From assembly GCA_014384565.1 (NCBI GenBank), contig JACNFO010000039.1, forward strand, positions 623 to 64,622: a stretch of 64,000 nucleotides of DNA, given 5' to 3'. Each line of letters begins with the position of its first letter. Position 1 is the first letter of the stretch. Positions 1 through 64,000 of the stretch are shown here, one piece after another. The notes under the pieces were generated by a model that saw nothing but the letters and a program-made list of their open reading frames with translations, searched no databases and was not told where the DNA came from. The DNA is from Candidatus Pseudothioglobus aerophilus. Its GTDB lineage: Bacteria > Pseudomonadota > Gammaproteobacteria > PS1 > Pseudothioglobaceae. The position numbers and the translations under genes are program-made.

Positions 1-1
1 T

Positions 2-805
<804 letters not shown>

Positions 806-826
806 ACTAATTATTGATATACTGAA

Positions 827-1444
827 ATGTTAACGATCGCACTTTCTAAAGGTCGAATATTAGACCAAACACTCCCTCTTTTAGAGAAAGCAGGCCTATC
901 TGTATCTAAAAAAGAACTTGAAAGTAGAAAACTCATTTTAGATACCAACCTTCAAGATGTTAAAGTTATAGTTATAAGGGCAAGCGACGTTCCTGTATTT
1001 GTCCAGCATGGTGCTGCAGATCTTGGAATTGCAGGTAAAGATGTCCTGATAGAGCATGGAGCTAATGGTATTTTTGAATTACTTGACCTTGGAATCTCTA
1101 AATGCCGCCTTATGGTTGCTTCAAAGGAAAACCAAAACTTAAATAAAAGTACCTTGAAAGTAGCAACAAAATATGTCAAGTCAGCCAAAGAACATTTCTT
1201 TAGAAAAGGTCAGCAAGTAGAAGTCATCAAACTTTCTGGGGCTATGGAGCTTGCACCAATAGTTGGTCTTTCAGATTGCATTGTGGATCTAGTTGATACG
1301 GGCAATACTTTGAAAGCTAACAACTTAATCCCTCTAGAATTAATTTGTGATATTAGCTCAAGGCTTATTGTAAACTCAGCAGCCTTCAACACCAAACATA
1401 GTCAAATTAATGACTGGATTCAAAGCATAGAAAAAAACTTATGA
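827..1444 (+). CDS. hisG: ATP phosphoribosyltransferase, short form (needs HisZ, not seen in window)
   Basis: [37 protein letters not shown]; 205 aa, no C-terminal regulatory domain. Confidence 0.95.
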
Positions 1445-2739
1445 TCAGCTTATTGTCTTCAAAAAATGAGGATTTTGATGCCCAACTTTCCTCACTAATC
1501 GCTTGGGAAGCCAATTCTGATGAAGAGATTAACAACACTGTCAGAAAAATTATTAAGGAAGTTAAAAATAAAGGCGATAGCTCTGTATTAAGGTTTACTT
1601 CAGAGTTTGATTCACTAGATGCAAAATCAATATCAGAGCTAACAATCACAAAAGAAAGCCTTAAAAAATCCTTCGATAACTTAAGCCTAAAACAAAAGGA
1701 TGCACTTACTGTTGCCGCTCAAAGAATTGAGTCTTACCACCTAAAACAGAAACAAGAGTCATGGAATTACACTGAAGATGATGGCACAGTATTAGGGCAA
1801 AAAGTTAGCCCTTTAGATCGCGTCGGTTTGTACGTCCCGGGAGGCAAGGCAGCCTACCCATCCTCTGTACTTATGAATAGCATTCCTGCAAAAGTAGCGG
1901 GTGTGAATGAGTTAATTATGGTTGTCCCCACACCAAAAGGAGTTGTCAATGAACTGGTATTAGCAGCAGCCCATATTGCGGATGTCGACATGGTTATTAC
2001 TATTGGCGGAGCTCAAGCAATTGCAGCACTTGCCTATGGAACTGAAACCATTCCAAAAGTTGACAAGATAGTTGGGCCTGGTAATGTTTATGTTGCTACT
2101 GCAAAAAAACAAGTATTTGGGCAGGTTGGTATCGATATGATAGCTGGGCCCTCTGAGATACTTATCATTTGTGATGGCTCGACAAACCCTGACTGGATTG
2201 CAATGGACTTATTTTCTCAGGCAGAGCACGATGAAGAAGCTCAATCCATTCTACTTTGCCCTGATGAAGGCTTTATTGAGAAGGTTAGAAGTAGTATTCA
2301 AAGGCTTCTTCCTTCGATGGAAAGAGAGCATATTATTCGAACAGCGCTTAAAAACAGAGGCGCACTAATTCTGACAAAAGACATAGATGAAGCAATTAAA
2401 ATATCCAATAAAATTGCCCCGGAACATCTTGAGCTTTCCGTTGAAAATCCAGAATCTATTCTTGGTGATATTAACAATGCTGGAGCAATTTTTATGGGTA
2501 AATACTCTTCTGAAGCTTTGGGTGATTATTGCGCTGGGCCGAACCATGTCCTGCCAACCTCCAGCACCGCAAGATTCTCATCACCTCTAGGTGTTTATGA
2601 TTTTCAAAAACGCTCTAGTATAATAATGGCATCAAAAGAAGGCGCTATAAATTTAGGTGAAACTGCAGCTACACTGGCCTATGGTGAAGGCCTTCAGGCT
2701 CATGCCATGTCCGCGCTTTATCGCACAGATAAGAAATAA
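1441..2739 (+). CDS. hisD: Histidinol dehydrogenase
   Basis: [54 protein letters not shown]; overlaps the hisG stop. Confidence 0.96.
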
Positions 2740-3519
2740 TTATCCAGGTAGCGCCTGATAATAGCCATTTTCTTTTACAACTTTAATTGGCCAATCAAAA
2801 AGATTAGTAAGGTTACTATTCGTTAAAATTTCATCTTTATTGCCATCCATTACTACCCTTCCACCCTTTAATAAAATAACTCTTGATATTTCTGGCGGAA
2901 TCTCATGCACGTGATGCGTTACTAATATTACCTTCTTGCCCATACTCATAAGCTCTCTCATAATTTCAAGGTACTGAAAACAAGTACTTATATCAAGCCC
3001 ACTCGTTGGCTCATCAAAAACCAATACTGCTGGGTCATTAACGAGAGACCTTGCAAGAAGAAATTTTCGCTGCTCGCCAGTCGACATGGATGAGTATTCT
3101 CGATCTTTCAAGCCTGATATTGAGAGAAGCTCCATGACTTCATTTGCACGCTCTAACTTCTCAGTATCAAACTTTTGATGCCTCCATATTCCATCACTAG
3201 AATAAAAACCAGATAGGGCAACGTGAAACCCAACAGCACTATCAGAGTAATTGTTTTGAAGGTGCGGAGAAACAACGCCAAGATTTGACCTTAGCTCCTG
3301 AACATTCCACCTCTCTTTATCAAATATTTTAATACTGCTACCCTCACTCTCAACAATATAGAGCTCACGATTTAGTAACTTTAGAAGAGTGGTTTTACCA
3401 GAGCCGTTTGGCCCCAAGATGACTGTACTTTGACTCTCATCAATGGTTAAAGAGAAGTCATCAAATACTTTGTTGCTTTCTTGAAATACTGTGATATTTT
3501 GAAGCTCAATAATATTCAT
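2740..3519 (-). CDS. ABC transporter ATP-binding protein (ModF-like, no adjacent permease)
   Basis: Walker A GPNGSGKTT, signature variant MSTGEQRK, Walker B VFDEP, H-loop VTHH. Confidence 0.85.
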   Translation of the reverse strand: MNIIELQNITVFQESNKVFDDFSLTIDESQSTVILGPNGSGKTTLLKLLNRELYIVESEGSSIKIFDKERWNVQELRSNLGVVSPHLQNNYSDSAVGFHVALSGFYSSDGIWRHQKFDTEKLERANEVMELLSISGLKDREYSSMSTGEQRKFLLARSLVNDPAVLVFDEPTSGLDISTCFQYLEIMRELMSMGKKVILVTHHVHEIPPEISRVILLKGGRVVMDGNKDEILTNSNLTNLFDWPIKVVKENGYYQALPG

Positions 3520-3581
3520 TATATTTAAGTTAAGCCTATATTATTACTGTAAACAATCATACCAGTAGAATTGAAAAGTGC

Positions 3582-4496
3582 TCAACTTGCTTTTTTTAAA
3601 CTTAGACTTGGGAGTAGTTGCGATAAAAGCATTCCTATTAACATCAACACGCAACCAATAAAACCTCTTGTTGTAAGAGTTTCATCAAGAATAAGCCATC
3701 CGCCAAGGACAGCAAATGCACCCTCTAGGCCCAAAATTATTGCTGCATGGGAAGATTTAGCGTGTTGCTGGGCAACGACTTGAAGCGTATATCCAATGCC
3801 TATTGACATAACGCCGGCATAGAGAAGTGGAATCGCTGTAATAATAATAGCGTCCCATTCAATGTTTTCCTTTATAGCAATTGCAATAATAAGACTTAAA
3901 AATCCAGAAACAATATATTGAATAAGTGATAGCTTTAAAGGATCCATTCTTTTAGCAACATAGCCTAATACCAAAATATGAGCTGCAAAAAATACGGCAC
4001 AAACAAGTTGATACAAATCACCCTTCTCAATACTAAAGTCTTCATTGATACTCAAAAGGTATAGCCCAATAACTGCAAGAAACCCTCCAAGCCAAGTTCC
4101 AGAGTTAGTTTTTTGGCCTAAGAAAATTCCAATTAATGGGACAAAAAAGATATACAAGCCAGTTATAAAGCCCGCTTTTCCAGCCGTTGTGAATTCAATA
4201 CCAACTTGCTGAAAACTTGAAGCAGTAAATAAAAATAATCCAGCGACAGTTCCAGCAAAGAGTAATTTTTTAGTTGAAACCTCTGTTTTAATTGACGTTG
4301 TGTTTCTTTTAGATAGATACCAGACTAATGGAGTTAATACTGTGGCCCCAATAAAAAACCTTGCTGCATTAAAGAAAAATGGATCCATTGTCTCTGCTGC
4401 ATCTTTCTGCGCGACAAATGCAAAACCCCAAATGGCTGCAGCTATGAGCATAAGAATGTCAGCCCTCAATGCTTTATTTGTGCCTAATATTATCAT
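3582..4496 (-). CDS. DMT/EamA family transporter
   Basis: About 10 hydrophobic segments; IWGFAFVAQK, TTAGKAGFITGLY, AAIILGLEGAFA motifs. Confidence 0.85.
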   Translation of the reverse strand: MIILGTNKALRADILMLIAAAIWGFAFVAQKDAAETMDPFFFNAARFFIGATVLTPLVWYLSKRNTTSIKTEVSTKKLLFAGTVAGLFLFTASSFQQVGIEFTTAGKAGFITGLYIFFVPLIGIFLGQKTNSGTWLGGFLAVIGLYLLSINEDFSIEKGDLYQLVCAVFFAAHILVLGYVAKRMDPLKLSLIQYIVSGFLSLIIAIAIKENIEWDAIIITAIPLLYAGVMSIGIGYTLQVVAQQHAKSSHAAIILGLEGAFAVLGGWLILDETLTTRGFIGCVLMLIGMLLSQLLPSLSLKKAS

Positions 4497-5347
4497 TTTG
4501 TTTGCAGCTTAGAGCTATACCATGCATGAAAAAATAAAGTAATAACAACTATAGACCCACCTAAAATTGAACTACTGGAAGGCTGCTCATTAATCACTAG
4601 CCACGCACTTATTATTCCAAAAATCGTTCCTAAAGGCATAAACATAGCCACCTCTGATGCAGGTATGAATCTTGGCGCAATTGTAATTAGGCTAAAGGCA
4701 ATCGCAAGCAGTATTCCGCCTGCAATGACATAAATTAGTGAATCAAGTGGCAAATAAAAGGAACTTGAAAAGGCTAGTCCAACACAAGAAACAACGAGCG
4801 CATTAACTATCATAGCTGGAACCATATTCACGTTACTGTATTTTCGCGTTAGTGCAAATGAATAACCGCCAGCAATTATTGATATAACTGCCAACGAACT
4901 CCCCATAACGTTGAGAGTCCCTGTATCTCCTTTCATTACTATGTAAATACCAGTAACAATAATTAGCATTGAAATCCACGTATAAAGCTTAGGCTTTTCG
5001 TTTATTATGGCCCATGAAATAATTGCAACAACCATTGGTGCTGTACTAATAATAACTAATACTTTAGCAATTGAAGTGTATTGAATTGCAGCAATGAATG
5101 TAACGCCACCAATCCCTGAAAGGATGCCAATCCAGATTCCAGGCCTACCTATATTTTTTAGCTCCTTAAATGTGTTTTTACGATAAGTAGCAAACAAAAT
5201 GGCCAATACGCCAAGTGCATAGAATATCCCACGCCAAAAAAGAATGGTAAAGGTGTCCGCATCTGCAAGCCTTACTAATACTGGATCTGGAGTCAGCATC
5301 AAAACTCCAAAAAAAGCAATTAGTAGTCCTTTTAAATGATTATTCAT
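4493..5347 (-). CDS. DMT/EamA family transporter (paralog of the next gene)
   Basis: About 10 hydrophobic segments with EamA repeat pattern; HLKGLL start and ITIAPR..PA.EV motif shared with 5391-6269. Confidence 0.8.
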   Translation of the reverse strand: MNNHLKGLLIAFFGVLMLTPDPVLVRLADADTFTILFWRGIFYALGVLAILFATYRKNTFKELKNIGRPGIWIGILSGIGGVTFIAAIQYTSIAKVLVIISTAPMVVAIISWAIINEKPKLYTWISMLIIVTGIYIVMKGDTGTLNVMGSSLAVISIIAGGYSFALTRKYSNVNMVPAMIVNALVVSCVGLAFSSSFYLPLDSLIYVIAGGILLAIAFSLITIAPRFIPASEVAMFMPLGTIFGIISAWLVINEQPSSSSILGGSIVVITLFFHAWYSSKLQTK

Positions 5348-5390
5348 ATTTAAAGCTTGCGAAAGTTTTTGTTAGTAAGATTATTGGAGA

Positions 5391-6269
5391 TCAGGTTAGC
5401 TGGCCTCTTGCCAGCTTAGTGCTATACCAAGAGTGGCAGAATAAGGTCACAATAACAATCGTTCCACCAATTAAAGCATTTGTTGATGGCTCTTCATGGA
5501 TAACATACCAAGCTATTAAAGTTCCCAACACTGTCTCTAGAGGCATAATCATTCCAACTTCAGCTGCAGGCATATATCTTGGTGCAATTGTTATTAAACT
5601 AAATGAAATTGAAAGTATTGCCCCCATAGCAATTATGTATTTTATCACCTCGGGTGGAACTGAAATTTTACTGGCCATTACATAGGCTATAAGGGCAGCA
5701 ATTACCCCTCCAATTGCATTTACAGGAACCATATTGACATCTTTATATTTACGAGTCAAAGTAAAAGTAAACCCCATCATTACTGCTGTAATCAAGGCAA
5801 AAAAGTCACCAACAAGATTTTCTCCCCCAAGACTTCCACTCATAACAATGTAGATTCCAATAAAAACAATTATCATAGAAGCCCAGGTCACCAGACTGGA
5901 TTTTTCTTTAAGTAGAAACCAAGAGACAATTGCTATCATTATTGGGCCAGTACTTATAATGACAAGAGCATTTGCAATTGATGTATAAACAATTGCGAAT
6001 ACGAACGTTCCTGTACTGATTCCGGAAAAAAAGCCTATTAATAAGCCCCCTCTTCCAATTTTTTTGAATTCTTCAAGAGTCTTTAAGCGGTACTTTAGAA
6101 AGACTAATAAAGAAACCCCTAGGGCATATAAGAGCCCTCGCCAAAAAAGCACTGTCCAGCTGTCCACCTCTGGAGAGGCCTCCTCAACTAATCGAATAAG
6201 AACAGAATCTGGACTTAACAGAATCACCGCAAAAACGGTCATTAAAAGTCCTTTTAGATGCCTAGACAT
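5391..6269 (-). CDS. DMT/EamA family transporter
   Basis: About 10 hydrophobic segments; YTSIANALVIIST, ITIAPRYMPAAEVG. Confidence 0.8.
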   Translation of the reverse strand: MSRHLKGLLMTVFAVILLSPDSVLIRLVEEASPEVDSWTVLFWRGLLYALGVSLLVFLKYRLKTLEEFKKIGRGGLLIGFFSGISTGTFVFAIVYTSIANALVIISTGPIMIAIVSWFLLKEKSSLVTWASMIIVFIGIYIVMSGSLGGENLVGDFFALITAVMMGFTFTLTRKYKDVNMVPVNAIGGVIAALIAYVMASKISVPPEVIKYIIAMGAILSISFSLITIAPRYMPAAEVGMIMPLETVLGTLIAWYVIHEEPSTNALIGGTIVIVTLFCHSWYSTKLARGQLT

Positions 6270-6329
6270 AAACTATAAATTCACTTTTATTGATTGCCAT
6301 TAGATAGGCTTTAAGGCAAAAAATATAAT

Positions 6330-6920
6330 CTAGCTAAAGATTGACGTGTCTTTTTGATTCAAAATTCTTAAGTTTGAGAAGTTACGTAAGGCAAAGTAGG
6401 CACCAAATATAACACCTGACCATACTAAATTACCCGCAACCGTATTTTGAAAAAATGGGATTGCCATCGTAAAACACAGCATTAGACCTTCAAGAGTTTT
6501 TGCATACATTGGTGAAAATGCCCAAACTGCAAAATTAGTTGCTAAGAAAAAAACAATAGAGCTTACTAAAGCAGCTCCTGCAATTTTTAATACACTAAGT
6601 TTCTTTTGTAGGAAGTTTTTAAAGACAATTGGAAATAGCAGGGCTAGATAAACAACAAACATGGACTTAGAGCCAAACCAACTTGCAGAAAGTGAACCAA
6701 ATGCAAAATAGTCACAAAGCAGCATAGTAGCAATAACAGCAACGATAGCCATGTACCTTTTTATAAAAATAAATCCTGCAAATAATGCTATTGCAGCCAT
6801 AGGAGTAAAGTTAGGTGGATGAGGTAGCAATCTTCCTGCAACTCCTAATGAAATTAACACTGCTAGAATAACTAAATAACTGAAACTTGAGTTAAGTTTG
6901 TGATCTTGATTGCTCATCAT
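6330..6920 (-). CDS. DUF6580-like membrane protein, putative solitary ECF S-component-like vitamin transporter
   Basis: LLPHPPNFTPMAAIALFAG, FFLATNFAVW and MAIPFFQNT motifs; about 6 TM segments. Start moved to the ATG at 6920, which follows AGGAG. Confidence 0.65.
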   Translation of the reverse strand: MMSNQDHKLNSSFSYLVILAVLISLGVAGRLLPHPPNFTPMAAIALFAGFIFIKRYMAIVAVIATMLLCDYFAFGSLSASWFGSKSMFVVYLALLFPIVFKNFLQKKLSVLKIAGAALVSSIVFFLATNFAVWAFSPMYAKTLEGLMLCFTMAIPFFQNTVAGNLVWSGVIFGAYFALRNFSNLRILNQKDTSIFS

Positions 6921-6951
6921 TTCTCTCCTAAATTTTTCAAACAATAATATA

Positions 6952-7326
6952 TTAAAATGCTTCCATATTCAAGCGAATAAATGTATTCTCTAAAAGTATA
7001 ACATCTTGCGCTCCAACCATTGACATTAAGCCATTAACGTACAATGCCCAATAAGTATTTCCAACTGCTTCAACCCCAGCTAAAGACATGATTTGAGGAC
7101 CAAAACTTGTATCTTTTACGCCAACAGTAACTAAATCACTTATAGCTTCATACGCATTAATCCCTTTATCAACTTGCTTTACTGACGTTAAACTTAACTC
7201 ATCTGCAGAAGTAATTGCTAATGAAAGCTGAATAGTTTCAACGGAATCATCGCCAAAAGATAATGAAGGCTGAAGAAAGATATAGCCAAACAAAACTATG
7301 GCTAGAAGTTTCAGATTAAATTTCAT
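6952..7326 (-). CDS. Secreted DUF4430 / transcobalamin-like beta-domain protein
   Basis: Sec-type signal peptide, then IMSLAGV...YWALYVNG..SMVGAQDVIL, the pattern typical of DUF4430. Confidence 0.6.
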   Translation of the reverse strand: MKFNLKLLAIVLFGYIFLQPSLSFGDDSVETIQLSLAITSADELSLTSVKQVDKGINAYEAISDLVTVGVKDTSFGPQIMSLAGVEAVGNTYWALYVNGLMSMVGAQDVILLENTFIRLNMEAF

Positions 7327-7414
7327 TTCAATTAAATTGGTAATAATAAAAGCTCGGATTTTATATCAAAAACAATAAACTGCAATAGTCATCAAGCAAA
7401 AACAAGTAATTTAC

Positions 7415-8818
7415 TTAGAATGGAAATTTTTTATTGCCGAGTCCAGACATCTTTGAAAAATCAGGCATTCCACCTTCGCCTTGCATGTCACCCATTTGCT
7501 GCATCATTTTTTTCATTTTACCGCCCTTCATCTTCTTCATTGTTTTTTGCATCTTTTCAAATTGCTTTAACAATTTATTTACTTGCTGAACATCTGTACC
7601 AGACCCATCAGCAATCCTTTTTTTACGAGAGCCCTTGATTAAATTAACATGGTTTCTTTCTTTTGGAGTCATTGAGTTAATAATTGCAACCATTCGGCTG
7701 CTTTCAGTATCCCCAATAACTTGATTTTTAACACTTTGAGGTATCTGCCCCATTCCAGGCATTTTGTCCATTAAAGCGGCCATTCCGCCCATTTGTTGCA
7801 TTTGCATTAACTGATCTCTCATATCGTCAAGATCGAATCTGCCTTTCGCCATTTTTTGGACATTCTTCTGAGCTTTTTTATGATCAACTTTTTTTGAAAT
7901 CTCTTCAACTAGCGAAAGAACATCACCCATACCAAGAATACGAGAAACAAGTCTGTCTGGATAGAATGGCTCTAATGCGTCAGTCTTTTCACCAACACCC
8001 ATAAATTTAATCGGCTTTCCAGTTATATGTTTTACAGATAGAGCAGCACCACCTCTAGCATCACCATCGGTCTTTGTTAGTATGATTCCTGTAAGTGGAA
8101 GCATATCTGAGAATGTTTTTGCAGTATGCGCAGCGTCTTGCCCTGTCATTGAGTCAACAACAAACAACGTTTCTATTGGATTAACTTGCTTTTGAAGAAT
8201 TTGGATTTCAGACATCATTTGCTCATCAACGTGAAGCCTTCCAGCAGTATCAACCAGAAGAACATCATGAAACTGAGATTGAGCTTGTTTTTTTGCATCT
8301 GAAACTATTTTTTCTGGCTTCTCATCGACAGTTGAAGGAAAAAAATCAACACCTATCTGCTCGGCAAGAATTTTAAGCTGCTCGATAGCAGCAGGCCTAT
8401 AAACATCTGCACTGACCACAAGAACTTTCTTTTTTTGCTCTTCTTTTAAATAACGAGCTAACTTGGCAATCGAGGTAGTCTTTCCTGAGCCCTGAAGGCC
8501 TGCTACCATTACAACTGCTGGTGGCTGAGTTGATAGGTTTAGAGATTCGTTCTGACCACCTATTACCTCTGTTAACTCAGCTTCAACTAGCTTAATAAAG
8601 GCTTGTGATGGATTCAGCCCCTCACCTACTTTAAGTCCAATTGCTTTAGTTTGAACTCGCTCTATAAAAAACTTTATTACATCAAGTGCAACGTCAGCTT
8701 CCAGGAGAGATCTTCTGACTTCTCTTATGGCCTCTTTAATGTTTTCATCGGACAGCTTATTTTTACCTTGAATGGCTTTAAAGCTATTGGACAGTCGTTC
8801 CGTTAAATTATCAAACAT
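7415..8818 (-). CDS. ffh: Signal recognition particle protein
   Basis: MFDNLTERL, GLQGSGKTT, DTAGR, TKTDGDARGG, Met-rich M domain, RKKRIADGSG. Confidence 0.98.
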   Translation of the reverse strand: MFDNLTERLSNSFKAIQGKNKLSDENIKEAIREVRRSLLEADVALDVIKFFIERVQTKAIGLKVGEGLNPSQAFIKLVEAELTEVIGGQNESLNLSTQPPAVVMVAGLQGSGKTTSIAKLARYLKEEQKKKVLVVSADVYRPAAIEQLKILAEQIGVDFFPSTVDEKPEKIVSDAKKQAQSQFHDVLLVDTAGRLHVDEQMMSEIQILQKQVNPIETLFVVDSMTGQDAAHTAKTFSDMLPLTGIILTKTDGDARGGAALSVKHITGKPIKFMGVGEKTDALEPFYPDRLVSRILGMGDVLSLVEEISKKVDHKKAQKNVQKMAKGRFDLDDMRDQLMQMQQMGGMAALMDKMPGMGQIPQSVKNQVIGDTESSRMVAIINSMTPKERNHVNLIKGSRKKRIADGSGTDVQQVNKLLKQFEKMQKTMKKMKGGKMKKMMQQMGDMQGEGGMPDFSKMSGLGNKKFPF

Positions 8819-8877
8819 TATGTTCTACTTGGGTGAAATATCGTATTATATAATCTTTTGCAAAGACAAAGCTAGAG

Positions 8878-9660
8878 ATGCCTTTACTTCACACTCTACC
8901 ATTTATCACTTATCTACTTTCTGGGCTTTTACTAACCAGATACTTTGTTCTAGATTCAGTAACAAATCAACATAGAACAATTGTTAATTTAATGCTTCTA
9001 ATAGCTTGCTCTTCGCATGGCTTTATTCTTTTTGAGTTGTGGCAGCATGATGGTGTATTTTTTGGATTAACTGTGAGCATTTCATTTGTAGCATGGGTTG
9101 TAGCTACGCTTTTATTTCTAACCTCTTTCAGTAAGCCTATTCACTCTTTAGGAATCCTTGTATACCCTCTAAGTGCAATTGCAGTCATTACTGCTTTTTT
9201 ATTTCCAGGAACCCAAGGTAAGCTTATTTCTATGTCAATAGCAGCTCATGCTTTTCTGTCAATTGGTGCATATGCTCTTCTTACCATTGCGGTTGCTCAA
9301 TCTGTCCTGCTAAGCATCCAAGAGCGTTTTTTACATGAACACAACTTTAATACTTTTGTCGATAAGCTTCCAGCACTTCAAACTATGGAAGCGTTCCTTT
9401 ATCAAACGCTAAAGATGGGGCTGTTGCTTCTTACATTGTCATTGATCTCTGGTTACTACTATATCGATGATTTTTTTACACAAAAACTTACCTTTAAAAC
9501 CATCCTTTCAGTCATTGCCTGGATTGGTTTTGCTGGGATTTTGTTTGGGCATAAGGTTTTTGGCTGGAGAGGAAAGCTTGTAACCGTGTCAACTCAAACT
9601 GCTTTTGCCATATTGGTTTTATCTTATTATGGTACCAAATTTTTTTTAGAGATCGCTTAA
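8878..9660 (+). CDS. Cytochrome c assembly (CcsA/YpjD-like) inner membrane protein
   Basis: About 8 TM segments; LPALQTME, LTLSLISG, KTILSVIAW, FGWRG, LSYYGTKF. Divergent from ffh, as ypjD is in gammaproteobacteria. Confidence 0.75.
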   Translation: MPLLHTLPFITYLLSGLLLTRYFVLDSVTNQHRTIVNLMLLIACSSHGFILFELWQHDGVFFGLTVSISFVAWVVATLLFLTSFSKPIHSLGILVYPLSAIAVITAFLFPGTQGKLISMSIAAHAFLSIGAYALLTIAVAQSVLLSIQERFLHEHNFNTFVDKLPALQTMEAFLYQTLKMGLLLLTLSLISGYYYIDDFFTQKLTFKTILSVIAWIGFAGILFGHKVFGWRGKLVTVSTQTAFAILVLSYYGTKFFLEIA

Positions 9661-9675
9661 ATATAAAATAGAATT

Positions 9676-10071
9676 ATGAAAATTTATAATAAATTAAATG
9701 GGAAATGCTTATGCGGGAAGGTAGCCTGGGAAATGACTGGGCCATATGAATTTTTTGGAATGTGTCAATGTTCCCGCTGCCGAAAAGTAACTGGAACGGC
9801 CTTTGCTTCGAATCTATTTGTACGCTCTGAAAACTTCTTTTGGGCCTCTGGCGAAGATAATGTAAATGAATATCTAATGGACCCACCCAATACTTTTGGA
9901 AATTCATTTTGTAAAAATTGTGGCTCTCGAGTTCCAAGATTTTCATCTGGAAGAGGCGCAATGATGGTGCCAATTGGAAGCACAATGGATTCACCTGAAA
10001 TAGAGCCTACCTTAGTTTGTTTAGGGGATCACACTGATTGGTTTACTGATCTTGAAAAACTCTTAAGATAA
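9676..10071 (+). CDS. GFA/CENP-V family zinc protein
   Basis: GKCLCG, CQCSRCRK, FCKNCGS zinc motifs. Confidence 0.8.
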   Translation: MKIYNKLNGKCLCGKVAWEMTGPYEFFGMCQCSRCRKVTGTAFASNLFVRSENFFWASGEDNVNEYLMDPPNTFGNSFCKNCGSRVPRFSSGRGAMMVPIGSTMDSPEIEPTLVCLGDHTDWFTDLEKLLR

Positions 10072-10078
10072 AAAATCT

Positions 10079-11866
10079 TTAATCAATGTGAAGCACAGCT
10101 AGAAAGGCCTCTTGAGGAATGTCTACTCTCCCAATTGAACGCATCCTCTTTTTACCTTTCTTCTGCTTTTCAAGTAATTTCTTTTTCCGAGTAATATCAC
10201 CACCATAACACTTTGCCGTAACGTTCTTTCTAAGTGCCTTAACATTTGTTCTTGAGATAATCTTAACACCAATGCATGCCTGGATTGCAACGTCAAACAT
10301 CTGTCTAGGTATGAGTTCCTTCATTTTTTCAGCAATTTCTCGGCCTTTATAAGTAGAGTTATCACGATGGATAATCAAAGCCAAAGCGTCAACACTCTCA
10401 TTATTGATTAATATATCTAAGCGTATTAAATCAGCAGTCTGATAACGCTCAAAATGATAGTCCATAGAGGCAAAACCTCTTGACGCAGATTTAAGTTTAT
10501 CAAAGAAATCTAAAACCACTTCATTTAATGGGAGTTCATAAACAATAGAGACTTGCCTGCCCATATAGTTTATATTTTTTTGAACACCTCTCTTTTCAAC
10601 ACAAAGGCTTATTACTGGCCCAACATACTCACTAGTTACTAAAATATTTGCAGTAATAATTGGCTCTCTAAATTCAGCTATAGTCTGAACTGGAGGAAGT
10701 TTTGAAGGGCTATCAATTTTTGTTACGTTGCCTTTAGTATCAAGAATTTCATAGATTACCGTTGGTGCAGTCGTTATTAAGTCTAAATCATATTCACGCT
10801 CAAGACGCTCCTGAACAATCTCCATATGAAGAAGACCTAAAAAGCCAATCCTAAAGCCAAACCCAAGAGCATCAGAGTTTTCGGGCTCATATTGTAAAGC
10901 CGCATCATTTAAGCGGAGCTTAGCTAGTGCATCTCTAAATTTCTCGTAGTCTTCACCGGATGTAGGGAAAAGCCCTGCAAAAACTCTTGGCTGAACAGGC
11001 TTAAAACCATCCAAAGGCTGATCAACTGGATTTTTACTACTAGTTATGGTGTCACCAACTGGAGCTCCATCAATATTTTTGATACTGGCAATTAAGTAAC
11101 CAACCTCTCCAGCCTTTAAGCTATCGGTCTTAGTTCTTTTAGGCGTAAAAATTCCAACTTCATCAACTAAGTGTTCGTTTTTATTGGAGAATATTTTAAT
11201 CTTTGTTTTAGCTTTAATTTCTCCATCAATGACTCTGATTAAAGAAACAACGCCTAAATAATTGTCAAACCATGAATCAATTATGAGCGCTTTAATTGGC
11301 GCATCTATATTGCCTTCTGGGGCAGGAATTTTTTCAACAATCTGCTCAAGAATTTCCTCAATTCCAATGCCCGATTTAGCGCTTGCATGGACCGCATCAT
11401 GAGCCTCAACACCAATCACATCTTCTATCTCATCCACAACTCTTTCTGGCTCAGCAGCAGGCAGATCAATTTTGTTAAGAACCGCAACTACCTCAAGACC
11501 TTGATCTAAAGCAGTATAACAATTAGCGACTGTTTGAGCTTCAACACCTTGAGAAGCGTCAACAATTAACAGTGCTCCCTCACAAGCAGAAAGAGATCTA
11601 GAAACTTCATATGAAAAATCAACGTGTCCTGGCGTGTCAATTAAATTAAATTGATATGTTTGGCCATCTTTTGCATTGTATTGCAAAGAAACACTTTGTG
11701 ATTTGATCGTAATTCCTCTCTCTTTCTCAATATCCATAGAGTCAAGAACTTGTGACGACATCTCACGATCACTTAGGCCACCGCAATGCTGGATAAAACG
11801 ATCAGCAATTGTTGACTTTCCATGATCTATATGCGCAATGATAGAAAAATTTCGGATGTTTTGCAT
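10079..11866 (-). CDS. lepA: Elongation factor 4
   Basis: [47 protein letters not shown]. Confidence 0.98.
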
Positions 11867-11918
11867 ATCAATGATAAAATGACTGCTTTAAAATTAAAGC
11901 CATGAGATTATATCGTAT

Positions 11919-12368
11919 ATGAATAAAATAAACCCCACTACATGTGTCGCCACAAGTAATCTAAAAATTGACATTCCTGACAACCAGGGAAGAAACATTG
12001 TTCTCTACTTTTATCCAAAAGATGACACCCCTGGATGCACCATTGAAGGCAACGACTTTTCTAGGCTTAATGGTGACTTTGCTGCAAATAATTCAGTGAT
12101 CTATGGCGTCTCTAGAGACTCCATTGCATCGCACGAAAAATTCATCAACAAGTTCAACTACACAATCGACCTAATCTCAGACGAGGACGAGTCTTTGTGT
12201 AAGCAGTTTGATGTTTTAAAGCTTAAAAAAATGTATGGTAAAGAGCACATCGGTATCGTCAGATCGACTTTCGTTATTAGCCCGGACGGAGACATTCTCA
12301 AGCAGTGGGATAAAGTCAAGGTAGATGGTCATGCTGAAGAAGTACTCGACTTTATAAAGACACTATGA
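11919..12368 (+). CDS. bcp: Peroxiredoxin Bcp/PrxQ
   Basis: LYFYPKDDTPGCT, GVSRD, RSTFVI. Confidence 0.9.
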   Translation: MNKINPTTCVATSNLKIDIPDNQGRNIVLYFYPKDDTPGCTIEGNDFSRLNGDFAANNSVIYGVSRDSIASHEKFINKFNYTIDLISDEDESLCKQFDVLKLKKMYGKEHIGIVRSTFVISPDGDILKQWDKVKVDGHAEEVLDFIKTL

Positions 12369-13069
12369 ACTCAAACGTTGACCACGAAGAGGTAAATAAA
12401 TTTGCAGTCCTAGCAGCGCGCTGGTGGGACAGAAATTCAGAGTTTAAACCGCTTCATGATATTAATCCGCTTCGCCTTAACTATATCAAAGAGCAGTGCG
12501 GAGGTACTCTCGAAGGCAAACGCATTCTTGATGTGGGGTGTGGCGGCGGAATACTGAGTGAGTCTCTAGCGCTTGAAGGTGCAACTGTGGTTGGTATTGA
12601 TCTAGCTGAAGCGGGACTTGAAGTGGCTAAACTTCACCTCCTCGAGTCTGGCCTGGATGTTGATTACCAATCCATATCAGCTGAAGATTTAGCTGAAAAA
12701 GAGACCGAATCTTTTGATGTCATCGCCTGCCTTGAAATGTTAGAGCACGTTCCTGAACCTTCACTGGTGATCAAGGCCTGCTCAAAGTTAGTCAAGCCTC
12801 AAGGAAAAGTTTTCTTTTCAACGATCAATAGGAATCCAAAGTCATACTTTTTTGCCATTGTTGGCGCTGAATATGTATTGAATCTTCTGCCGAAAGGGAC
12901 CCACAACTATGAGAAGTTTATTCGCCCAAGCGAGATAGATGGATGGGCTAGAAATTTTAATTTATCGATTAACTCGATTATTGGTATGACTTACAACCCA
13001 CTCACTAAGAAATACAAACTAGGTGATGATGTTAGCGTTAATTACATGACTCACTACGAGAAAGGCTAG
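12365..13069 (+). CDS. ubiG: 3-demethylubiquinone/2-polyprenyl-6-hydroxyphenol O-methyltransferase
   Basis: WWD..SEFKPLHDINPLRL, LDVGCGGGILSESLA, EMLEHVP, STINRN. Confidence 0.94.
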   Translation: MNSNVDHEEVNKFAVLAARWWDRNSEFKPLHDINPLRLNYIKEQCGGTLEGKRILDVGCGGGILSESLALEGATVVGIDLAEAGLEVAKLHLLESGLDVDYQSISAEDLAEKETESFDVIACLEMLEHVPEPSLVIKACSKLVKPQGKVFFSTINRNPKSYFFAIVGAEYVLNLLPKGTHNYEKFIRPSEIDGWARNFNLSINSIIGMTYNPLTKKYKLGDDVSVNYMTHYEKG

Positions 13070-13095
13070 AAATTAAACAATATAACTAAATTTAA

Positions 13096-13665
13096 TTACA
13101 AAACATTCTTCGCTGATACTTCAATAGCATGCAGCATTGAGACTCCGAAAGATCGCATTGTTAGAAGGACATAAGAATCGTCATCATCTCTATAAATTAT
13201 GGTCCCTATATGCTCCATAATAGTCCTAGAGACATTGCCAACAGAAAATACGTTTTTACTTAGATCGATTGGACAAATTCTCTCCAAAACATCTCTGCTT
13301 CTTGGGCCATTAACCCTAATCATCGCCCATGTATCAGATTGATCAGTATAGTAGGCAGGAGCATTTAATCTGTTTGCAATATTTACTTCCGCATCATTCC
13401 CTTCATAAGAAAAATAGGCTAGAACTTGATTTTTTTGTAAACGCCAAAGCGTTATAGACGAGTCTTTAGATTGAGTTGATCGCTCCATACCAGGAAGCGA
13501 TAAGCCACAAGATTTTGTCATTGATGACTCAATCTCTGTAAATTTGGACCTTGGTAATGCAACCATAACTAATGACTTGCCAACCACTTCTGAGACAGTT
13601 ACTCCTTCAAACTCATGCTCAGCACCATCAAGTGCAGATTCTACTACTAATTCATAATCAGACAC
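13096..13665 (-). CDS. soxG: Heterotetrameric sarcosine oxidase / N-methylglutamate dehydrogenase gamma subunit (SoxG/MgdD-like)
   Basis: DQSDTW, VNGPRSRDVLERICPIDL, MRSFG. True start is probably GTG at 13665, overlapping the alpha-subunit stop. Confidence 0.8.
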   Translation of the reverse strand: MSDYELVVESALDGAEHEFEGVTVSEVVGKSLVMVALPRSKFTEIESSMTKSCGLSLPGMERSTQSKDSSITLWRLQKNQVLAYFSYEGNDAEVNIANRLNAPAYYTDQSDTWAMIRVNGPRSRDVLERICPIDLSKNVFSVGNVSRTIMEHIGTIIYRDDDDSYVLLTMRSFGVSMLHAIEVSAKNVL

Positions 13666-16606
13666 GTAAACGCTCCCCTTCTGGATCAACAAAGTGAGGG
13701 CTGCATATTTCAACTTCAATATCATTGCCTCTCACTAAATCAACTGCTCGAACAAATTCGCCTTTGCGGCTGTGTCCGCTCTTAATAAAACCAATGCCAA
13801 TATAATGACCTAATATTGGTGAATAAATACAAGATGAAATCCAGCCCTGATCTGTTTCAGTCGATGGCTTATCTCTTAAGTTAAGGAGGTGTGAGCCAGC
13901 CTGAAGAAGGTCTTGAGTATTAACTGGTTTAAAGCCGACCATCTGCATGCGATCGTCACGAAGAAGATCTTCACGCAATCCAAGCTTATAACCTATAAAG
14001 TCTTTCTTGCCAGAAATCATTCCACCCATTCCTAAATCGTAGGCGCTAGTTTGACCATTAAGCTCTGGACCAGCAGCGTGACCTTTTTCAATTCGCATTA
14101 CGCCTAAGGCTTCAGTACCATAAGGCACAACATTAAACTCTTCACCCGCCTCCATTAGAGTTCTCATAAGTGAATCACCATAGCGAGTTTGAACAGCAAT
14201 TTCATAAGCCAACTCACCTGAAAATGATATTCTAAAGAGTCTTGCAGGTATTCCTCCGCAAACTGTAATCTCACCTGCAGCCATATAAGGGAATGCTTCA
14301 TTTGAAATATCACAATTTGAATCTACAACTTTTTGAAGTAACTTTCTAGAGTTTGGACCAGCAACTGCATACTGTGCAAACTGCTCCGTAACTGAAATCA
14401 TGTGTACATCAAGATCAGGCCATAAGCATTGATGACAAAACTGTAAATGGCGATAAACGTTAACAGCATTTGCAGTGGTTGTGGTCATTACAAAATGATT
14501 TTCAGAAAGTCTTGCGGTTGTTCCATCATCCATTACCATTCCATCTTCACGCAGCATTAGGCCATAACGAGTTTTACCCACTGGCACTTTTGCAAAAGCA
14601 TTTACATAGACTTTGTTAAGGAACTCTGAAACGTCAGCGCCTTTAATATCGATCTTACCGAGAGTTGTTACATCACAAATACCAACCGATGCTCTTGTTT
14701 GTTTTACCTCACGGTCAACAGATTCACGCCAATGAGTTTCTCCTGGTAATGGGAACCATTGAGAGCGATACCACATTCCAACCTCTACAAAAATAGCACC
14801 TTGCTCAACAGACCATTTATGGCTTGGAGTATATCGTGTTGGATAAAATTCCATTCCACGCCTTCTTCCAGCAAATGCCCCAATTGCTACTGGAGAATAC
14901 GGAGGCCTAAATATCGTAGTTCCAGTCTGTTCCATGGTTTGTCCCATATTATCGGCCATAATACCAATTCCAAGAACGTTAGCAGTTTTACCTTGGTCAG
15001 TAGCCATACCTAAGGTTGTATAGCGCTTAACATGCTCAACTGATTTAAATCCCTCTTGGTTTGCAAGCTTTATATCTTTTGCAGTAACGTCGTTTTGAAG
15101 ATCGACCCAAGCACGATTTTTTCCACTTGGAACCCCCCAGTTTGCAGTTACGCTATATGAAACTGTTTGAGTTTCAGCAGGATCTAATTCTTCAACTTTA
15201 TAGCCAAGATCGGAAGCGACAGCCAAACCCTCATTGTGCCCTTCAATAATTGCATCAGCCAAAACCATTGTTCCTTTAGCTCTTCCCGCAACTGACATTC
15301 CAGGTGGATTTGATTCATCTGGAATAAAAGAAGCAATCTTTTCGCTCCACTTTGGTATTCCGCGGTGATGACAAGTTAAATGAAGGTTTGGATTCCATCC
15401 ACCTGAAACAGCTAGGCAATCCGTGACTATTGACTTTCCATTAGTTAGTTTTATCGATTTTAGGGCTCTTCTACCTGAGGTATCTTCAACATCAGTACCC
15501 ATAAAAATTTCAGCACCCGGCACTCTTAGTACGGGACTAATTGAGCGAGAATCAATTACAGCAACGACTTTTATATTATTTAAAACCAAGTCTCTTGCTG
15601 TATTCCAACCATCATCATTATTTGTATAGACTGAAACTTTATCACCTGTAGCAACTGCAAATCTATTTGCATATGATCTAACGGCGCTTGCAAGCATAAC
15701 ACCTGGACGATCATTATTTCCAAATGCTATCGATCTTTCAATTGCGCCCGCACAAAGAATTGAGCGTTTGGCATAAATTCTCCAATTGACCTGACGAGGC
15801 TTATCTTTATATTCTCTAGCCTCTGACGCCCTATTTTCGATTGCACCATAAATGCCATGATCGTATACCCCAAAAATAGTTGTATCTGACATCAAGGTAA
15901 CGTTTTCCATTGCGCTCAAAGCAGCAACTGTATCTTTTGCCCATTTGCTTCCAGAAACGCCATTAATTTTTATGGACTCAGTGTTTAATCTTCCGCCCAT
16001 TAAAAAGTCTTCATCAGCAAGAATCACTTTTGCGCCGGAACTCGCAGCCGTTATGGCAGCAGATAATCCTGTTGCACCAGCACCAATAATTAAAATATCA
16101 CAATAGCGAAAACCTTTATCGTAAGTGTCAGGATCAGCCTCAGTTGAAAGAGTTCCTAGTCCGGCTGCATTTCGAATTGCAGGCTCATAAAACTTTTCCC
16201 AAAAAGCTTTAGGCCACATAAATGTTTTGTAATAAAAACCGGCACCAAGAAGTGGGGATAAAAAATCTGTAATAGCCATAAGATCAAATCCTAATGGACC
16301 TCTATGGTTTTGACTGTTTGCCTCTAATCCATTATATAACTCGGTAATAGTTGCCTTAGTGTTTGGCTCTTTATAGGCACCATTTCCAATCTCCATGATT
16401 GCATTTGGCTCCTCAGAGCCGGCAGTAACTATTCCGCGAGGACGATGGTATTTAAAAGAGCGACCAACCAATTTTTTGTTATTTGCGAGTAAGGCTGATG
16501 CAAGCGTATCACCTTCAAAACCAGTCAATATTTGACCATTAAAAGTAAAGCTTATAGATTTTTTTTGATTTACTAAACCGCCTTTGATTCTATTAATTTG
16601 ACTCAT
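13658..16606 (-). CDS. soxA: Heterotetrameric sarcosine oxidase / N-methylglutamate dehydrogenase alpha subunit (SoxA/MgdC-like)
   Basis: GDTLASALLAN, GRSFKYHRPRG, GAGATG, KRYTTLGMATDQGK, TFRPP-like IFRPPY; C-terminal GcvT-like THF-binding domain. Confidence 0.9.
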   Translation of the reverse strand: MSQINRIKGGLVNQKKSISFTFNGQILTGFEGDTLASALLANNKKLVGRSFKYHRPRGIVTAGSEEPNAIMEIGNGAYKEPNTKATITELYNGLEANSQNHRGPLGFDLMAITDFLSPLLGAGFYYKTFMWPKAFWEKFYEPAIRNAAGLGTLSTEADPDTYDKGFRYCDILIIGAGATGLSAAITAASSGAKVILADEDFLMGGRLNTESIKINGVSGSKWAKDTVAALSAMENVTLMSDTTIFGVYDHGIYGAIENRASEAREYKDKPRQVNWRIYAKRSILCAGAIERSIAFGNNDRPGVMLASAVRSYANRFAVATGDKVSVYTNNDDGWNTARDLVLNNIKVVAVIDSRSISPVLRVPGAEIFMGTDVEDTSGRRALKSIKLTNGKSIVTDCLAVSGGWNPNLHLTCHHRGIPKWSEKIASFIPDESNPPGMSVAGRAKGTMVLADAIIEGHNEGLAVASDLGYKVEELDPAETQTVSYSVTANWGVPSGKNRAWVDLQNDVTAKDIKLANQEGFKSVEHVKRYTTLGMATDQGKTANVLGIGIMADNMGQTMEQTGTTIFRPPYSPVAIGAFAGRRRGMEFYPTRYTPSHKWSVEQGAIFVEVGMWYRSQWFPLPGETHWRESVDREVKQTRASVGICDVTTLGKIDIKGADVSEFLNKVYVNAFAKVPVGKTRYGLMLREDGMVMDDGTTARLSENHFVMTTTTANAVNVYRHLQFCHQCLWPDLDVHMISVTEQFAQYAVAGPNSRKLLQKVVDSNCDISNEAFPYMAAGEITVCGGIPARLFRISFSGELAYEIAVQTRYGDSLMRTLMEAGEEFNVVPYGTEALGVMRIEKGHAAGPELNGQTSAYDLGMGGMISGKKDFIGYKLGLREDLLRDDRMQMVGFKPVNTQDLLQAGSHLLNLRDKPSTETDQGWISSCIYSPILGHYIGIGFIKSGHSRKGEFVRAVDLVRGNDIEVEICSPHFVDPEGERLRV

Positions 16607-16893
16607 TTGCCTCTACCTATTCCTCTTGAGACGTCTTGAGCTAACTCAACATTAATAATCTCATGTGATAAAGTGTTTCTAGTGACAACTAGCCAAGACT
16701 GATCGCCCTGCTCGTGGTACCAGAGCTCACGATGATCACCAGCAACATTTTCTCTAATGTACTGGTATTGATAAAAATCTTCAGCGGATGCATCATGCTC
16801 CCAATTACTGGGGCGATTTATAAGGTCAGCTGCACCTAAGTAAACAAATTCTTCAGAATCACGAGGACCAAGTAACGGGTGATTAATTATCAT
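16603..16893 (-). CDS. soxD: Sarcosine oxidase / MGD delta subunit (SoxD/MgdB-like), cysteine-free
   Basis: Sits between the beta and alpha genes; GPR..EF.Y.G, RP, RENVAG..RELWYH, VTRNTLSHEI. Confidence 0.8.
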   Translation of the reverse strand: MIINHPLLGPRDSEEFVYLGAADLINRPSNWEHDASAEDFYQYQYIRENVAGDHRELWYHEQGDQSWLVVTRNTLSHEIINVELAQDVSRGIGRGK

Positions 16894-16904
16894 ATTATGT
16901 CCTC

Positions 16905-18167
16905 CTAATGCAGATTTGGTTGAGCGCCAACACCTTTCTCATCAATCATTGCGCCACGCCTAAAGCGATCAAGTTTGTACGCTGTTGCTACTTCATGTGA
17001 GGAATTCGTTGCCAGCAAATGTGCGTAGCAGTATCCACTAGCAGGTGTCGCCTTAAAACCACCATAACACCATCCACCATTAAAAAATAATTCATCAATT
17101 TCAGTACTATCTATAAATGGAGAGCCGTCCATTGACATGTCCATAACCCCTCCCCACATTCTAAGTAATCTAGCACGCCCTATCATCGGCATAATAGCCA
17201 TACCGCCTGAACATACATCTTCAACAACAGGCAAGTTTCCACGTTGAGCATAGGTGTTATACCCATCAATATCGCCACCAAAAACAAGACCTCCTTTGTC
17301 AGACTGTGAGCAATAAAAGTGTCCAGCACCAAAAGTTATCACATTGTCCATTACTGGCTTAAGGCCTTCAGTTACAAAAGCTTGAAGAACATGACTTTCA
17401 ATAGGAAGTTTAATTCCAGCTTTCGCCATAACTCTTCCAGATGAACCTGCAACACAGACACCAACCCTTCCAGCCTTAATTTCACCTTTAGTTGTTTGAA
17501 CGCCCAAACATTTGCCATTTTCAATATTAAAGCCTGTAACCTCACAGTTTTGAATAATATCCACTCCAAGGTCACTAGCGCCTCTCGCGTACCCCCAAGC
17601 GACAGCATCATGACGAACCGTACCTCCACGAGGCTGCGATAAAGCAGCTTTAATTGGGAATCTTGGGTTGTCCATATCTAAAAATGGGTATCTTTCTTTT
17701 ACTTCTTTTGCCTCTATGAACTCACAACCCGCATCAGCAAATAACATACCGTTACCTCTTCTGATAAATGCATCACGTTGTGCGTCCGAATGAATTAGAT
17801 TCATAATACCGCGCTGTGAGACCATAGCGTTATAGTTTAAATCTTGCTCAAGATTTTCCCAAAGCTTGAGAGAAAATTCGTAAAAAGGCTCGTTACCAGG
17901 TAGTAAATAATTTGACCTGATAATGGTCGTATTTCTTCCCACATTACCACCACCTATCCAGCCTTTTTCAACAACAGCAACATTAGTAATACCATGATTT
18001 TTTGCTAAATAATAAGCAGTCGCTAAACCGTGTCCACCGCCACCAACGATGACAACATCATAACCGTCAGCTTTCGGCTCAGCATCACGCCAAGTTGGCT
18101 CCCAGCCTTTATGACCAGTCAGCGCTTCTTTGAGTACCTTAAAGCCAGAGTAGCGTGTTTTGCTCAC
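16905..18167 (-). CDS. soxB: Sarcosine oxidase / MGD beta subunit (SoxB/MgdA-like)
   Basis: GGGGHGLATAYYLAK, GRNTTIIRSNY, RHDAVAWGYA, NGGWCYGGFKATP. Confidence 0.9.
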   Translation of the reverse strand: MSKTRYSGFKVLKEALTGHKGWEPTWRDAEPKADGYDVVIVGGGGHGLATAYYLAKNHGITNVAVVEKGWIGGGNVGRNTTIIRSNYLLPGNEPFYEFSLKLWENLEQDLNYNAMVSQRGIMNLIHSDAQRDAFIRRGNGMLFADAGCEFIEAKEVKERYPFLDMDNPRFPIKAALSQPRGGTVRHDAVAWGYARGASDLGVDIIQNCEVTGFNIENGKCLGVQTTKGEIKAGRVGVCVAGSSGRVMAKAGIKLPIESHVLQAFVTEGLKPVMDNVITFGAGHFYCSQSDKGGLVFGGDIDGYNTYAQRGNLPVVEDVCSGGMAIMPMIGRARLLRMWGGVMDMSMDGSPFIDSTEIDELFFNGGWCYGGFKATPASGYCYAHLLATNSSHEVATAYKLDRFRRGAMIDEKGVGAQPNLH

Positions 18168-18171
18168 TTTT

Positions 18172-19518
18172 TTAGCTCCAAGGATACGGACTATTAGAAA
18201 CTGGATGAAGCTTGCCCGCTTTAAAGCGGCTAAACCTAAATGGCTCTAGGAGATCTTGTTTTTCACCTAGCAACTCTTCCGCTACCAAGCAGCCGACTCC
18301 TAACATTTTATATCCATGATTACTGTCTGCAATTATTGTTACATTTTCGTTATAAGTATCAATAACAGGAAAGCTGTCAGGAGTAAAGCAACCAATACCT
18401 CCAGATGGCTCTTTATGGTAATGAGGCATCATACCTTCGAACCTTTTATGGCAATGCGCAAGAGCAGATACCCACATTTCAGGGAAATCTTTACTTGCAG
18501 TAAATTCTTTACTTTCAGGGCCATATGGATCAATAGCAACATCATCTACAGGAGTATCTACTGTATATGGAGAAGCGCCGCCCTGTATTCCACCAAAACC
18601 CCAATCAGGTTTGTAATAAATACCCCATAATTGATCCGTAATTAATGATCCGTCAACAGTCGAATACAACGGAGCATCTGTGTCTACATGAAGTACTGGT
18701 GGAATTTTACCATCATTGGTTACTAAAGTTTCGGGTGGGATTTCTAAAACACCCTCCTCAAGCTGCCAAAAACGCCACATATCAATATCTTTATGAACTT
18801 CACCCTCAAGATCCTTTAATTCAATTTTAGACGGGAGTCCAAGCATATGCCAAAAATCACGAACCCAGGGGCCCGCTCCTATAATTAGGTTATCACATGC
18901 AATTGTTCCTTTATCTGTCTCAACCGCAGTAACTCTCTGGCCATCGCCTTCAGAAACAAAACCTGTAATCTCAGTTTCAAGAACAACAGTAACGCCTAAA
19001 TCCAATACCTTTTTAGAAAGACCTTCCATTGCTTTAACGTTGTTGGCATAGCCACCTGGTTTTTCATGAAGAACCGAAGTGATTCCTTCTGCTTGCCAAT
19101 CATCAAACATATTTAACATGTAATCACGCGACTCTTGCTCACCTTCAATAAAAACACTTTCATACCCAATTGCAGCTTGCTCAGTGTGAATTTGCTTAAC
19201 ATCTTCGCGCATTTTTTCACATGAAATTTGCATATAACCGTTTGCATGATAACTAAAAGCCTCTGGATCACTTTCCCAAATACTAACTGAATGCGCCATT
19301 AATTTTCGCATTGCAGGTTGAAAATAGTTATTACGGACAACACCACAAGCAATTCCAGTTGCTCCAGCTGCCACTCTATCTGATTTATCAATAATGACTA
19401 TTCGACCGTTAACGCTTTCACCATTTTCAGTTAATCGCTCAGCCAATCTCCATGCGGTTGACAATCCATGAATTCCTGCTCCGGCTATAACGTATTCCGC
19501 TTGACTCGGTAAAGACAT
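18172..19518 (-). CDS. FAD-dependent oxidoreductase, DAO/amine-demethylase superfamily, substrate unknown
   Basis: GAGIHGLSTAW Rossmann motif, GATGIACGVVRNNY, GAGPW, TPDSFP..D, DSNHGYK; ends 4 nt upstream of the soxB start. Confidence 0.8.
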   Translation of the reverse strand: MSLPSQAEYVIAGAGIHGLSTAWRLAERLTENGESVNGRIVIIDKSDRVAAGATGIACGVVRNNYFQPAMRKLMAHSVSIWESDPEAFSYHANGYMQISCEKMREDVKQIHTEQAAIGYESVFIEGEQESRDYMLNMFDDWQAEGITSVLHEKPGGYANNVKAMEGLSKKVLDLGVTVVLETEITGFVSEGDGQRVTAVETDKGTIACDNLIIGAGPWVRDFWHMLGLPSKIELKDLEGEVHKDIDMWRFWQLEEGVLEIPPETLVTNDGKIPPVLHVDTDAPLYSTVDGSLITDQLWGIYYKPDWGFGGIQGGASPYTVDTPVDDVAIDPYGPESKEFTASKDFPEMWVSALAHCHKRFEGMMPHYHKEPSGGIGCFTPDSFPVIDTYNENVTIIADSNHGYKMLGVGCLVAEELLGEKQDLLEPFRFSRFKAGKLHPVSNSPYPWS

Positions 19519-19907
19519 ACTAATCTCCTTGTGGTATTTAATTGTAAAAATAAATGTTTAAATTTGAATAAAATCTGGTTTTTAATTAGCATTATTATCT
19601 TTAAATTGGAAGCAATGAGTAGTTAAAAAATTCAAACCAAAGTGAAAATAATTCTGAGGTTGCCTAAAAATAAAATTTATACTTCCTTAAAATTATATTA
19701 TTGTATTTTAAATTCATAATATTTTAGATATTTATTGCTAATTATCTACCACAAAGGCTTAAATAGAAAATAAAAAAGCATGAATTGAGTCACCTTTTAT
19801 TTTATTAAATTGTAAATATTAACTTTAATATAGTCAAAAATGGTTCACTTTAATCACAACTTATACTAAAAGTAAGTATACTTTGATTCAACATTTAGGA
19901 AACAATT

Positions 19908-20798
19908 ATGTCTCGTAGATACTATAAATTACCACCTTTAACCTCTCTCGCAACCTTTGAGACTGCTGCTCGTCATAGAAGCTTTAAGGGTGCAGCTGAA
20001 GAGCTTGGCGTTACTCCAGGCGCAGTAAGTCATCAGATTAAGTTTTTAGAAACCGAGCTTGGTCTTTCACTATTCGATAGGAAGCATCACGGAAACAATT
20101 TAACCGATCATGGAGAATCTTTATTTGCTGTTCTTCAAAGCAGCTTTACTGCCATCTCTTCAACTCTTGCAAATCTTAGACGCTCTGCAACAGACAAAGA
20201 GGTAATTATAAGTGCTACCACTGCTATTTCTTTTATGTGGCTCCCTCCTCGATTAGCTGAATTTTGGAAGCAGCATCCCGAAATTCCTGTCAATCAACAC
20301 GTAACTGACAACCCTGACTCTCAAGGAGTAGCAGTTGACTTAAAAATTTGTTACGGTTTTGTTGAAAATGAATCTAATCAAAAACACACTCTTTTTCAAG
20401 ATGAACTTGTCCCATTATGTAGCCCTAGCTTTGCCAAAGAGTTTTTAAGCGCTTCTATTGAAGATTTAGCACAGGCACCTCTTATTCACCTTAGAGCTAA
20501 GGATAAAAATTGGTCTAACTGGTTTTCTTGGTTTAATGCTCTTGGATACAAAGGAAAAATCTCACCAGGAACTCATGTTAATAATTATATGATTGCCCTT
20601 CAAGCTGCTTCTGATGGAATGGGAATAGTCTTAGGGTGGAAGCGTCTGTGTAAACCTAAAATTGATAGTGGAGAGCTTGTTGTTCTGGGCGACACATCAA
20701 TACCAGCTCCATCTGCGATATACATTATGAGCGAAAAAGAAGATTTACTTCCGGAGAACGTCAAAATACTTAGGGATTTCCTTATTTCTAAGTCTTAA
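19908..20798 (+). CDS. LysR-family transcriptional regulator, GcvA-like
   Basis: LPPLTSLATFETAARHRSF..AAEELGVTPGAVSHQIKFLE HTH; WLPPRLAEFWKQHPEI. Confidence 0.9.
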   Translation: MSRRYYKLPPLTSLATFETAARHRSFKGAAEELGVTPGAVSHQIKFLETELGLSLFDRKHHGNNLTDHGESLFAVLQSSFTAISSTLANLRRSATDKEVIISATTAISFMWLPPRLAEFWKQHPEIPVNQHVTDNPDSQGVAVDLKICYGFVENESNQKHTLFQDELVPLCSPSFAKEFLSASIEDLAQAPLIHLRAKDKNWSNWFSWFNALGYKGKISPGTHVNNYMIALQAASDGMGIVLGWKRLCKPKIDSGELVVLGDTSIPAPSAIYIMSEKEDLLPENVKILRDFLISKS

Positions 20799-20813
20799 CT
20801 TTAAACTCTTTAG

Positions 20814-20826
20814 TGAAATCTATTCA
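20814..20826. promoter_or_regulatory. Possible LysR recognition box (T-N11-A palindrome)
   Basis: TGAA-ATCTA-TTCA about 80 bp upstream of the Rieske gene start. Confidence 0.3.
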
Positions 20827-20905
20827 ATTTTTTTAAGTAATTTTATTAAGAATAATTACTTTATGCAGATAGTATCATAGCGTTTTTTACTTCGACTTTC
20901 TCCTC

Positions 20906-22066
20906 ATGTCAATTCCTCTTAGTAACTTAGACTCTGTTCTAACATCAACTGATAAAGCAAAAGGACTACCTAACGAGCACTACGTGAGCGAGGCTGTCTT
21001 TGACGAAGAAAAAAAAGCAATTTTGTTTGATAATTGGTCAGCAATTGGGACTGGCAGCGATATACCGAATCCGGGCGATATTAAGCCACTAAATTTTGTT
21101 GGAATGCCTTTAATGTTGGTTCGTAACTCCAATGGAGCTATTAATGTATTTCAAAATACTTGTCGACATAGAGGAATGATTTTAATTAATGAACCAACAA
21201 ACATAAAAGGAGTTATAAGCTGTCCATATCATAGCTGGTGTTACAGTCTTGATGGTGATTTATTTGCAACACCTATGGTTGGAGGCACGGATATAAATAC
21301 TCATGAGTCTATTAAAAATGAAGAGCTCAGTCTCTTTAAAATTCGATCTGCAGTCTGGCAAGACGTTATCTTTGTAAACATTTCTAACTCTGCAAAGGAG
21401 TTTACTGATTACGCTTCAAAAGCCATTGCGAGATGGTCTGAGTTTGAAAAACCCCTTTATCATGGAGGTGAAAGTTCTTCATTCAAACTCAATTTAGATA
21501 CTAACTGGAAGCTAGCAGTTGAAAACTACTGTGAAAGCTACCATCTACCTTGGGTCCACCCAGAACTTAATGTTACTTCCAGTATAGAAGATCACTATCA
21601 TATTGAGGAGAAGGGTCATTTCTCTGGGCAAGGCTCTCATGTCTATAATCAAATGAAAAGTTCTGGTGGCAACGTATTTCCAGATTTTGAAGATTTATCA
21701 GATGAATGGGACACTAAAAGTGAGTATATCGCCTTGTATCCAAATGTACTTTTAGGAGTACATAGAGATCACTTTTATTCAATAATTATAGAGCCAATCT
21801 CTACAAATAAAACAATTGAGCATGTCTCACTATACTATGCAAAAGAGCCTTCTGAAATGCCAGAACTGAAAACACTTTTAAACTCTAACGCTTCTTTTTG
21901 GAAAACTGTCTTTAGTGAAGATATTGGCGTTGTAGAGGGAATGCAGCGCGGGAGGAGCGGCTTAATGTTTGATGGCGGAAAATTCTCACCAGTAATGGAC
22001 AGCGCTACTCACTGCTTTCATCAGTGGGTTGCCAAACTTTTAAAAGACTTTAGGGCAAAGCAGTAA
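20906..22066 (+). CDS. Rieske non-heme iron oxygenase alpha subunit, choline monooxygenase/GbcA/CntA-like group
   Basis: Rieske motif CRHRG...CPYHSW; iron site ENYCESYHLPWVHP with bridging Glu; EDIGVVEGMQRG. Confidence 0.85.
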   Translation: MSIPLSNLDSVLTSTDKAKGLPNEHYVSEAVFDEEKKAILFDNWSAIGTGSDIPNPGDIKPLNFVGMPLMLVRNSNGAINVFQNTCRHRGMILINEPTNIKGVISCPYHSWCYSLDGDLFATPMVGGTDINTHESIKNEELSLFKIRSAVWQDVIFVNISNSAKEFTDYASKAIARWSEFEKPLYHGGESSSFKLNLDTNWKLAVENYCESYHLPWVHPELNVTSSIEDHYHIEEKGHFSGQGSHVYNQMKSSGGNVFPDFEDLSDEWDTKSEYIALYPNVLLGVHRDHFYSIIIEPISTNKTIEHVSLYYAKEPSEMPELKTLLNSNASFWKTVFSEDIGVVEGMQRGRSGLMFDGGKFSPVMDSATHCFHQWVAKLLKDFRAKQ

Positions 22067-22072
22067 GCGAAT

Positions 22073-22906
22073 TTATAACCTTGCCTTGTAGGCTGTTAAA
22101 GTATTCTCAAGTAACACTGCAATAGTCATTGGCCCAACACCTCCAGGAACAGGAGAGATAGCAGAGACCATGCCTTTAACAGCTTCATAATCCACATCAC
22201 CCGTCAATGCCCCATTATCAAGCCTATTAATACCAACATCAATTACAACGGCGCCTTCTTTTATCCAGTCAGCGTTAACTAAGTTGGCAACTCCAGCAGC
22301 AGCAATAATAACATCTGCAGACTTAGTTTTAACCTTTATATCTTTTGTCTCCTTGTGGCAAACTTGAACTGTAGCGCCTGCATTGAGAAGTTCCATTGCC
22401 ATTGGCCTTCCCACAATATTTGAGGCGCCAATGATTACGCAATCCTTACCCCTAAGTTCACACTTGATAGAGGCTAACATTTTCATAACGCCTCTTGGAG
22501 TACAAGGACTAATGAATGGTTTTTTTAAGCTTAACTTGCCAATATTTTCACTACTAAAACCATCAACATCTTTTTCGGGAATAATCGACTCAATTATTAC
22601 ATTTGCATCAATGTGAGCAGGCAAAGGAAGTTGAACTAAGATGCCATCGATATTATTATTTACATTAAGCCTTTGAACTTCCGAGAGGAGCTCTTCTTGA
22701 GTAATATTTGCGGATTTATGAATCTGATCAGAATAAAAGCCAACCTGGACGCAAGCTTTAGACTTGTTTCTTACATAGACCTTAGAAGCTTCATCATCAC
22801 CAACTAAAATGACTGCAAGTCCGGGAGGTCTAGAATATTGCTTAACCTCATTAGCAATATTTTTTCTAAGATTTTCAGCAAGAACTCTGCCATCTATAAT
22901 CTTCAT
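22073..22906 (-). CDS. folD: Methylene-THF dehydrogenase/cyclohydrolase
   Basis: PGLAVILVG, GILVQLPLP, EKDVDG, PCTPRG, GASNIVGRP, PVPGGVGPMT. Confidence 0.96.
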   Translation of the reverse strand: MKIIDGRVLAENLRKNIANEVKQYSRPPGLAVILVGDDEASKVYVRNKSKACVQVGFYSDQIHKSANITQEELLSEVQRLNVNNNIDGILVQLPLPAHIDANVIIESIIPEKDVDGFSSENIGKLSLKKPFISPCTPRGVMKMLASIKCELRGKDCVIIGASNIVGRPMAMELLNAGATVQVCHKETKDIKVKTKSADVIIAAAGVANLVNADWIKEGAVVIDVGINRLDNGALTGDVDYEAVKGMVSAISPVPGGVGPMTIAVLLENTLTAYKARL

Positions 22907-23028
22907 TTGTGTAGCTCTCCAGATTTATAAATACGAAAGTGATATTATCGTAGTAAAAAAAAAGAAAATTATTAATTAATTTCACTTAGATTTGAATTTA
23001 AAAGGGCTCTACTAGAAATGGATAGAAT

Positions 23029-25473
23029 CTAGTCAATTCCTAGTAACTTTCTTCTCTTCGTTGCCCAGGTCTGGATTAAATGATCCACTGCAAGACCGAT
23101 AAACGCCACGCATAAACCAAGCATTAGACCAGTTCCAATATTGCCTCCAGAAAAAAGTTGTTGCATTATTTCTTGGCCTAAATCTGTAGTACCAATAAAC
23201 GCACCTATAATAACCATAAACAATGCAAAAATAACGCACTGATTGACGCCCAGCATAATATGTGGGAAAGCTAATGGGAACTCGATTTTAACCATACGCT
23301 GAAGTTTTGTTGCGCCCGACATATCTCCCGCTTCAAGCAAAGATTCTGGTACATTTCTCAGGCCTTCTACGGTGTAGCGAGTAGGCGGAATAACAGCGTA
23401 GACAATGACCGCAATTAACACTGAAGTGTCAGTCACACCAAAGAGCATAATCACCGGAATAAGATAAATGAACGACGGAAAAGTTTGAAAAGTGTCACAA
23501 ACCAAAAGAATGAATTTGGTTGCCCTCTTATTTTGCACACAGATTGCACCAACAATCGTACCAATAATAACAGAAACAATGACTGCAAACGTCAGCATAT
23601 ACATAGTTATCAAGGCTCTTTCCCACCAGGGTGTTAGAGCAATAAACAACATAAACAAACCAATTACAATCGCAGAACGAATGCCACCGATAATGTAACC
23701 AACACCCATTGTTAGAACAAAAGTTGCTATTGCTGGCATGGCCAGATAAGACGCTTTCATTGGCATCAACACTTCCACCAGTAACCACTTGTTAAATATT
23801 TTAATATCCGCTCTCCAATTTGAAACCATGTAGTCAACGCCTGCCTGCCAAAATGGCTCAGTGGTAATACCTTTGTTGTGGGGTATCGTGTGAAAATAGT
23901 TAATACCTTTTGCAGTATCAGCAAACATCCAGTTACCAAACCAAGCAAACAAAAGAGCGGCAAAGAAAACTGCAACAAACAAAAGAGCTGTTTTATTTCT
24001 ATCAACAAAAGAAAGGTCAGCAAAGTAGTCGGTTTGCTTATTGGCCCAAGCTAAAGATAATTTATCTAACACTACAGCAATCAGGACAATACATACTCCT
24101 AATTCTAGCGCTTGACCTACCCTTAGTTGGTTTAGAGCGAGTAATAAGTTAAAACCCAGGCCCTTAGCTCCAATAAAAGAAGCAATCACTACCATAGCCA
24201 AGCACTGCATAATTACCTGGTTGACGCCAATTAAAATGTCGCGCCTTGCAGTAGGTATCAAAACTTTAAACATCAGTTGATAATTATGGCAACCACTCAT
24301 CATGCCTGCATCTAAAACCTCTGGAGAGACTCTTTTGAGACCTAGCAAGGTGAGTCGAATCATCGGAGGTGTTGCAAAAATTATTGTTGCAATCGCACCC
24401 GCATGGTCACCAATACCAAAGAACACAATTACTGGTACCAAATACGCGAAATGTGGAAACGTTTGTGCAACGAGGAGCAATGGCGTTATTACTCTCTCAA
24501 CCGTTCTACTCTTGTAGGCAAGCACAGCCCAGATAACACCTAATAAAACAGAGACTGGTGCAGCAACCAACACCAAAGAGAGTGTCTGCATTGCGGGTTC
24601 CCATTGGCCGAATACAGCCAAGTAAATACAACTGAAACCAGCCAATATAGAAAGACCCACACCTTTAAGTTTATAACCCAAAATAAAAGCACCGGCAGTT
24701 AATACTGTCCAAGGAATAGCAGGGACACTGGAGTACCACTTATCCTTATTTTCAGCGAGCCAATCCCAGCCGGATTGATCACTAAAAACATTGGCAAGTG
24801 AAACGACTGTCTCAAAACCACCAATCAATAATTCCCGAATTAAAGTAATTAAAAACAATAAAGTGGCGCCAATAGCTCGGGTAAATAATCGAACTCGACC
24901 ATAGTCTTCATAGTCTTCAATTTCTGGGTCGTAAACTGGTGTCACCCAAAATTCGAATATGAGGTACTGAGAAAAATCTTGCAACATTGATGGTAATTCC
25001 CAAAACGTACTTCTTGTCACCTCACCAAAAAACCAGTTATACAAAGTAGGTATAAACAGAAGTCCCACAATAATACCAACAAAGCCCTTGCTAATAATTT
25101 GAAACCAATTGAAACTTAACCACTGTGATTTATTGACGCTCTCTGCAAAGCTTTTGTATAAGAGCCCAGCAGTTACCAATAAAGCTATTAGAACATAGGT
25201 GGCGGAAGTGTTAATGACAGGGTGATAAAAAGTCAGCTCAGGAATTCTAACGAGTTGAGGAGGAAGTTGCCAATTCAGAATCATTGACATGGATTCAGCA
25301 AAACCAGCCGAAGATTGTATTTCTCCCTTAACAACAGACTTGGCAAATAAATGACGCTCTACTATCAAATCATGGTATTGCCCTGTCATTGACATGAGAA
25401 TAAAAAACACAATGAGGACAATGCCCAATTGCGTCAGTTTAGGGCGTTCAGATAAATAATTGATAAAGTTCAT
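23029..25473 (-). CDS. tmoV: ABC transporter permease with two fused ProW-type modules (TmoV-like)
   Basis: Two copies of QTFP.F.YL.P / EAA-like loop / GAKGLG-GTTDLG; downstream of tmoW and tmoX. Confidence 0.75.
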   Translation of the reverse strand: MNFINYLSERPKLTQLGIVLIVFFILMSMTGQYHDLIVERHLFAKSVVKGEIQSSAGFAESMSMILNWQLPPQLVRIPELTFYHPVINTSATYVLIALLVTAGLLYKSFAESVNKSQWLSFNWFQIISKGFVGIIVGLLFIPTLYNWFFGEVTRSTFWELPSMLQDFSQYLIFEFWVTPVYDPEIEDYEDYGRVRLFTRAIGATLLFLITLIRELLIGGFETVVSLANVFSDQSGWDWLAENKDKWYSSVPAIPWTVLTAGAFILGYKLKGVGLSILAGFSCIYLAVFGQWEPAMQTLSLVLVAAPVSVLLGVIWAVLAYKSRTVERVITPLLLVAQTFPHFAYLVPVIVFFGIGDHAGAIATIIFATPPMIRLTLLGLKRVSPEVLDAGMMSGCHNYQLMFKVLIPTARRDILIGVNQVIMQCLAMVVIASFIGAKGLGFNLLLALNQLRVGQALELGVCIVLIAVVLDKLSLAWANKQTDYFADLSFVDRNKTALLFVAVFFAALLFAWFGNWMFADTAKGINYFHTIPHNKGITTEPFWQAGVDYMVSNWRADIKIFNKWLLVEVLMPMKASYLAMPAIATFVLTMGVGYIIGGIRSAIVIGLFMLFIALTPWWERALITMYMLTFAVIVSVIIGTIVGAICVQNKRATKFILLVCDTFQTFPSFIYLIPVIMLFGVTDTSVLIAVIVYAVIPPTRYTVEGLRNVPESLLEAGDMSGATKLQRMVKIEFPLAFPHIMLGVNQCVIFALFMVIIGAFIGTTDLGQEIMQQLFSGGNIGTGLMLGLCVAFIGLAVDHLIQTWATKRRKLLGID

Positions 25474-25483
25474 GGTGCTAGCC

Positions 25484-26533
25484 TTAAGCGTTGCTTTCTA
25501 GTGTTGAATTTTCACCAAATAACACATGAATTACTTTAGATGAATGAACAACACCAACAATATCATCATTTGCATTGAGTACGGGAACTGATTTAGGGTC
25601 GCCGAGCACAGCTTCGGCAACAGTTTCAATAATGGCATCTTCGGAGACCCTTAAATCACTAAAGTCTGTTTCATCGCCAACAGGCTCCATCACTGATTTA
25701 ATTTTAAGAACCTTCTCCCTTGGAACATCCTCTGTAAACTTGCGAACGTATTCTGTTGCTGGATTAAGAACTATATTTGCAGGTGTATCCAATTGCTCGA
25801 TAATGCCATCTTTCATGATTGCAATCCGATCGGCAAGCCTTAGTGCTTCATCAAAGTCATGAGTAACGAAAAGAATCGTCTTATTTAGGACACCCTGAAG
25901 CCTTAGAAACTCATCTTGCATCTCTTTACGAATTAACGGATCTAATGCTGAGAAGGGCTCATCCAAGAACCAAATATCGGGTTCAACAGCTAGAGAGCGT
26001 GCGATTCCAACTCGTTGCTGCTGACCACCAGAGAGTTGTCTTGGGAAATAATTCTCACGACCAGTTAAGCCAACAAGGTCAACCATGTCTTTGGCTCTTT
26101 GCATGCTGTCTTTTGTGCTATTGCCTTTCACTTGCAATGGAAACGCTATATTCTCTAATACGGTTTTATGGGGTAATAATGCAAAACTCTGAAACACCAT
26201 GCCCATCTTGTTGCGACGAAGTTCTATCAACTCCTTATCACTCATTGAGGTTAAATCTTCACCCTCAATATAAATATTCCCTGCAGTGGCATCGGTTAGT
26301 CTTGAAATACAACGAAGCAAGGTCGACTTGCCCGAGCCTGAAAGACCCATAACCACAAGCATCTCACCCTTATTAACCTCGAAAGAGGCATTATTAACTC
26401 CGACTACACAGCCAGCTTTTTGAAATTCTTCAGCAACAACCTTGCCATTTGCATTTTTAAGCATTTTTTCGGCATTTTTGCCAAATATTTTATAAACGGA
26501 ATCGCATTTAATTACAGGTTGCTGATCAGACAT
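25484..26533 (-). CDS. tmoW: ProV-type ABC ATPase (TmoW-like)
   Basis: GLSGSGKSTL, LSGGQQQRVG, DEPFSALDPLIR, VTHD. Confidence 0.8.
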   Translation of the reverse strand: MSDQQPVIKCDSVYKIFGKNAEKMLKNANGKVVAEEFQKAGCVVGVNNASFEVNKGEMLVVMGLSGSGKSTLLRCISRLTDATAGNIYIEGEDLTSMSDKELIELRRNKMGMVFQSFALLPHKTVLENIAFPLQVKGNSTKDSMQRAKDMVDLVGLTGRENYFPRQLSGGQQQRVGIARSLAVEPDIWFLDEPFSALDPLIRKEMQDEFLRLQGVLNKTILFVTHDFDEALRLADRIAIMKDGIIEQLDTPANIVLNPATEYVRKFTEDVPREKVLKIKSVMEPVGDETDFSDLRVSEDAIIETVAEAVLGDPKSVPVLNANDDIVGVVHSSKVIHVLFGENSTLESNA

Positions 26534-26581
26534 AATATCTTCCTAAATTCTTTGAAACAAATAACACACTACCAGTATATA

Positions 26582-26626
26582 TAAAAATACCCCTACCCCC
26601 TCATAATAAATTTGAGGGCAAGGGTA
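26582..26626 (-). terminator. Intrinsic terminator-like hairpin between tmoX and tmoW
   Basis: Minus strand TACCCTTGCCCTCA...TGAGGGGGTAGGGGTA followed by TTTTT. Confidence 0.6.
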
Positions 26627-26679
26627 CTTAACAAACACCCCTTATTCTATTTGAATGAAGAGTGCTCTAGATTAAAGGG

Positions 26680-27636
26680 TTATTTGGTGAAAGCCATCCA
26701 AACATCCTCGTTATCCGCAAGCCACTTAGCTGCAGCATCCTCATGAGACATCTTATCAATATCAACTAGAGCAGCCATCTGACCGATCATGCCAGTCGTG
26801 AAGTCTATCTTAGTGTATGCCTTATACGCCATTGGATGAGTCTTAGGGAACTTATAGTTCGCCGCTTTCTTCAACCAACCTCTAGGAGATCCACAAGCCC
26901 CGTCACCACCTTCTGTTTCACGGCAACCAAAGAAGTATGGAGGAAACTCTATGAAGTAAAAACCATCACTATCCGTAAAGTTAGGTGTCCAGTTAAATAT
27001 AATTATGCCTTCTCCAGCAGCTTCTGCAGAATCAATAGCGGCCCAAAGGGCGTCTGCACTACCAGTTTGTTTATAAGTATATTCATCATCTAAACCAAGA
27101 GCTCCAATACGATCTTCAAATAGATTCTTTCCGGTTTCAGCATCAACATGCCAAGGACCGTCTAAGAAAACACCTTTACCACCAGAATCGGCAGTGGCAA
27201 AAACTGATCCACAACCTTTAAGAGCCTCCCAATTTGGAAGTCCAGGACATAGATTTTTCTCTATTACGAAGTTAGGAACGCCCATATCTTCAATAGTCAA
27301 GGCAGAATGGGTACCAGCTTCTATTAGACCGCCCTTCTCCATGGCTGTATAGTAAGCGTTGCCAAAGGCTCCTTCCCAAACTTCGTGAGATATAGTAACG
27401 TCTCCAAGACGAATCGATTCATATACACCTGACGAGTCAGCAGGAACGTAAGATACGTTGTTACCCATAGACTCAAAAATACCACCAATAACGTAGGACA
27501 TAACCACTTGGCTTGACCAGTTGTGAATTGGTATAACGATTGGCTTTGAAGAGTCAGCTGCAAGAGCTTGACCCGATACAGAAGCTAAAGTCATCGTTAA
27601 AGCAGCAGCAGCTACTTTACTTGTAAACTTATTCAT
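26680..27636 (-). CDS. tmoX: TMAO-binding periplasmic protein (TmoX-like)
   Basis: Signal peptide; DSSKPIVIPIHNWSSQ, VYESIRLGDV, HEVWE, LCPGLP, ADALWA, FNWTPNF. These match TmoX proteins as I recall them; lies next to tdm. Confidence 0.8.
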   Translation of the reverse strand: MNKFTSKVAAAALTMTLASVSGQALAADSSKPIVIPIHNWSSQVVMSYVIGGIFESMGNNVSYVPADSSGVYESIRLGDVTISHEVWEGAFGNAYYTAMEKGGLIEAGTHSALTIEDMGVPNFVIEKNLCPGLPNWEALKGCGSVFATADSGGKGVFLDGPWHVDAETGKNLFEDRIGALGLDDEYTYKQTGSADALWAAIDSAEAAGEGIIIFNWTPNFTDSDGFYFIEFPPYFFGCRETEGGDGACGSPRGWLKKAANYKFPKTHPMAYKAYTKIDFTTGMIGQMAALVDIDKMSHEDAAAKWLADNEDVWMAFTK

Positions 27637-27800
27637 TTATTTCTCCTTTTATTGTTTAATCAAATATATTTAAGATAATTAAAAAAAATCTCAAAAAATT
27701 CAACCTTAAAATGATTTTTTTAACAAATACTGTCTTAAAAACCATACTTACAGCTTTAGACTTAATTACTAATCTAAAACATTCTTTTGCCTGAAAATAA

Positions 27801-30101
27801 CTACATTCTTACTCGAGTTTTTTCAGGATCATAAAATGGAAAGCGGACCACCTTTGCAGATAAACGCTTATGGTGTCCATCGAGCTTTCCTACTTCAACT
27901 TCATTATCAATCTCTGACGCTGAAACTGAAATTCGACATAATGCAATGTTCTTTTTAAGTATCGGCGAACGTGTTGCACTTGTAATAATTCCAACTTGTT
28001 GTTTTCCAATATACACCCCATCACCATGGAGCGCAACTTCATTAGAATCTAATTCTAACCCAACTAGAACTCTTTGTGGAGAATTCTTCCGAAGAATTAA
28101 TGATTCCTTACCAGAAAAATCTTCCTCTTTTGTTTTCAATGGAACCGTAAACGCAATGCCTGCTTCAAATGGGTCCGTTTGATCACAGAACTCATAACCG
28201 GCAAAAATTAAACCTGCCTCAATTCTTAGCATATCAAGAGCATTCAATCCTAATGGACATATACCAAACTCTTCTCCAGCCTCTGCAATAGCATCCCAAA
28301 CGGCTTCACAATCATTAGGGTGTGCAAACACTTCATAACCTAGCTCACCAGAATATCCAGTCCTAGAAACCATCACAGGTATTCCAAACTCGCCGCCAAT
28401 TCTACCAATGGTAAAACGGAACCACTTAAGATCCTCAAGACTCGTTTGGAGTTTTGGCGTCCAGATAATTTTCTCTAAAGTTTCGCGGCTCTTTGGACCC
28501 TGAACAGCAACGTTGTGAAGCTGGTCTGTTGAAGACTTAACACGGACATCAAACCCTTTTTCATTTGCAATTTTTCGAAGCAGTTTCCCGCCATCATCCG
28601 AGCCACCAATCCATCTAAAATTATTTTCATCAAGACGGAAAAGCGTTCCATCATCAACCATACATCCATTGTCATAGCACATTGCAGAATAGACAACCTG
28701 GCCAATCGCAAGCTTTCTAACATCTTTGGTAATAGCATATTGCATTAATGCTTCAGCATCTTGACCGTAAACTTCAAACTTTCTAAGAGGTGCAAGGTCA
28801 ATCATTGCTACCCCTTCACGGCACTGCCAATATTCTTTAATTGCACCTAAATTATCGTATTCAAGTGGAAGCCAATAGCCATTATAGTTATCAAAGTTTT
28901 TAGTTAGCTTAGAGGTATTTTTATGAAAACCAGTTTCTTTAGTCATAGTTGGTATTGATTGTGGATCAGGCCTAAAAGCCGTAGCCGATGAGAAATTATT
29001 GGATTTATTATAAATTCTAACGTGAATGTCTGTTGGATTCCAGCCATTAGAAGAGGTCGTATCATCTGGACAAGCTGATGAAACGCATACCAGGTCATCA
29101 ACAGCTCTAAATAATACATAGTCACCAGGTCTAGACCAAGAAACATCTGAGCTTAATGAATGACACTCTTCAATAGCAGTATTAAAAAAGAGATTAACAG
29201 CTGCCCAATTTTGTCTTGGAGTAACCCCGTATTTAGAAAGAGATTTATTGAAATTATCAGTACAACTAATATGTCCAGGGAATCCCCTATCATCATAATA
29301 TTTGGCGTTGCATGCAAGGCCAAAGGTGTCATGTCTACACACAGTGTCTTGTATTACTTCTACTAGTGGCACTGAATTTTGGTTGTAGAACTTATCGTGA
29401 GTCCCTGGCGCTGGGTAACTTGCCAGCATCTGCGACCTTGTCACTGTTGGATCAAGGCAAAGCTCTAGATTATTTTTTAAATCTTCTTCTAAAAATGCTT
29501 GAAAATCTGAGCATTGCTGGCCCTCAACATCAATAATTTGAATATATTCACCGGCCTTTACTTTATAGGCAACCGCAGAGCTATTATTTATCCGAATCTC
29601 TTTAGATGTTTTGGCAAGGGGCTCAGGAAGTCTCTCAGAGGGGTTTGATGGATTTGAGCGAGATACATTAATTAAAATCTCTGTAGGAGAATTTTGTTTA
29701 TCTACTATCATTGGCCCACCTTTTGCATCAAATACACATAAGGCATCATTTTTAATATTAAAAGATTGACGAGAATCAGCAGGGTTTGATGCTGAAAAAA
29801 GCTCCGTACCATTTAGTTCTTTTGAATCAATTTGGTTGTGTTTTATAATTGCCTTAAACATATCCGAACAATCATCTACACTTATTTCAGATGCATTACT
29901 TTTAGGTTTTGAATTCCAGCTTAAAGTTGATAATACTGATAATTTTTCAGCATTAAAAGCAAGAACACTGCACTGTTGATCTCCCTCTACATCGACTATC
30001 TCTACTGAATCGCCACTCTTTAAGTCAATTGAAATTGCCTCACCACCAAGAAGTTGGTAGGTTTCACAATCGCCATCATATTTAATATTAGAAACTCTCA
30101 T
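27801..30101 (-). CDS. tdm: Trimethylamine N-oxide demethylase (DUF1989 + GcvT-like domain)
   Basis: QQCSDF, RHDTFGLAC..YY...GFPGHISC.DNF, WSRPGDYVL, SSACPDD metal motifs; C-terminal aminomethyltransferase domain (DDGT, RTGYSGELGYE). Confidence 0.87.
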   Translation of the reverse strand: MRVSNIKYDGDCETYQLLGGEAISIDLKSGDSVEIVDVEGDQQCSVLAFNAEKLSVLSTLSWNSKPKSNASEISVDDCSDMFKAIIKHNQIDSKELNGTELFSASNPADSRQSFNIKNDALCVFDAKGGPMIVDKQNSPTEILINVSRSNPSNPSERLPEPLAKTSKEIRINNSSAVAYKVKAGEYIQIIDVEGQQCSDFQAFLEEDLKNNLELCLDPTVTRSQMLASYPAPGTHDKFYNQNSVPLVEVIQDTVCRHDTFGLACNAKYYDDRGFPGHISCTDNFNKSLSKYGVTPRQNWAAVNLFFNTAIEECHSLSSDVSWSRPGDYVLFRAVDDLVCVSSACPDDTTSSNGWNPTDIHVRIYNKSNNFSSATAFRPDPQSIPTMTKETGFHKNTSKLTKNFDNYNGYWLPLEYDNLGAIKEYWQCREGVAMIDLAPLRKFEVYGQDAEALMQYAITKDVRKLAIGQVVYSAMCYDNGCMVDDGTLFRLDENNFRWIGGSDDGGKLLRKIANEKGFDVRVKSSTDQLHNVAVQGPKSRETLEKIIWTPKLQTSLEDLKWFRFTIGRIGGEFGIPVMVSRTGYSGELGYEVFAHPNDCEAVWDAIAEAGEEFGICPLGLNALDMLRIEAGLIFAGYEFCDQTDPFEAGIAFTVPLKTKEEDFSGKESLILRKNSPQRVLVGLELDSNEVALHGDGVYIGKQQVGIITSATRSPILKKNIALCRISVSASEIDNEVEVGKLDGHHKRLSAKVVRFPFYDPEKTRVRM

Positions 30102-30129
30102 TTAGTAGAATAATTTAACAGATAATTTG

Positions 30130-30157
30130 AGTATACATAGAATAATTTATAGGTCAA
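30130..30157 (-). promoter_or_regulatory. Sigma70-type promoter for tdm
   Basis: Minus strand TTGACC-N16-TATACT(CAAA). Confidence 0.55.
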
Positions 30158-30204
30158 TTTGAAAATATTCATGCTTCGATGAAATGAATTGCAAGCTAAA
30201 AAAA

Positions 30205-30246
30205 TAGTTTATACGGCACTCCAGGGGGTGGAATGCCGAAAAACTA
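30205..30246 (-). terminator. GC-rich hairpin downstream of the GS-like/mgsABC/orf operon
   Basis: Minus strand CGGCATTCCA-CCCCC-TGGAGTGCCG with AT-rich flanking arms, then TATTTTTT. Confidence 0.5.
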
Positions 30247-30305
30247 AGGAGTTAAGATTCAGAGCCTTGCTCTAAACTAACCCCTTTAGAAACCACTTAC
30301 AGTAG

Positions 30306-30692
30306 TTAGAATTTACGGTAAGCGTTATTAAGGTCAACCATTGGGTGGTTTTCTGACATTTGAAACTTAACTAATAATTCACGAGCAATCATATCTCGCT
30401 CTTGCTGGTTATTTGGAAGTTTTATATTGTCCGGAATAGTGACCCAACCATTAATATTTCTATCAAAAACAGCAGCTTGATCGCCCTCATAACCCATATG
30501 AATATCTTCTAACCAGTTAAGATCTTTCCAGCCCATTTTTTCAATATATTTTTGTAAAAAAGGCGTTATAAACTTAAGATCAGGAACAAGGTTTACATCA
30601 TATCTATAACCGATATGTTGTCCAATCATTTGCTCGCGATCGGTATCTAAGCCATCAGCACCAACTACAAATGTTTCTTCATTTTTACTCAT
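30306..30692 (-). CDS. Hypothetical 128-aa protein, last gene of the GS-like/mgs operon
   Basis: GGAG RBS; starts 14 nt after the mgsC stop; protein-like composition; no motif I recognise. Confidence 0.75.
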   Translation of the reverse strand: MSKNEETFVVGADGLDTDREQMIGQHIGYRYDVNLVPDLKFITPFLQKYIEKMGWKDLNWLEDIHMGYEGDQAAVFDRNINGWVTIPDNIKLPNNQQERDMIARELLVKFQMSENHPMVDLNNAYRKF

Positions 30693-30706
30693 AATAACTC
30701 CTTATC

Positions 30707-32041
30707 TTAAAAACGTGTCATATCAGGACGACCAACCGTGTGCTGTGAACCTGCAATAGGAACTTGTGCACAAGCTGAAGCCTCCATAGTAAGAGCAGCT
30801 AGATCTTCTGGCTCTAATGAGTGTATATTTGTCTTACCACAGGCACGAGCCATCATTTGAGTCTCGATTGCTAGTGTATGTAAGAAGTTGTATACACGCT
30901 CTGATGCTTCATCCGGATCCAGACGCTTTCTAAGTTCAGGATCTTGAGTTGCAACACCAACCGGGCAGCGCCCAGTATGACAGTGGTAACATTCACCGGC
31001 TTTAACGCCCATTTCAGCTTCATAATTAGCTTCAGGAATATCTCTATTACAGTTAAGCGCCATAAGCGATGAGTGGCCAATCGCAACTGCGTCAGCACCA
31101 AGTGCAACGGCTTTAGCTACGTCACCACCATTTCGAATACCACCCGCATAAACTAAAGAAATTCTGCCGCTCATCCCAACATCATCAATCGCCCTTCGAG
31201 CTTGACGAATTGCTGCAATTCCTGGTACTCCAGTTTCTTCTGTCGCAATATGTGGTCCAGCAGCAGTGCCGCCTTCCATTCCATCAATATAAATACTATC
31301 ACAACCAGTCTTAGCGGCCATACGTACATCATCGTATACACGCGCTGCACCAAGTTTAAGCTGAATTGGAATCTGACCATCTGTCGCTTCACGAATCTCT
31401 TCAATCTTTAGCGCCAAGTCATCTGGTCCAAGCCAGTCTGGATGTCTCGCAGGAGATCGCTGATCAATACCGGCAGGTAAAGAACGCATTTCAGCAACCT
31501 GGTCTGTAACTTTTTGGCCCATTAGGTGTCCACCTAAACCAACCTTACAGCCTTGACCAATAAAAAATTCAACACTATCCGCTAAACGTAAATGTTGTGG
31601 GTTAAAGCCATAACGCGACTGAATACACTGGTAGAACCACTTACTTGAGTAGCGTCTCTCATCTGGAATCATTCCGCCCTCACCTGAACAGGTGGCAGTT
31701 CCGGCCATCGTAGCACCGCGAGCTAGAGCTGTTTTAGCCTCATAACTCAATGCACCAAAGCTCATTCCAGTAATGTAAATTGGAATGTCCAGCTCTAATG
31801 GTCTTGGAGCCTCTGGCCCAATAATTGTCTTAGTTAAGCATTTTTCTCTATAACCCTCAATAACAAAACGAGTTAACGTTCCAGGCATGAAAGTCAAGTC
31901 ATCCCATGTTGGAATTTTTTTAAATAGAGAGAAACCTCTCATTCTGTATCTACCCAAATCAGACTTGATGTGAATATCATCCATCACCGCTTTAGGGAAG
32001 ATAAAACTTTTTCCTAGTCTATGGTTTTCTGAATCACTCAT
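30707..32041 (-). CDS. mgsC: N-methylglutamate synthase FMN/Fe-S subunit (MgsC/GlxD-like)
   Basis: GMSFGALS, GEGGM, IGQG.K.G.GG.L.GQKV, RHPDW.GPDDL, GGIRNGGDVAKA, CYHCHTGRCPVG Fe-S motif. Confidence 0.8.
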   Translation of the reverse strand: MSDSENHRLGKSFIFPKAVMDDIHIKSDLGRYRMRGFSLFKKIPTWDDLTFMPGTLTRFVIEGYREKCLTKTIIGPEAPRPLELDIPIYITGMSFGALSYEAKTALARGATMAGTATCSGEGGMIPDERRYSSKWFYQCIQSRYGFNPQHLRLADSVEFFIGQGCKVGLGGHLMGQKVTDQVAEMRSLPAGIDQRSPARHPDWLGPDDLALKIEEIREATDGQIPIQLKLGAARVYDDVRMAAKTGCDSIYIDGMEGGTAAGPHIATEETGVPGIAAIRQARRAIDDVGMSGRISLVYAGGIRNGGDVAKAVALGADAVAIGHSSLMALNCNRDIPEANYEAEMGVKAGECYHCHTGRCPVGVATQDPELRKRLDPDEASERVYNFLHTLAIETQMMARACGKTNIHSLEPEDLAALTMEASACAQVPIAGSQHTVGRPDMTRF

Positions 32042-32076
32042 AATATTTCCTTTTGTTTAATTTGTTAAAAATGCTA

Positions 32077-32919
32077 TTAAAGAATTAGTTTCTTTTCATT
32101 AGGCTCTAAGTTAGCGTAGTTCCATAACATTTTTCCAGAAACATGCTTTTGCATTTTCTCAACGCCTCTAGGAGTCTTCATACCATAAAGGGCCAATTTC
32201 TCTGTTAGGTAACGAACATCAAGCTCTGTCATATCAGCCTGCACGCAGTCAACACCAAGCTCTTCAACCTCACCGCCAACATAAATAGTGCCGTCATACA
32301 TAGAGTCACCTAAGTTCATTCCAGCATCACCTAAAACAATCATACGACCACGCTGCATCATGAATCCAGAAAATGCACCTGTCTTACCGCCGACAATAAT
32401 TGTGCCGCCCTTCTGATCAATACCAGTACGAGCGCCAACACTGCCTTTACAGACAAGATCACCGCCACGAATAGCAGCGCCAAAAGTAGAACCAGCATTT
32501 TTGTCAATGACAACAGTACCCGCCATCATGTTTTCTGCACACGACCAACCGACACGACCTTTAATATGGACATTAGGTCCATCAATTAAGCCGCAACCAA
32601 AGTAACCTAAACTATCTGAGAAAGTTAAGTTAAGTCTGTTTAAGATGCCAACGCCAACTCCATGCCTAGACATAGGGTTATCAACAGTAATATCACCAAT
32701 ACCTTTTTCCATTAGCTCTCTGATTTCACGATTAATCTCTCTTGGCGTCATGTCAAGTGCGTCAATCGTTGCACTCTTAGAAGTGTCAACATCAAATGAG
32801 TGGAAATATGTTAAATTTTCACTTTCGTCAATAGAGAAGAATTTTTTCTGCGTTCTTCCTTTTAACTGCTCGTCGTGAAGTCCCATCTCCTGGGACGTTT
32901 CCTTCCTTAGTTCTGCCAT
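32077..32919 (-). CDS. mgsB: N-methylglutamate synthase GXGXG subunit (MgsB/GlxC-like), with about 50 aa N-terminal extension
   Basis: GltB-C/FwdC beta-helix repeats (AENMMAG, GARTGI..KGG, GDAG..LGDSMY). Confidence 0.8.
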   Translation of the reverse strand: MAELRKETSQEMGLHDEQLKGRTQKKFFSIDESENLTYFHSFDVDTSKSATIDALDMTPREINREIRELMEKGIGDITVDNPMSRHGVGVGILNRLNLTFSDSLGYFGCGLIDGPNVHIKGRVGWSCAENMMAGTVVIDKNAGSTFGAAIRGGDLVCKGSVGARTGIDQKGGTIIVGGKTGAFSGFMMQRGRMIVLGDAGMNLGDSMYDGTIYVGGEVEELGVDCVQADMTELDVRYLTEKLALYGMKTPRGVEKMQKHVSGKMLWNYANLEPNEKKLIL

Positions 32920-33845
32920 ACTTTTACCTCTCCGTGATAGGGGTCAAATGTCTCAATACGATGGTCAAATAAAGTTCTAATTGCAACCTCTTCAGAAGCT
33001 AGTGCAATCATATCTTCACCTTCGTATACAACCATTGGTTTTGCAGCCATAACATCCTTGGCCATACCAAGTTGATCTTTAGTTGCAACCAAATATGTGA
33101 AAACGCCATCAAGGTAATCTATTGAACCTTTCATAGCAGTTTCTAAATCGTCACCTTGGCTCATTCTATCGGCAAGATAAACGGCAATAAGTTCTGAGTC
33201 GCAGTTCGATGAAAAACGGTGGCCAGAGCGCTCAAGTGATCGTCTATTTGTCCAATAGTTTGTAAGCTGCCCGTTATGAACTACTGCAACGTCACTAAAG
33301 GGATATGCCCAGTAAGGGTGTGCCGAGCGAATATCTACGTCAGACTCGGTCGCCATCCTGGTATGTCCAATTCCGTGAGTGCCATTAAAGTCATTTAAGC
33401 CGTACTGATCAGAAACTACCGATGCATCTCCTAAGTCTTTAACTAACTCAAGTGAGTTACCGATAGATAAAATTTCAACGCCTTCAACATCTTCAACAAA
33501 GTCGGCAACTTTTTTCATGTCACCTGAAAACTCTACCTCATAACGATGGGCATACTCAGTTGGGCTCTCTTTCTTTACAACCTTAACACCTAACTCAGTA
33601 AGTCTTGAGTTGACTGTCTCCAAGCGATCTTTGATAGTCGCATGGATATCATAGCTTCCTTCTAGATCAGCAGCCTCAGCAACCTTAAATCTTAATATTT
33701 GATTTCCATTGTCTTTGCCGTACATTGCATATCCAGTTGAGTCTGGACCTCTATGCTTTAAAGCCTGTAGCATTGAAGTCATCTGCTGACCAATGTTTAC
33801 GCCTTTTCCAGCTTTTTTATGAATAATTCCTGCTATTCCGCACAT
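32907..33845 (-). CDS. mgsA: N-methylglutamate synthase class II amidotransferase subunit (MgsA/GlxB-like)
   Basis: N-terminal MCGIAG nucleophile, HRGPDS, GHTRMAT, HNGQLTN, DSE. Confidence 0.8.
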   Translation of the reverse strand: MCGIAGIIHKKAGKGVNIGQQMTSMLQALKHRGPDSTGYAMYGKDNGNQILRFKVAEAADLEGSYDIHATIKDRLETVNSRLTELGVKVVKKESPTEYAHRYEVEFSGDMKKVADFVEDVEGVEILSIGNSLELVKDLGDASVVSDQYGLNDFNGTHGIGHTRMATESDVDIRSAHPYWAYPFSDVAVVHNGQLTNYWTNRRSLERSGHRFSSNCDSELIAVYLADRMSQGDDLETAMKGSIDYLDGVFTYLVATKDQLGMAKDVMAAKPMVVYEGEDMIALASEEVAIRTLFDHRIETFDPYHGEVKVWQN

Positions 33846-33866
33846 AAAATAATCTCCCTTTTCCCG

Positions 33867-33892
33867 AAAAATTGCCCACCGTTAAGTGGGCA
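33867..33892 (-). terminator. Intra-operon hairpin between the GS-like gene and mgsA
   Basis: TGCCCAC-N6-GTGGGCA perfect stem, followed on the minus strand by ATTTTT. Confidence 0.5.
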
Positions 33893-33919
33893 CTCTAAAA
33901 ACCTTAAAAAAACTTAGCC

Positions 33920-35395
33920 CTATGGCAAGCAATCTATGTAAGTCTCTAAATCCCAATCTGTAACTGTGGCATTAAATTTTTCCCATTCATCCGTCTTATA
34001 ATGATGAAAAACTTTGTACATCTCATTTGGCATCGATGATTTAATTACGTCATCATTTTCTAGCTCATTTAATGCCTCACCTAAGGACATAGGAAGCTTC
34101 TTGACTTGCTTTCCTGCCTCCATCGCTGCATAGATATTACGCTCTTCAGGCTCACCGGCATCAAGGTTATTATCAATACCGTCACCCATCGCCTTTAACA
34201 GCGCTGATCCCATTAAGTAAGGGTTAACCATTGAGTCCACAGAGCGGTATTCAAAACGGCCTGGCGCAGAAACGCGAAGTGCACAAGTACGGTTTTGATA
34301 ACCCCAGTCTGCAAAAATTGGCGCCCAAAAGCCAGTATCCCAAAGACGGCGATACGAGTTCACAGTAGAAGAGCCGATTGAAGTTAGTGCGGGTAGATGC
34401 TTAATAACGCCGCCAATTGACTGAAGTCCAATTGGACCAGGCATCTTTTCATCGATTGAAGGGTCCGGCATAAATGTGTTCTTGCCGCCCTCTTTATACA
34501 TAAAGTTACCAGGCATTCCTGGAAGCTCTCCATCACCAGCAATTTCTGGATGGAATACGTCTTTGCCGCCTTCCCATAATGACATATTATGGTGACAACC
34601 TGATGCAGATACTCCCATAAAAGGCTTACTCATAAAGCATGCAATTAAACCAAACTCACGAGCAACTTGCGCACAAATTTGTCGATAAGTCGTCAATCGG
34701 TCTGCATTTCTTAATACATCGTCAAACTGAGTATTAAGCTCTAATTGACCCGGGGCATCTTCGTGGTCACCTTGAATAATATCAAGACCCATCTGCTCTG
34801 AATACTCTATAACTTTCATAAAGACAGGACGCAACTCTTCAAACTGGTCAATGTGATAGCAGTTTGGCTTTGTTACTCCGCCGTTTGGCTGACCATCTTC
34901 ACCGCGCTTTAGCCACATCATTTCTGGCTCCGTGCCGCATCTCATATCTAACCCATACTGGTCTTGGAATTCTTTGTGTTGTCTGTATAAGTTGCCACGA
35001 CAATCTGACGTTAACGCTTCGCCTGGATTTTCACGTTCTTCACGGTTCCTGTAAAGTCTACAAAAAACGCGCGCTACTCTCTTATCCCATGGAAGCTGAC
35101 AAAAAGTCTCAGGATCTGGAATACCTACAAGCTCTGAAGATTCAGGGCCGTAACCAATATAGTCACCGTGACGGTCTACAAATAAGTTGGCTGTTGAGCC
35201 GTATACTAGTTGAAATCCTTTTTCAGCTAATCTCTCCCAGTGGCGGGCAGGAATACCTTTACCTACAATGCGCCCTGTAACTGAAACAAATTGATAATAT
35301 ACATATGTAACGCCCAATGCTTCGATTTTAGCCTTGACTTCTTTTACAAGTTTGTCGCGTCCGGGCTCGTTAACGTGTTGTTCTAAATCTGTCAT
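33920..35395 (-). CDS. gmaS: Glutamine synthetase-family protein, probable gamma-glutamyl-(methyl)amide synthetase (GmaS-like, divergent)
   Basis: GTEPE, HEDAPGQLE, FMSKPF, GCHHNMS, NSYRRL, NRTCALR, FEYR, NPYL. Function inferred from position before mgsABC. Confidence 0.7.
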   Translation of the reverse strand: MTDLEQHVNEPGRDKLVKEVKAKIEALGVTYVYYQFVSVTGRIVGKGIPARHWERLAEKGFQLVYGSTANLFVDRHGDYIGYGPESSELVGIPDPETFCQLPWDKRVARVFCRLYRNREERENPGEALTSDCRGNLYRQHKEFQDQYGLDMRCGTEPEMMWLKRGEDGQPNGGVTKPNCYHIDQFEELRPVFMKVIEYSEQMGLDIIQGDHEDAPGQLELNTQFDDVLRNADRLTTYRQICAQVAREFGLIACFMSKPFMGVSASGCHHNMSLWEGGKDVFHPEIAGDGELPGMPGNFMYKEGGKNTFMPDPSIDEKMPGPIGLQSIGGVIKHLPALTSIGSSTVNSYRRLWDTGFWAPIFADWGYQNRTCALRVSAPGRFEYRSVDSMVNPYLMGSALLKAMGDGIDNNLDAGEPEERNIYAAMEAGKQVKKLPMSLGEALNELENDDVIKSSMPNEMYKVFHHYKTDEWEKFNATVTDWDLETYIDCLP

Positions 35396-35499
35396 TTAAT
35401 CTCTCCGAAAAAATAAAAAAAATCTCTATTAAAGATTTACCCCCTAAGCATGCTTTTATTTTGATTCGTAAGATATAAACCAAAACAGAAACACTAATG

Positions 35500-35588
35500 A
35501 ATTTGCTGCCGTTTTAGAAATAGAGGTCAAATAAATTACTATATAAATGACTCTTTTTGACTCCAAATAGATGGAGTAACAGCAAATT
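35500..35588 (-). ncRNA. Candidate structured 5' leader (three-stem junction) of the GS-like/mgs operon
   Basis: AATTTGCTG/CAGCAAATT 9-bp closing stem encloses two hairpins (ACTCCA/TGGAGT and AGAGTCA/TGACCTCT); it starts right after the predicted promoter. Confidence 0.35.
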
Positions 35589-35596
35589 AAAGTTTG

Positions 35597-35626
35597 AGTA
35601 TACGCCTAATGATATTCCATTGTCAA
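35597..35626 (-). promoter_or_regulatory. Near-consensus sigma70 promoter for the GS-like/mgsABC operon
   Basis: Minus strand TTGACA-N18-TATACT(CAAA). Confidence 0.7.
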
Positions 35627-35776
35627 GAAATTTTATTGATTATAAAGAAATATAATAAAGTGTTGATTTTCTTCTAATTAATTGCAGTAAAACAAGAAAA
35701 AAGTTTGAATTTAGAGTGGGTTTAGGGAAAGATAATTTTGAAAAAAAAGTCAAAATTATTAGGACTTAAAAGTAAA

Positions 35777-36427
35777 CTAATCCGAATTATTTGAGCAGAT
35801 AACGGTTAGAAACTGGCACTCATCACTGATGATTTTTTTAGGGCCATGTGGCTTATCAGAATCAAAGTATATCGAGTCACCCTTCTGGAAGTGATATATC
35901 TTGGTACCGTAGTAATAATCCATTTCACCTTTGAGCATATAAATAAACTCAACCCCTTTATGCTGAAAGTCAGGAAAATCATAATCTCTTGAAGTTACCG
36001 TAATAAGGCAGGGCTCTACTTTAAGAGAGCCGCTCACGTTGTGACCGAGTAATTGGTAGTGCCTACTTTCATCGGAGCCCGCCCTCTCTATTGTCAAACC
36101 ATTACCTGATTTAATAAAGGTTGGCTCTACGTCTTTATCATGCTGTTTAAATAGTGACGTAATTGAAATATTAAGGGCGTGACAAATCAACTGAATTGTT
36201 TTTAAGGAGGCGCTAATTTGACCATTCTCAATTTTTGAGAGCATGCTTGCAGATAATAGTGATTGCTTTGAGAGTTGCTGCAAAGTAACGCCAGCACTTT
36301 TTCGAGAAATTCTGACTTGCTTTCCAATCGAGGCCTCTAGCTGTTTATCCGTGCCAAAACTGGGAAGATTTTTGTTAACTATGGATACGCTTTGTTCTAT
36401 TTGCGCAGTATTTATAATTGAAGACAT
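35777..36427 (-). CDS. XRE-family HTH + cupin transcriptional regulator
   Basis: TLQQLSKQSLLSASMLSKIENGQISASL HTH; cupin FQHKGVEFIYMLKGE...GDSIYFDSDKPH. Confidence 0.87.
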   Translation of the reverse strand: MSSIINTAQIEQSVSIVNKNLPSFGTDKQLEASIGKQVRISRKSAGVTLQQLSKQSLLSASMLSKIENGQISASLKTIQLICHALNISITSLFKQHDKDVEPTFIKSGNGLTIERAGSDESRHYQLLGHNVSGSLKVEPCLITVTSRDYDFPDFQHKGVEFIYMLKGEMDYYYGTKIYHFQKGDSIYFDSDKPHGPKKIISDECQFLTVICSNNSD

Positions 36428-36520
36428 GAATTAATAATTTACTTAGAATAAATAAAATTACACTATAAAGAAAATTATATTATCACAAAAATAACTACTT
36501 AATTAAATGAATTGTTGCTT

Positions 36521-37537
36521 TTAGGACCTTGAGCGTCTACTTCTGCGCTCTTTAGTAGGCTTTGAGTCATCACCTTCAAAGATGGCTCTGGAGCCATCCG
36601 ACATCACTCCAACACGCCTTTCAATTTCAGCTAAAGTTGGCGCCGCGGTTACTTGATGCTGATCCATTGCTTTACGCATTGCCCTCACATGGGCGTAAGT
36701 TGTTCCGCAGCATCCACCAATAATTTTTGCGCCAGAGTTCATTGCAATTTGAACGTACTCAGCCATTAACTCCTCTGTTCCAGAATAAAGAATTTTTCCA
36801 TCATGAAACTCAGGAATGCCGCAGTTTGCTTTTGAAATTACAACCGTACCGGATTCAACATTTCGAGATATGTCATTAATTGTTGCTAATATATCGGGAG
36901 CACCAACACCGCAATTTGCCCCAAACCCCGAAAGGTTAAGCTCTTTTACTCTAAGGGCAAGATTTGCAGGAGTAATGCCCATCATGGTTTTACCTGCAGT
37001 ATCAAAACTCATAGTTGCGCAGACTGGCAAACCAATCCCTCTAACGGCATCAAGAGCGGCCTCTAACTCTTCCATTGAGTACATAGTTTCCAGCCACAAA
37101 ACGTCAACGCCTCCCTCAGCGAGACCTTCCGCTTGCGCTTTAAAAGCTTCCGTTGCTTCAGCTGAGGTCATTAAGCCGTGAGGCTCAATCATTTCACCTG
37201 TTGGCCCCATTGATCCTGCAACAATGACTAAGCGATCTGCATGATCTGCAACCTCTCTTGCAACACTACCAGCAGCTTTATTGAGTTCAAACACTCGGCT
37301 TTCAAGGTTGTGGAGTTTGAGCCTAAAAGATGTGCCACCGAAACTATTGGTTAAAAATAAGTCAGAGCCTGCATCAACAAAGCCTTGATGAAGAGAGCGG
37401 ATTCTGTCTCTATGATCTAAATTCCAAGGCTCAGGTGGGTCTCCTGTCTCTAGCCCCATTGCAAATAAGTTCGTGCCCGTTGCGCCATCTGCAAGGATAT
37501 GTTCTTTGTCTTGAAGGATTTTTAAAAAATTGTTCAT
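36521..37537 (-). CDS. Stand-alone homocysteine S-methyltransferase domain (Bmt / split-MetH N-terminal type)
   Basis: LADGATGT, TNSFGG, AGSMGPTG, W.ETM, GANCG and GGCCGT zinc ligands. Confidence 0.8.
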   Translation of the reverse strand: MNNFLKILQDKEHILADGATGTNLFAMGLETGDPPEPWNLDHRDRIRSLHQGFVDAGSDLFLTNSFGGTSFRLKLHNLESRVFELNKAAGSVAREVADHADRLVIVAGSMGPTGEMIEPHGLMTSAEATEAFKAQAEGLAEGGVDVLWLETMYSMEELEAALDAVRGIGLPVCATMSFDTAGKTMMGITPANLALRVKELNLSGFGANCGVGAPDILATINDISRNVESGTVVISKANCGIPEFHDGKILYSGTEELMAEYVQIAMNSGAKIIGGCCGTTYAHVRAMRKAMDQHQVTAAPTLAEIERRVGVMSDGSRAIFEGDDSKPTKERRSRRSRS

Positions 37538-37949
37538 TAAACTAATTAGAAGAGATATTAGATAGTTTTTTTGTGTATTCTAGATCGTATTATACAAGAC
37601 CTTAAATAATTTCAATTTTAAGAAATTAAATCTAGAATTAGTATAATTCATATAACAATATTCTATTAGAAATTTATTAAATAGAAAATTTTTTACAATT
37701 GTAATTTGAATTCATTTTGAATTGTAAGATTTATTGCAAGAATAGTAATTATTTATTTTAATAATTAACTACTGACAGGTCCCATTCTCTATATAATTTC
37801 AAGTTAAATATTTAAGTCACAAAGTGTGAATATTTTGATGTCAAAGCAAGTACCAAATTGCAGGCTATTAATTAGCAATATAACTGACTTTGTTCAGTCA
37901 AAAATAATTTTAACATCCCTCCTCCCTCTCCCCTTAATTCTGCAGAATA

Positions 37950-40646
37950 ATGAGTAAAAATTCTAGCTCACACGATGATGTGATAAATCGCTTTATTGAT
38001 TATGGTGAAAACAATTTTGAATCAAACACCATCACTAAAGTAGTCAGTCAAAGCGCGGCTCAGCTTGGTGTTCTTCGGTTAATTTATGCCTTTCGGTTTT
38101 CAGGTCACCTAAGAGCAAGGCTAGACCCTTTAGGAAGACCTAGGCACCACTCAACACCTCCATTCACTCTTGAAGAGTTCGGCTTAAGTGATGCGGACTT
38201 GGATAAGACTTTTGATATGGGATCTTATCAAGGACCAAACTGCAACACTTTAAGAGATCTTTTTACTTCTCTTAATAAAATATATTGCAGCAGTCTTGGT
38301 GTTGAGTATATGCATATTTCGAATATTGAAGAGCGAAAGTGGGTTCAAACTAAAGTTGAAACCATGTCCTTGAATATCCAACAAGACCCAGAGTATAAAA
38401 AATGGATACTCCAAAGGTTGACCGCAGCCGAAGTGTTCGAAAAATTTCTACACAATCAATATGTGGGTCAAAAACGTTTTTCTTTAGAGGGAAGTGATAC
38501 TCTTATCCCACTTCTAAATGTCCTTATTGCCCACTCAGGAAATCATTCAATCAAGAGAGTTTGTCTTGGTATGGCTCATAGAGGACGCCTTAATGTTCTA
38601 ATCAATATCCTTGGCAAACGTGCTGAGAATCTATTTAAAGAATTTGCTGGAGAGATTGGGCTTGGAAAGAATCAAACAGGTGACGTTAAATATCACCAAG
38701 GCTTTTCTTCAGACGTCAAAACAGACAAAGAGGATGTTCATCTCGCGCTCATGTTTAACCCTTCTCACCTTGAACTCGTGAACCCAGTGATTGAGGGTTA
38801 TGCTCGCTATCATCAGGATAAGAATGAAGACTCCGAGCGTCAACAAATTCTGCCGGTTCTTATCCATGGAGATGCCGCTTTTTCTGGCCAAGGAATCGTG
38901 ATGGAGACCTTAAACATGTCTCAGTCTGGAGGATACAGAACTCTAGGAACAGTTCATATTATTATTAATAATCAAATTGGATTCACAACCAGCAAACAAG
39001 ATGATGCTCGATCGACCAGCTACTGTACAGACGTTGTCAAGATGATCAATGCGCCGGTATTTCATGTCAACGCTGAAGATCCAGAAATGGTTAGCTTTAT
39101 TACTCGGTTAGCACTTGATTACCGAATGAGGTATAAAAAAGATGTGGTTATTGATCTAATGTGCTACAGACGTCATGGCCACAATGAAGCTGATGAGCCA
39201 GCAGTGACTCAGCCTTTGATGTATGAATTAATTCGTAAAATGCCCACGACAAGGACAAATTATGCAGCCACTCTTATGAAGGATGGTGTCTTGAATCAGT
39301 CGGAAGTTGACTCAATGATTAGTGATTATCGCAAAGAGCTAAAAGCGGGTGAGAGAGTAGCCTACAATATTATTGAACCAAAAAATAAACGAGCTTGGGA
39401 AATGCTATGGGAAGATTATTTTGACGCCTCATGGGAGGCTCCTTATGAATCTGCTATTACCCATAATAAAATTAAGAAACTGAATAAAAAGCTTCAACAA
39501 GTGCCCGATAACTTTGAAGTACACCCGCGCGTTAAAAAGATGATGTCGGATAGGCAAAAGATGGCTGATGGAAAAATTAATGCCGATTGGGGGTTTGCTG
39601 AAACTCTAGCCTACGCTAGTCTTACTGACTTTGGAACGCCTATTAGACTTTCAGGTCAAGACTCAGGAAGAGGGACATTCTTCCACCGTAACGCAGTACT
39701 TCACAATCAGCTAGTAAATGAAGACTACACGCCGCTGCAAAACATTAGTAAAAAACAAGGGAAAGTGCAAATTATTGACTCAATTCTATCAGAGGAGGCG
39801 GCTCTCGGCTTTGAATATGGCTATGCTACCGCAAACCCTGAATCACTGGTTATTTGGGAAGCTCAGTTTGGCGATTTTGTCAATGGCGCTCAAGCCATTA
39901 TTGATCAATTTATTGCCTCAGGCGAAGCTAAATGGGGACGCCTATCAAACCTAGTTATGCTTCTCCCTCACGGACTTGAAGGCCAAGGGCCAGAGCACTC
40001 ATCTGCACGGCTTGAGCGCTTCCTTCAGCTTTGTGCCAGTCACAATATGCAGGTCTGCGTGCCGTCAACTGCGTCGCAAATATTTCATTTGATGAGGCGT
40101 CAAATATTAAGAAAATTTAGAGCACCTCTAATCATCATGTCGCCAAAAAGTCTCTTAAGAAACCCGCTAGCAGCTTCACCTTTACACAAGTTTACTGAAG
40201 GCAGATTTAGAGATGTTTACGAAGAGCAATATGACAACATCAAGCCCAAGAAAGTTGACCGCATTATTATGTGTAGTGGCAAAATATTTTATGAATTATT
40301 AACGCGACGTCAAGATGAGCAGCTTAATAATGTTGCAATTCTTAGGCTTGAGCAGCTCTACCCATTCCCAGAAGAGCAGCTCATGAAAGAGCTCTTAAAA
40401 TTTCCAAAAGTAAAGGATATAGTATGGTGTCAGGAAGAGCCAATTAACCAAGGCGCGTGGTACACTTCCAGGCATAATTTTATGGAAAGTATAGCCAAAG
40501 GTCAAACCCTTCATGTTGTTGCGAGAGACCTTTATGCAGCGCCTGCAGAAGGAAGCATTAGGCAGCACAACATTAACCAAAGCTACATCATTGAAAAAGC
40601 GTTAGGTATTCAAACTATGAGTACTTCCAGGAGCATTAAAAAATGA
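37950..40646 (+). CDS. sucA: 2-oxoglutarate dehydrogenase E1, N-terminally shortened
   Basis: [61 protein letters not shown]. Confidence 0.96.
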
Positions 40647-41758
40647 AAGAAGTAAAAGTACCTGTTCTTCCAGAGTCTATAAACGAAGCGACTGTCGCCC
40701 TATGGCATAAAAAACCGGGAGACTATGTTGAGGTTGATGACGTCATCGTTGAAATTGAAACAGACAAAGTTGTTTTAGAGGTTCCTGCTGAAGAGGCAGG
40801 CATTCTTACTGAAATCCTAGCGGAGGAAGGTGAAACGGTTAATGCTCAGCAAGTTCTTGCTCTTTTAGATGATGACGCTGAAATGCCGACTGAAAAGACT
40901 GAGGCACCTAAAGAAATTATTAAAGAAGCTCCAATAGAGGAAACAAAAGAATCTCCAGTTGCAGCTAGTGAAGAGCCTCCAGAAATAAACCTTCAGGAGA
41001 ATGTTCAAGAGGAGCCTATAAGTGCGCCTGAAATTAATTCATCTAAACCTTCGAGTAATCGAATGGAAGAAAGAGTTCCGATGAGCCGTATTCGCAAAAC
41101 AATAGCCAAAAGACTCCACTCTGCAACCCAAGATACAGCCATGCTGACAACCTTTAATGAGGTTGATATGACTGAGATACTGGCTATGAGAAAGAGCTAT
41201 AAAGAGGCATTTGAGAAGAAGTACTCCGTCAAGTTAGGCTTTATGTCGTTCTTTGTTAAAGCGGCAGTCGAGTCACTAAAAAAATTCCCAACAGTTAACG
41301 CATACCTTGATGGCGAAGATATTATCTATCACGCATACTGCGACGTTTCAGTAGCTGTCTCTTCGGACCGAGGGTTGGTTGTTCCTGTGCTTCGTGATGC
41401 TCACAAGATGGGAATGCACGACATCGAAAAAGGCATCGTTGATTACGCAGTTAGAGCGCAGGACGGAACCTTGGGAATTGAAGAGATGAGCGGCGGCACG
41501 TTCACTATATCCAATGGCGGCGTCTTTGGCTCGTTACTGTCAACACCAATCTTGAACTCACCTCAAAGCGCTATTCTAGGAATGCACAAAACCCAAGAGC
41601 GCGCAGTCGTTGTAAACGGCGAAATAGTCATCAGGCCGATGATGTATCTTGCGCTCTCCTATGATCACAGAATCATTGATGGCAAAGAGGCCGTTCAGTT
41701 TTTGATCTCAATCAAAGACGCTTTAGAGGATCCAGCTAGGCTTTTACTAAAAGTTTAA
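40643..41758 (+). CDS. sucB: Dihydrolipoyl succinyltransferase E2, lacking the peripheral-subunit-binding domain
   Basis: Lipoyl ETDKV; core [27 protein letters not shown]. Confidence 0.95.
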
Positions 41759-41780
41759 AAAGCTAGCTATTTAAGATAAA

Positions 41781-41812
41781 AAAAAGGGCGGTATTTTTAT
41801 ACCGCCCTTTTT
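41781..41812. terminator. Bidirectional intrinsic terminator
   Basis: AAAAAGGGCGGTAT-TTTT-ATACCGCCCTTTTT perfect 14-bp inverted repeat between convergent sucB and amt operon. Confidence 0.85.
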
Positions 41813-41835
41813 AGTTTATTACTTTTTACAGATTA

Positions 41836-42012
41836 CTATTTGTAGTGATCTTGCTCGTCATTGTTTCCTTTGACTAAAATCGCTACCAACATAACCGAGG
41901 CAATGACCGAATACCAGCCAGGCATTGAACTGCCCGCACCAATATACATACCCATATCAATCCAGCCATCGGCATTATAGAGTTCTGCAAAAGATTCAGC
42001 AAAATATCCCAT
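41836..42012 (-). CDS. Unannotated 58-aa small membrane protein downstream of amt
   Basis: MGYFAESFAELYNADGWIDMGMYIGAGSSMPGWYSVIASVMLVAILVKGNNDEQDHYK; AAGGAGG RBS; 11 nt after the amt stop; double stop TAG TAA. Confidence 0.7.
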   Translation of the reverse strand: MGYFAESFAELYNADGWIDMGMYIGAGSSMPGWYSVIASVMLVAILVKGNNDEQDHYK

Positions 42013-42023
42013 ATTATTCCTCC

Positions 42024-43433
42024 TTATTTAGAATCAGATGCAGAGCTAACCATTGACTCAGGATAAGCCTGAGCAGGAACCTTGACTGCGTCAAGACCTT
42101 TGATTTGAACGTCATCTGGGATACGTAGCATTCCAGCTTTGTGGACCAACCAAGATACAATGTACCCTGGAACGAAGCCAAGCAAGAACATTACTACAGC
42201 GCCAACAATTTGGCCATATAAGCTTATTGCAACTGTACCTTCTGGAGCGAATGCACCAAGCCCTGGAACGCCAGAACCGAATACACCAAGAACAACAACA
42301 CCAAACAGGCCAATTGTTCCGTGGACCGTAACAGCGCCAACAGCATCATCGATACCTAAACCTTCTACCCAGTCTGCACATGGTTTTAAAATCATGCCCG
42401 CAACAAGTGAAATAATGATTACGTGTGAGCCAAAGTAAACATCAAGTCCAGAGGCGACTGAGATAATACCTGCTAGACAGCCAGACATCATCCAGAAAGG
42501 GTCTTTAGTAAATACCCATGCACCGATAATACCACCAGCAGCAGCCAAAGTTACGTTAAACGCAAGCGCTGAAAGTGTTATTGGCGTTCCATAAATGGTT
42601 GTACCTTGATCCGCATACCAACTCCAACCTTCACCAGGCAGAATGATACATGCCATTAGGAAGCCGAAGAAACCAACAATAATTAGCATCAAGCCAGTTA
42701 CTGTAAGCGGTAAGTTGTGGCCCGGAATTTTATTCGCAGAACCGTCAGCGTTGAATTTTCCCACACGAGGACCTAGATTAACTAGAATACCTAGAGCGAA
42801 GAATCCAGCAACCGCGTGAACCAATCCAGCCGCACCAAAGTCATGAAAACCGAACTCTGTTACTAACCAACCATCGGCATGCCAGCCCCAAGCGGCAGCT
42901 ACAACCCAGGCAAAAGAGCCGAGGACAATCGCACAGATTACCCAACCTACGGTTTGTATTCTCTCGATTAGCGCGCCGGAAGCAATAGACGCAGTCGTTG
43001 CAGCAAACAGAGCGAAAGCTCCCCAGAATACACCTGACGCACGGTCAGCCATATTTGGACCCATGTACTGGGCTGAATCGCCCCATGGTAATGCAATCGC
43101 ATTGGCATACGCCAAACCTGAAATTTCCATGTACCCGGCACCTGCTGCCAGGGACGTAACTGGAAACGTTGGCAAGGCCCAATAGAACCACCAACCAAAC
43201 AGATAAAACGTTACGATTGTAAACGCAAACGCGAGTAAGTTTTTAATTCCTGACGACAGTACATTTGCCACACGAGTTTGGCCCATCTCATAGAGAAGGA
43301 AACCAGCATGAATAAGAACCATCAAAGGAATTGTTATGTAATAGTACGCTTCAGCAAACATGGTGTTTGTGACCTGAGCCGCACTTTTGACAGCAGCTAT
43401 CTCTGCCGTTAAAGCTAAGATTTGATCTTCCAA
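42024..43433 (-). CDS. amt: Amt/Mep-family ammonium or methylammonium channel
   Basis: HAGFLLYEMG, ASGALIER, HDFGAAGLVH, GPRVGKF, GIDDAVGAVTVHG (twin His). TTG start after AAGGAGA. Confidence 0.9.
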   Translation of the reverse strand: MEDQILALTAEIAAVKSAAQVTNTMFAEAYYYITIPLMVLIHAGFLLYEMGQTRVANVLSSGIKNLLAFAFTIVTFYLFGWWFYWALPTFPVTSLAAGAGYMEISGLAYANAIALPWGDSAQYMGPNMADRASGVFWGAFALFAATTASIASGALIERIQTVGWVICAIVLGSFAWVVAAAWGWHADGWLVTEFGFHDFGAAGLVHAVAGFFALGILVNLGPRVGKFNADGSANKIPGHNLPLTVTGLMLIIVGFFGFLMACIILPGEGWSWYADQGTTIYGTPITLSALAFNVTLAAAGGIIGAWVFTKDPFWMMSGCLAGIISVASGLDVYFGSHVIIISLVAGMILKPCADWVEGLGIDDAVGAVTVHGTIGLFGVVVLGVFGSGVPGLGAFAPEGTVAISLYGQIVGAVVMFLLGFVPGYIVSWLVHKAGMLRIPDDVQIKGLDAVKVPAQAYPESMVSSASDSK

Positions 43434-43668
43434 AACAATTTCTCCTTTTTTTGTTGTAAGTAAACTCTCTCCTTTTTACTTATAAGAACATTTCGCTCTT
43501 ACATTTTTGAGTATAAACAATTTAAAACAACAAATCTACAAAAATTATCTCTAAATTGGGACAATTGCAGAAAGATGTTAAGTTACTTATTAAATAACAA
43601 TTACTTAGTGCGGGTAAATAGTTTTTTGAGATTGACTAGTTATGTGTCAAGATGAACTACAACTAGTC

Positions 43669-44241
43669 TTAACTGCCATAATCTTTAACAATACTGATTA
43701 CCTGCTGCTTAAACTCTTCCTCATGATTTGCAGCAAACTCGTCAATAGTTGTAAGCGAGCTGGCATCGTTCATGCGATCGGTAAAGACAAGGCCGTCAAG
43801 ATGATCAAGCTCGTGCTGAAAGGTTCCAGCGCTTATACCCTTTGCAATAAAGCTGAGGCTTTGGCCGTGTCGATCAAGGCCTTCAATTAGAACTTCTGGG
43901 CACCGATCAACCCTTCCTCTTAAGTTTGGAACCGACAGACAGCCCTCATAAACATTGATTCTCTCTTCTGTTAAAAAGGTTACTTTAGGATTAATTAAAA
44001 CCGTCAAAGGAATGTCTGGCTTGTAGGGGTAGCGAGGATTTTTATTGACCTCTATAACACATATTCGATAAGGGACAGCAATTTGAGTTGACGCTAAGCC
44101 AGCGCCATTAGCGTGCCTCATTGTTTCAATAAGATCATCAACAAGACCTTGGATTTGCTTTGAAGCAATCTGGCTTTCTTCAACCACATTTGCAATCTCG
44201 CGTAGAGCTGGATTTCCAATTTGAACTATTTGTCTAATCAT
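43669..44241 (-). CDS. def: Peptide deformylase
   Basis: GAGLASTQI, EGCLSV, QHELDHLDG. Confidence 0.9.
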   Translation of the reverse strand: MIRQIVQIGNPALREIANVVEESQIASKQIQGLVDDLIETMRHANGAGLASTQIAVPYRICVIEVNKNPRYPYKPDIPLTVLINPKVTFLTEERINVYEGCLSVPNLRGRVDRCPEVLIEGLDRHGQSLSFIAKGISAGTFQHELDHLDGLVFTDRMNDASSLTTIDEFAANHEEEFKQQVISIVKDYGS

Positions 44242-44245
44242 TTAT

Positions 44246-44383
44246 TTATATAAAATCCACAACTAGAATTAATAAAAGCAATATGCTTGCGCCCCAAAAT
44301 AATTGATAGGCCTTATTCATAACGCCGCGAATATCTCGGAGTTCTTTTAGTATTTTTTCTACTTGGTCATCATTCAATTTCAT
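44246..44383 (-). CDS. Unannotated 45-aa small protein with C-terminal TM helix
   Basis: MKLNDDQVEKILKELRDIRGVMNKAYQLFWGASILLLLILVVDFI; AAGGAG upstream (best spaced to the in-frame TTG at codon 3); stop lies 4 nt before the def ATG. Confidence 0.55.
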   Translation of the reverse strand: MKLNDDQVEKILKELRDIRGVMNKAYQLFWGASILLLLILVVDFI

Positions 44384-44542
44384 ACTCCTTATAAATAAAG
44401 ATTTAAAAAATGTATTAGTATAAAGTCCAAATCTGCTTAATTTTTATTTAAATCTCTGATCGTATTTTGTTTGAATTTCACTTGGCCATAAACTATAAAT
44501 ATAATCTATGTGGAGTTTTAATGTAGTTATTAAGCTTTTAAA

Positions 44543-45469
44543 TTAGCTTGCTTTATTAAGGTCAACTAGCGTCTTCAGGCCAATTTTAATGGTGTTGCCT
44601 ATAGCAGCGTCATAGTCTACGACATCATCGCTCGATGTAGAGGCGCTAATCACTGTACAAATTGTCCCGGCTCGATACCCCATCTGGCCACATAAGTGAA
44701 AAAATAGACTGGACTCCATCTCCATATTGAGCACCCGAAGACCATCAACTTCAAGCCTTGAGAGGCTGCCCTTAATGTCAGGAAAGGTATATTTTAGGCC
44801 CTCAATAAAGCGCGAGGACGGGCCATAAAAGCCTGGAGAGGAAACCGTTATCCCAACTTCAAATTTAACGTTATGCTTCGCCGCTTGTTTTGCCAATGCC
44901 TCGGTAATTTCGATAGATGCTTTTGATGCATAGGGAATAATTTTTCCTCTAAATCTTGAGTCTTTAAGCGCTGCATCCGTCAAAATTTGTTTGGCTTTAA
45001 TCTCAATTCTTTCAACTATTTCATCTACCGGAGCCTCATCATAGTAGAGCCCAGTATTATCTAAACCAAGCGCATAGGATGAGATTGCAAGTGTATCAGG
45101 AGCTATATCTGGGTGAACGCCACCAGACGTTCCAAGCCTTATAAATGTCATCGGCGGGCAGTCACTTTTACGGGTGTTATCAGTAAGGTCAAACTCATGG
45201 GCAATGAAGGCTTCAACCAAGGCAATTTCGACGTTGTCTGTGCCAATCCCAGTGCCAATTACAGAAACTGGAATGCCCCTATATGTCCCTGTAAACGTTA
45301 GATATTCTCTATTTGAAATCTCTCGCTCAATCGTATCAAACTCTTTAGAAACCCGAATAGCGCGCGCCGGATCTCCAACGATAAAGACATTCTGCGCAAG
45401 GTCTCCTTTTTTTATTCCCAAGTGGTAGAGACGCTCATTAACAATAACGATCTCAGACCTATCTTTCAT
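44543..45469 (-). CDS. Nucleoside (uridine-type) phosphorylase
   Basis: VGDPARA, NREY.TFTG, GTGIG, RLGTSG, GFYGP, NMEMESS. Confidence 0.82.
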   Translation of the reverse strand: MKDRSEIVIVNERLYHLGIKKGDLAQNVFIVGDPARAIRVSKEFDTIEREISNREYLTFTGTYRGIPVSVIGTGIGTDNVEIALVEAFIAHEFDLTDNTRKSDCPPMTFIRLGTSGGVHPDIAPDTLAISSYALGLDNTGLYYDEAPVDEIVERIEIKAKQILTDAALKDSRFRGKIIPYASKASIEITEALAKQAAKHNVKFEVGITVSSPGFYGPSSRFIEGLKYTFPDIKGSLSRLEVDGLRVLNMEMESSLFFHLCGQMGYRAGTICTVISASTSSDDVVDYDAAIGNTIKIGLKTLVDLNKAS

Positions 45470-45570
45470 ATGTATTAGGATTGTTTTTTGTCATACTAGT
45501 ATTATATTAATAAGGCTCTGAAGATGCAATCAAAAATACTGTAAGATTATTGCCACTAAAGGGAGGAAAC

Positions 45571-45636
45571 ATGGCTAAGGGAAAAGACTCTAGAAAAGAA
45601 AAGAAAAAACCAAAAAAAGATAAACCAATAAAGTAA
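45571..45636 (+). CDS. Putative 21-aa lysine-rich micropeptide
   Basis: MAKGKDSRKEKKKPKKDKPIK, preceded by AAGGGAGG; sits alone on + between two minus-strand genes. Confidence 0.45.
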   Translation: MAKGKDSRKEKKKPKKDKPIK

Positions 45637-45652
45637 ATATTATTGCGAAGGT

Positions 45653-47017
45653 TTACTTTAGGCTTAATAAGATCTCATCTACGATTGCCTCTGTGGTTCC
45701 CGGGTTTACAAAAGCAAACCTCAAAATTGGTTTACCTCTCACGGAAGATGGGACAACAAAACAGATTTGTTTTTTAAGTTGCTTTTTTGACCAGCTCTTA
45801 TAATCTGCCCAGTCCCAACCTATTCTCTCAAAAGCAACGATTGAAAGGGTAGGCTCAATCAACAAGGATAAATGTGACGACTCCTTTATTACGCCTGACG
45901 TGTAGCTGGCAATATTAAGTGAACTCTCTACAGCATTTCGATATGCCTCTACTCCATATACCGATAAAGAAAACCATAGCGGCAAACCTCTCGCTCTCCT
46001 TGACAAATGAAAGGCGTAATCTGAAGGGTTGTCGCCCTCCTCATCGTCATGAAGAATATCCAAATAACTCGCCTTTTGAGCGTGCACTTCTGCTGCTAAA
46101 GTTTTGTCTCTATAAATAACCGCCGCGCAGTCAAGTGGAGCAAAAAGCCATTTATGGGGATCAACGATAAAGGAATCTGCATTTTCAACTCCATTAAACA
46201 AATCTTTGATGTTATCTGAAAGCAAGCCTGCACCACCATAAGCGCCATCGACATGAAGCCATATTTTGTTCTTTTTGGCGAAATCAGATATACCATTAAT
46301 ATCATCTATCACCCCTAAATTTGTCGTACCTGCTGTTGCAACAACCGCAAATATATCAAGACTGTTATACGTTTTTGAATGTTCTCTAAGTTCATTTTCG
46401 ATAAGCTCACGTGTTAATTGAAATGAATCAGTTGTGGCAACAACTATGACCTCACAGTCCATTACTAGGGCGGTACTTTTTACTGAAGAGTGGGCTTGAT
46501 CAGAGCACAAAATAGCCAAGCGTTTTAACTTGCCTGGATTCTTTTTACGAAACTCCTCTCTTGCAACGACCAATGACGATAAGTTTCCGTTAGTTCCTCC
46601 AGCAACAAAGCAGCCTCCAGCGCTCTCAGGCAGCCCAACAAGATCAGCGATCCATCGTATGACCTGGTTTTCAGCCCAGACCGCCCCACTAGCCTCTTGC
46701 CAAGAAACCCCGCACAGGGATCCAGCAGAAACCACTAAATCAAAAATCATTGACGCTTTGGTTGGCGCAGAAGGTATGAAAGCCAGATTCCTTGGCGAGT
46801 CTACCGAAATAATGCTTTGCTCTATAGTATTTTTATATTGATCAAAAACAGTGTCAATAGAATTTCCCATTTCAGAGATAAGGCTTTTGGCATTTTTTTC
46901 AAAAAAATTAACCGACTTTGGGTAATCTAAAGTTGGCGGATCCATACTTAAGCGCTCAATGGTATGAGACAAAACGTTTAATAATATCTTGGAGGCTTTA
47001 TCATCAAATTTATGCAT
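45653..47017 (-). CDS. Group II PLP-dependent amino acid decarboxylase
   Basis: GGTNGN, AHSSV, TAGTT..G.ID, WLHVDGAYG, DPHKWL (PLP lysine). Confidence 0.85.
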   Translation of the reverse strand: MHKFDDKASKILLNVLSHTIERLSMDPPTLDYPKSVNFFEKNAKSLISEMGNSIDTVFDQYKNTIEQSIISVDSPRNLAFIPSAPTKASMIFDLVVSAGSLCGVSWQEASGAVWAENQVIRWIADLVGLPESAGGCFVAGGTNGNLSSLVVAREEFRKKNPGKLKRLAILCSDQAHSSVKSTALVMDCEVIVVATTDSFQLTRELIENELREHSKTYNSLDIFAVVATAGTTNLGVIDDINGISDFAKKNKIWLHVDGAYGGAGLLSDNIKDLFNGVENADSFIVDPHKWLFAPLDCAAVIYRDKTLAAEVHAQKASYLDILHDDEEGDNPSDYAFHLSRRARGLPLWFSLSVYGVEAYRNAVESSLNIASYTSGVIKESSHLSLLIEPTLSIVAFERIGWDWADYKSWSKKQLKKQICFVVPSSVRGKPILRFAFVNPGTTEAIVDEILLSLK

Positions 47018-47028
47018 AGTTCAAGTTT

Positions 47029-47379
47029 TTAATAAGGACAGTTCTTACAGCCATTTTTACAGCAACTCCCCTGCTTTATTAGATACCATTTACTAAATAC
47101 ATACAATTCGTCTTCAATAGTGAAGTCAACATTCTTTATTAGCTTAGGTTGAGCGCGATAGGGCTCAGCAAGTTTTTGAAAACTCTCCATACCATTCTCA
47201 TCTATAAGTGACTCAATTCTGTTGTTAATTGCATCTCCCAGGCAAGACGGGCAAAAACAGTCTTGCTCTGAGGTTGGAGACATAATTGCAGGAAAACTCA
47301 TACACCAGCAGTTGCCTGTCCCAGCGCCACAACCAAATGATTGATTGCACTTAGAGCAATGTTTAGAAGTCATAGACAT
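47029..47379 (-). CDS. Cysteine-rich CWC-domain / DUF5522-like fusion protein
   Basis: CSKC..FGC.....CWC...CFCPSC in the N-half, GSCCKNGCKNCPY at the C-terminus; 12 Cys. Confidence 0.7.
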   Translation of the reverse strand: MSMTSKHCSKCNQSFGCGAGTGNCWCMSFPAIMSPTSEQDCFCPSCLGDAINNRIESLIDENGMESFQKLAEPYRAQPKLIKNVDFTIEDELYVFSKWYLIKQGSCCKNGCKNCPY

Positions 47380-47464
47380 ACTAAATAAAATTGATTCTAG
47401 ATTTTGACATTGATTCTATTGCAATACAACAATAATATATTTATCGCATTAAATAATAAGTTTT

Positions 47465-48184
47465 TTAGTCAAATACTAAATCACACCAATTTTTAAACAG
47501 GGTAAATGAAGCTTTATTATTAACCTCTAAATTATTGGTAATACTGCTCGTTAAATCTTCAAGACCATTAACACTTAACTCTTCAAAAAAGTCAGGTACG
47601 CCAGGAATTTTCATCCAACCATCCAAAGTGTGGCTGCAGACCTCTGGATGAAACTGGCATGAATAGGCTTTATCTCCAACCTGCATAATGTGATTTTGAC
47701 AAGCATTAGAGATTGCTAATATAATAGAGCTCTTCGGCGGCTTTATTATCTCTACTAAGTGCGCATTAACCCATTTTTCAGAATCTTTAAGGTTATTAAG
47801 GAGTGGGTGATTAAGGCCTGCTTGAGTGGGCTCAATTTCAAATAGACCTACCTCATACCGCCCAGTATTGACTGCCTTACCGCCCATTGCTACCGCTAGG
47901 AGCTGATGACCAAGGCAGATGCCTAAAAACGGCATATTTAAATCTTCAACCGCATGGCGAATAGCTTCTTTCTCTTCAATCAGCCAAGGAAACTCTTCTT
48001 CCTCCCATACGTTCATGGAGCCCCCCATCACCCAGAGACCATCAAACTTTTCTAAATTAGGAATTTTGTCACCGGCATGAAGATCAATCTCATGAAAACG
48101 AACATTCTGAATATCGGCAAAATCTCGAAAGATCCCAGGATTCTGAGAGGTCATATGTTTAAAGACTAGGATATTCTTCTTCAT
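47465..48184 (-). CDS. Type 1 glutamine amidotransferase domain protein
   Basis: GICLGHQLL nucleophile elbow; QFHPE. Confidence 0.85.
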   Translation of the reverse strand: MKKNILVFKHMTSQNPGIFRDFADIQNVRFHEIDLHAGDKIPNLEKFDGLWVMGGSMNVWEEEEFPWLIEEKEAIRHAVEDLNMPFLGICLGHQLLAVAMGGKAVNTGRYEVGLFEIEPTQAGLNHPLLNNLKDSEKWVNAHLVEIIKPPKSSIILAISNACQNHIMQVGDKAYSCQFHPEVCSHTLDGWMKIPGVPDFFEELSVNGLEDLTSSITNNLEVNNKASFTLFKNWCDLVFD

Positions 48185-48315
48185 CCTGAATATTAAATAC
48201 TGATAAATTTGTTGAATATATTGTAATTAATAAAATATAAAGCTATCAGCAATTATTTTATTTATACGATTGATTAAAATTCAATCTTAAAATGAGATTT
48301 TAATATTTAGCCTAA

Positions 48316-51210
48316 TTAAAAAATATGCTTGTATGATAATTCAGCATTTCTTGAGGAGTCTTGAGAGTTTGTGTTGAAGCCAAGCTTAAGATCCTTATAC
48401 TTTAGACCAATATAACTGGACCTGGCAACTTTAGAGCTTTGATTGTGATTTAAGTTACTTGTTAGAAGATGTTTCACTGAAAAACCAATAGTCTTATCTA
48501 AATCTTTACGATATGACAAACCATAAATAATTTGTCTGCCAGTAGGCTCTAAATTAATATCATTATCTCTATAAGAAATACTCCCATTAGACTCTGCTAA
48601 GTTAGATAGTCGAATTGACATGGCTCCGCCATTTACTCTATTAGGCTGACTGATAGAAAATGAAAAACTGTCGTCGCCTGTTAGATTCTTCTGGGTAGCG
48701 ACTAAACTCACACTAGATGATTTAACATTATTCGCTGAATTTATAAAGCTCTCAGCCGGTCGAGACATATCAGTTTTCGCTGCAGTCGCAACTCCAGTTA
48801 ACGTAAAGTCGTTAGTAAACTTATTCTGGGCTTTAACAGCAGCAAATGTGGTGTTTGACTTTGAGCCTGACATTGAGTACGCATCATTACCTGTTGAGCC
48901 CAACAAGCTATCTTCATCTTGAGTAATGCCAGTCATCAAAGTAAAGGCTGTCTCTGATGGATCGCCATACTCTAATGAAGCTATCAAAGATTTTCTTGAA
49001 CCAGCCACGCCTCCTGTCAAATTACTAATTAGGATCGGAGTTGTAGCGCCTAACAAAAGACGAGATTTACCCAGTTGATAATTTGCACTTAACCCAATAC
49101 CACCCTCTCCAGACTCAAGATATGGCGATTGGTAGTCCGACAGGTCAACTTCAGAATCTGAATTTGAACCAAAGAAACTTTGAACTGGAATTGAACTTGA
49201 GCCCAGAGTCACATTGGTTTCCAATGTGTCTGTTTTAGATAGTGTAGATAAAACCTGACTAAAGTTTTGTTTCCAGACTGAATTATTGCCAAATTCTAGT
49301 TGCTTATCCAGCTTAGATAGTTCGGAGGATAAACTAATAGTTGGTGCTTTATTATCTGTCATATTAACTCGTGTTGACATGTCATACTTAAAGCCACCAC
49401 TCAATGCATCGTATGCGTATCCAACTTCACCAATCAGGCCTTGAGAAATTGCATTACCAAATGAGGCAGATGGCGTTATGTATGATGAGCCAAGCGTAAC
49501 AGCTGCACTCGATTGAATTGAATTACTTGTATATAAAGACATTGAAGCAGGGTTTCCGTCAGAGGTTATTGGACTCAGTGCTGCATAAAAATCTGGCAAC
49601 CCATGGCCCCAGGTAGAGTGATAACCGTGTTTGACACTATTGCCGTGAGTTGAAAAGGTCGTGTTACCTTCAGGCGTAAACCATACATTATTAGCTGAAG
49701 CCAATATTCTATCTACTAACTGTTCAGGTGTATGATTTGGAAAAGCTTGAGCCATTAATGCCACTCCTCCAGAGACCATTGGCGCTGACCAAGATGACCC
49801 ATAAGATGTTCTCGAAGCATTGTATTGACTGGTCCCACTGTCTACATATGTTGCTGCGTAAACATCCCACCCATCTACTGATAAGCAATATTCTGCTGTC
49901 GAACCACATTTATTTCCTTTTAGCGTAAATTCTGATGAAGTGGCATTGGACAAATCTGAGTCACCAGTGTATTGAACAACATTTGCAACTAACCACGCCT
50001 CACCAAGATCAGGAAACAACTCTGGCAAGCCTGCCATAGCGCTTGCATCTGACTCACCAACATCATTAGCAGCGGCCCAAACTATCACTCCAGAGGATTC
50101 AAAGTTATTTAATGCTGTAACGTAAGTATTTGAATCTGTTAAAGCCTGGCCAGAGGATGAGCCGTGCATTAAAACTGCTAAACCCTGAGCATTCGTTAAA
50201 CTATTACTTGATATATATGATTCAAGTTCAGATATGTTATAACTCGTACCACCTGAATTATAACCCCAACTCTGGTTGGAAACTATTGCACCTGCAGCTC
50301 TTGCAGCATCTAGATCACTTGCATAATCATCCCCCTCGTTGGAGCCTTCAAAATTTGGAATGCTGGACAGAACTAGGTCAGCATCTGGAGCAACGCCGCT
50401 TCTAGCGCTAACATCTCCAGCAGCAAACATGGCTACGCCTTGACAATGATTATCACTAGATGTAGCTGAGTCGAAGGTACTCTCTCCTGAACCGCCATCA
50501 TCAAGATTTGTTATTGTTTTATTATCATAAATATCATGATTAACATCACAGTTGAAATCAGCTATATGAATTATTTCACCAACTCCAGTTAAAGAAACTC
50601 CACCGGATGAAAATGATTGTACTTTATGAAGTCCCATTTGCTCATAAGCATGAGTCGCTCCAGCAGCCTCACTAGCAGTCCATGTAGCTCTATTTTTGAT
50701 AGTATTCTGTTCAGCAGTACTGCCCTCAGTAAAGGCAGTTCCAGTCCTTAAGGCATACTCAGTAATCGTTAATGTAACGCTTTGAGTTCCGCTCTCTGTT
50801 GCACTTGACCCTGAAACTGATGAAATAGCAATAATGACTGTCTCATCCCCTTCATAAGTTGAGTCATCAGTCGTTGTAAATGTTTTAGTTCCAGTGATTG
50901 ATCCTGAAGAAATAGTGATTATTTGTCCATCGAGTGAGGAGTAGTCTGTTCCGTTAGTTGCGGTTCCAGATGTTGAGAGAGTTACAGTAATATTTTCACA
51001 AGAAGTAGCAGATGCTGTTGCAGTTAGGGTAACACTATCATTTGAACTTTCAGCAATTGAAGAATCAGATACTGCAAGGGTAACCGTTTGTCCTGTAGAT
51101 CCTGAACAAGCTGATACTACTGCACTTGAGCTCCCACCTCCACGACCACAACCCGCTAGAAGTGATAACATTAGAATAATAATATAAAAGTTTTTATAAT
51201 TCACTCGCAA
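48316..51210 (-). CDS. Lipoprotein S8 (subtilisin-like) peptidase with Calx-beta domain and probable C-terminal beta-barrel
   Basis: Lipobox LLAGC; Calx-beta (ATNGTDY...DDSTYEGDETV); triad IAD / NHCQGVA / GSSWSAPMVSG; C-terminal YKHIF. Confidence 0.8.
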   Translation of the reverse strand: MRVNYKNFYIIILMLSLLAGCGRGGGSSSAVVSACSGSTGQTVTLAVSDSSIAESSNDSVTLTATASATSCENITVTLSTSGTATNGTDYSSLDGQIITISSGSITGTKTFTTTDDSTYEGDETVIIAISSVSGSSATESGTQSVTLTITEYALRTGTAFTEGSTAEQNTIKNRATWTASEAAGATHAYEQMGLHKVQSFSSGGVSLTGVGEIIHIADFNCDVNHDIYDNKTITNLDDGGSGESTFDSATSSDNHCQGVAMFAAGDVSARSGVAPDADLVLSSIPNFEGSNEGDDYASDLDAARAAGAIVSNQSWGYNSGGTSYNISELESYISSNSLTNAQGLAVLMHGSSSGQALTDSNTYVTALNNFESSGVIVWAAANDVGESDASAMAGLPELFPDLGEAWLVANVVQYTGDSDLSNATSSEFTLKGNKCGSTAEYCLSVDGWDVYAATYVDSGTSQYNASRTSYGSSWSAPMVSGGVALMAQAFPNHTPEQLVDRILASANNVWFTPEGNTTFSTHGNSVKHGYHSTWGHGLPDFYAALSPITSDGNPASMSLYTSNSIQSSAAVTLGSSYITPSASFGNAISQGLIGEVGYAYDALSGGFKYDMSTRVNMTDNKAPTISLSSELSKLDKQLEFGNNSVWKQNFSQVLSTLSKTDTLETNVTLGSSSIPVQSFFGSNSDSEVDLSDYQSPYLESGEGGIGLSANYQLGKSRLLLGATTPILISNLTGGVAGSRKSLIASLEYGDPSETAFTLMTGITQDEDSLLGSTGNDAYSMSGSKSNTTFAAVKAQNKFTNDFTLTGVATAAKTDMSRPAESFINSANNVKSSSVSLVATQKNLTGDDSFSFSISQPNRVNGGAMSIRLSNLAESNGSISYRDNDINLEPTGRQIIYGLSYRKDLDKTIGFSVKHLLTSNLNHNQSSKVARSSYIGLKYKDLKLGFNTNSQDSSRNAELSYKHIF

Positions 51211-51229
51211 GAATATACTCTTAATTAAA

Positions 51230-51270
51230 TTTAAAATTAAAATTTAAGATTTAAGATTTAAGATTAAAAA
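51230..51270. repeat. Short tandem heptamer repeat (TTTAAGA)x3 with degenerate flanking copies
   Basis: tttaaaa ttaaaa tttaaga tttaaga tttaaga ttaaaaa, just upstream of the S8 peptidase start. Confidence 0.5.
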
Positions 51271-51367
51271 ATTATTGTATTAATTAAAACATACTGTTTC
51301 AATAAATAAACAGAGCGATTGCTAAAATACATTTATAATTTTTATCTTTAAGATCACCACAACTATA

Positions 51368-52246
51368 ATGGCATTTAGATCAATAGAGGCAGTAATAGCT
51401 CCTGGCAACCTTCATTTTGTTGGGGACGGATTCAGGGTACATGGGATCCTTGGAAGAGAGGAGCCGCTTACTATGAAGCGTATGAGCCCATTTCTTTTAA
51501 TGGACTATGGTCCAACACATTACTTTCCGCCAAATAATGGCGCCCCACGAGGTGTCGGCTCGCATCCTCACAGAGGCATTGAAACGGTTACGATTGCTTA
51601 CAAAGGAAGGGTTGAGCACCATGACAGTAGCGGTGGTGGTGGGATCATTGCAGAGGGTGATGTGCAGTGGATGACCTCAGGCTCTGGCATTCTTCATAAA
51701 GAGTATCACGAGAAAAACTTTGGCAAAAAAGGCGGCGAGATGCAGATGGTTCAGCTCTGGGTTAACCTTCCAGCCAAAGACAAAATGACAACACCCAAAT
51801 ACCAAAACCTTAATAAAAAAAATATTACGACGGTTCAGTTAGAAAATAATGCGGGCTCTGTAGACATTATCGCCGGTGATTTTGAGGGCAGTAAAGGCCC
51901 AGCCTCGACGTTTACCCCTTTGAGTCTATACAACGTTCACCTAAATAAAGGCAAGGGAACTAGCTTTAGCTTTACCGCTAGTCACAACACAGGACTTCTA
52001 ATTACTAAAGGAAGTGCTACAATCAACAACATTGAAAAAGCCCCAGCAAACCACTTTGTCCTCTTTGAAAATGACGGCAAAGAGTTCACCATTAGGGCAG
52101 ATGAAGATGCAACCATTCTGATTCTTAGCGGCGAGCCTATCGATGAGCCTATTGCCTCATATGGCCCGTTCGTGATGAACACCAATGCAGAGATAAAACA
52201 AACAATTGATGACTTTAATAGCGGTAAGTTTGGATACTTAGACTAA
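51368..52246 (+). CDS. Pirin family protein
   Basis: PFLLMDY, HPHRGIETVT, QWMTSGSGILHKE, QLWVNLP, GPFVMNT. Confidence 0.92.
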   Translation: MAFRSIEAVIAPGNLHFVGDGFRVHGILGREEPLTMKRMSPFLLMDYGPTHYFPPNNGAPRGVGSHPHRGIETVTIAYKGRVEHHDSSGGGGIIAEGDVQWMTSGSGILHKEYHEKNFGKKGGEMQMVQLWVNLPAKDKMTTPKYQNLNKKNITTVQLENNAGSVDIIAGDFEGSKGPASTFTPLSLYNVHLNKGKGTSFSFTASHNTGLLITKGSATINNIEKAPANHFVLFENDGKEFTIRADEDATILILSGEPIDEPIASYGPFVMNTNAEIKQTIDDFNSGKFGYLD

Positions 52247-53562
52247 TGCTCCGAAGATTTTTCTAGAGCTGGGTATTTAAATCCCAAAGTAACGCCCCTA
52301 GCTATTGAAAAAATAATCAATGAAGCCCAAAGCCCATGATTGCCATAGCTAGGAAGAAGAAGCGCCAATGCAATCAAATAGATACAAAAAGAAATAAACA
52401 TCATATTGCGCATATCAGCTGTCCTTGTAGCACCGATAAAGATACCATCTAACATCCATGCGGCAACGCCTGCCAGAGGCGCAGCAACCATCCAAGGTAA
52501 ATATTCATAACTAACAACCCTTACATCCTCTGCTGTTGTCATAACATTAATGATGCTATTGCCAAAAACAAAAAATGCTAGCGCCATTAGAATCACTGAG
52601 CCAAGACCCCATTGACTTGTCATTATTACTGCTCTTCTAAAAAGAGGTCTATTTTTAGCGCCAAGAGCTTGCCCTACCAAAGCCTCTGCTGCAAAGGCGA
52701 ACCCATCAAGAGCATAAGCAGTAATATTTAAAAATTGAATCAACACCTGGTTAGCAGCTAGCGTTGCATCATCAAAACTTGAACCTAGAAATAAAAAGCT
52801 GACGAAACCAATTTCTAACAAAATTGAGCGAATCATTATGTCACTATTCACTTTGGCCATTTGAATTAGGCGCACTCTATCGAATATCTGAATCCAGTTT
52901 TTCCAGTAGCCATTATTAAAGCCTTCTCTTGCAAGCCAGAGTCCAAATATAAGGCCTGACCATTCTGCTATTAGAGTTGCAATAGCAACCCCTTCAACGC
53001 CCCATCCAAGGTTTAAAACAAACACTAAATCTAATGTAATGTTGATTCCATTAAGTGCCAGCTGAAGCAGCAAGACTTCACGGGTTTTTTCTTTAGCAAT
53101 AAGCCAGCCAGTAATACCAAAAAGAGCGATAGCAGCAGGCGCGCTATAGACCCTAATCTGTAAGTATTTTTGCGCTAAGCTTTCTACTTCCATAGAGGCT
53201 GGAGATAACTGGAGAGCCCCTAAAAATATAGGTACCTGGACAATGATTAACACCAAGCCAGCTACGAGGCCAATAATAATTCCTCGAACTAAAAGGGCAG
53301 ATGTTTCAGGTTTATCGCCAGAGCCGATGGCTTGCGCGGTAAGGCCTGTTGTCCCCATTCGTAAGAAACCAAACAGCCAATAAATTGCAGTAATGATGAT
53401 TGCGCCAATGCCAACAGCGCCAATTGGAGCAGCCAAACCCAATTGCCCGACAACTGCAGTATCGACAGCGCCTAAAATTGGGATCGTAGCGTTAGCCAAT
53501 ACTATTGGAATAGCCACACCTAAGACTCTCTTGTGCGAAAGACCTGTAGAATTATTTTGCAT
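52243..53562 (-). CDS. MATE family efflux transporter (DinF-like)
   Basis: PILGAVDTAVVG, FLRMGTTG, LDGFAFAAE, DGIFIG. Confidence 0.9.
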   Translation of the reverse strand: MQNNSTGLSHKRVLGVAIPIVLANATIPILGAVDTAVVGQLGLAAPIGAVGIGAIIITAIYWLFGFLRMGTTGLTAQAIGSGDKPETSALLVRGIIIGLVAGLVLIIVQVPIFLGALQLSPASMEVESLAQKYLQIRVYSAPAAIALFGITGWLIAKEKTREVLLLQLALNGINITLDLVFVLNLGWGVEGVAIATLIAEWSGLIFGLWLAREGFNNGYWKNWIQIFDRVRLIQMAKVNSDIMIRSILLEIGFVSFLFLGSSFDDATLAANQVLIQFLNITAYALDGFAFAAEALVGQALGAKNRPLFRRAVIMTSQWGLGSVILMALAFFVFGNSIINVMTTAEDVRVVSYEYLPWMVAAPLAGVAAWMLDGIFIGATRTADMRNMMFISFCIYLIALALLLPSYGNHGLWASLIIFSIARGVTLGFKYPALEKSSEH

Positions 53563-53584
53563 TTTTATGGCTTAATTGATACCC

Positions 53585-53947
53585 TTAAAGAGTGTTTCTT
53601 TTAAATTTTTGATTAAAGAGCTTAAATCGCCAGTACAGTATAAAAGCAAGGAAAGCATATACTAGCTTAGCAATACTAAAAACTCCTGGAGTGCTTACAA
53701 ATTTTGCGAGCCAGTTATAGCCCTTGGTATTACTCCACACATAGATAAAAGCTTCAACGCCTTTTATTTCTGAGCCGTCTGGAAATTCAACATAAAGTGC
53801 TTTTAAGTACTTATCACCCTTCTGACTGCAGTTTTCATATTCGAGCTGTGAGCGTTTTTTGTAGTGCTTAATTTCAAAGTTACAGATACTGCATTCTTCA
53901 TTAAACAAAACCTTTCCTTCGGATTCAGTTTTCATAATTCTATTCAT
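53585..53947 (-). CDS. DCC1/DUF393-like thiol-disulfide oxidoreductase family protein
   Basis: VLFNEECSIC CxxC near the N-terminus; G..AF..VW pattern. Confidence 0.7.
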   Translation of the reverse strand: MNRIMKTESEGKVLFNEECSICNFEIKHYKKRSQLEYENCSQKGDKYLKALYVEFPDGSEIKGVEAFIYVWSNTKGYNWLAKFVSTPGVFSIAKLVYAFLAFILYWRFKLFNQKFKRNTL

Positions 53948-53971
53948 TAATTATTGCCCTGGCGAAATTAA

Positions 53972-54241
53972 TTACGTACTAAATTTTCCATAAAGATAGC
54001 CAGCGATTGCTGCAAAAATAGCAAATGGAGCTGACATCATAAGCCAGTAAATTATATTATTAATACTCTGATCAACAACAAAAGGACGAATATAAAAGGA
54101 AGTCGAAGCGAAAAGGCTCCAAGCAAAAAAGGTTCGTGCGTAAAAAATAGATTTAGATCCAGACTCTACCTTTGGTCTTGCAATCTTAAAGAAAAGATAC
54201 CCAAAGCCAACTGACACAAGGATACTTATAAAGTTAATCAT
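53972..54241 (-). CDS. Hypothetical small membrane protein
   Basis: 89 aa with three hydrophobic segments; GGAG upstream; co-directional within the run. Confidence 0.55.
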   Translation of the reverse strand: MINFISILVSVGFGYLFFKIARPKVESGSKSIFYARTFFAWSLFASTSFYIRPFVVDQSINNIIYWLMMSAPFAIFAAIAGYLYGKFST

Positions 54242-54274
54242 CTTTTGGATCTCCGAAAATATAAAAAATTAGGC

Positions 54275-55021
54275 CTAACTTTTATTACATATAGGGCACT
54301 TTAAATCTTTACCAATTTTAACCTTTCTAAAACTTAAATCCAACCCGTCAACGAGTAGAAGAGTTCCGCATAGCTCATCCCCTAATCTTAATATAACCTT
54401 GATAGCCTGTAAAGCCTGAATAGTCCCAATGAGTCCAGCTACTGGGGCTAAAACACCATTTTGAACGCAACTCTCATTGTCATCTCCCTCTTCCGAGTAG
54501 AGGCACTGGTAGCAAGGTTGGTCCTTCTCATAACCTTTAAAAACAGAAACCTGACCTTCAAAACGAATCACCGCAGCTGAAACAAGAGGCTTTTCAAACT
54601 CAACGCAGGCCTTGTTAATTTCAAAGCGACTTTCAAAGTTGTCTGTTCCGTCAAGAACAAGGTCAACACCTTGAACCAATGAAGAAAGGTTACCCGTATG
54701 AACTAGCTCGTTTGCAATCGTTACTTTAATTTCTGGATTAAGCTCAATCAATTTATTTTTAGCAGAATTGACCTTGTCTTCACCGATGTCTTTAGTTTGG
54801 TGAATGATTTGACGTTGGAGATTTGAAAGCTCTACCTGGTCAAAATCAGCAATTATTATATGGCCAACTCCCGCAGCTGCTAAATAAAGAGCTGTCGGGG
54901 ATCCAAGACCACCCATACCAATAATTAGTACTGTAGAGTCCATAATTTTCTGTTGCCCCTCAATATCAATCTGAGGCAACATGATTTGCTTAGAGTATCT
55001 GAGTAGCTCCTGATCTTTCAT
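54275..55021 (-). CDS. MoeB/ThiF family sulfur-carrier adenylyltransferase
   Basis: RYSKQI, GMGGLGS, DFDQVELSNLQRQ, DGTDNF, CYQC...CPIC. Confidence 0.87.
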   Translation of the reverse strand: MKDQELLRYSKQIMLPQIDIEGQQKIMDSTVLIIGMGGLGSPTALYLAAAGVGHIIIADFDQVELSNLQRQIIHQTKDIGEDKVNSAKNKLIELNPEIKVTIANELVHTGNLSSLVQGVDLVLDGTDNFESRFEINKACVEFEKPLVSAAVIRFEGQVSVFKGYEKDQPCYQCLYSEEGDDNESCVQNGVLAPVAGLIGTIQALQAIKVILRLGDELCGTLLLVDGLDLSFRKVKIGKDLKCPICNKS

Positions 55022-55025
55022 TAAT

Positions 55026-55514
55026 TTATTGCTTAAAGTACTTATTAATTTTTGGCAAAATTACCATTTGACAGTAGGGCTGATTAGCGTTGTTGTTGAA
55101 GTAATCTTGGTGATAAGCCTCTGCAGGATAGAATACATCAAGCGCTGTAATTTCAGTTACTGCGCCCTTTATGTTTCCAATAACTGAAGTTGCAATTTGC
55201 TTCTGTGAATCATTGGTATGAAAGATTGCCGATCGGTACTGCGTTCCTTTGTCTGCGCCCTGCTGATTTAGGGTCATTGGATTGTGAGTCTCAACAAAAA
55301 CCTCTAATAAAGATTCATAGGTAACTTCGCTCTCATCGTAGTCAATTTTTAAGACTTCTGCGTGTCCAGTTTGGCCGGTACATATTGCCTCATAAGTTGG
55401 GTTTTGAGTCGACCCATTACAATAGCCATTTTTTACTTCTTTGACGCCGTTAACACGCTGGAAGATTGCTTCTACGCACCAAAAGCAACCACCGGCAAGA
55501 TAAGCTGTTTGCAT
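55026..55514 (-). CDS. msrA: Peptide methionine sulfoxide reductase A
   Basis: GGCFWCVE, GHAEV, GTQYRSAI, AEAYHQDY. Confidence 0.94.
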   Translation of the reverse strand: MQTAYLAGGCFWCVEAIFQRVNGVKEVKNGYCNGSTQNPTYEAICTGQTGHAEVLKIDYDESEVTYESLLEVFVETHNPMTLNQQGADKGTQYRSAIFHTNDSQKQIATSVIGNIKGAVTEITALDVFYPAEAYHQDYFNNNANQPYCQMVILPKINKYFKQ

Positions 55515-55719
55515 AATTAATTGTCGTTTATTAAAAGAATGTAGTATATCTTATGACGACAAAAGAATGAATAAATGAACTCTAAATCTTAGCTGCGATT
55601 GAATTGCAAATTCCATCACTAAGTCTTTTCAAACTAAATCTCCGCACAAAATCTTATAACTACTTTAAGATATGCATTTGAGTGTCTATAATTCTCAATA
55701 AGTAATATATCCTAAAGGA

Positions 55720-56811
55720 GTGGTTTTGGAAGGAAGCATCAATAGAAGTCATGGTAATGGCCTAGTATTAATTCTTTTAGCGCTTGCTATTCTTGCCTTA
55801 GTTTGGCTATTTACTCCCTTTATTGCCTACCTTTTCCTATCCCTATTGATCTGCATATCAACTTTCAGTAGCTTTGTAAATCTGTCTCAAAAATACTCAA
55901 AAAATCGTGCTGCAATTCTAATGACGCTGCTAGTGACTATGCTTCTAATACTGCCCCTTGGGTACATCCTACTGGTTAGTGGAATAGAGGTTACTGCTCT
56001 TATTAACAAACTGCAAAATGACTTTCAGATGAGTGAAATCAGCAGGATAACTGACGAAATAATTATGGGGCTACCTCTATCGGACTCGATACGTGAGTTT
56101 CTTGATAGCTCTCTTCGCAACAACCTTGAATCTATTGCAATTGCTATTAAAGACTTTTCGATTGTAATTTTGAAAAGCATTACTACGCTGTCTAGTCAGT
56201 TTATCTTTTTCGTTATTATTACAATCTTTTCTCTGTACTACTTTTATATTGATGGCCCATCATTCATTGACAAGATTAAAAAAGTATCTCCTCTAGATAA
56301 AAAAATTGATGATTTACTTCTTAACCAATTCTCTGGATTGTCTTTAACTTTAGTAGGCAGCGTCTTTTTAATCTCAATAACCCAAGGAGTTGCGTTTGCA
56401 ATAGGCGTAATGATTATTGGATTGCCAGCCTTATTTTTTGGAGTTGCAATGGCTCTAGCAAGCTTTATTCCGATACTAGGAGGAGTCCTAGTCTGGCTTC
56501 CTTTGTCGATCTACTTGTTTGCAACAGGGGAGTCGGTAAACGCATTAATCATTATCTTTTTTGGAGCAATTTTAGCGGGCACACTCATTGATAATTTTCT
56601 TAGGCCCATTATTATTATGAAATTATCGAGCTCTATGAATCATAAAAGTGCTTTAAATCATACGCTTATCACTGTACTTTCAACCCTAGCTGGGATAATT
56701 AAGTTTGGTATTCTAGGGCTCTTTATTGGGCCAATAATTGCCGCAATGTCGATTACTATATTTGAGATTTATCAAATTCAATTTGGTAGCTCTGACCAAG
56801 CCTCTAAATAA
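55720..56811 (+). CDS. AI-2E/PerM family transporter
   Basis: About 8 TM segments; SFIPILGG, IDNFLRP, FGILGLFIGP. Confidence 0.85.
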   Translation: MVLEGSINRSHGNGLVLILLALAILALVWLFTPFIAYLFLSLLICISTFSSFVNLSQKYSKNRAAILMTLLVTMLLILPLGYILLVSGIEVTALINKLQNDFQMSEISRITDEIIMGLPLSDSIREFLDSSLRNNLESIAIAIKDFSIVILKSITTLSSQFIFFVIITIFSLYYFYIDGPSFIDKIKKVSPLDKKIDDLLLNQFSGLSLTLVGSVFLISITQGVAFAIGVMIIGLPALFFGVAMALASFIPILGGVLVWLPLSIYLFATGESVNALIIIFFGAILAGTLIDNFLRPIIIMKLSSSMNHKSALNHTLITVLSTLAGIIKFGILGLFIGPIIAAMSITIFEIYQIQFGSSDQASK

Positions 56812-56824
56812 AAACCTCTTAACT

Positions 56825-57019
56825 ATGAATATAAATGGATTAATAGAAATGGCTTGGAGTGATGAGGCAACCTTTTCAGATATTGAAAGAGAATTTGGCA
56901 TTAAAGAGCCAGAGGTTAAACGCATCATGCAAAGTAATCTCAAGCCAGGATCTTACAGACTTTGGCGAAAACGAGTGCGCTGGATAAAAGAAAAGCAAAA
57001 AAAACACCTTAAAGTTTAA
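56825..57019 (+). CDS. TIGR03643-like small conserved protein
   Basis: IEMAWSDEATFSDI..EFG..E.EV..IM..NLKPGSYRLWRKRV; start at ATG 56825. Confidence 0.8.
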   Translation: MNINGLIEMAWSDEATFSDIEREFGIKEPEVKRIMQSNLKPGSYRLWRKRVRWIKEKQKKHLKV

Positions 57020-57098
57020 TATTAAAACCACACTCTAGCGCAGAGGTATTTTCTAAAACAGCCAACTAAAAATTTGACTATAACAGTAAAATAATCAC

Positions 57099-57356
57099 AT
57101 GGGATTAAATACAGACATTAGTGAAGTTATTACGCAGATAGATAAGATAATTACTTCGCAAGATGGCAGATGGCTCGATGTGTCTGACTACAATCTAAAG
57201 AGTAAAGATCGTAAAAATATGAAATCAGTGTATGGCTTAATCCATGACATTCTTCATCATGTTGATAATGATCAAAGGATTATTGATCGAATCCATAAAA
57301 AAAATCTAGATTATCTTTACAAGAAGACTAATGAGCACGTAAAAGGCCTGGGTTAG
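57099..57356 (+). CDS. Hypothetical protein
   Basis: 85-aa ORF filling the intergenic space; no motif recognised. Confidence 0.55.
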   Translation: MGLNTDISEVITQIDKIITSQDGRWLDVSDYNLKSKDRKNMKSVYGLIHDILHHVDNDQRIIDRIHKKNLDYLYKKTNEHVKGLG

Positions 57357-57385
57357 AAAAAATCGAAATTACTTTGCTTTTGACA

Positions 57386-57811
57386 TCATGAAGTTTCGAG
57401 ATTCTTTAATTTACTTAAAGCGCTCACAACATCCTCATCACTCTTTAAGGATTCATGAATGAAGTCAAAATAATTAAATTCTTGGTCCTGAAATTCTATA
57501 CTTGTCCTCGGGTAGTACCATCTTTCACTCATTGCGCCAAGAACAAACTCTTTATCACGCCATAAAAACTTACGGACATGGTTGAAAACTATCTCAATAT
57601 CATGCTCTGCCTTTAGGCATGACCATATAAGAGATTCATCCTTCCAAAACTCTATTGAAAAAGCGCCGTATTGCTCTTCGCTTAAGGAGCCATCAATAAC
57701 CCCCTCTTTAACCTCTTCTAGAGATTTCTGAGCCCATTCTTCATAGCGTTTTAATTTTTTTTCTTCTTGCTCTGAATAGCCATCTTGATAAAAGTATTTC
57801 TGGTCTGCCAT
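57386..57811 (-). CDS. Hypothetical acidic protein, possible DUF4116-like repeats
   Basis: WRDKEFVLGAM and IHESLKSDEDVV resemble DUF4116 units. Confidence 0.6.
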   Translation of the reverse strand: MADQKYFYQDGYSEQEEKKLKRYEEWAQKSLEEVKEGVIDGSLSEEQYGAFSIEFWKDESLIWSCLKAEHDIEIVFNHVRKFLWRDKEFVLGAMSERWYYPRTSIEFQDQEFNYFDFIHESLKSDEDVVSALSKLKNLETS

Positions 57812-57992
57812 TTTTTACTTTTCTATAATTAATCTAACGAGTAGGATACAGTATGACAAAAAATATACTAAAGCAATAATTAGAACGTATCTAATTTAAA
57901 TCAGTAAAAAACGTTCAATTAATATACTTTTGACTCAACTTTGCAGTGGTTTTTCGCTAAAATTCCAACTTACTTTTCTCATTTACCAATCT

Positions 57993-58439
57993 ATGCTTAA
58001 AGAGTTAATTCAATATATTAAAGAATACGAAGGCGACAACGATCTTGGTGATTACCTTGATACGAGGTACGTAAGATTGACCGAGCAGCACTATGACCAA
58101 ATAGCGGGAGCTATGTCAGAAGGCGAGTTAGAGCTTAAAAAATCTTCAAGCTGCCCTGCTGAAAGGTTTTTTCTGCACTTCAATGAGACCATTCTTTTTG
58201 TTAACAAGCTAACGCAAGAGCCAAATTCAGTTTATGACGTTGAGATGATTCAAAATGATGGTGCCTCAGAGGATGACAAGGAGCTAATATTTGTATCATT
58301 TTCTATAGATGATGACTACGCGCCTTCACTCAAGAAAAGAATTGCGAGCGGAAAGACAGCTGATGAAAATGCTCAGCAACTTGTGATGCTAAGCGTCATT
58401 CCTATATTAAAGGGCTTTATGATCGCAATAAGCGACTAG
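57993..58439 (+). CDS. Hypothetical protein
   Basis: The ATG at 57993 is a more plausible start than the TTG at 57930; protein-like acidic composition. Confidence 0.6.
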   Translation: MLKELIQYIKEYEGDNDLGDYLDTRYVRLTEQHYDQIAGAMSEGELELKKSSSCPAERFFLHFNETILFVNKLTQEPNSVYDVEMIQNDGASEDDKELIFVSFSIDDDYAPSLKKRIASGKTADENAQQLVMLSVIPILKGFMIAISD

Positions 58440-58441
58440 AC

Positions 58442-58732
58442 TTACTTTTTACCGAGCTGCGTTGCTAACTTTAGCTTAGGACCTGCCTTAAACGTTACAA
58501 CCTTACGAGCACTAATCATAACCTCTTCGCCAGTTTTTGGGTTTCTTCCAGGTCGCGCCGTTTTTTCTCGAACAACAAAATTACCAAAGCTTGACAATTT
58601 AATCTCTTCACCGGTTTTAAGAGTCTCAATAATTTGGTCAAAAAACTGATTGGTTAATGCCAATGCTTGAGTTTGAGTCAGTTCGGTTTTCTTAACGAGG
58701 GTGTTGGCAATATCTTGTTTTGTAAGAGACAT
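58442..58732 (-). CDS. ihfA: Integration host factor alpha subunit
   Basis: SLTKQDIA, IKLSSFGNF, RPGRNPKTGEEV.ISARKVVTFK; directly after pheT. Confidence 0.9.
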   Translation of the reverse strand: MSLTKQDIANTLVKKTELTQTQALALTNQFFDQIIETLKTGEEIKLSSFGNFVVREKTARPGRNPKTGEEVMISARKVVTFKAGPKLKLATQLGKK

Positions 58733-58737
58733 ATTTT

Positions 58738-61101
58738 TTATCTAAGTTTAGCAGAAAATTTTGATTCTAAATGAGCCACTATTTTACTAACTTTTTCGGC
58801 CAGTTGTTCATCAGTTAATGTAACTTCTATTGATTGATAGGTAAGGTTCAAAGCAACACTCTTACTGCCCTCATCAATATGCTCACCTTCGTAGACATCA
58901 AACAAGTTAACGTCAACAAGGTCATCCTGTTTCAAAGACCTGATTGAATTGATAAGTTGGTCTGCAGCAATATCTTTAGATACTACAATTGCAATATCCC
59001 TTTGCGATGCTTGAAAAGATGAAAAAGGCTCATAGCATGAAATTTCACCCTGCTCGATGTCCTTTTGATTAACCTCAAAAAGAAAGGAATTTGGCATTGA
59101 TAGCGACTTCTGAATTTTAGGGGATAGTGCGCCAACCCAGCCAATAATTTTATTACCTTTAATAATTTTAGCTGCCTGTCCAAGTTGAAGGGCAGGATGC
59201 TCAGCTGTTTCAAAGGTGTATATATTCTTGCTATGAAATAATAGCGCCTGGACATCAGATTTTGCATCAAAAAAATCAACCTCTCTTTCGCCTTCAGCCC
59301 ACTGCGAATCATGGCGGTTGCCGCAAATAATACCAGCAATTTTTTGAACTTGGTCTTCAACTAAAGTCCCTGTAAAGCATTGACCTAATTCAAAGAATCT
59401 AGCATTATGGTGACCTCTTCTAATGTTTGATTTAGCAGATTGGATTAATCCAGACCACAAGCTTGAGCGCATAACCGCCATATCATCGGAGATTGGATTC
59501 TTTAGCAATATTTTTGTTGAGTTAGGATCAACCAAATCATGCATCTCGTTTGAGATAAAGCTATAGGTAATGACTTCTTTATAGCCTCGATTAACTAAAG
59601 AGCTTGAAAAGTCACTTGAGCTTATCATTGCTTGAGATGACGGGGATATATTGGCATTAATCGAGAGCCTTTGAACTGGAATTTTGTCATACCCGTAAAG
59701 TCTCGCTAGCTCTTCAATTATGTCTGCAGGAATTCGAATATCAAAGCGAAAACTTGGCGGCTTAATCGTCCATGAATTAGCACTATTGGTTGTGAATTCA
59801 AATTCAAGAAATTTAAACTTAGACTCAATCCAAGATGGCTCTAAATCAAAACCCAAAACTCTTGAAATCTTATCATTAGAAATTTCAATTGGCTCTAGTG
59901 CTGGGAGTGACTTTGAGTCAACACATTCATTAATCTCTGAAGCGGTGCCGCCGCAAATCTCAAGCACTAACTCAGTTGCTCTTTCAATAGCCTGTCGAGT
60001 AATATTAAAGTCGACTCCTCTTTCAAAGCGCAGAGAAGCTTCGGTATGAAGCCCATATGACCTTGCTATACCTGCAATAGATATTGGATCAAAAAAGGCA
60101 CTCTCAAATAAAATATCAGTTGAATTTTCAAGAGTAGCGGTCTTCATTCCGCCCATAACTCCGGCAATTGCAATTGCTGATTTTTCATCCGCTATGACCA
60201 GGGTTTTTTCAGTTAATGAAACCGTTTGTCCATTTAAGAGTTCAAGTTTTTCATTTTTATGTGCAGATCTAACCTCAATGTCGCCGTTGATTGTTTTAAG
60301 GTCAAAGGCATGCATCGGCTGTCCAAGCTCTAGTAACACATAATTTGTTATGTCTACTATGGGCGAATGTAATTGCTGAGAAGCTCTTAATAATTTTTGA
60401 GCCATCCATTTTGGTGTTTGTGCGCTATTGTCAACACCCTCAATGACTCTTGTTAGGTATTTTGCACACTCACTAGGATTTGCTACTTTCGAAGTAAATG
60501 GCCTGGAGCCTTTTTGCTCTGCCTTATAAATTGTTGATGGCATTGATAGGTTGTAGTTCACACAAACCTCTCTTGCAACACCAAGCACACTGAAACAGTC
60601 GCCCCTATTTGGCGTAATGTCCAGCTCAATGATTTGATCATCAAGATCAAGAACAGATCGAATATTCTCGCCAAGAGTAGCAGTCATATCTAGCTCTATA
60701 ATCCCTTCGTGGCTTTCTGAAAGGCCAATTTCTGATTCTGAGCAAAGCATACCGTTGGATTCAACGCCTCTTAGTTTTGCTCGTTTAATTTTGAGCTTGC
60801 TAGGAAGCACCGAGCCAACGGTTGCAACAACGACCTTTAAATCTTTTCTTACATTAGGAGCGCCGCATATTATTTGCAGATTGCTGCCATCGCCAATATC
60901 AATTTCACATAGGCTCAGCTTGTCCGCGTTTGGATGCTTATCGCAACTAACAACATGGCCAACAACTAAACCTTCAAATGGAGGGGCAACGGGGGCAATC
61001 CTGTCGACTTCAAGACCTGCCATAGTTAATTTCTCAGAAAGTTCACTATCACTAACGTCCGGGTTAGCCCACTCTCTTATCCATCTAGTTGAAATATTCA
61101 T
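58738..61101 (-). CDS. pheT: Phenylalanine-tRNA ligase beta subunit
   Basis: HPNADKL, RGVESNGM, ITPNRGDC, RFERGVD, DIIEELARLYGY, RDIA. Confidence 0.97.
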   Translation of the reverse strand: MNISTRWIREWANPDVSDSELSEKLTMAGLEVDRIAPVAPPFEGLVVGHVVSCDKHPNADKLSLCEIDIGDGSNLQIICGAPNVRKDLKVVVATVGSVLPSKLKIKRAKLRGVESNGMLCSESEIGLSESHEGIIELDMTATLGENIRSVLDLDDQIIELDITPNRGDCFSVLGVAREVCVNYNLSMPSTIYKAEQKGSRPFTSKVANPSECAKYLTRVIEGVDNSAQTPKWMAQKLLRASQQLHSPIVDITNYVLLELGQPMHAFDLKTINGDIEVRSAHKNEKLELLNGQTVSLTEKTLVIADEKSAIAIAGVMGGMKTATLENSTDILFESAFFDPISIAGIARSYGLHTEASLRFERGVDFNITRQAIERATELVLEICGGTASEINECVDSKSLPALEPIEISNDKISRVLGFDLEPSWIESKFKFLEFEFTTNSANSWTIKPPSFRFDIRIPADIIEELARLYGYDKIPVQRLSINANISPSSQAMISSSDFSSSLVNRGYKEVITYSFISNEMHDLVDPNSTKILLKNPISDDMAVMRSSLWSGLIQSAKSNIRRGHHNARFFELGQCFTGTLVEDQVQKIAGIICGNRHDSQWAEGEREVDFFDAKSDVQALLFHSKNIYTFETAEHPALQLGQAAKIIKGNKIIGWVGALSPKIQKSLSMPNSFLFEVNQKDIEQGEISCYEPFSSFQASQRDIAIVVSKDIAADQLINSIRSLKQDDLVDVNLFDVYEGEHIDEGSKSVALNLTYQSIEVTLTDEQLAEKVSKIVAHLESKFSAKLR

Positions 61102-61117
61102 GCCTTATTCCTTTGCA

Positions 61118-62183
<1,066 letters not shown>

Positions 62184-62194
62184 GTAAGATTTTA

Positions 62195-62554
62195 CTACTC
62201 AGATAAACCAGTTTTTGCCTGATCTGCAATTTTTGCAAAGGCATCTTTATCAAAGATGGCAATATCAGAAAGAACTTTACGATCAATCTCAACACCAGCT
62301 TTATTAAGGCCATTGATAAATTGTGAGTAGCTTAAGCCATTATTCCTTGCCTCAGCGTTGATACGTACAATCCATAATCTACGGAACTGACGACGACGTT
62401 GACGACGGTCACGATAGGCATACTGTCCAGCTTTAATTACCGCCTGCTTAGCAACGCGATAGACTTTTGAACGAGCGCCATAGTAACCTTTGGCTTTCTT
62501 TAATATTTTTTTATGTTTGGCGTGCGCCTGCACACCTCTTGAAACTCTTGCCAT
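62195..62554 (-). CDS. rplT: 50S ribosomal protein L20
   Basis: [44 protein letters not shown]. Confidence 0.98.
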
Positions 62555-62569
62555 AGTAATACTCCTAGT

Positions 62570-62767
62570 TTAGCTGTACGGTAACATTCTTTTGACCATT
62601 GGAACATCAACCTTCTCAATGAAGTCTGGTGAACGCAATGAGCGTTTTCTAGAAGTACTCTTCTTGGTCAGAATATGCCTCAAGTGCGAGTGTTTACTTT
62701 TGTACTGACCGCTAGCGGTCTTTTTAAAGCGCTTTGCAGCACCTCTATTTGTCTTTAACTTCGGCAT
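62570..62767 (-). CDS. rpmI: 50S ribosomal protein L35
   Basis: [21 protein letters not shown]; second ATG is best spaced from AAGGAG. Confidence 0.96.
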
Positions 62768-63347
62768 CATTTACTCCTTCACCCTTTTCGGGTTCAATTT
62801 TTCGGGCGACAGGCGCCTTACTTTTCTTCGATATGGGTGCTAGCATCATGCCAAGCTGGCGACCCTCCATTTTTGCACGTTGCTCTACAACGGCAAATTC
62901 TTCAGTATCCTTTTCAATTCTATCTAACATCAGCGCACCAATCTCTCTATGCTGCACTTCTCGTCCACGAAACCAAATAACGACCTTTACTTTGTCTCCG
63001 TTTCCTAAAAATTTTGTCAAGTTCCTAAACTTGATCTGGTAATCTCCTTCCTCAGTTCCTGGACGATACTTAATCATCTTAACTTGAGTTTTTTTCTGTT
63101 TCTTCTTAGCGTCGTTCTTTTGCTTCTTTAATTCATATTGAAACTTACCAAAATCCATAACACGACAAACTGGTGGATCTGCACTTGGTGAAACTTCAAC
63201 TAAGTCTAAACCTACGCTTACTGCTAATTCAAGAGCTTCTACGTTACTAAGGACTCCCATTTGTTCACCCTTGTCATTAATGACTCTGAGTGTTGGTGAA
63301 ATAATTTTTTCGTTAATCCTTGTCGTTACCTTATTTGGTCTTTTAAT
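62745..63347 (-). CDS. infC: Translation initiation factor IF-3, non-AUG (ATT) start
   Basis: AGGAG-TAATT-ATT AAA AGA gives [15 protein letters not shown] in frame with [30 protein letters not shown]. Confidence 0.95.
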
Positions 63348-63349
63348 AA

Positions 63350-64000
63350 TTACTCCTGATTTATTAATTCAATCAACGCCTCTAAAGACATTGAACCAAG
63401 ATCCTCTCCACCCCTTCGGCGAACAGACACCTGGTTATTTTCTACTTCTCGATCACCAACCACTAAAATATAAGGATAGCGTTGCATCGAGTGCTCGCGT
63501 ATTTTAAAGCCTATCTTCTCATTGCGCAAGTCTGAAATGACTCTAAGTCCTTGTTTTTTTAGATTCTTCTCTACATTTTTACTAAATTCTTCTTGTTTTT
63601 CAGAAATATTAAGAATAACCGCTTGAATTGGCGAAAGCCATGATGGAAATGCGCCTTCGTAATGTTCGATTAAAATTCCTGTAAATCGCTCGATTGAGCC
63701 AACGATTACCCGGTGAAGCATTACGGGTGTTTGCTTAGAGCCATCTTCGGCAATATACTGCGCATCAAGTCTGCCCGGCATGGAGAAGTCAGCCTGTATT
63801 GTTCCGCATTGCCATTCACGATCTAAGCAGTCTTTCAAAACAAACTCTACTTTAGGCCCATAAAAGGCGCCTTCACCCTCTTGAAGTTCCCAATTTATTC
63901 CTTTTGCGTCTAATGCTTCAGACAAAGAGGCTTCTGCCTTGTCCCAGTCCTCGTCAGAGCCGACTCGCTTTTCAGGTCTGGTAGAGAGTTTAATGTCGAT
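63350..64000 (-). CDS. thrS: Threonine-tRNA ligase, C-terminal part (5' end outside window)
   Basis: [42 protein letters not shown]. Confidence 0.97.

What the first reader, a model, noticed from the sequence alone, without database searches (positions are those of the whole stretch)
42024..43433. Amt channel with altered pore residues: candidate dedicated methylamine channel
The twin His, the W148-equivalent and the D160-equivalent are kept (WGW...HDFGAAGLVH; VTVHG). However, E. coli AmtB GWFGFNAGS (W212/F215/N216/S219) reads GFFGFLMAC here, and the FQxxFA motif reads AFALFA. S219 is part of the periplasmic ammonium site, and changes at this position are known to alter methylammonium handling in AmtB. 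No glnK is adjacent, and the gene shares the promoter element of the amine island.
Basis: partly seen in the sequence, partly recalled or inferred. Interest (0 to 1): 0.58.

Follow-up and report, generated by a model that had tools for sequence, protein, structure and literature searches.

The report
Methylamine-linked Amt channel with micro-partner
This gene encodes a second, unusual ammonium-channel relative whose outer substrate site and pore are rebuilt, which always comes with a tiny membrane partner and travels with methylated-amine breakdown genes in many marine bacteria, so it is the best candidate for their unidentified methylamine (possibly dimethylamine) channel, though no transport has been measured.

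Summary
ORF 42024-43433 (-) is a 469-aa Amt-family protein that keeps the twin His, Phe gate, W148 and D160. It replaces F103A, Q104F, W212F, N216L, A217M, S219C and T273A (E. coli numbering).

- **Conservation:** these replacements are invariant in 81 orthologues of 55-100% identity. They define a long-branched clade separate from canonical AmtB.
- **Second Amt:** the genome (Ca. Pseudothioglobus) also has an ordinary amtB with glnK elsewhere.
- **Gene neighbourhood:** methylated-amine genes (mgsABC/gmaS, tdm, tmoXWV, mgd) lie within 10 kb in 55 of 73 informative loci.
- **Co-occurrence:** among 122 Thioglobaceae genomes it tracks the GS-like amine ligase almost perfectly. In 151 Rhodobacterales genomes, 30 of 32 carriers have MgsC.
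- **Partner:** a ~55-aa single-pass membrane protein gene (41836-42012) follows the channel gene in every locus with enough downstream sequence. A complex model supports binding.
- **Promoter:** the "shared promoter element" is only a -10 box outside this genome.

Substrate and direction are inferred, not shown. Monomethylammonium uptake is most likely; dimethylamine or ammonium remain possible.

Papers already draw this gene as "amt/amtB" in amine clusters. The rebuilt pore and the partner appear undescribed. This scan found the same module earlier in other genomes (e1-5478714, e1-3111198).

The parts
42024..43433 (-). Variant Amt-family channel gene (469 aa, TTG start)
   Evidence: PF00909 at 181 bits. 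Below the cut-offs of TIGR00836 and the AmtB equivalog. AF2 model pLDDT 83.7, Foldseek TM 0.79-0.87 to AmtB, Amt-1 and the sensor Amts. Separate long-branched clade, SH-aLRT 100.
42648..42674 (-). Codons 254-262, GFFGFLMAC (TM6): W212F, N216L, A217M, G218A, S219C; F215 kept
   Evidence: Alignment to E. coli AmtB. W212F, N216L, A217M and S219C are 81/81 among close orthologues.
43002..43019 (-). Codons 139-144, AFALFA (TM3): F103A, Q104F; F107 kept
   Evidence: 81/81 conserved.
43029..43175 (-). Enlarged periplasmic TM2-TM3 loop (about residues 87-135) with conserved PW and MGPN..D motifs
   Evidence: Median 49 residues against 29 in canonical Amts. Residues 116-130 form part of the predicted interface with the small partner.
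42579..42647 (-). Enlarged periplasmic TM6-TM7 loop (residues 263-285) directly after C262, with invariant PGE.WSW and IYGTP motifs
   Evidence: 37 residues against 20 in canonical Amts, with motifs about 100% conserved. Low AF2 confidence at 267-284.
41836..42012 (-). 58-aa single-pass membrane protein gene, translationally coupled to amt (AAGGAGG overlaps the amt stop; 11-nt gap)
   Evidence: Sequence. A homologous ~55-aa ORF follows amt in all 78 genome loci that extend past the stop. 405 database relatives, all 'hypothetical', with no Pfam or NCBIfam match. Single copy in this genome. Complex model ipSAE 0.82 against best control 0.00.
41781..41812 (.). Bidirectional intrinsic terminator closing amt-small ORF (and sucB from the other side)
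   Evidence: 14-bp stem with T runs on both strands.
43506..43515 (-). TATACT -10-like box (TATACTCAAA in this genome), about 80 nt upstream of the start
   Evidence: 3 copies in the window against 0.22 expected. Only TATACT is kept in relatives. No full sigma-70 match was found by the scan.
43482..43502 (-). 8-bp hairpin in the amt 5' leader
   Evidence: RNAalifold on 9 Pseudothioglobus leaders gave 8 pairs, 3 with compensatory changes. No Rfam match. Function unknown.
27801..35395 (-). Context: GS-like ligase, mgsA/B/C-like genes, 128-aa unknown and tdm. This is the methylated-amine island with which the channel co-occurs; it lies 6.6 kb away, separated by a regulator, bhmT-like gene and sucAB.
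   Evidence: Pfam and NCBIfam. The same gene order is followed directly by amt in a Granulosicoccaceae locus, L073.

Best explanation
The gene encodes the pore subunit of a specialised Amt-family channel for methylated ammonium. The most likely role is uptake of monomethylammonium (CH3NH3+) that feeds the glutamate-linked methylamine pathway encoded nearby.

Shown:
- It is a true Amt fold that keeps the parts needed for cation recruitment and deprotonation: W148, D160, the F107/F215 gate and the twin His.
- The residues that fit NH4+ at the outer site and line the pore are replaced by a fixed set: F103A, Q104F, A162G, G163A, L208I, W212F, N216L, A217M, S219C, V270I and T273A.
- Two periplasmic loops beside that site are enlarged and conserved.
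- A ~55-aa single-pass protein is always encoded just downstream.
- The module travels with methylated-amine genes, while a canonical amtB-glnK pair elsewhere in the genome can serve ammonium.

Inferred:
- The remodelled, less polar site accepts a methyl-bearing cation in preference to NH4+.
- Transport follows the usual Amt route: the cation binds outside, the proton and the neutral amine pass separately, and the net result is electrogenic uptake that allows scavenging of nanomolar amine.
- The small protein is a fixed subunit. Its helix packs on TM2 and the start of TM4, its N-terminus touches the clade-specific loop, and its basic tail touches the C-terminal region that GlnK-regulated Amts use for control.
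For: - **Family and fold:**
- **Signature residues:** invariant in 81 orthologues, and 24 clade-specific positions concentrated in TM3, TM5, TM6 and TM8. Loop enlargements.
- **Separate clade:** on a branch of length 1.0, SH-aLRT 100.
- **Second, canonical amt with glnK in the same genome:**
- **Synteny:** 55 of 73 informative loci have mgs/gmaS, tdm, tmoXWV or mgd genes within 10 kb, and 34 have them directly adjacent. Several independent architectures occur, including divergent from mgsABC-gmaS and tdm-amt-small.
- **Distant clade members (38-43% identity):** one sits next to a GS-like/mgsABC/soxDA cluster and another after dimethylformamidase genes.
- **Co-occurrence, Thioglobaceae:** both genes 35, channel only 4, ligase only 5, neither 78. 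All 9 discordant genomes are under 90% complete, and all 17 carriers of either gene among the 73 good-quality genomes have both.
- **Co-occurrence, Rhodobacterales sample:** both 30, Amt only 2, MgsC only 25, neither 94.
- **Genomes whose channel locus lacks amine genes:** 9 of 10 carry MgsC elsewhere.
- **Partner:** conserved ORF family. Complex model score 0.82 against best control 0.00. That mark was reached by 58 of 80 solved complexes and 2 of 110 mismatched pairs. The runs share at least 85% of contacts, and partner pLDDT is at least 77.
- **AmtB mutagenesis:** changes at the S1 site (F107A, W148A/L, S219A) raise methylammonium transport (PMC3355798).
Against: - No transport, binding or expression data exist for any member in the literature I could search. 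Papers label it only 'amt, unspecified ammonium transporter' or 'amtB, ammonia transporter'.
- The replacements do not simply enlarge the site. Some add bulk (Q104F, A217M, N216L). I had no model coordinates, so no pore radius or docking was computed.
- 25 of 55 MgsC-bearing Rhodobacterales genomes lack the channel, so it is not required for the pathway.
- In this window the gene is 6.6 kb from the amine island, with sucAB between them. The shared 10-mer is not conserved in relatives.
- In a P. aeruginosa plasmid the Amt next to mgsC is of the canonical type, and the variant sits beside dmm-like genes instead.
- In the Rhodobacterales sample the clade tracks the 'second-type' MgsC (17 of 21 genomes) more closely than the ordinary type alone (13 of 34). 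This leaves dimethylamine open as the substrate.
- Related genomes are not independent, so the co-occurrence counts overstate the support.
Confidence: 0.55

Rival explanations
1. The channel conducts dimethylamine (or both DMA and MMA). It would either import DMA or release or recapture DMA made inside the cell by Tdm. These bacteria lack the known DMA monooxygenase.
For: - Operon-like tdm-amt-small arrangements exist (L070, L086, L073), and convergent amt/tdm-tmoVWX arrangements also occur.
- A 38%-identical clade member follows dimethylformamidase genes, whose product is DMA.
- In P. aeruginosa RW109 the variant sits beside dmm-like genes, while a canonical Amt sits next to mgsC.
- Clade members occur in 17 of 21 genomes with the 'second-type' MgsC, against 13 of 34 with only the ordinary type.
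- This genome has only the second-type module.
- F103A, W212F and T273A remove bulk at the outer site and in the pore.
Against: - The commonest architecture places the gene divergent from the ordinary mgsABC-gmaS (MMA) operon.
- No Amt is known to pass a secondary amine (own knowledge).
- Several replacements add bulk.
- The role of the second-type module in DMA metabolism is itself only a hypothesis from earlier scan notes.
Confidence: 0.2
2. It is an ammonium/ammonia channel tied to amine catabolism. It would be a GlnK-independent valve that releases or recaptures the NH4+ produced when methylated amines are burnt for energy, or simply a second ammonium importer.
For: - All catalytic hallmarks of ammonium-conducting Amts are kept.
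- Published figures label it as an ammonia/ammonium transporter.
- Methylamine-degrading Rhodobacteraceae are reported to release ammonium (title and abstract of PMC7574528).
- Loss of the S219 hydroxyl and of F103 could lower outer-site affinity, which an exporter would tolerate.
Against: - The genome already has a canonical amtB-glnK pair.
- The outer entrance is not degraded but elaborated. It has two enlarged, highly conserved periplasmic loops and a partner that contacts them. That fits recruitment from outside.
- The signature residues are under strict conservation.
- The distribution follows amine genes, not nitrogen-assimilation genes.
Confidence: 0.18
3. It is a non-conducting amine sensor (transceptor), like the sensor Amts. 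It would signal through the small partner to switch on the neighbouring amine genes.
For: The closest solved structures by sequence and fold are the sensor Amts Ks-Amt5 (6eu6) and Sd-Amt1 (8qj3, 8qpf). The gene is frequently divergent from the mgs operon, with regulators nearby.
Against: - There is no fused signalling domain. The 469 aa match only PF00909.
- Fused sensor Amts form a different clade in the tree.
- The partner has only a cytoplasmic tail of about 10-15 residues.
- The twin His and the Phe gate are intact.
Confidence: 0.05

Closest known systems
E. coli AmtB (with GlnK), the archetypal bacterial ammonium channel
   Same: Same Pfam family and 11-helix fold. W148, D160, F107/F215 and H168/H318 are kept. 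AmtB also carries methylammonium as an analogue.
   Different: - Only about 23-25% identity, and it scores far below the AmtB equivalog cut-off (43.8 against 657).
- F103A, Q104F, A162G, G163A, W212F, N216L, A217M, S219C and T273A.
- Two enlarged periplasmic loops.
- No glnK. A single-pass micro-protein gene follows instead.
- Linked to amine catabolism rather than nitrogen control.
Sensor Amts: Ks-Amt5 (PDB 6eu6) and Sd-Amt1 (8qj3/8qj4/8qpf)
   Same: Best sequence and fold matches among solved structures (1e-23; TM 0.85-0.87).
   Different: Those carry C-terminal signalling domains and form a separate clade with canonical residues. This protein has no extra domain.
'amt/amtB' drawn in methylated-amine gene clusters of Roseobacters and SAR11 (Lidbury 2015, 2017; Zecher 2020), and the 'amt' of the gmas-mgsABC-amt operon of Pseudomonas sp. 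C5pp, called a methylamine transporter (Kamini 2018, cited in PMC8292978)
   Same: An Amt gene placed inside or beside the TMA/TMAO/MMA catabolic genes. The Roseobacter loci retrieved here carry orthologues of 60-73% identity.
   Different: - Those papers give a label only. They report no residue analysis, no partner and no assay.
- In the one annotated Pseudomonas island I could read (RW109 plasmid), the Amt next to mgsC is the canonical type and the variant is a separate gene.
- The C5pp sequence itself was not checked.
sP36 of Methanosarcina mazei, a 61-aa protein that binds AmtB1 and mediates GlnK1 inhibition (PMC10714827)
   Same: A small protein acting on an Amt channel.
   Different: sP36 is a soluble cytoplasmic protein that moves to the membrane on nitrogen upshift and works with GlnK1. 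The partner here is an integral single-pass membrane protein, it matches no Pfam or NCBIfam model, it is always encoded next to the channel, and it occurs where no glnK is linked.

Membership tests
Amt/Mep/Rh superfamily (PF00909) | Profile match above the curated cut-off over the whole domain | tested here: met
   181.1 bits against a cut-off of 23.2; residues 34-457 on profile positions 6-399 of 399.
Amt/Mep/Rh superfamily (PF00909) | Eleven-helix Amt fold | tested here: met
   AF2 pLDDT 83.7, pTM 0.86. Foldseek TM (target) 0.79-0.87 to AmtB, Amt-1 and the sensor Amts.
Amt/Mep/Rh superfamily (PF00909) | Twin histidines, Phe gate, D160 and W148 | tested here: met
   H206, H371, F143, F258, D198 and W184; each 81/81 in orthologues.
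Amt/Mep/Rh superfamily (PF00909) | Homotrimer | not testable with these tools
   Three copies exceed the size limit of the complex tool, and no coordinates were available.
Canonical bacterial Amt/AmtB (TIGR00836; NF007947) | Score above the NCBIfam trusted cut-off | tested here: not met
   TIGR00836 187.1 against 343.3; NF007947 43.8 against 657; TIGR03644 marine subtype 157.7 against 514.
Canonical bacterial Amt/AmtB (TIGR00836; NF007947) | Outer NH4+ site residues F103 and S219 and pore residues W212, N216 and T273 | tested here: not met
   A, C, F, L and A respectively. These are invariant in the clade, whereas 42 canonical sequences keep F, S, W, N and T at 88-100%.
Canonical bacterial Amt/AmtB (TIGR00836; NF007947) | Linkage to glnK (P-II) | tested here: not met
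   The only P-II gene of the genome lies upstream of the other amt, on contig C48.
Sensor Amts (Ks-Amt5 / Sd-Amt1 type) | Amt module fused to a cytoplasmic signalling domain | tested here: not met
   469 aa with only PF00909. The fused forms cluster elsewhere in the tree.
Methylated-amine-linked Amt clade with micro-protein partner (defined in this scan; no published name found) | Signature A103/F104/G162/A163/F212/L216/C219/A273 | tested here: met
   The window protein carries all of them.
Methylated-amine-linked Amt clade with micro-protein partner (defined in this scan; no published name found) | A ~55-aa single-pass protein gene immediately downstream | tested here: met
   41836-42012, with an 11-nt gap and a coupled RBS. 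Homologous to the ORFs in 78 other loci.
Methylated-amine-linked Amt clade with micro-protein partner (defined in this scan; no published name found) | Genome carries glutamate-linked methylamine genes | tested here: met
   GS-like ligase, mgsABC-like genes, tdm, tmoXWV-like and mgd/sox genes are in the same window. For co-occurrence.
Methylated-amine-linked Amt clade with micro-protein partner (defined in this scan; no published name found) | Transport of methylammonium in preference to ammonium | not testable with these tools
   Needs uptake assays or electrophysiology.

The most novel reading that the evidence does not exclude
A heteromeric Amt channel: a pore subunit plus an obligatory single-pass micro-subunit that replaces GlnK control and helps to build a new periplasmic recruitment site. 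It would have evolved to conduct secondary as well as primary methylated amines. On this reading it is the missing dimethylamine/monomethylamine transporter of abundant marine heterotrophs, spread by horizontal transfer from Alphaproteobacteria into the SUP05-clade heterotroph Pseudothioglobus.
Probability: 0.25. Interest if true: 0.8.

Novelty: new variant of a known kind. Interest (0 to 1): 0.6.

Why it matters
Methylated amines are a significant nitrogen and energy source in the sea and are precursors of climate-active aerosols. The catabolic enzymes and the TMAO importer are known, but no monomethylamine or dimethylamine transporter has been identified in marine bacteria.

This clade is a concrete, testable candidate. 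It is abundant in ocean metagenomes and is present in Roseobacters, Granulosicoccus, Rhodospirillales and Pseudothioglobus.

For the Amt field it would supply two things:
- A natural experiment in substrate selectivity: a fixed set of outer-site and pore replacements on an otherwise intact deprotonation machinery.
- To my knowledge, the first integral-membrane accessory subunit of an Amt protein.

Tried and rejected
- **Shared regulatory element:** the 10-mer is enriched in this window, but only the -10 hexamer is conserved upstream of amt in 7 of 8 relatives. I rejected it as evidence of co-regulation.
- **Promoter scan:** the sigma-70 scan found no full promoter upstream of amt.
- **Rfam:** the amt region gave only sub-threshold terminator-like hits.
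- **Family assignment of the small partner:** Pfam and NCBIfam gave nothing.
- **Sensor-Amt reading:** rejected, because there is no signalling domain and the protein falls in a separate clade.
- **Loci without amine genes:** contexts in Roseovarius-type loci were uninformative (FAD-linked oxidase, hydrolase, NAD-binding proteins), although those genomes carry MgsC elsewhere.
- **Pore geometry:** no model coordinates are exposed, so no pore radius, docking or trimer-interface check of the partner's position could be done.
- **Javelle 2008 paper:** the primary paper is not held, so I used a review instead.
- **SAR11 and Ruegeria pomeroyi:** I did not check whether their cluster Amts belong to this clade.
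Full report
**What is there**

The ORF at 42024-43433 (minus strand) encodes 469 aa. It starts at a TTG preceded by AAGGAGA, and the same start is kept in relatives. It is a full-length Amt-family protein (PF00909, 181 bits). It falls well below the curated cut-offs of the bacterial Amt subfamily (TIGR00836, 187 against 343), the marine subtype (TIGR03644, 158 against 514) and the AmtB equivalog (44 against 657).

By sequence, its nearest solved relatives are the sensor Amts 6eu6 and 8qj3 (1e-23). E. coli AmtB scores only about 1e-7. An AlphaFold model built on 37 sequences is confident (pLDDT 83.7, pTM 0.86). It superposes on AmtB, Amt-1 and the sensor Amts with target-normalised TM-scores of 0.79-0.87.

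Names on close database relatives place the organism in Candidatus Pseudothioglobus, the heterotrophic branch of the SUP05 group. The genome holds 1.47 Mb in 62 contigs and is 91% complete.

I aligned the protein with E. coli AmtB, read from NC_000913.3, and used mature numbering.

- Kept: W148, D160, H168, H318, F107 and F215.
- Replaced: F103A, Q104F, A162G, G163A, W212F, N216L, A217M, S219C and T273A.

Each of these replacements is invariant in 81 orthologues that share only 55-100% identity. Against 42 canonical Amts there are 24 positions at which both groups are conserved but differ. They cluster in TM3 (103, 104), the D160 motif of TM5 (162-164), TM6 (208, 212, 216, 219), TM8 (270, 273) and the C-terminal region (398, 399).

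From the published AmtB structures (own knowledge; S1 residues confirmed in PMC3355798), these are the outer ammonium site and the pore lining.

Two periplasmic loops that flank the outer site are also enlarged. TM2-TM3 has a median of 49 residues against 29. TM6-TM7 has 37 against 20 and carries invariant PGE.WSW and IYGTP motifs.

In a maximum-likelihood tree, the close orthologues and a set of 31-44% identical relatives form one side of a branch of length 1.0 (SH-aLRT 100). This branch is separate from canonical and sensor-fused Amts. The Pseudothioglobus copies nest inside the alphaproteobacterial radiation, which points to horizontal acquisition.

**A paralogue, not the housekeeping channel**

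The genome has a second Amt on contig C48. It carries the canonical FQ..F, DFAGS, GWFGFNGGS and VHG motifs, and glnK lies directly upstream. No P-II gene is near the variant.

**Association with methylated-amine catabolism**

The window itself carries tdm, a TmoXWV-like importer, a GS-like ligase, mgsABC-like genes and mgd/sox genes. The channel gene lies 6.6 kb from the ligase. A regulator, a homocysteine methyltransferase gene and sucAB lie between them.

The decisive evidence comes from elsewhere. A scan of one genome per species found 542 relatives, of which I kept the best 80.

- Of 73 loci with enough flank, 55 have mgsABC/gmaS, tdm, tmoXV or mgd genes within 10 kb, and 34 have them directly adjacent.
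- Several independent architectures recur:
  - mgsABC-gmaS divergent from amt;
  - amt convergent with tdm-tmoVWX;
  - tdm-amt in one direction;
  - in a Granulosicoccaceae locus, the window's own gene order (flavoprotein, GS-like, mgsABC, 128-aa unknown, tdm) followed directly by amt.
- A 43%-identical relative sits beside a GS-like/mgsABC/soxDA cluster.
- A 38%-identical relative follows dimethylformamidase genes.

**Co-occurrence**

| Sample | Both | Channel only | Amine gene only | Neither |
|---|---|---|---|---|
| Thioglobaceae, 122 genomes (GS-like ligase) | 35 | 4 | 5 | 78 |
| Rhodobacterales family sample, 151 genomes (MgsC-like) | 30 | 2 | 25 | 94 |

In Thioglobaceae the channel is present in 39 genomes and the ligase in 40. 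All nine discordant genomes are 53-87% complete. Among the 73 genomes at least 90% complete and at most 5% contaminated, the same 17 carry both genes and none carries only one.

The pair appears in at least three separate places in that family: the Pseudothioglobus genus and a neighbouring genus, one of four genomes of another genus, and one genome that carries a different subclade of the channel.

In the Rhodobacterales sample, 32 genomes carry a clade member and 55 carry an MgsC-like gene.

Ten genomes have a channel locus that lacks amine genes. Nine of them still have MgsC elsewhere.

Relatives are not independent, so I give counts rather than statistics.

**The partner**

Eleven nucleotides after the amt stop, with AAGGAGG overlapping it, a 58-codon ORF (41836-42012) begins. 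A strong bidirectional terminator follows it.

A homologous ORF of about 55 codons follows the channel gene in all 78 genome loci that extend beyond the stop. It also follows the channel gene in annotated Ponticoccus and P. aeruginosa plasmids. The two distant metagenome relatives L006 and L007 carry a similar 71-aa ORF. The 43%-identical relatives L004 and L005 instead have a 38-aa single-pass ORF that lacks the N-terminal segment.

The protein has three parts:
- an acidic, aromatic N-terminal segment with a near-invariant Trp and a G-x-[YF]-x-G motif;
- one transmembrane helix;
- a G..xE..xY basic tail.

By the positive-inside rule, this places the N-terminus in the periplasm.

The family has 405 database members, all annotated 'hypothetical', and matches no Pfam or NCBIfam model. 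This genome has one copy.

A complex prediction with my own alignments supports binding:
- Score 0.82 (runs 0.79, 0.85, 0.82), against a best control of 0.00.
- That mark was reached by 58 of 80 solved complexes and 2 of 110 mismatched pairs.
- The runs agree in at least 85% of contacts, and partner pLDDT is at least 77.

The predicted interface joins the partner's helix to TM2 (residues 71-78) and to residues 160-166. It joins the N-terminal part to the clade-specific loop (116-130), and the tail to the channel's C-terminal region (435-451). That region includes a clade-specific position, 451. This is a model, not a measurement. I could not check whether the site is compatible with the trimer.

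**Promoter claim**

TATACTCAAA occurs three times in the window, upstream of tdm, the GS-like gene and amt. The expectation is 0.22. In related Pseudothioglobus loci only TATACT survives upstream of amt. It is therefore best read as a -10 box rather than a shared operator.

**How it most likely works**

The cation-recruiting and proton-relay parts (W148, D160, twin His, Phe gate) are intact. The two-lane mechanism described for AmtB (PMC7447429) should therefore still apply.

What has changed is the shape and polarity of the outer site and the hydrophobic lane, together with a more elaborate periplasmic entrance. AmtB mutants at the same site (F107A, W148A/L, S219A) carry methylammonium 2-10 times faster (PMC3355798).

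Taking this with the genomic linkage and the presence of a separate amtB-glnK pair, I judge uptake of monomethylammonium the most likely function (about 0.55).

Dimethylamine is a serious alternative (about 0.2), for these reasons:
- the tdm-linked operons;
- the dimethylformamidase context;
- the Pseudomonas island, in which a canonical Amt sits by mgsC and the variant sits by dmm-like genes;
- the tighter association with the 'second-type' MgsC (17 of 21 genomes against 13 of 34). That is the only type in this genome.

An ammonium valve (about 0.18) and a sensor (about 0.05) are less likely.

**What is known**

Published figures already place an 'amt/amtB' gene in these clusters, labelled as an ammonia or 'unspecified ammonium' transporter (PMC5520151, PMC4744692, PMC7574528). 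A Pseudomonas 'gmas-mgsABC-amt' operon has been described with the Amt called a methylamine transporter (PMC8292978).

I found no paper that reports the residue signature, the enlarged loops, the small partner or any assay. The only small-protein partner of an Amt that I found is the soluble sP36 of Methanosarcina mazei, which works through GlnK1 (PMC10714827).

After finishing my own analysis I saw that this scan had reached the same reading on other genomes (e1-5478714; e1-3111198 for the distant subclade). This window therefore adds a gammaproteobacterial member and quantitative co-occurrence data rather than a first discovery.

**Verdict**

The feature is real. It is a new variant of a known kind. 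Interest is 0.6.

Noticed in passing
window 43482-43502 (-): An 8-bp hairpin in the amt 5' leader, between the -10 box and a first GGAGAGAG purine block. It is kept in nine Pseudothioglobus loci, with compensatory changes at three pairs. It has no Rfam match. It could be a regulatory or stabilising leader element.
   Followed up: partly
Rhodobacterales genomes G122, G132, G134, G227: Some Roseobacter genomes carry two members of the clade, one of the 62-88% type and one of the 44-48% type. In G227 and G134 both lie within a few kb of each other and of mgsC. This suggests sub-specialisation, for example for different amines.
   Followed up: no
L090 (P. aeruginosa RW109 plasmid 1, LT969519.1 431-450 kb): A megaplasmid island holds the variant amt plus a 59-aa ORF. 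It also holds betaine aldehyde dehydrogenase, a GATase, sugE and a gcvT/reductase set that resembles dmmDABC. A second, canonical-type amtB lies next to a glutamate-synthase-like (mgsC) gene.
   Followed up: partly
window 30707-35395 and own genome: This genome has only the 'second-type' GS-like/MgsABC-like module, with MgsC 84-88% identical to copies in Roseobacters. No copy of the ordinary, ~50%-identical type was found in the 91%-complete assembly. Many Roseobacters have both types.
   Followed up: partly
Tree; loci L009-L016 against L017-L088: The Pseudothioglobus (Gammaproteobacteria) channel genes nest within alphaproteobacterial ones at 70-73% identity. This indicates horizontal transfer of the amt-small module, as for the neighbouring amine genes.
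   Followed up: partly
L004 5601-6411 and L005 5811-6492: In the 43%-identical relative, the channel gene is followed by a train of three or four very small ORFs (38, 110, 45 and 55 aa). A GAF/PucR-type regulator and the GS-like/mgsABC genes come next. This is a different micro-protein set from the one in the window.
   Followed up: no
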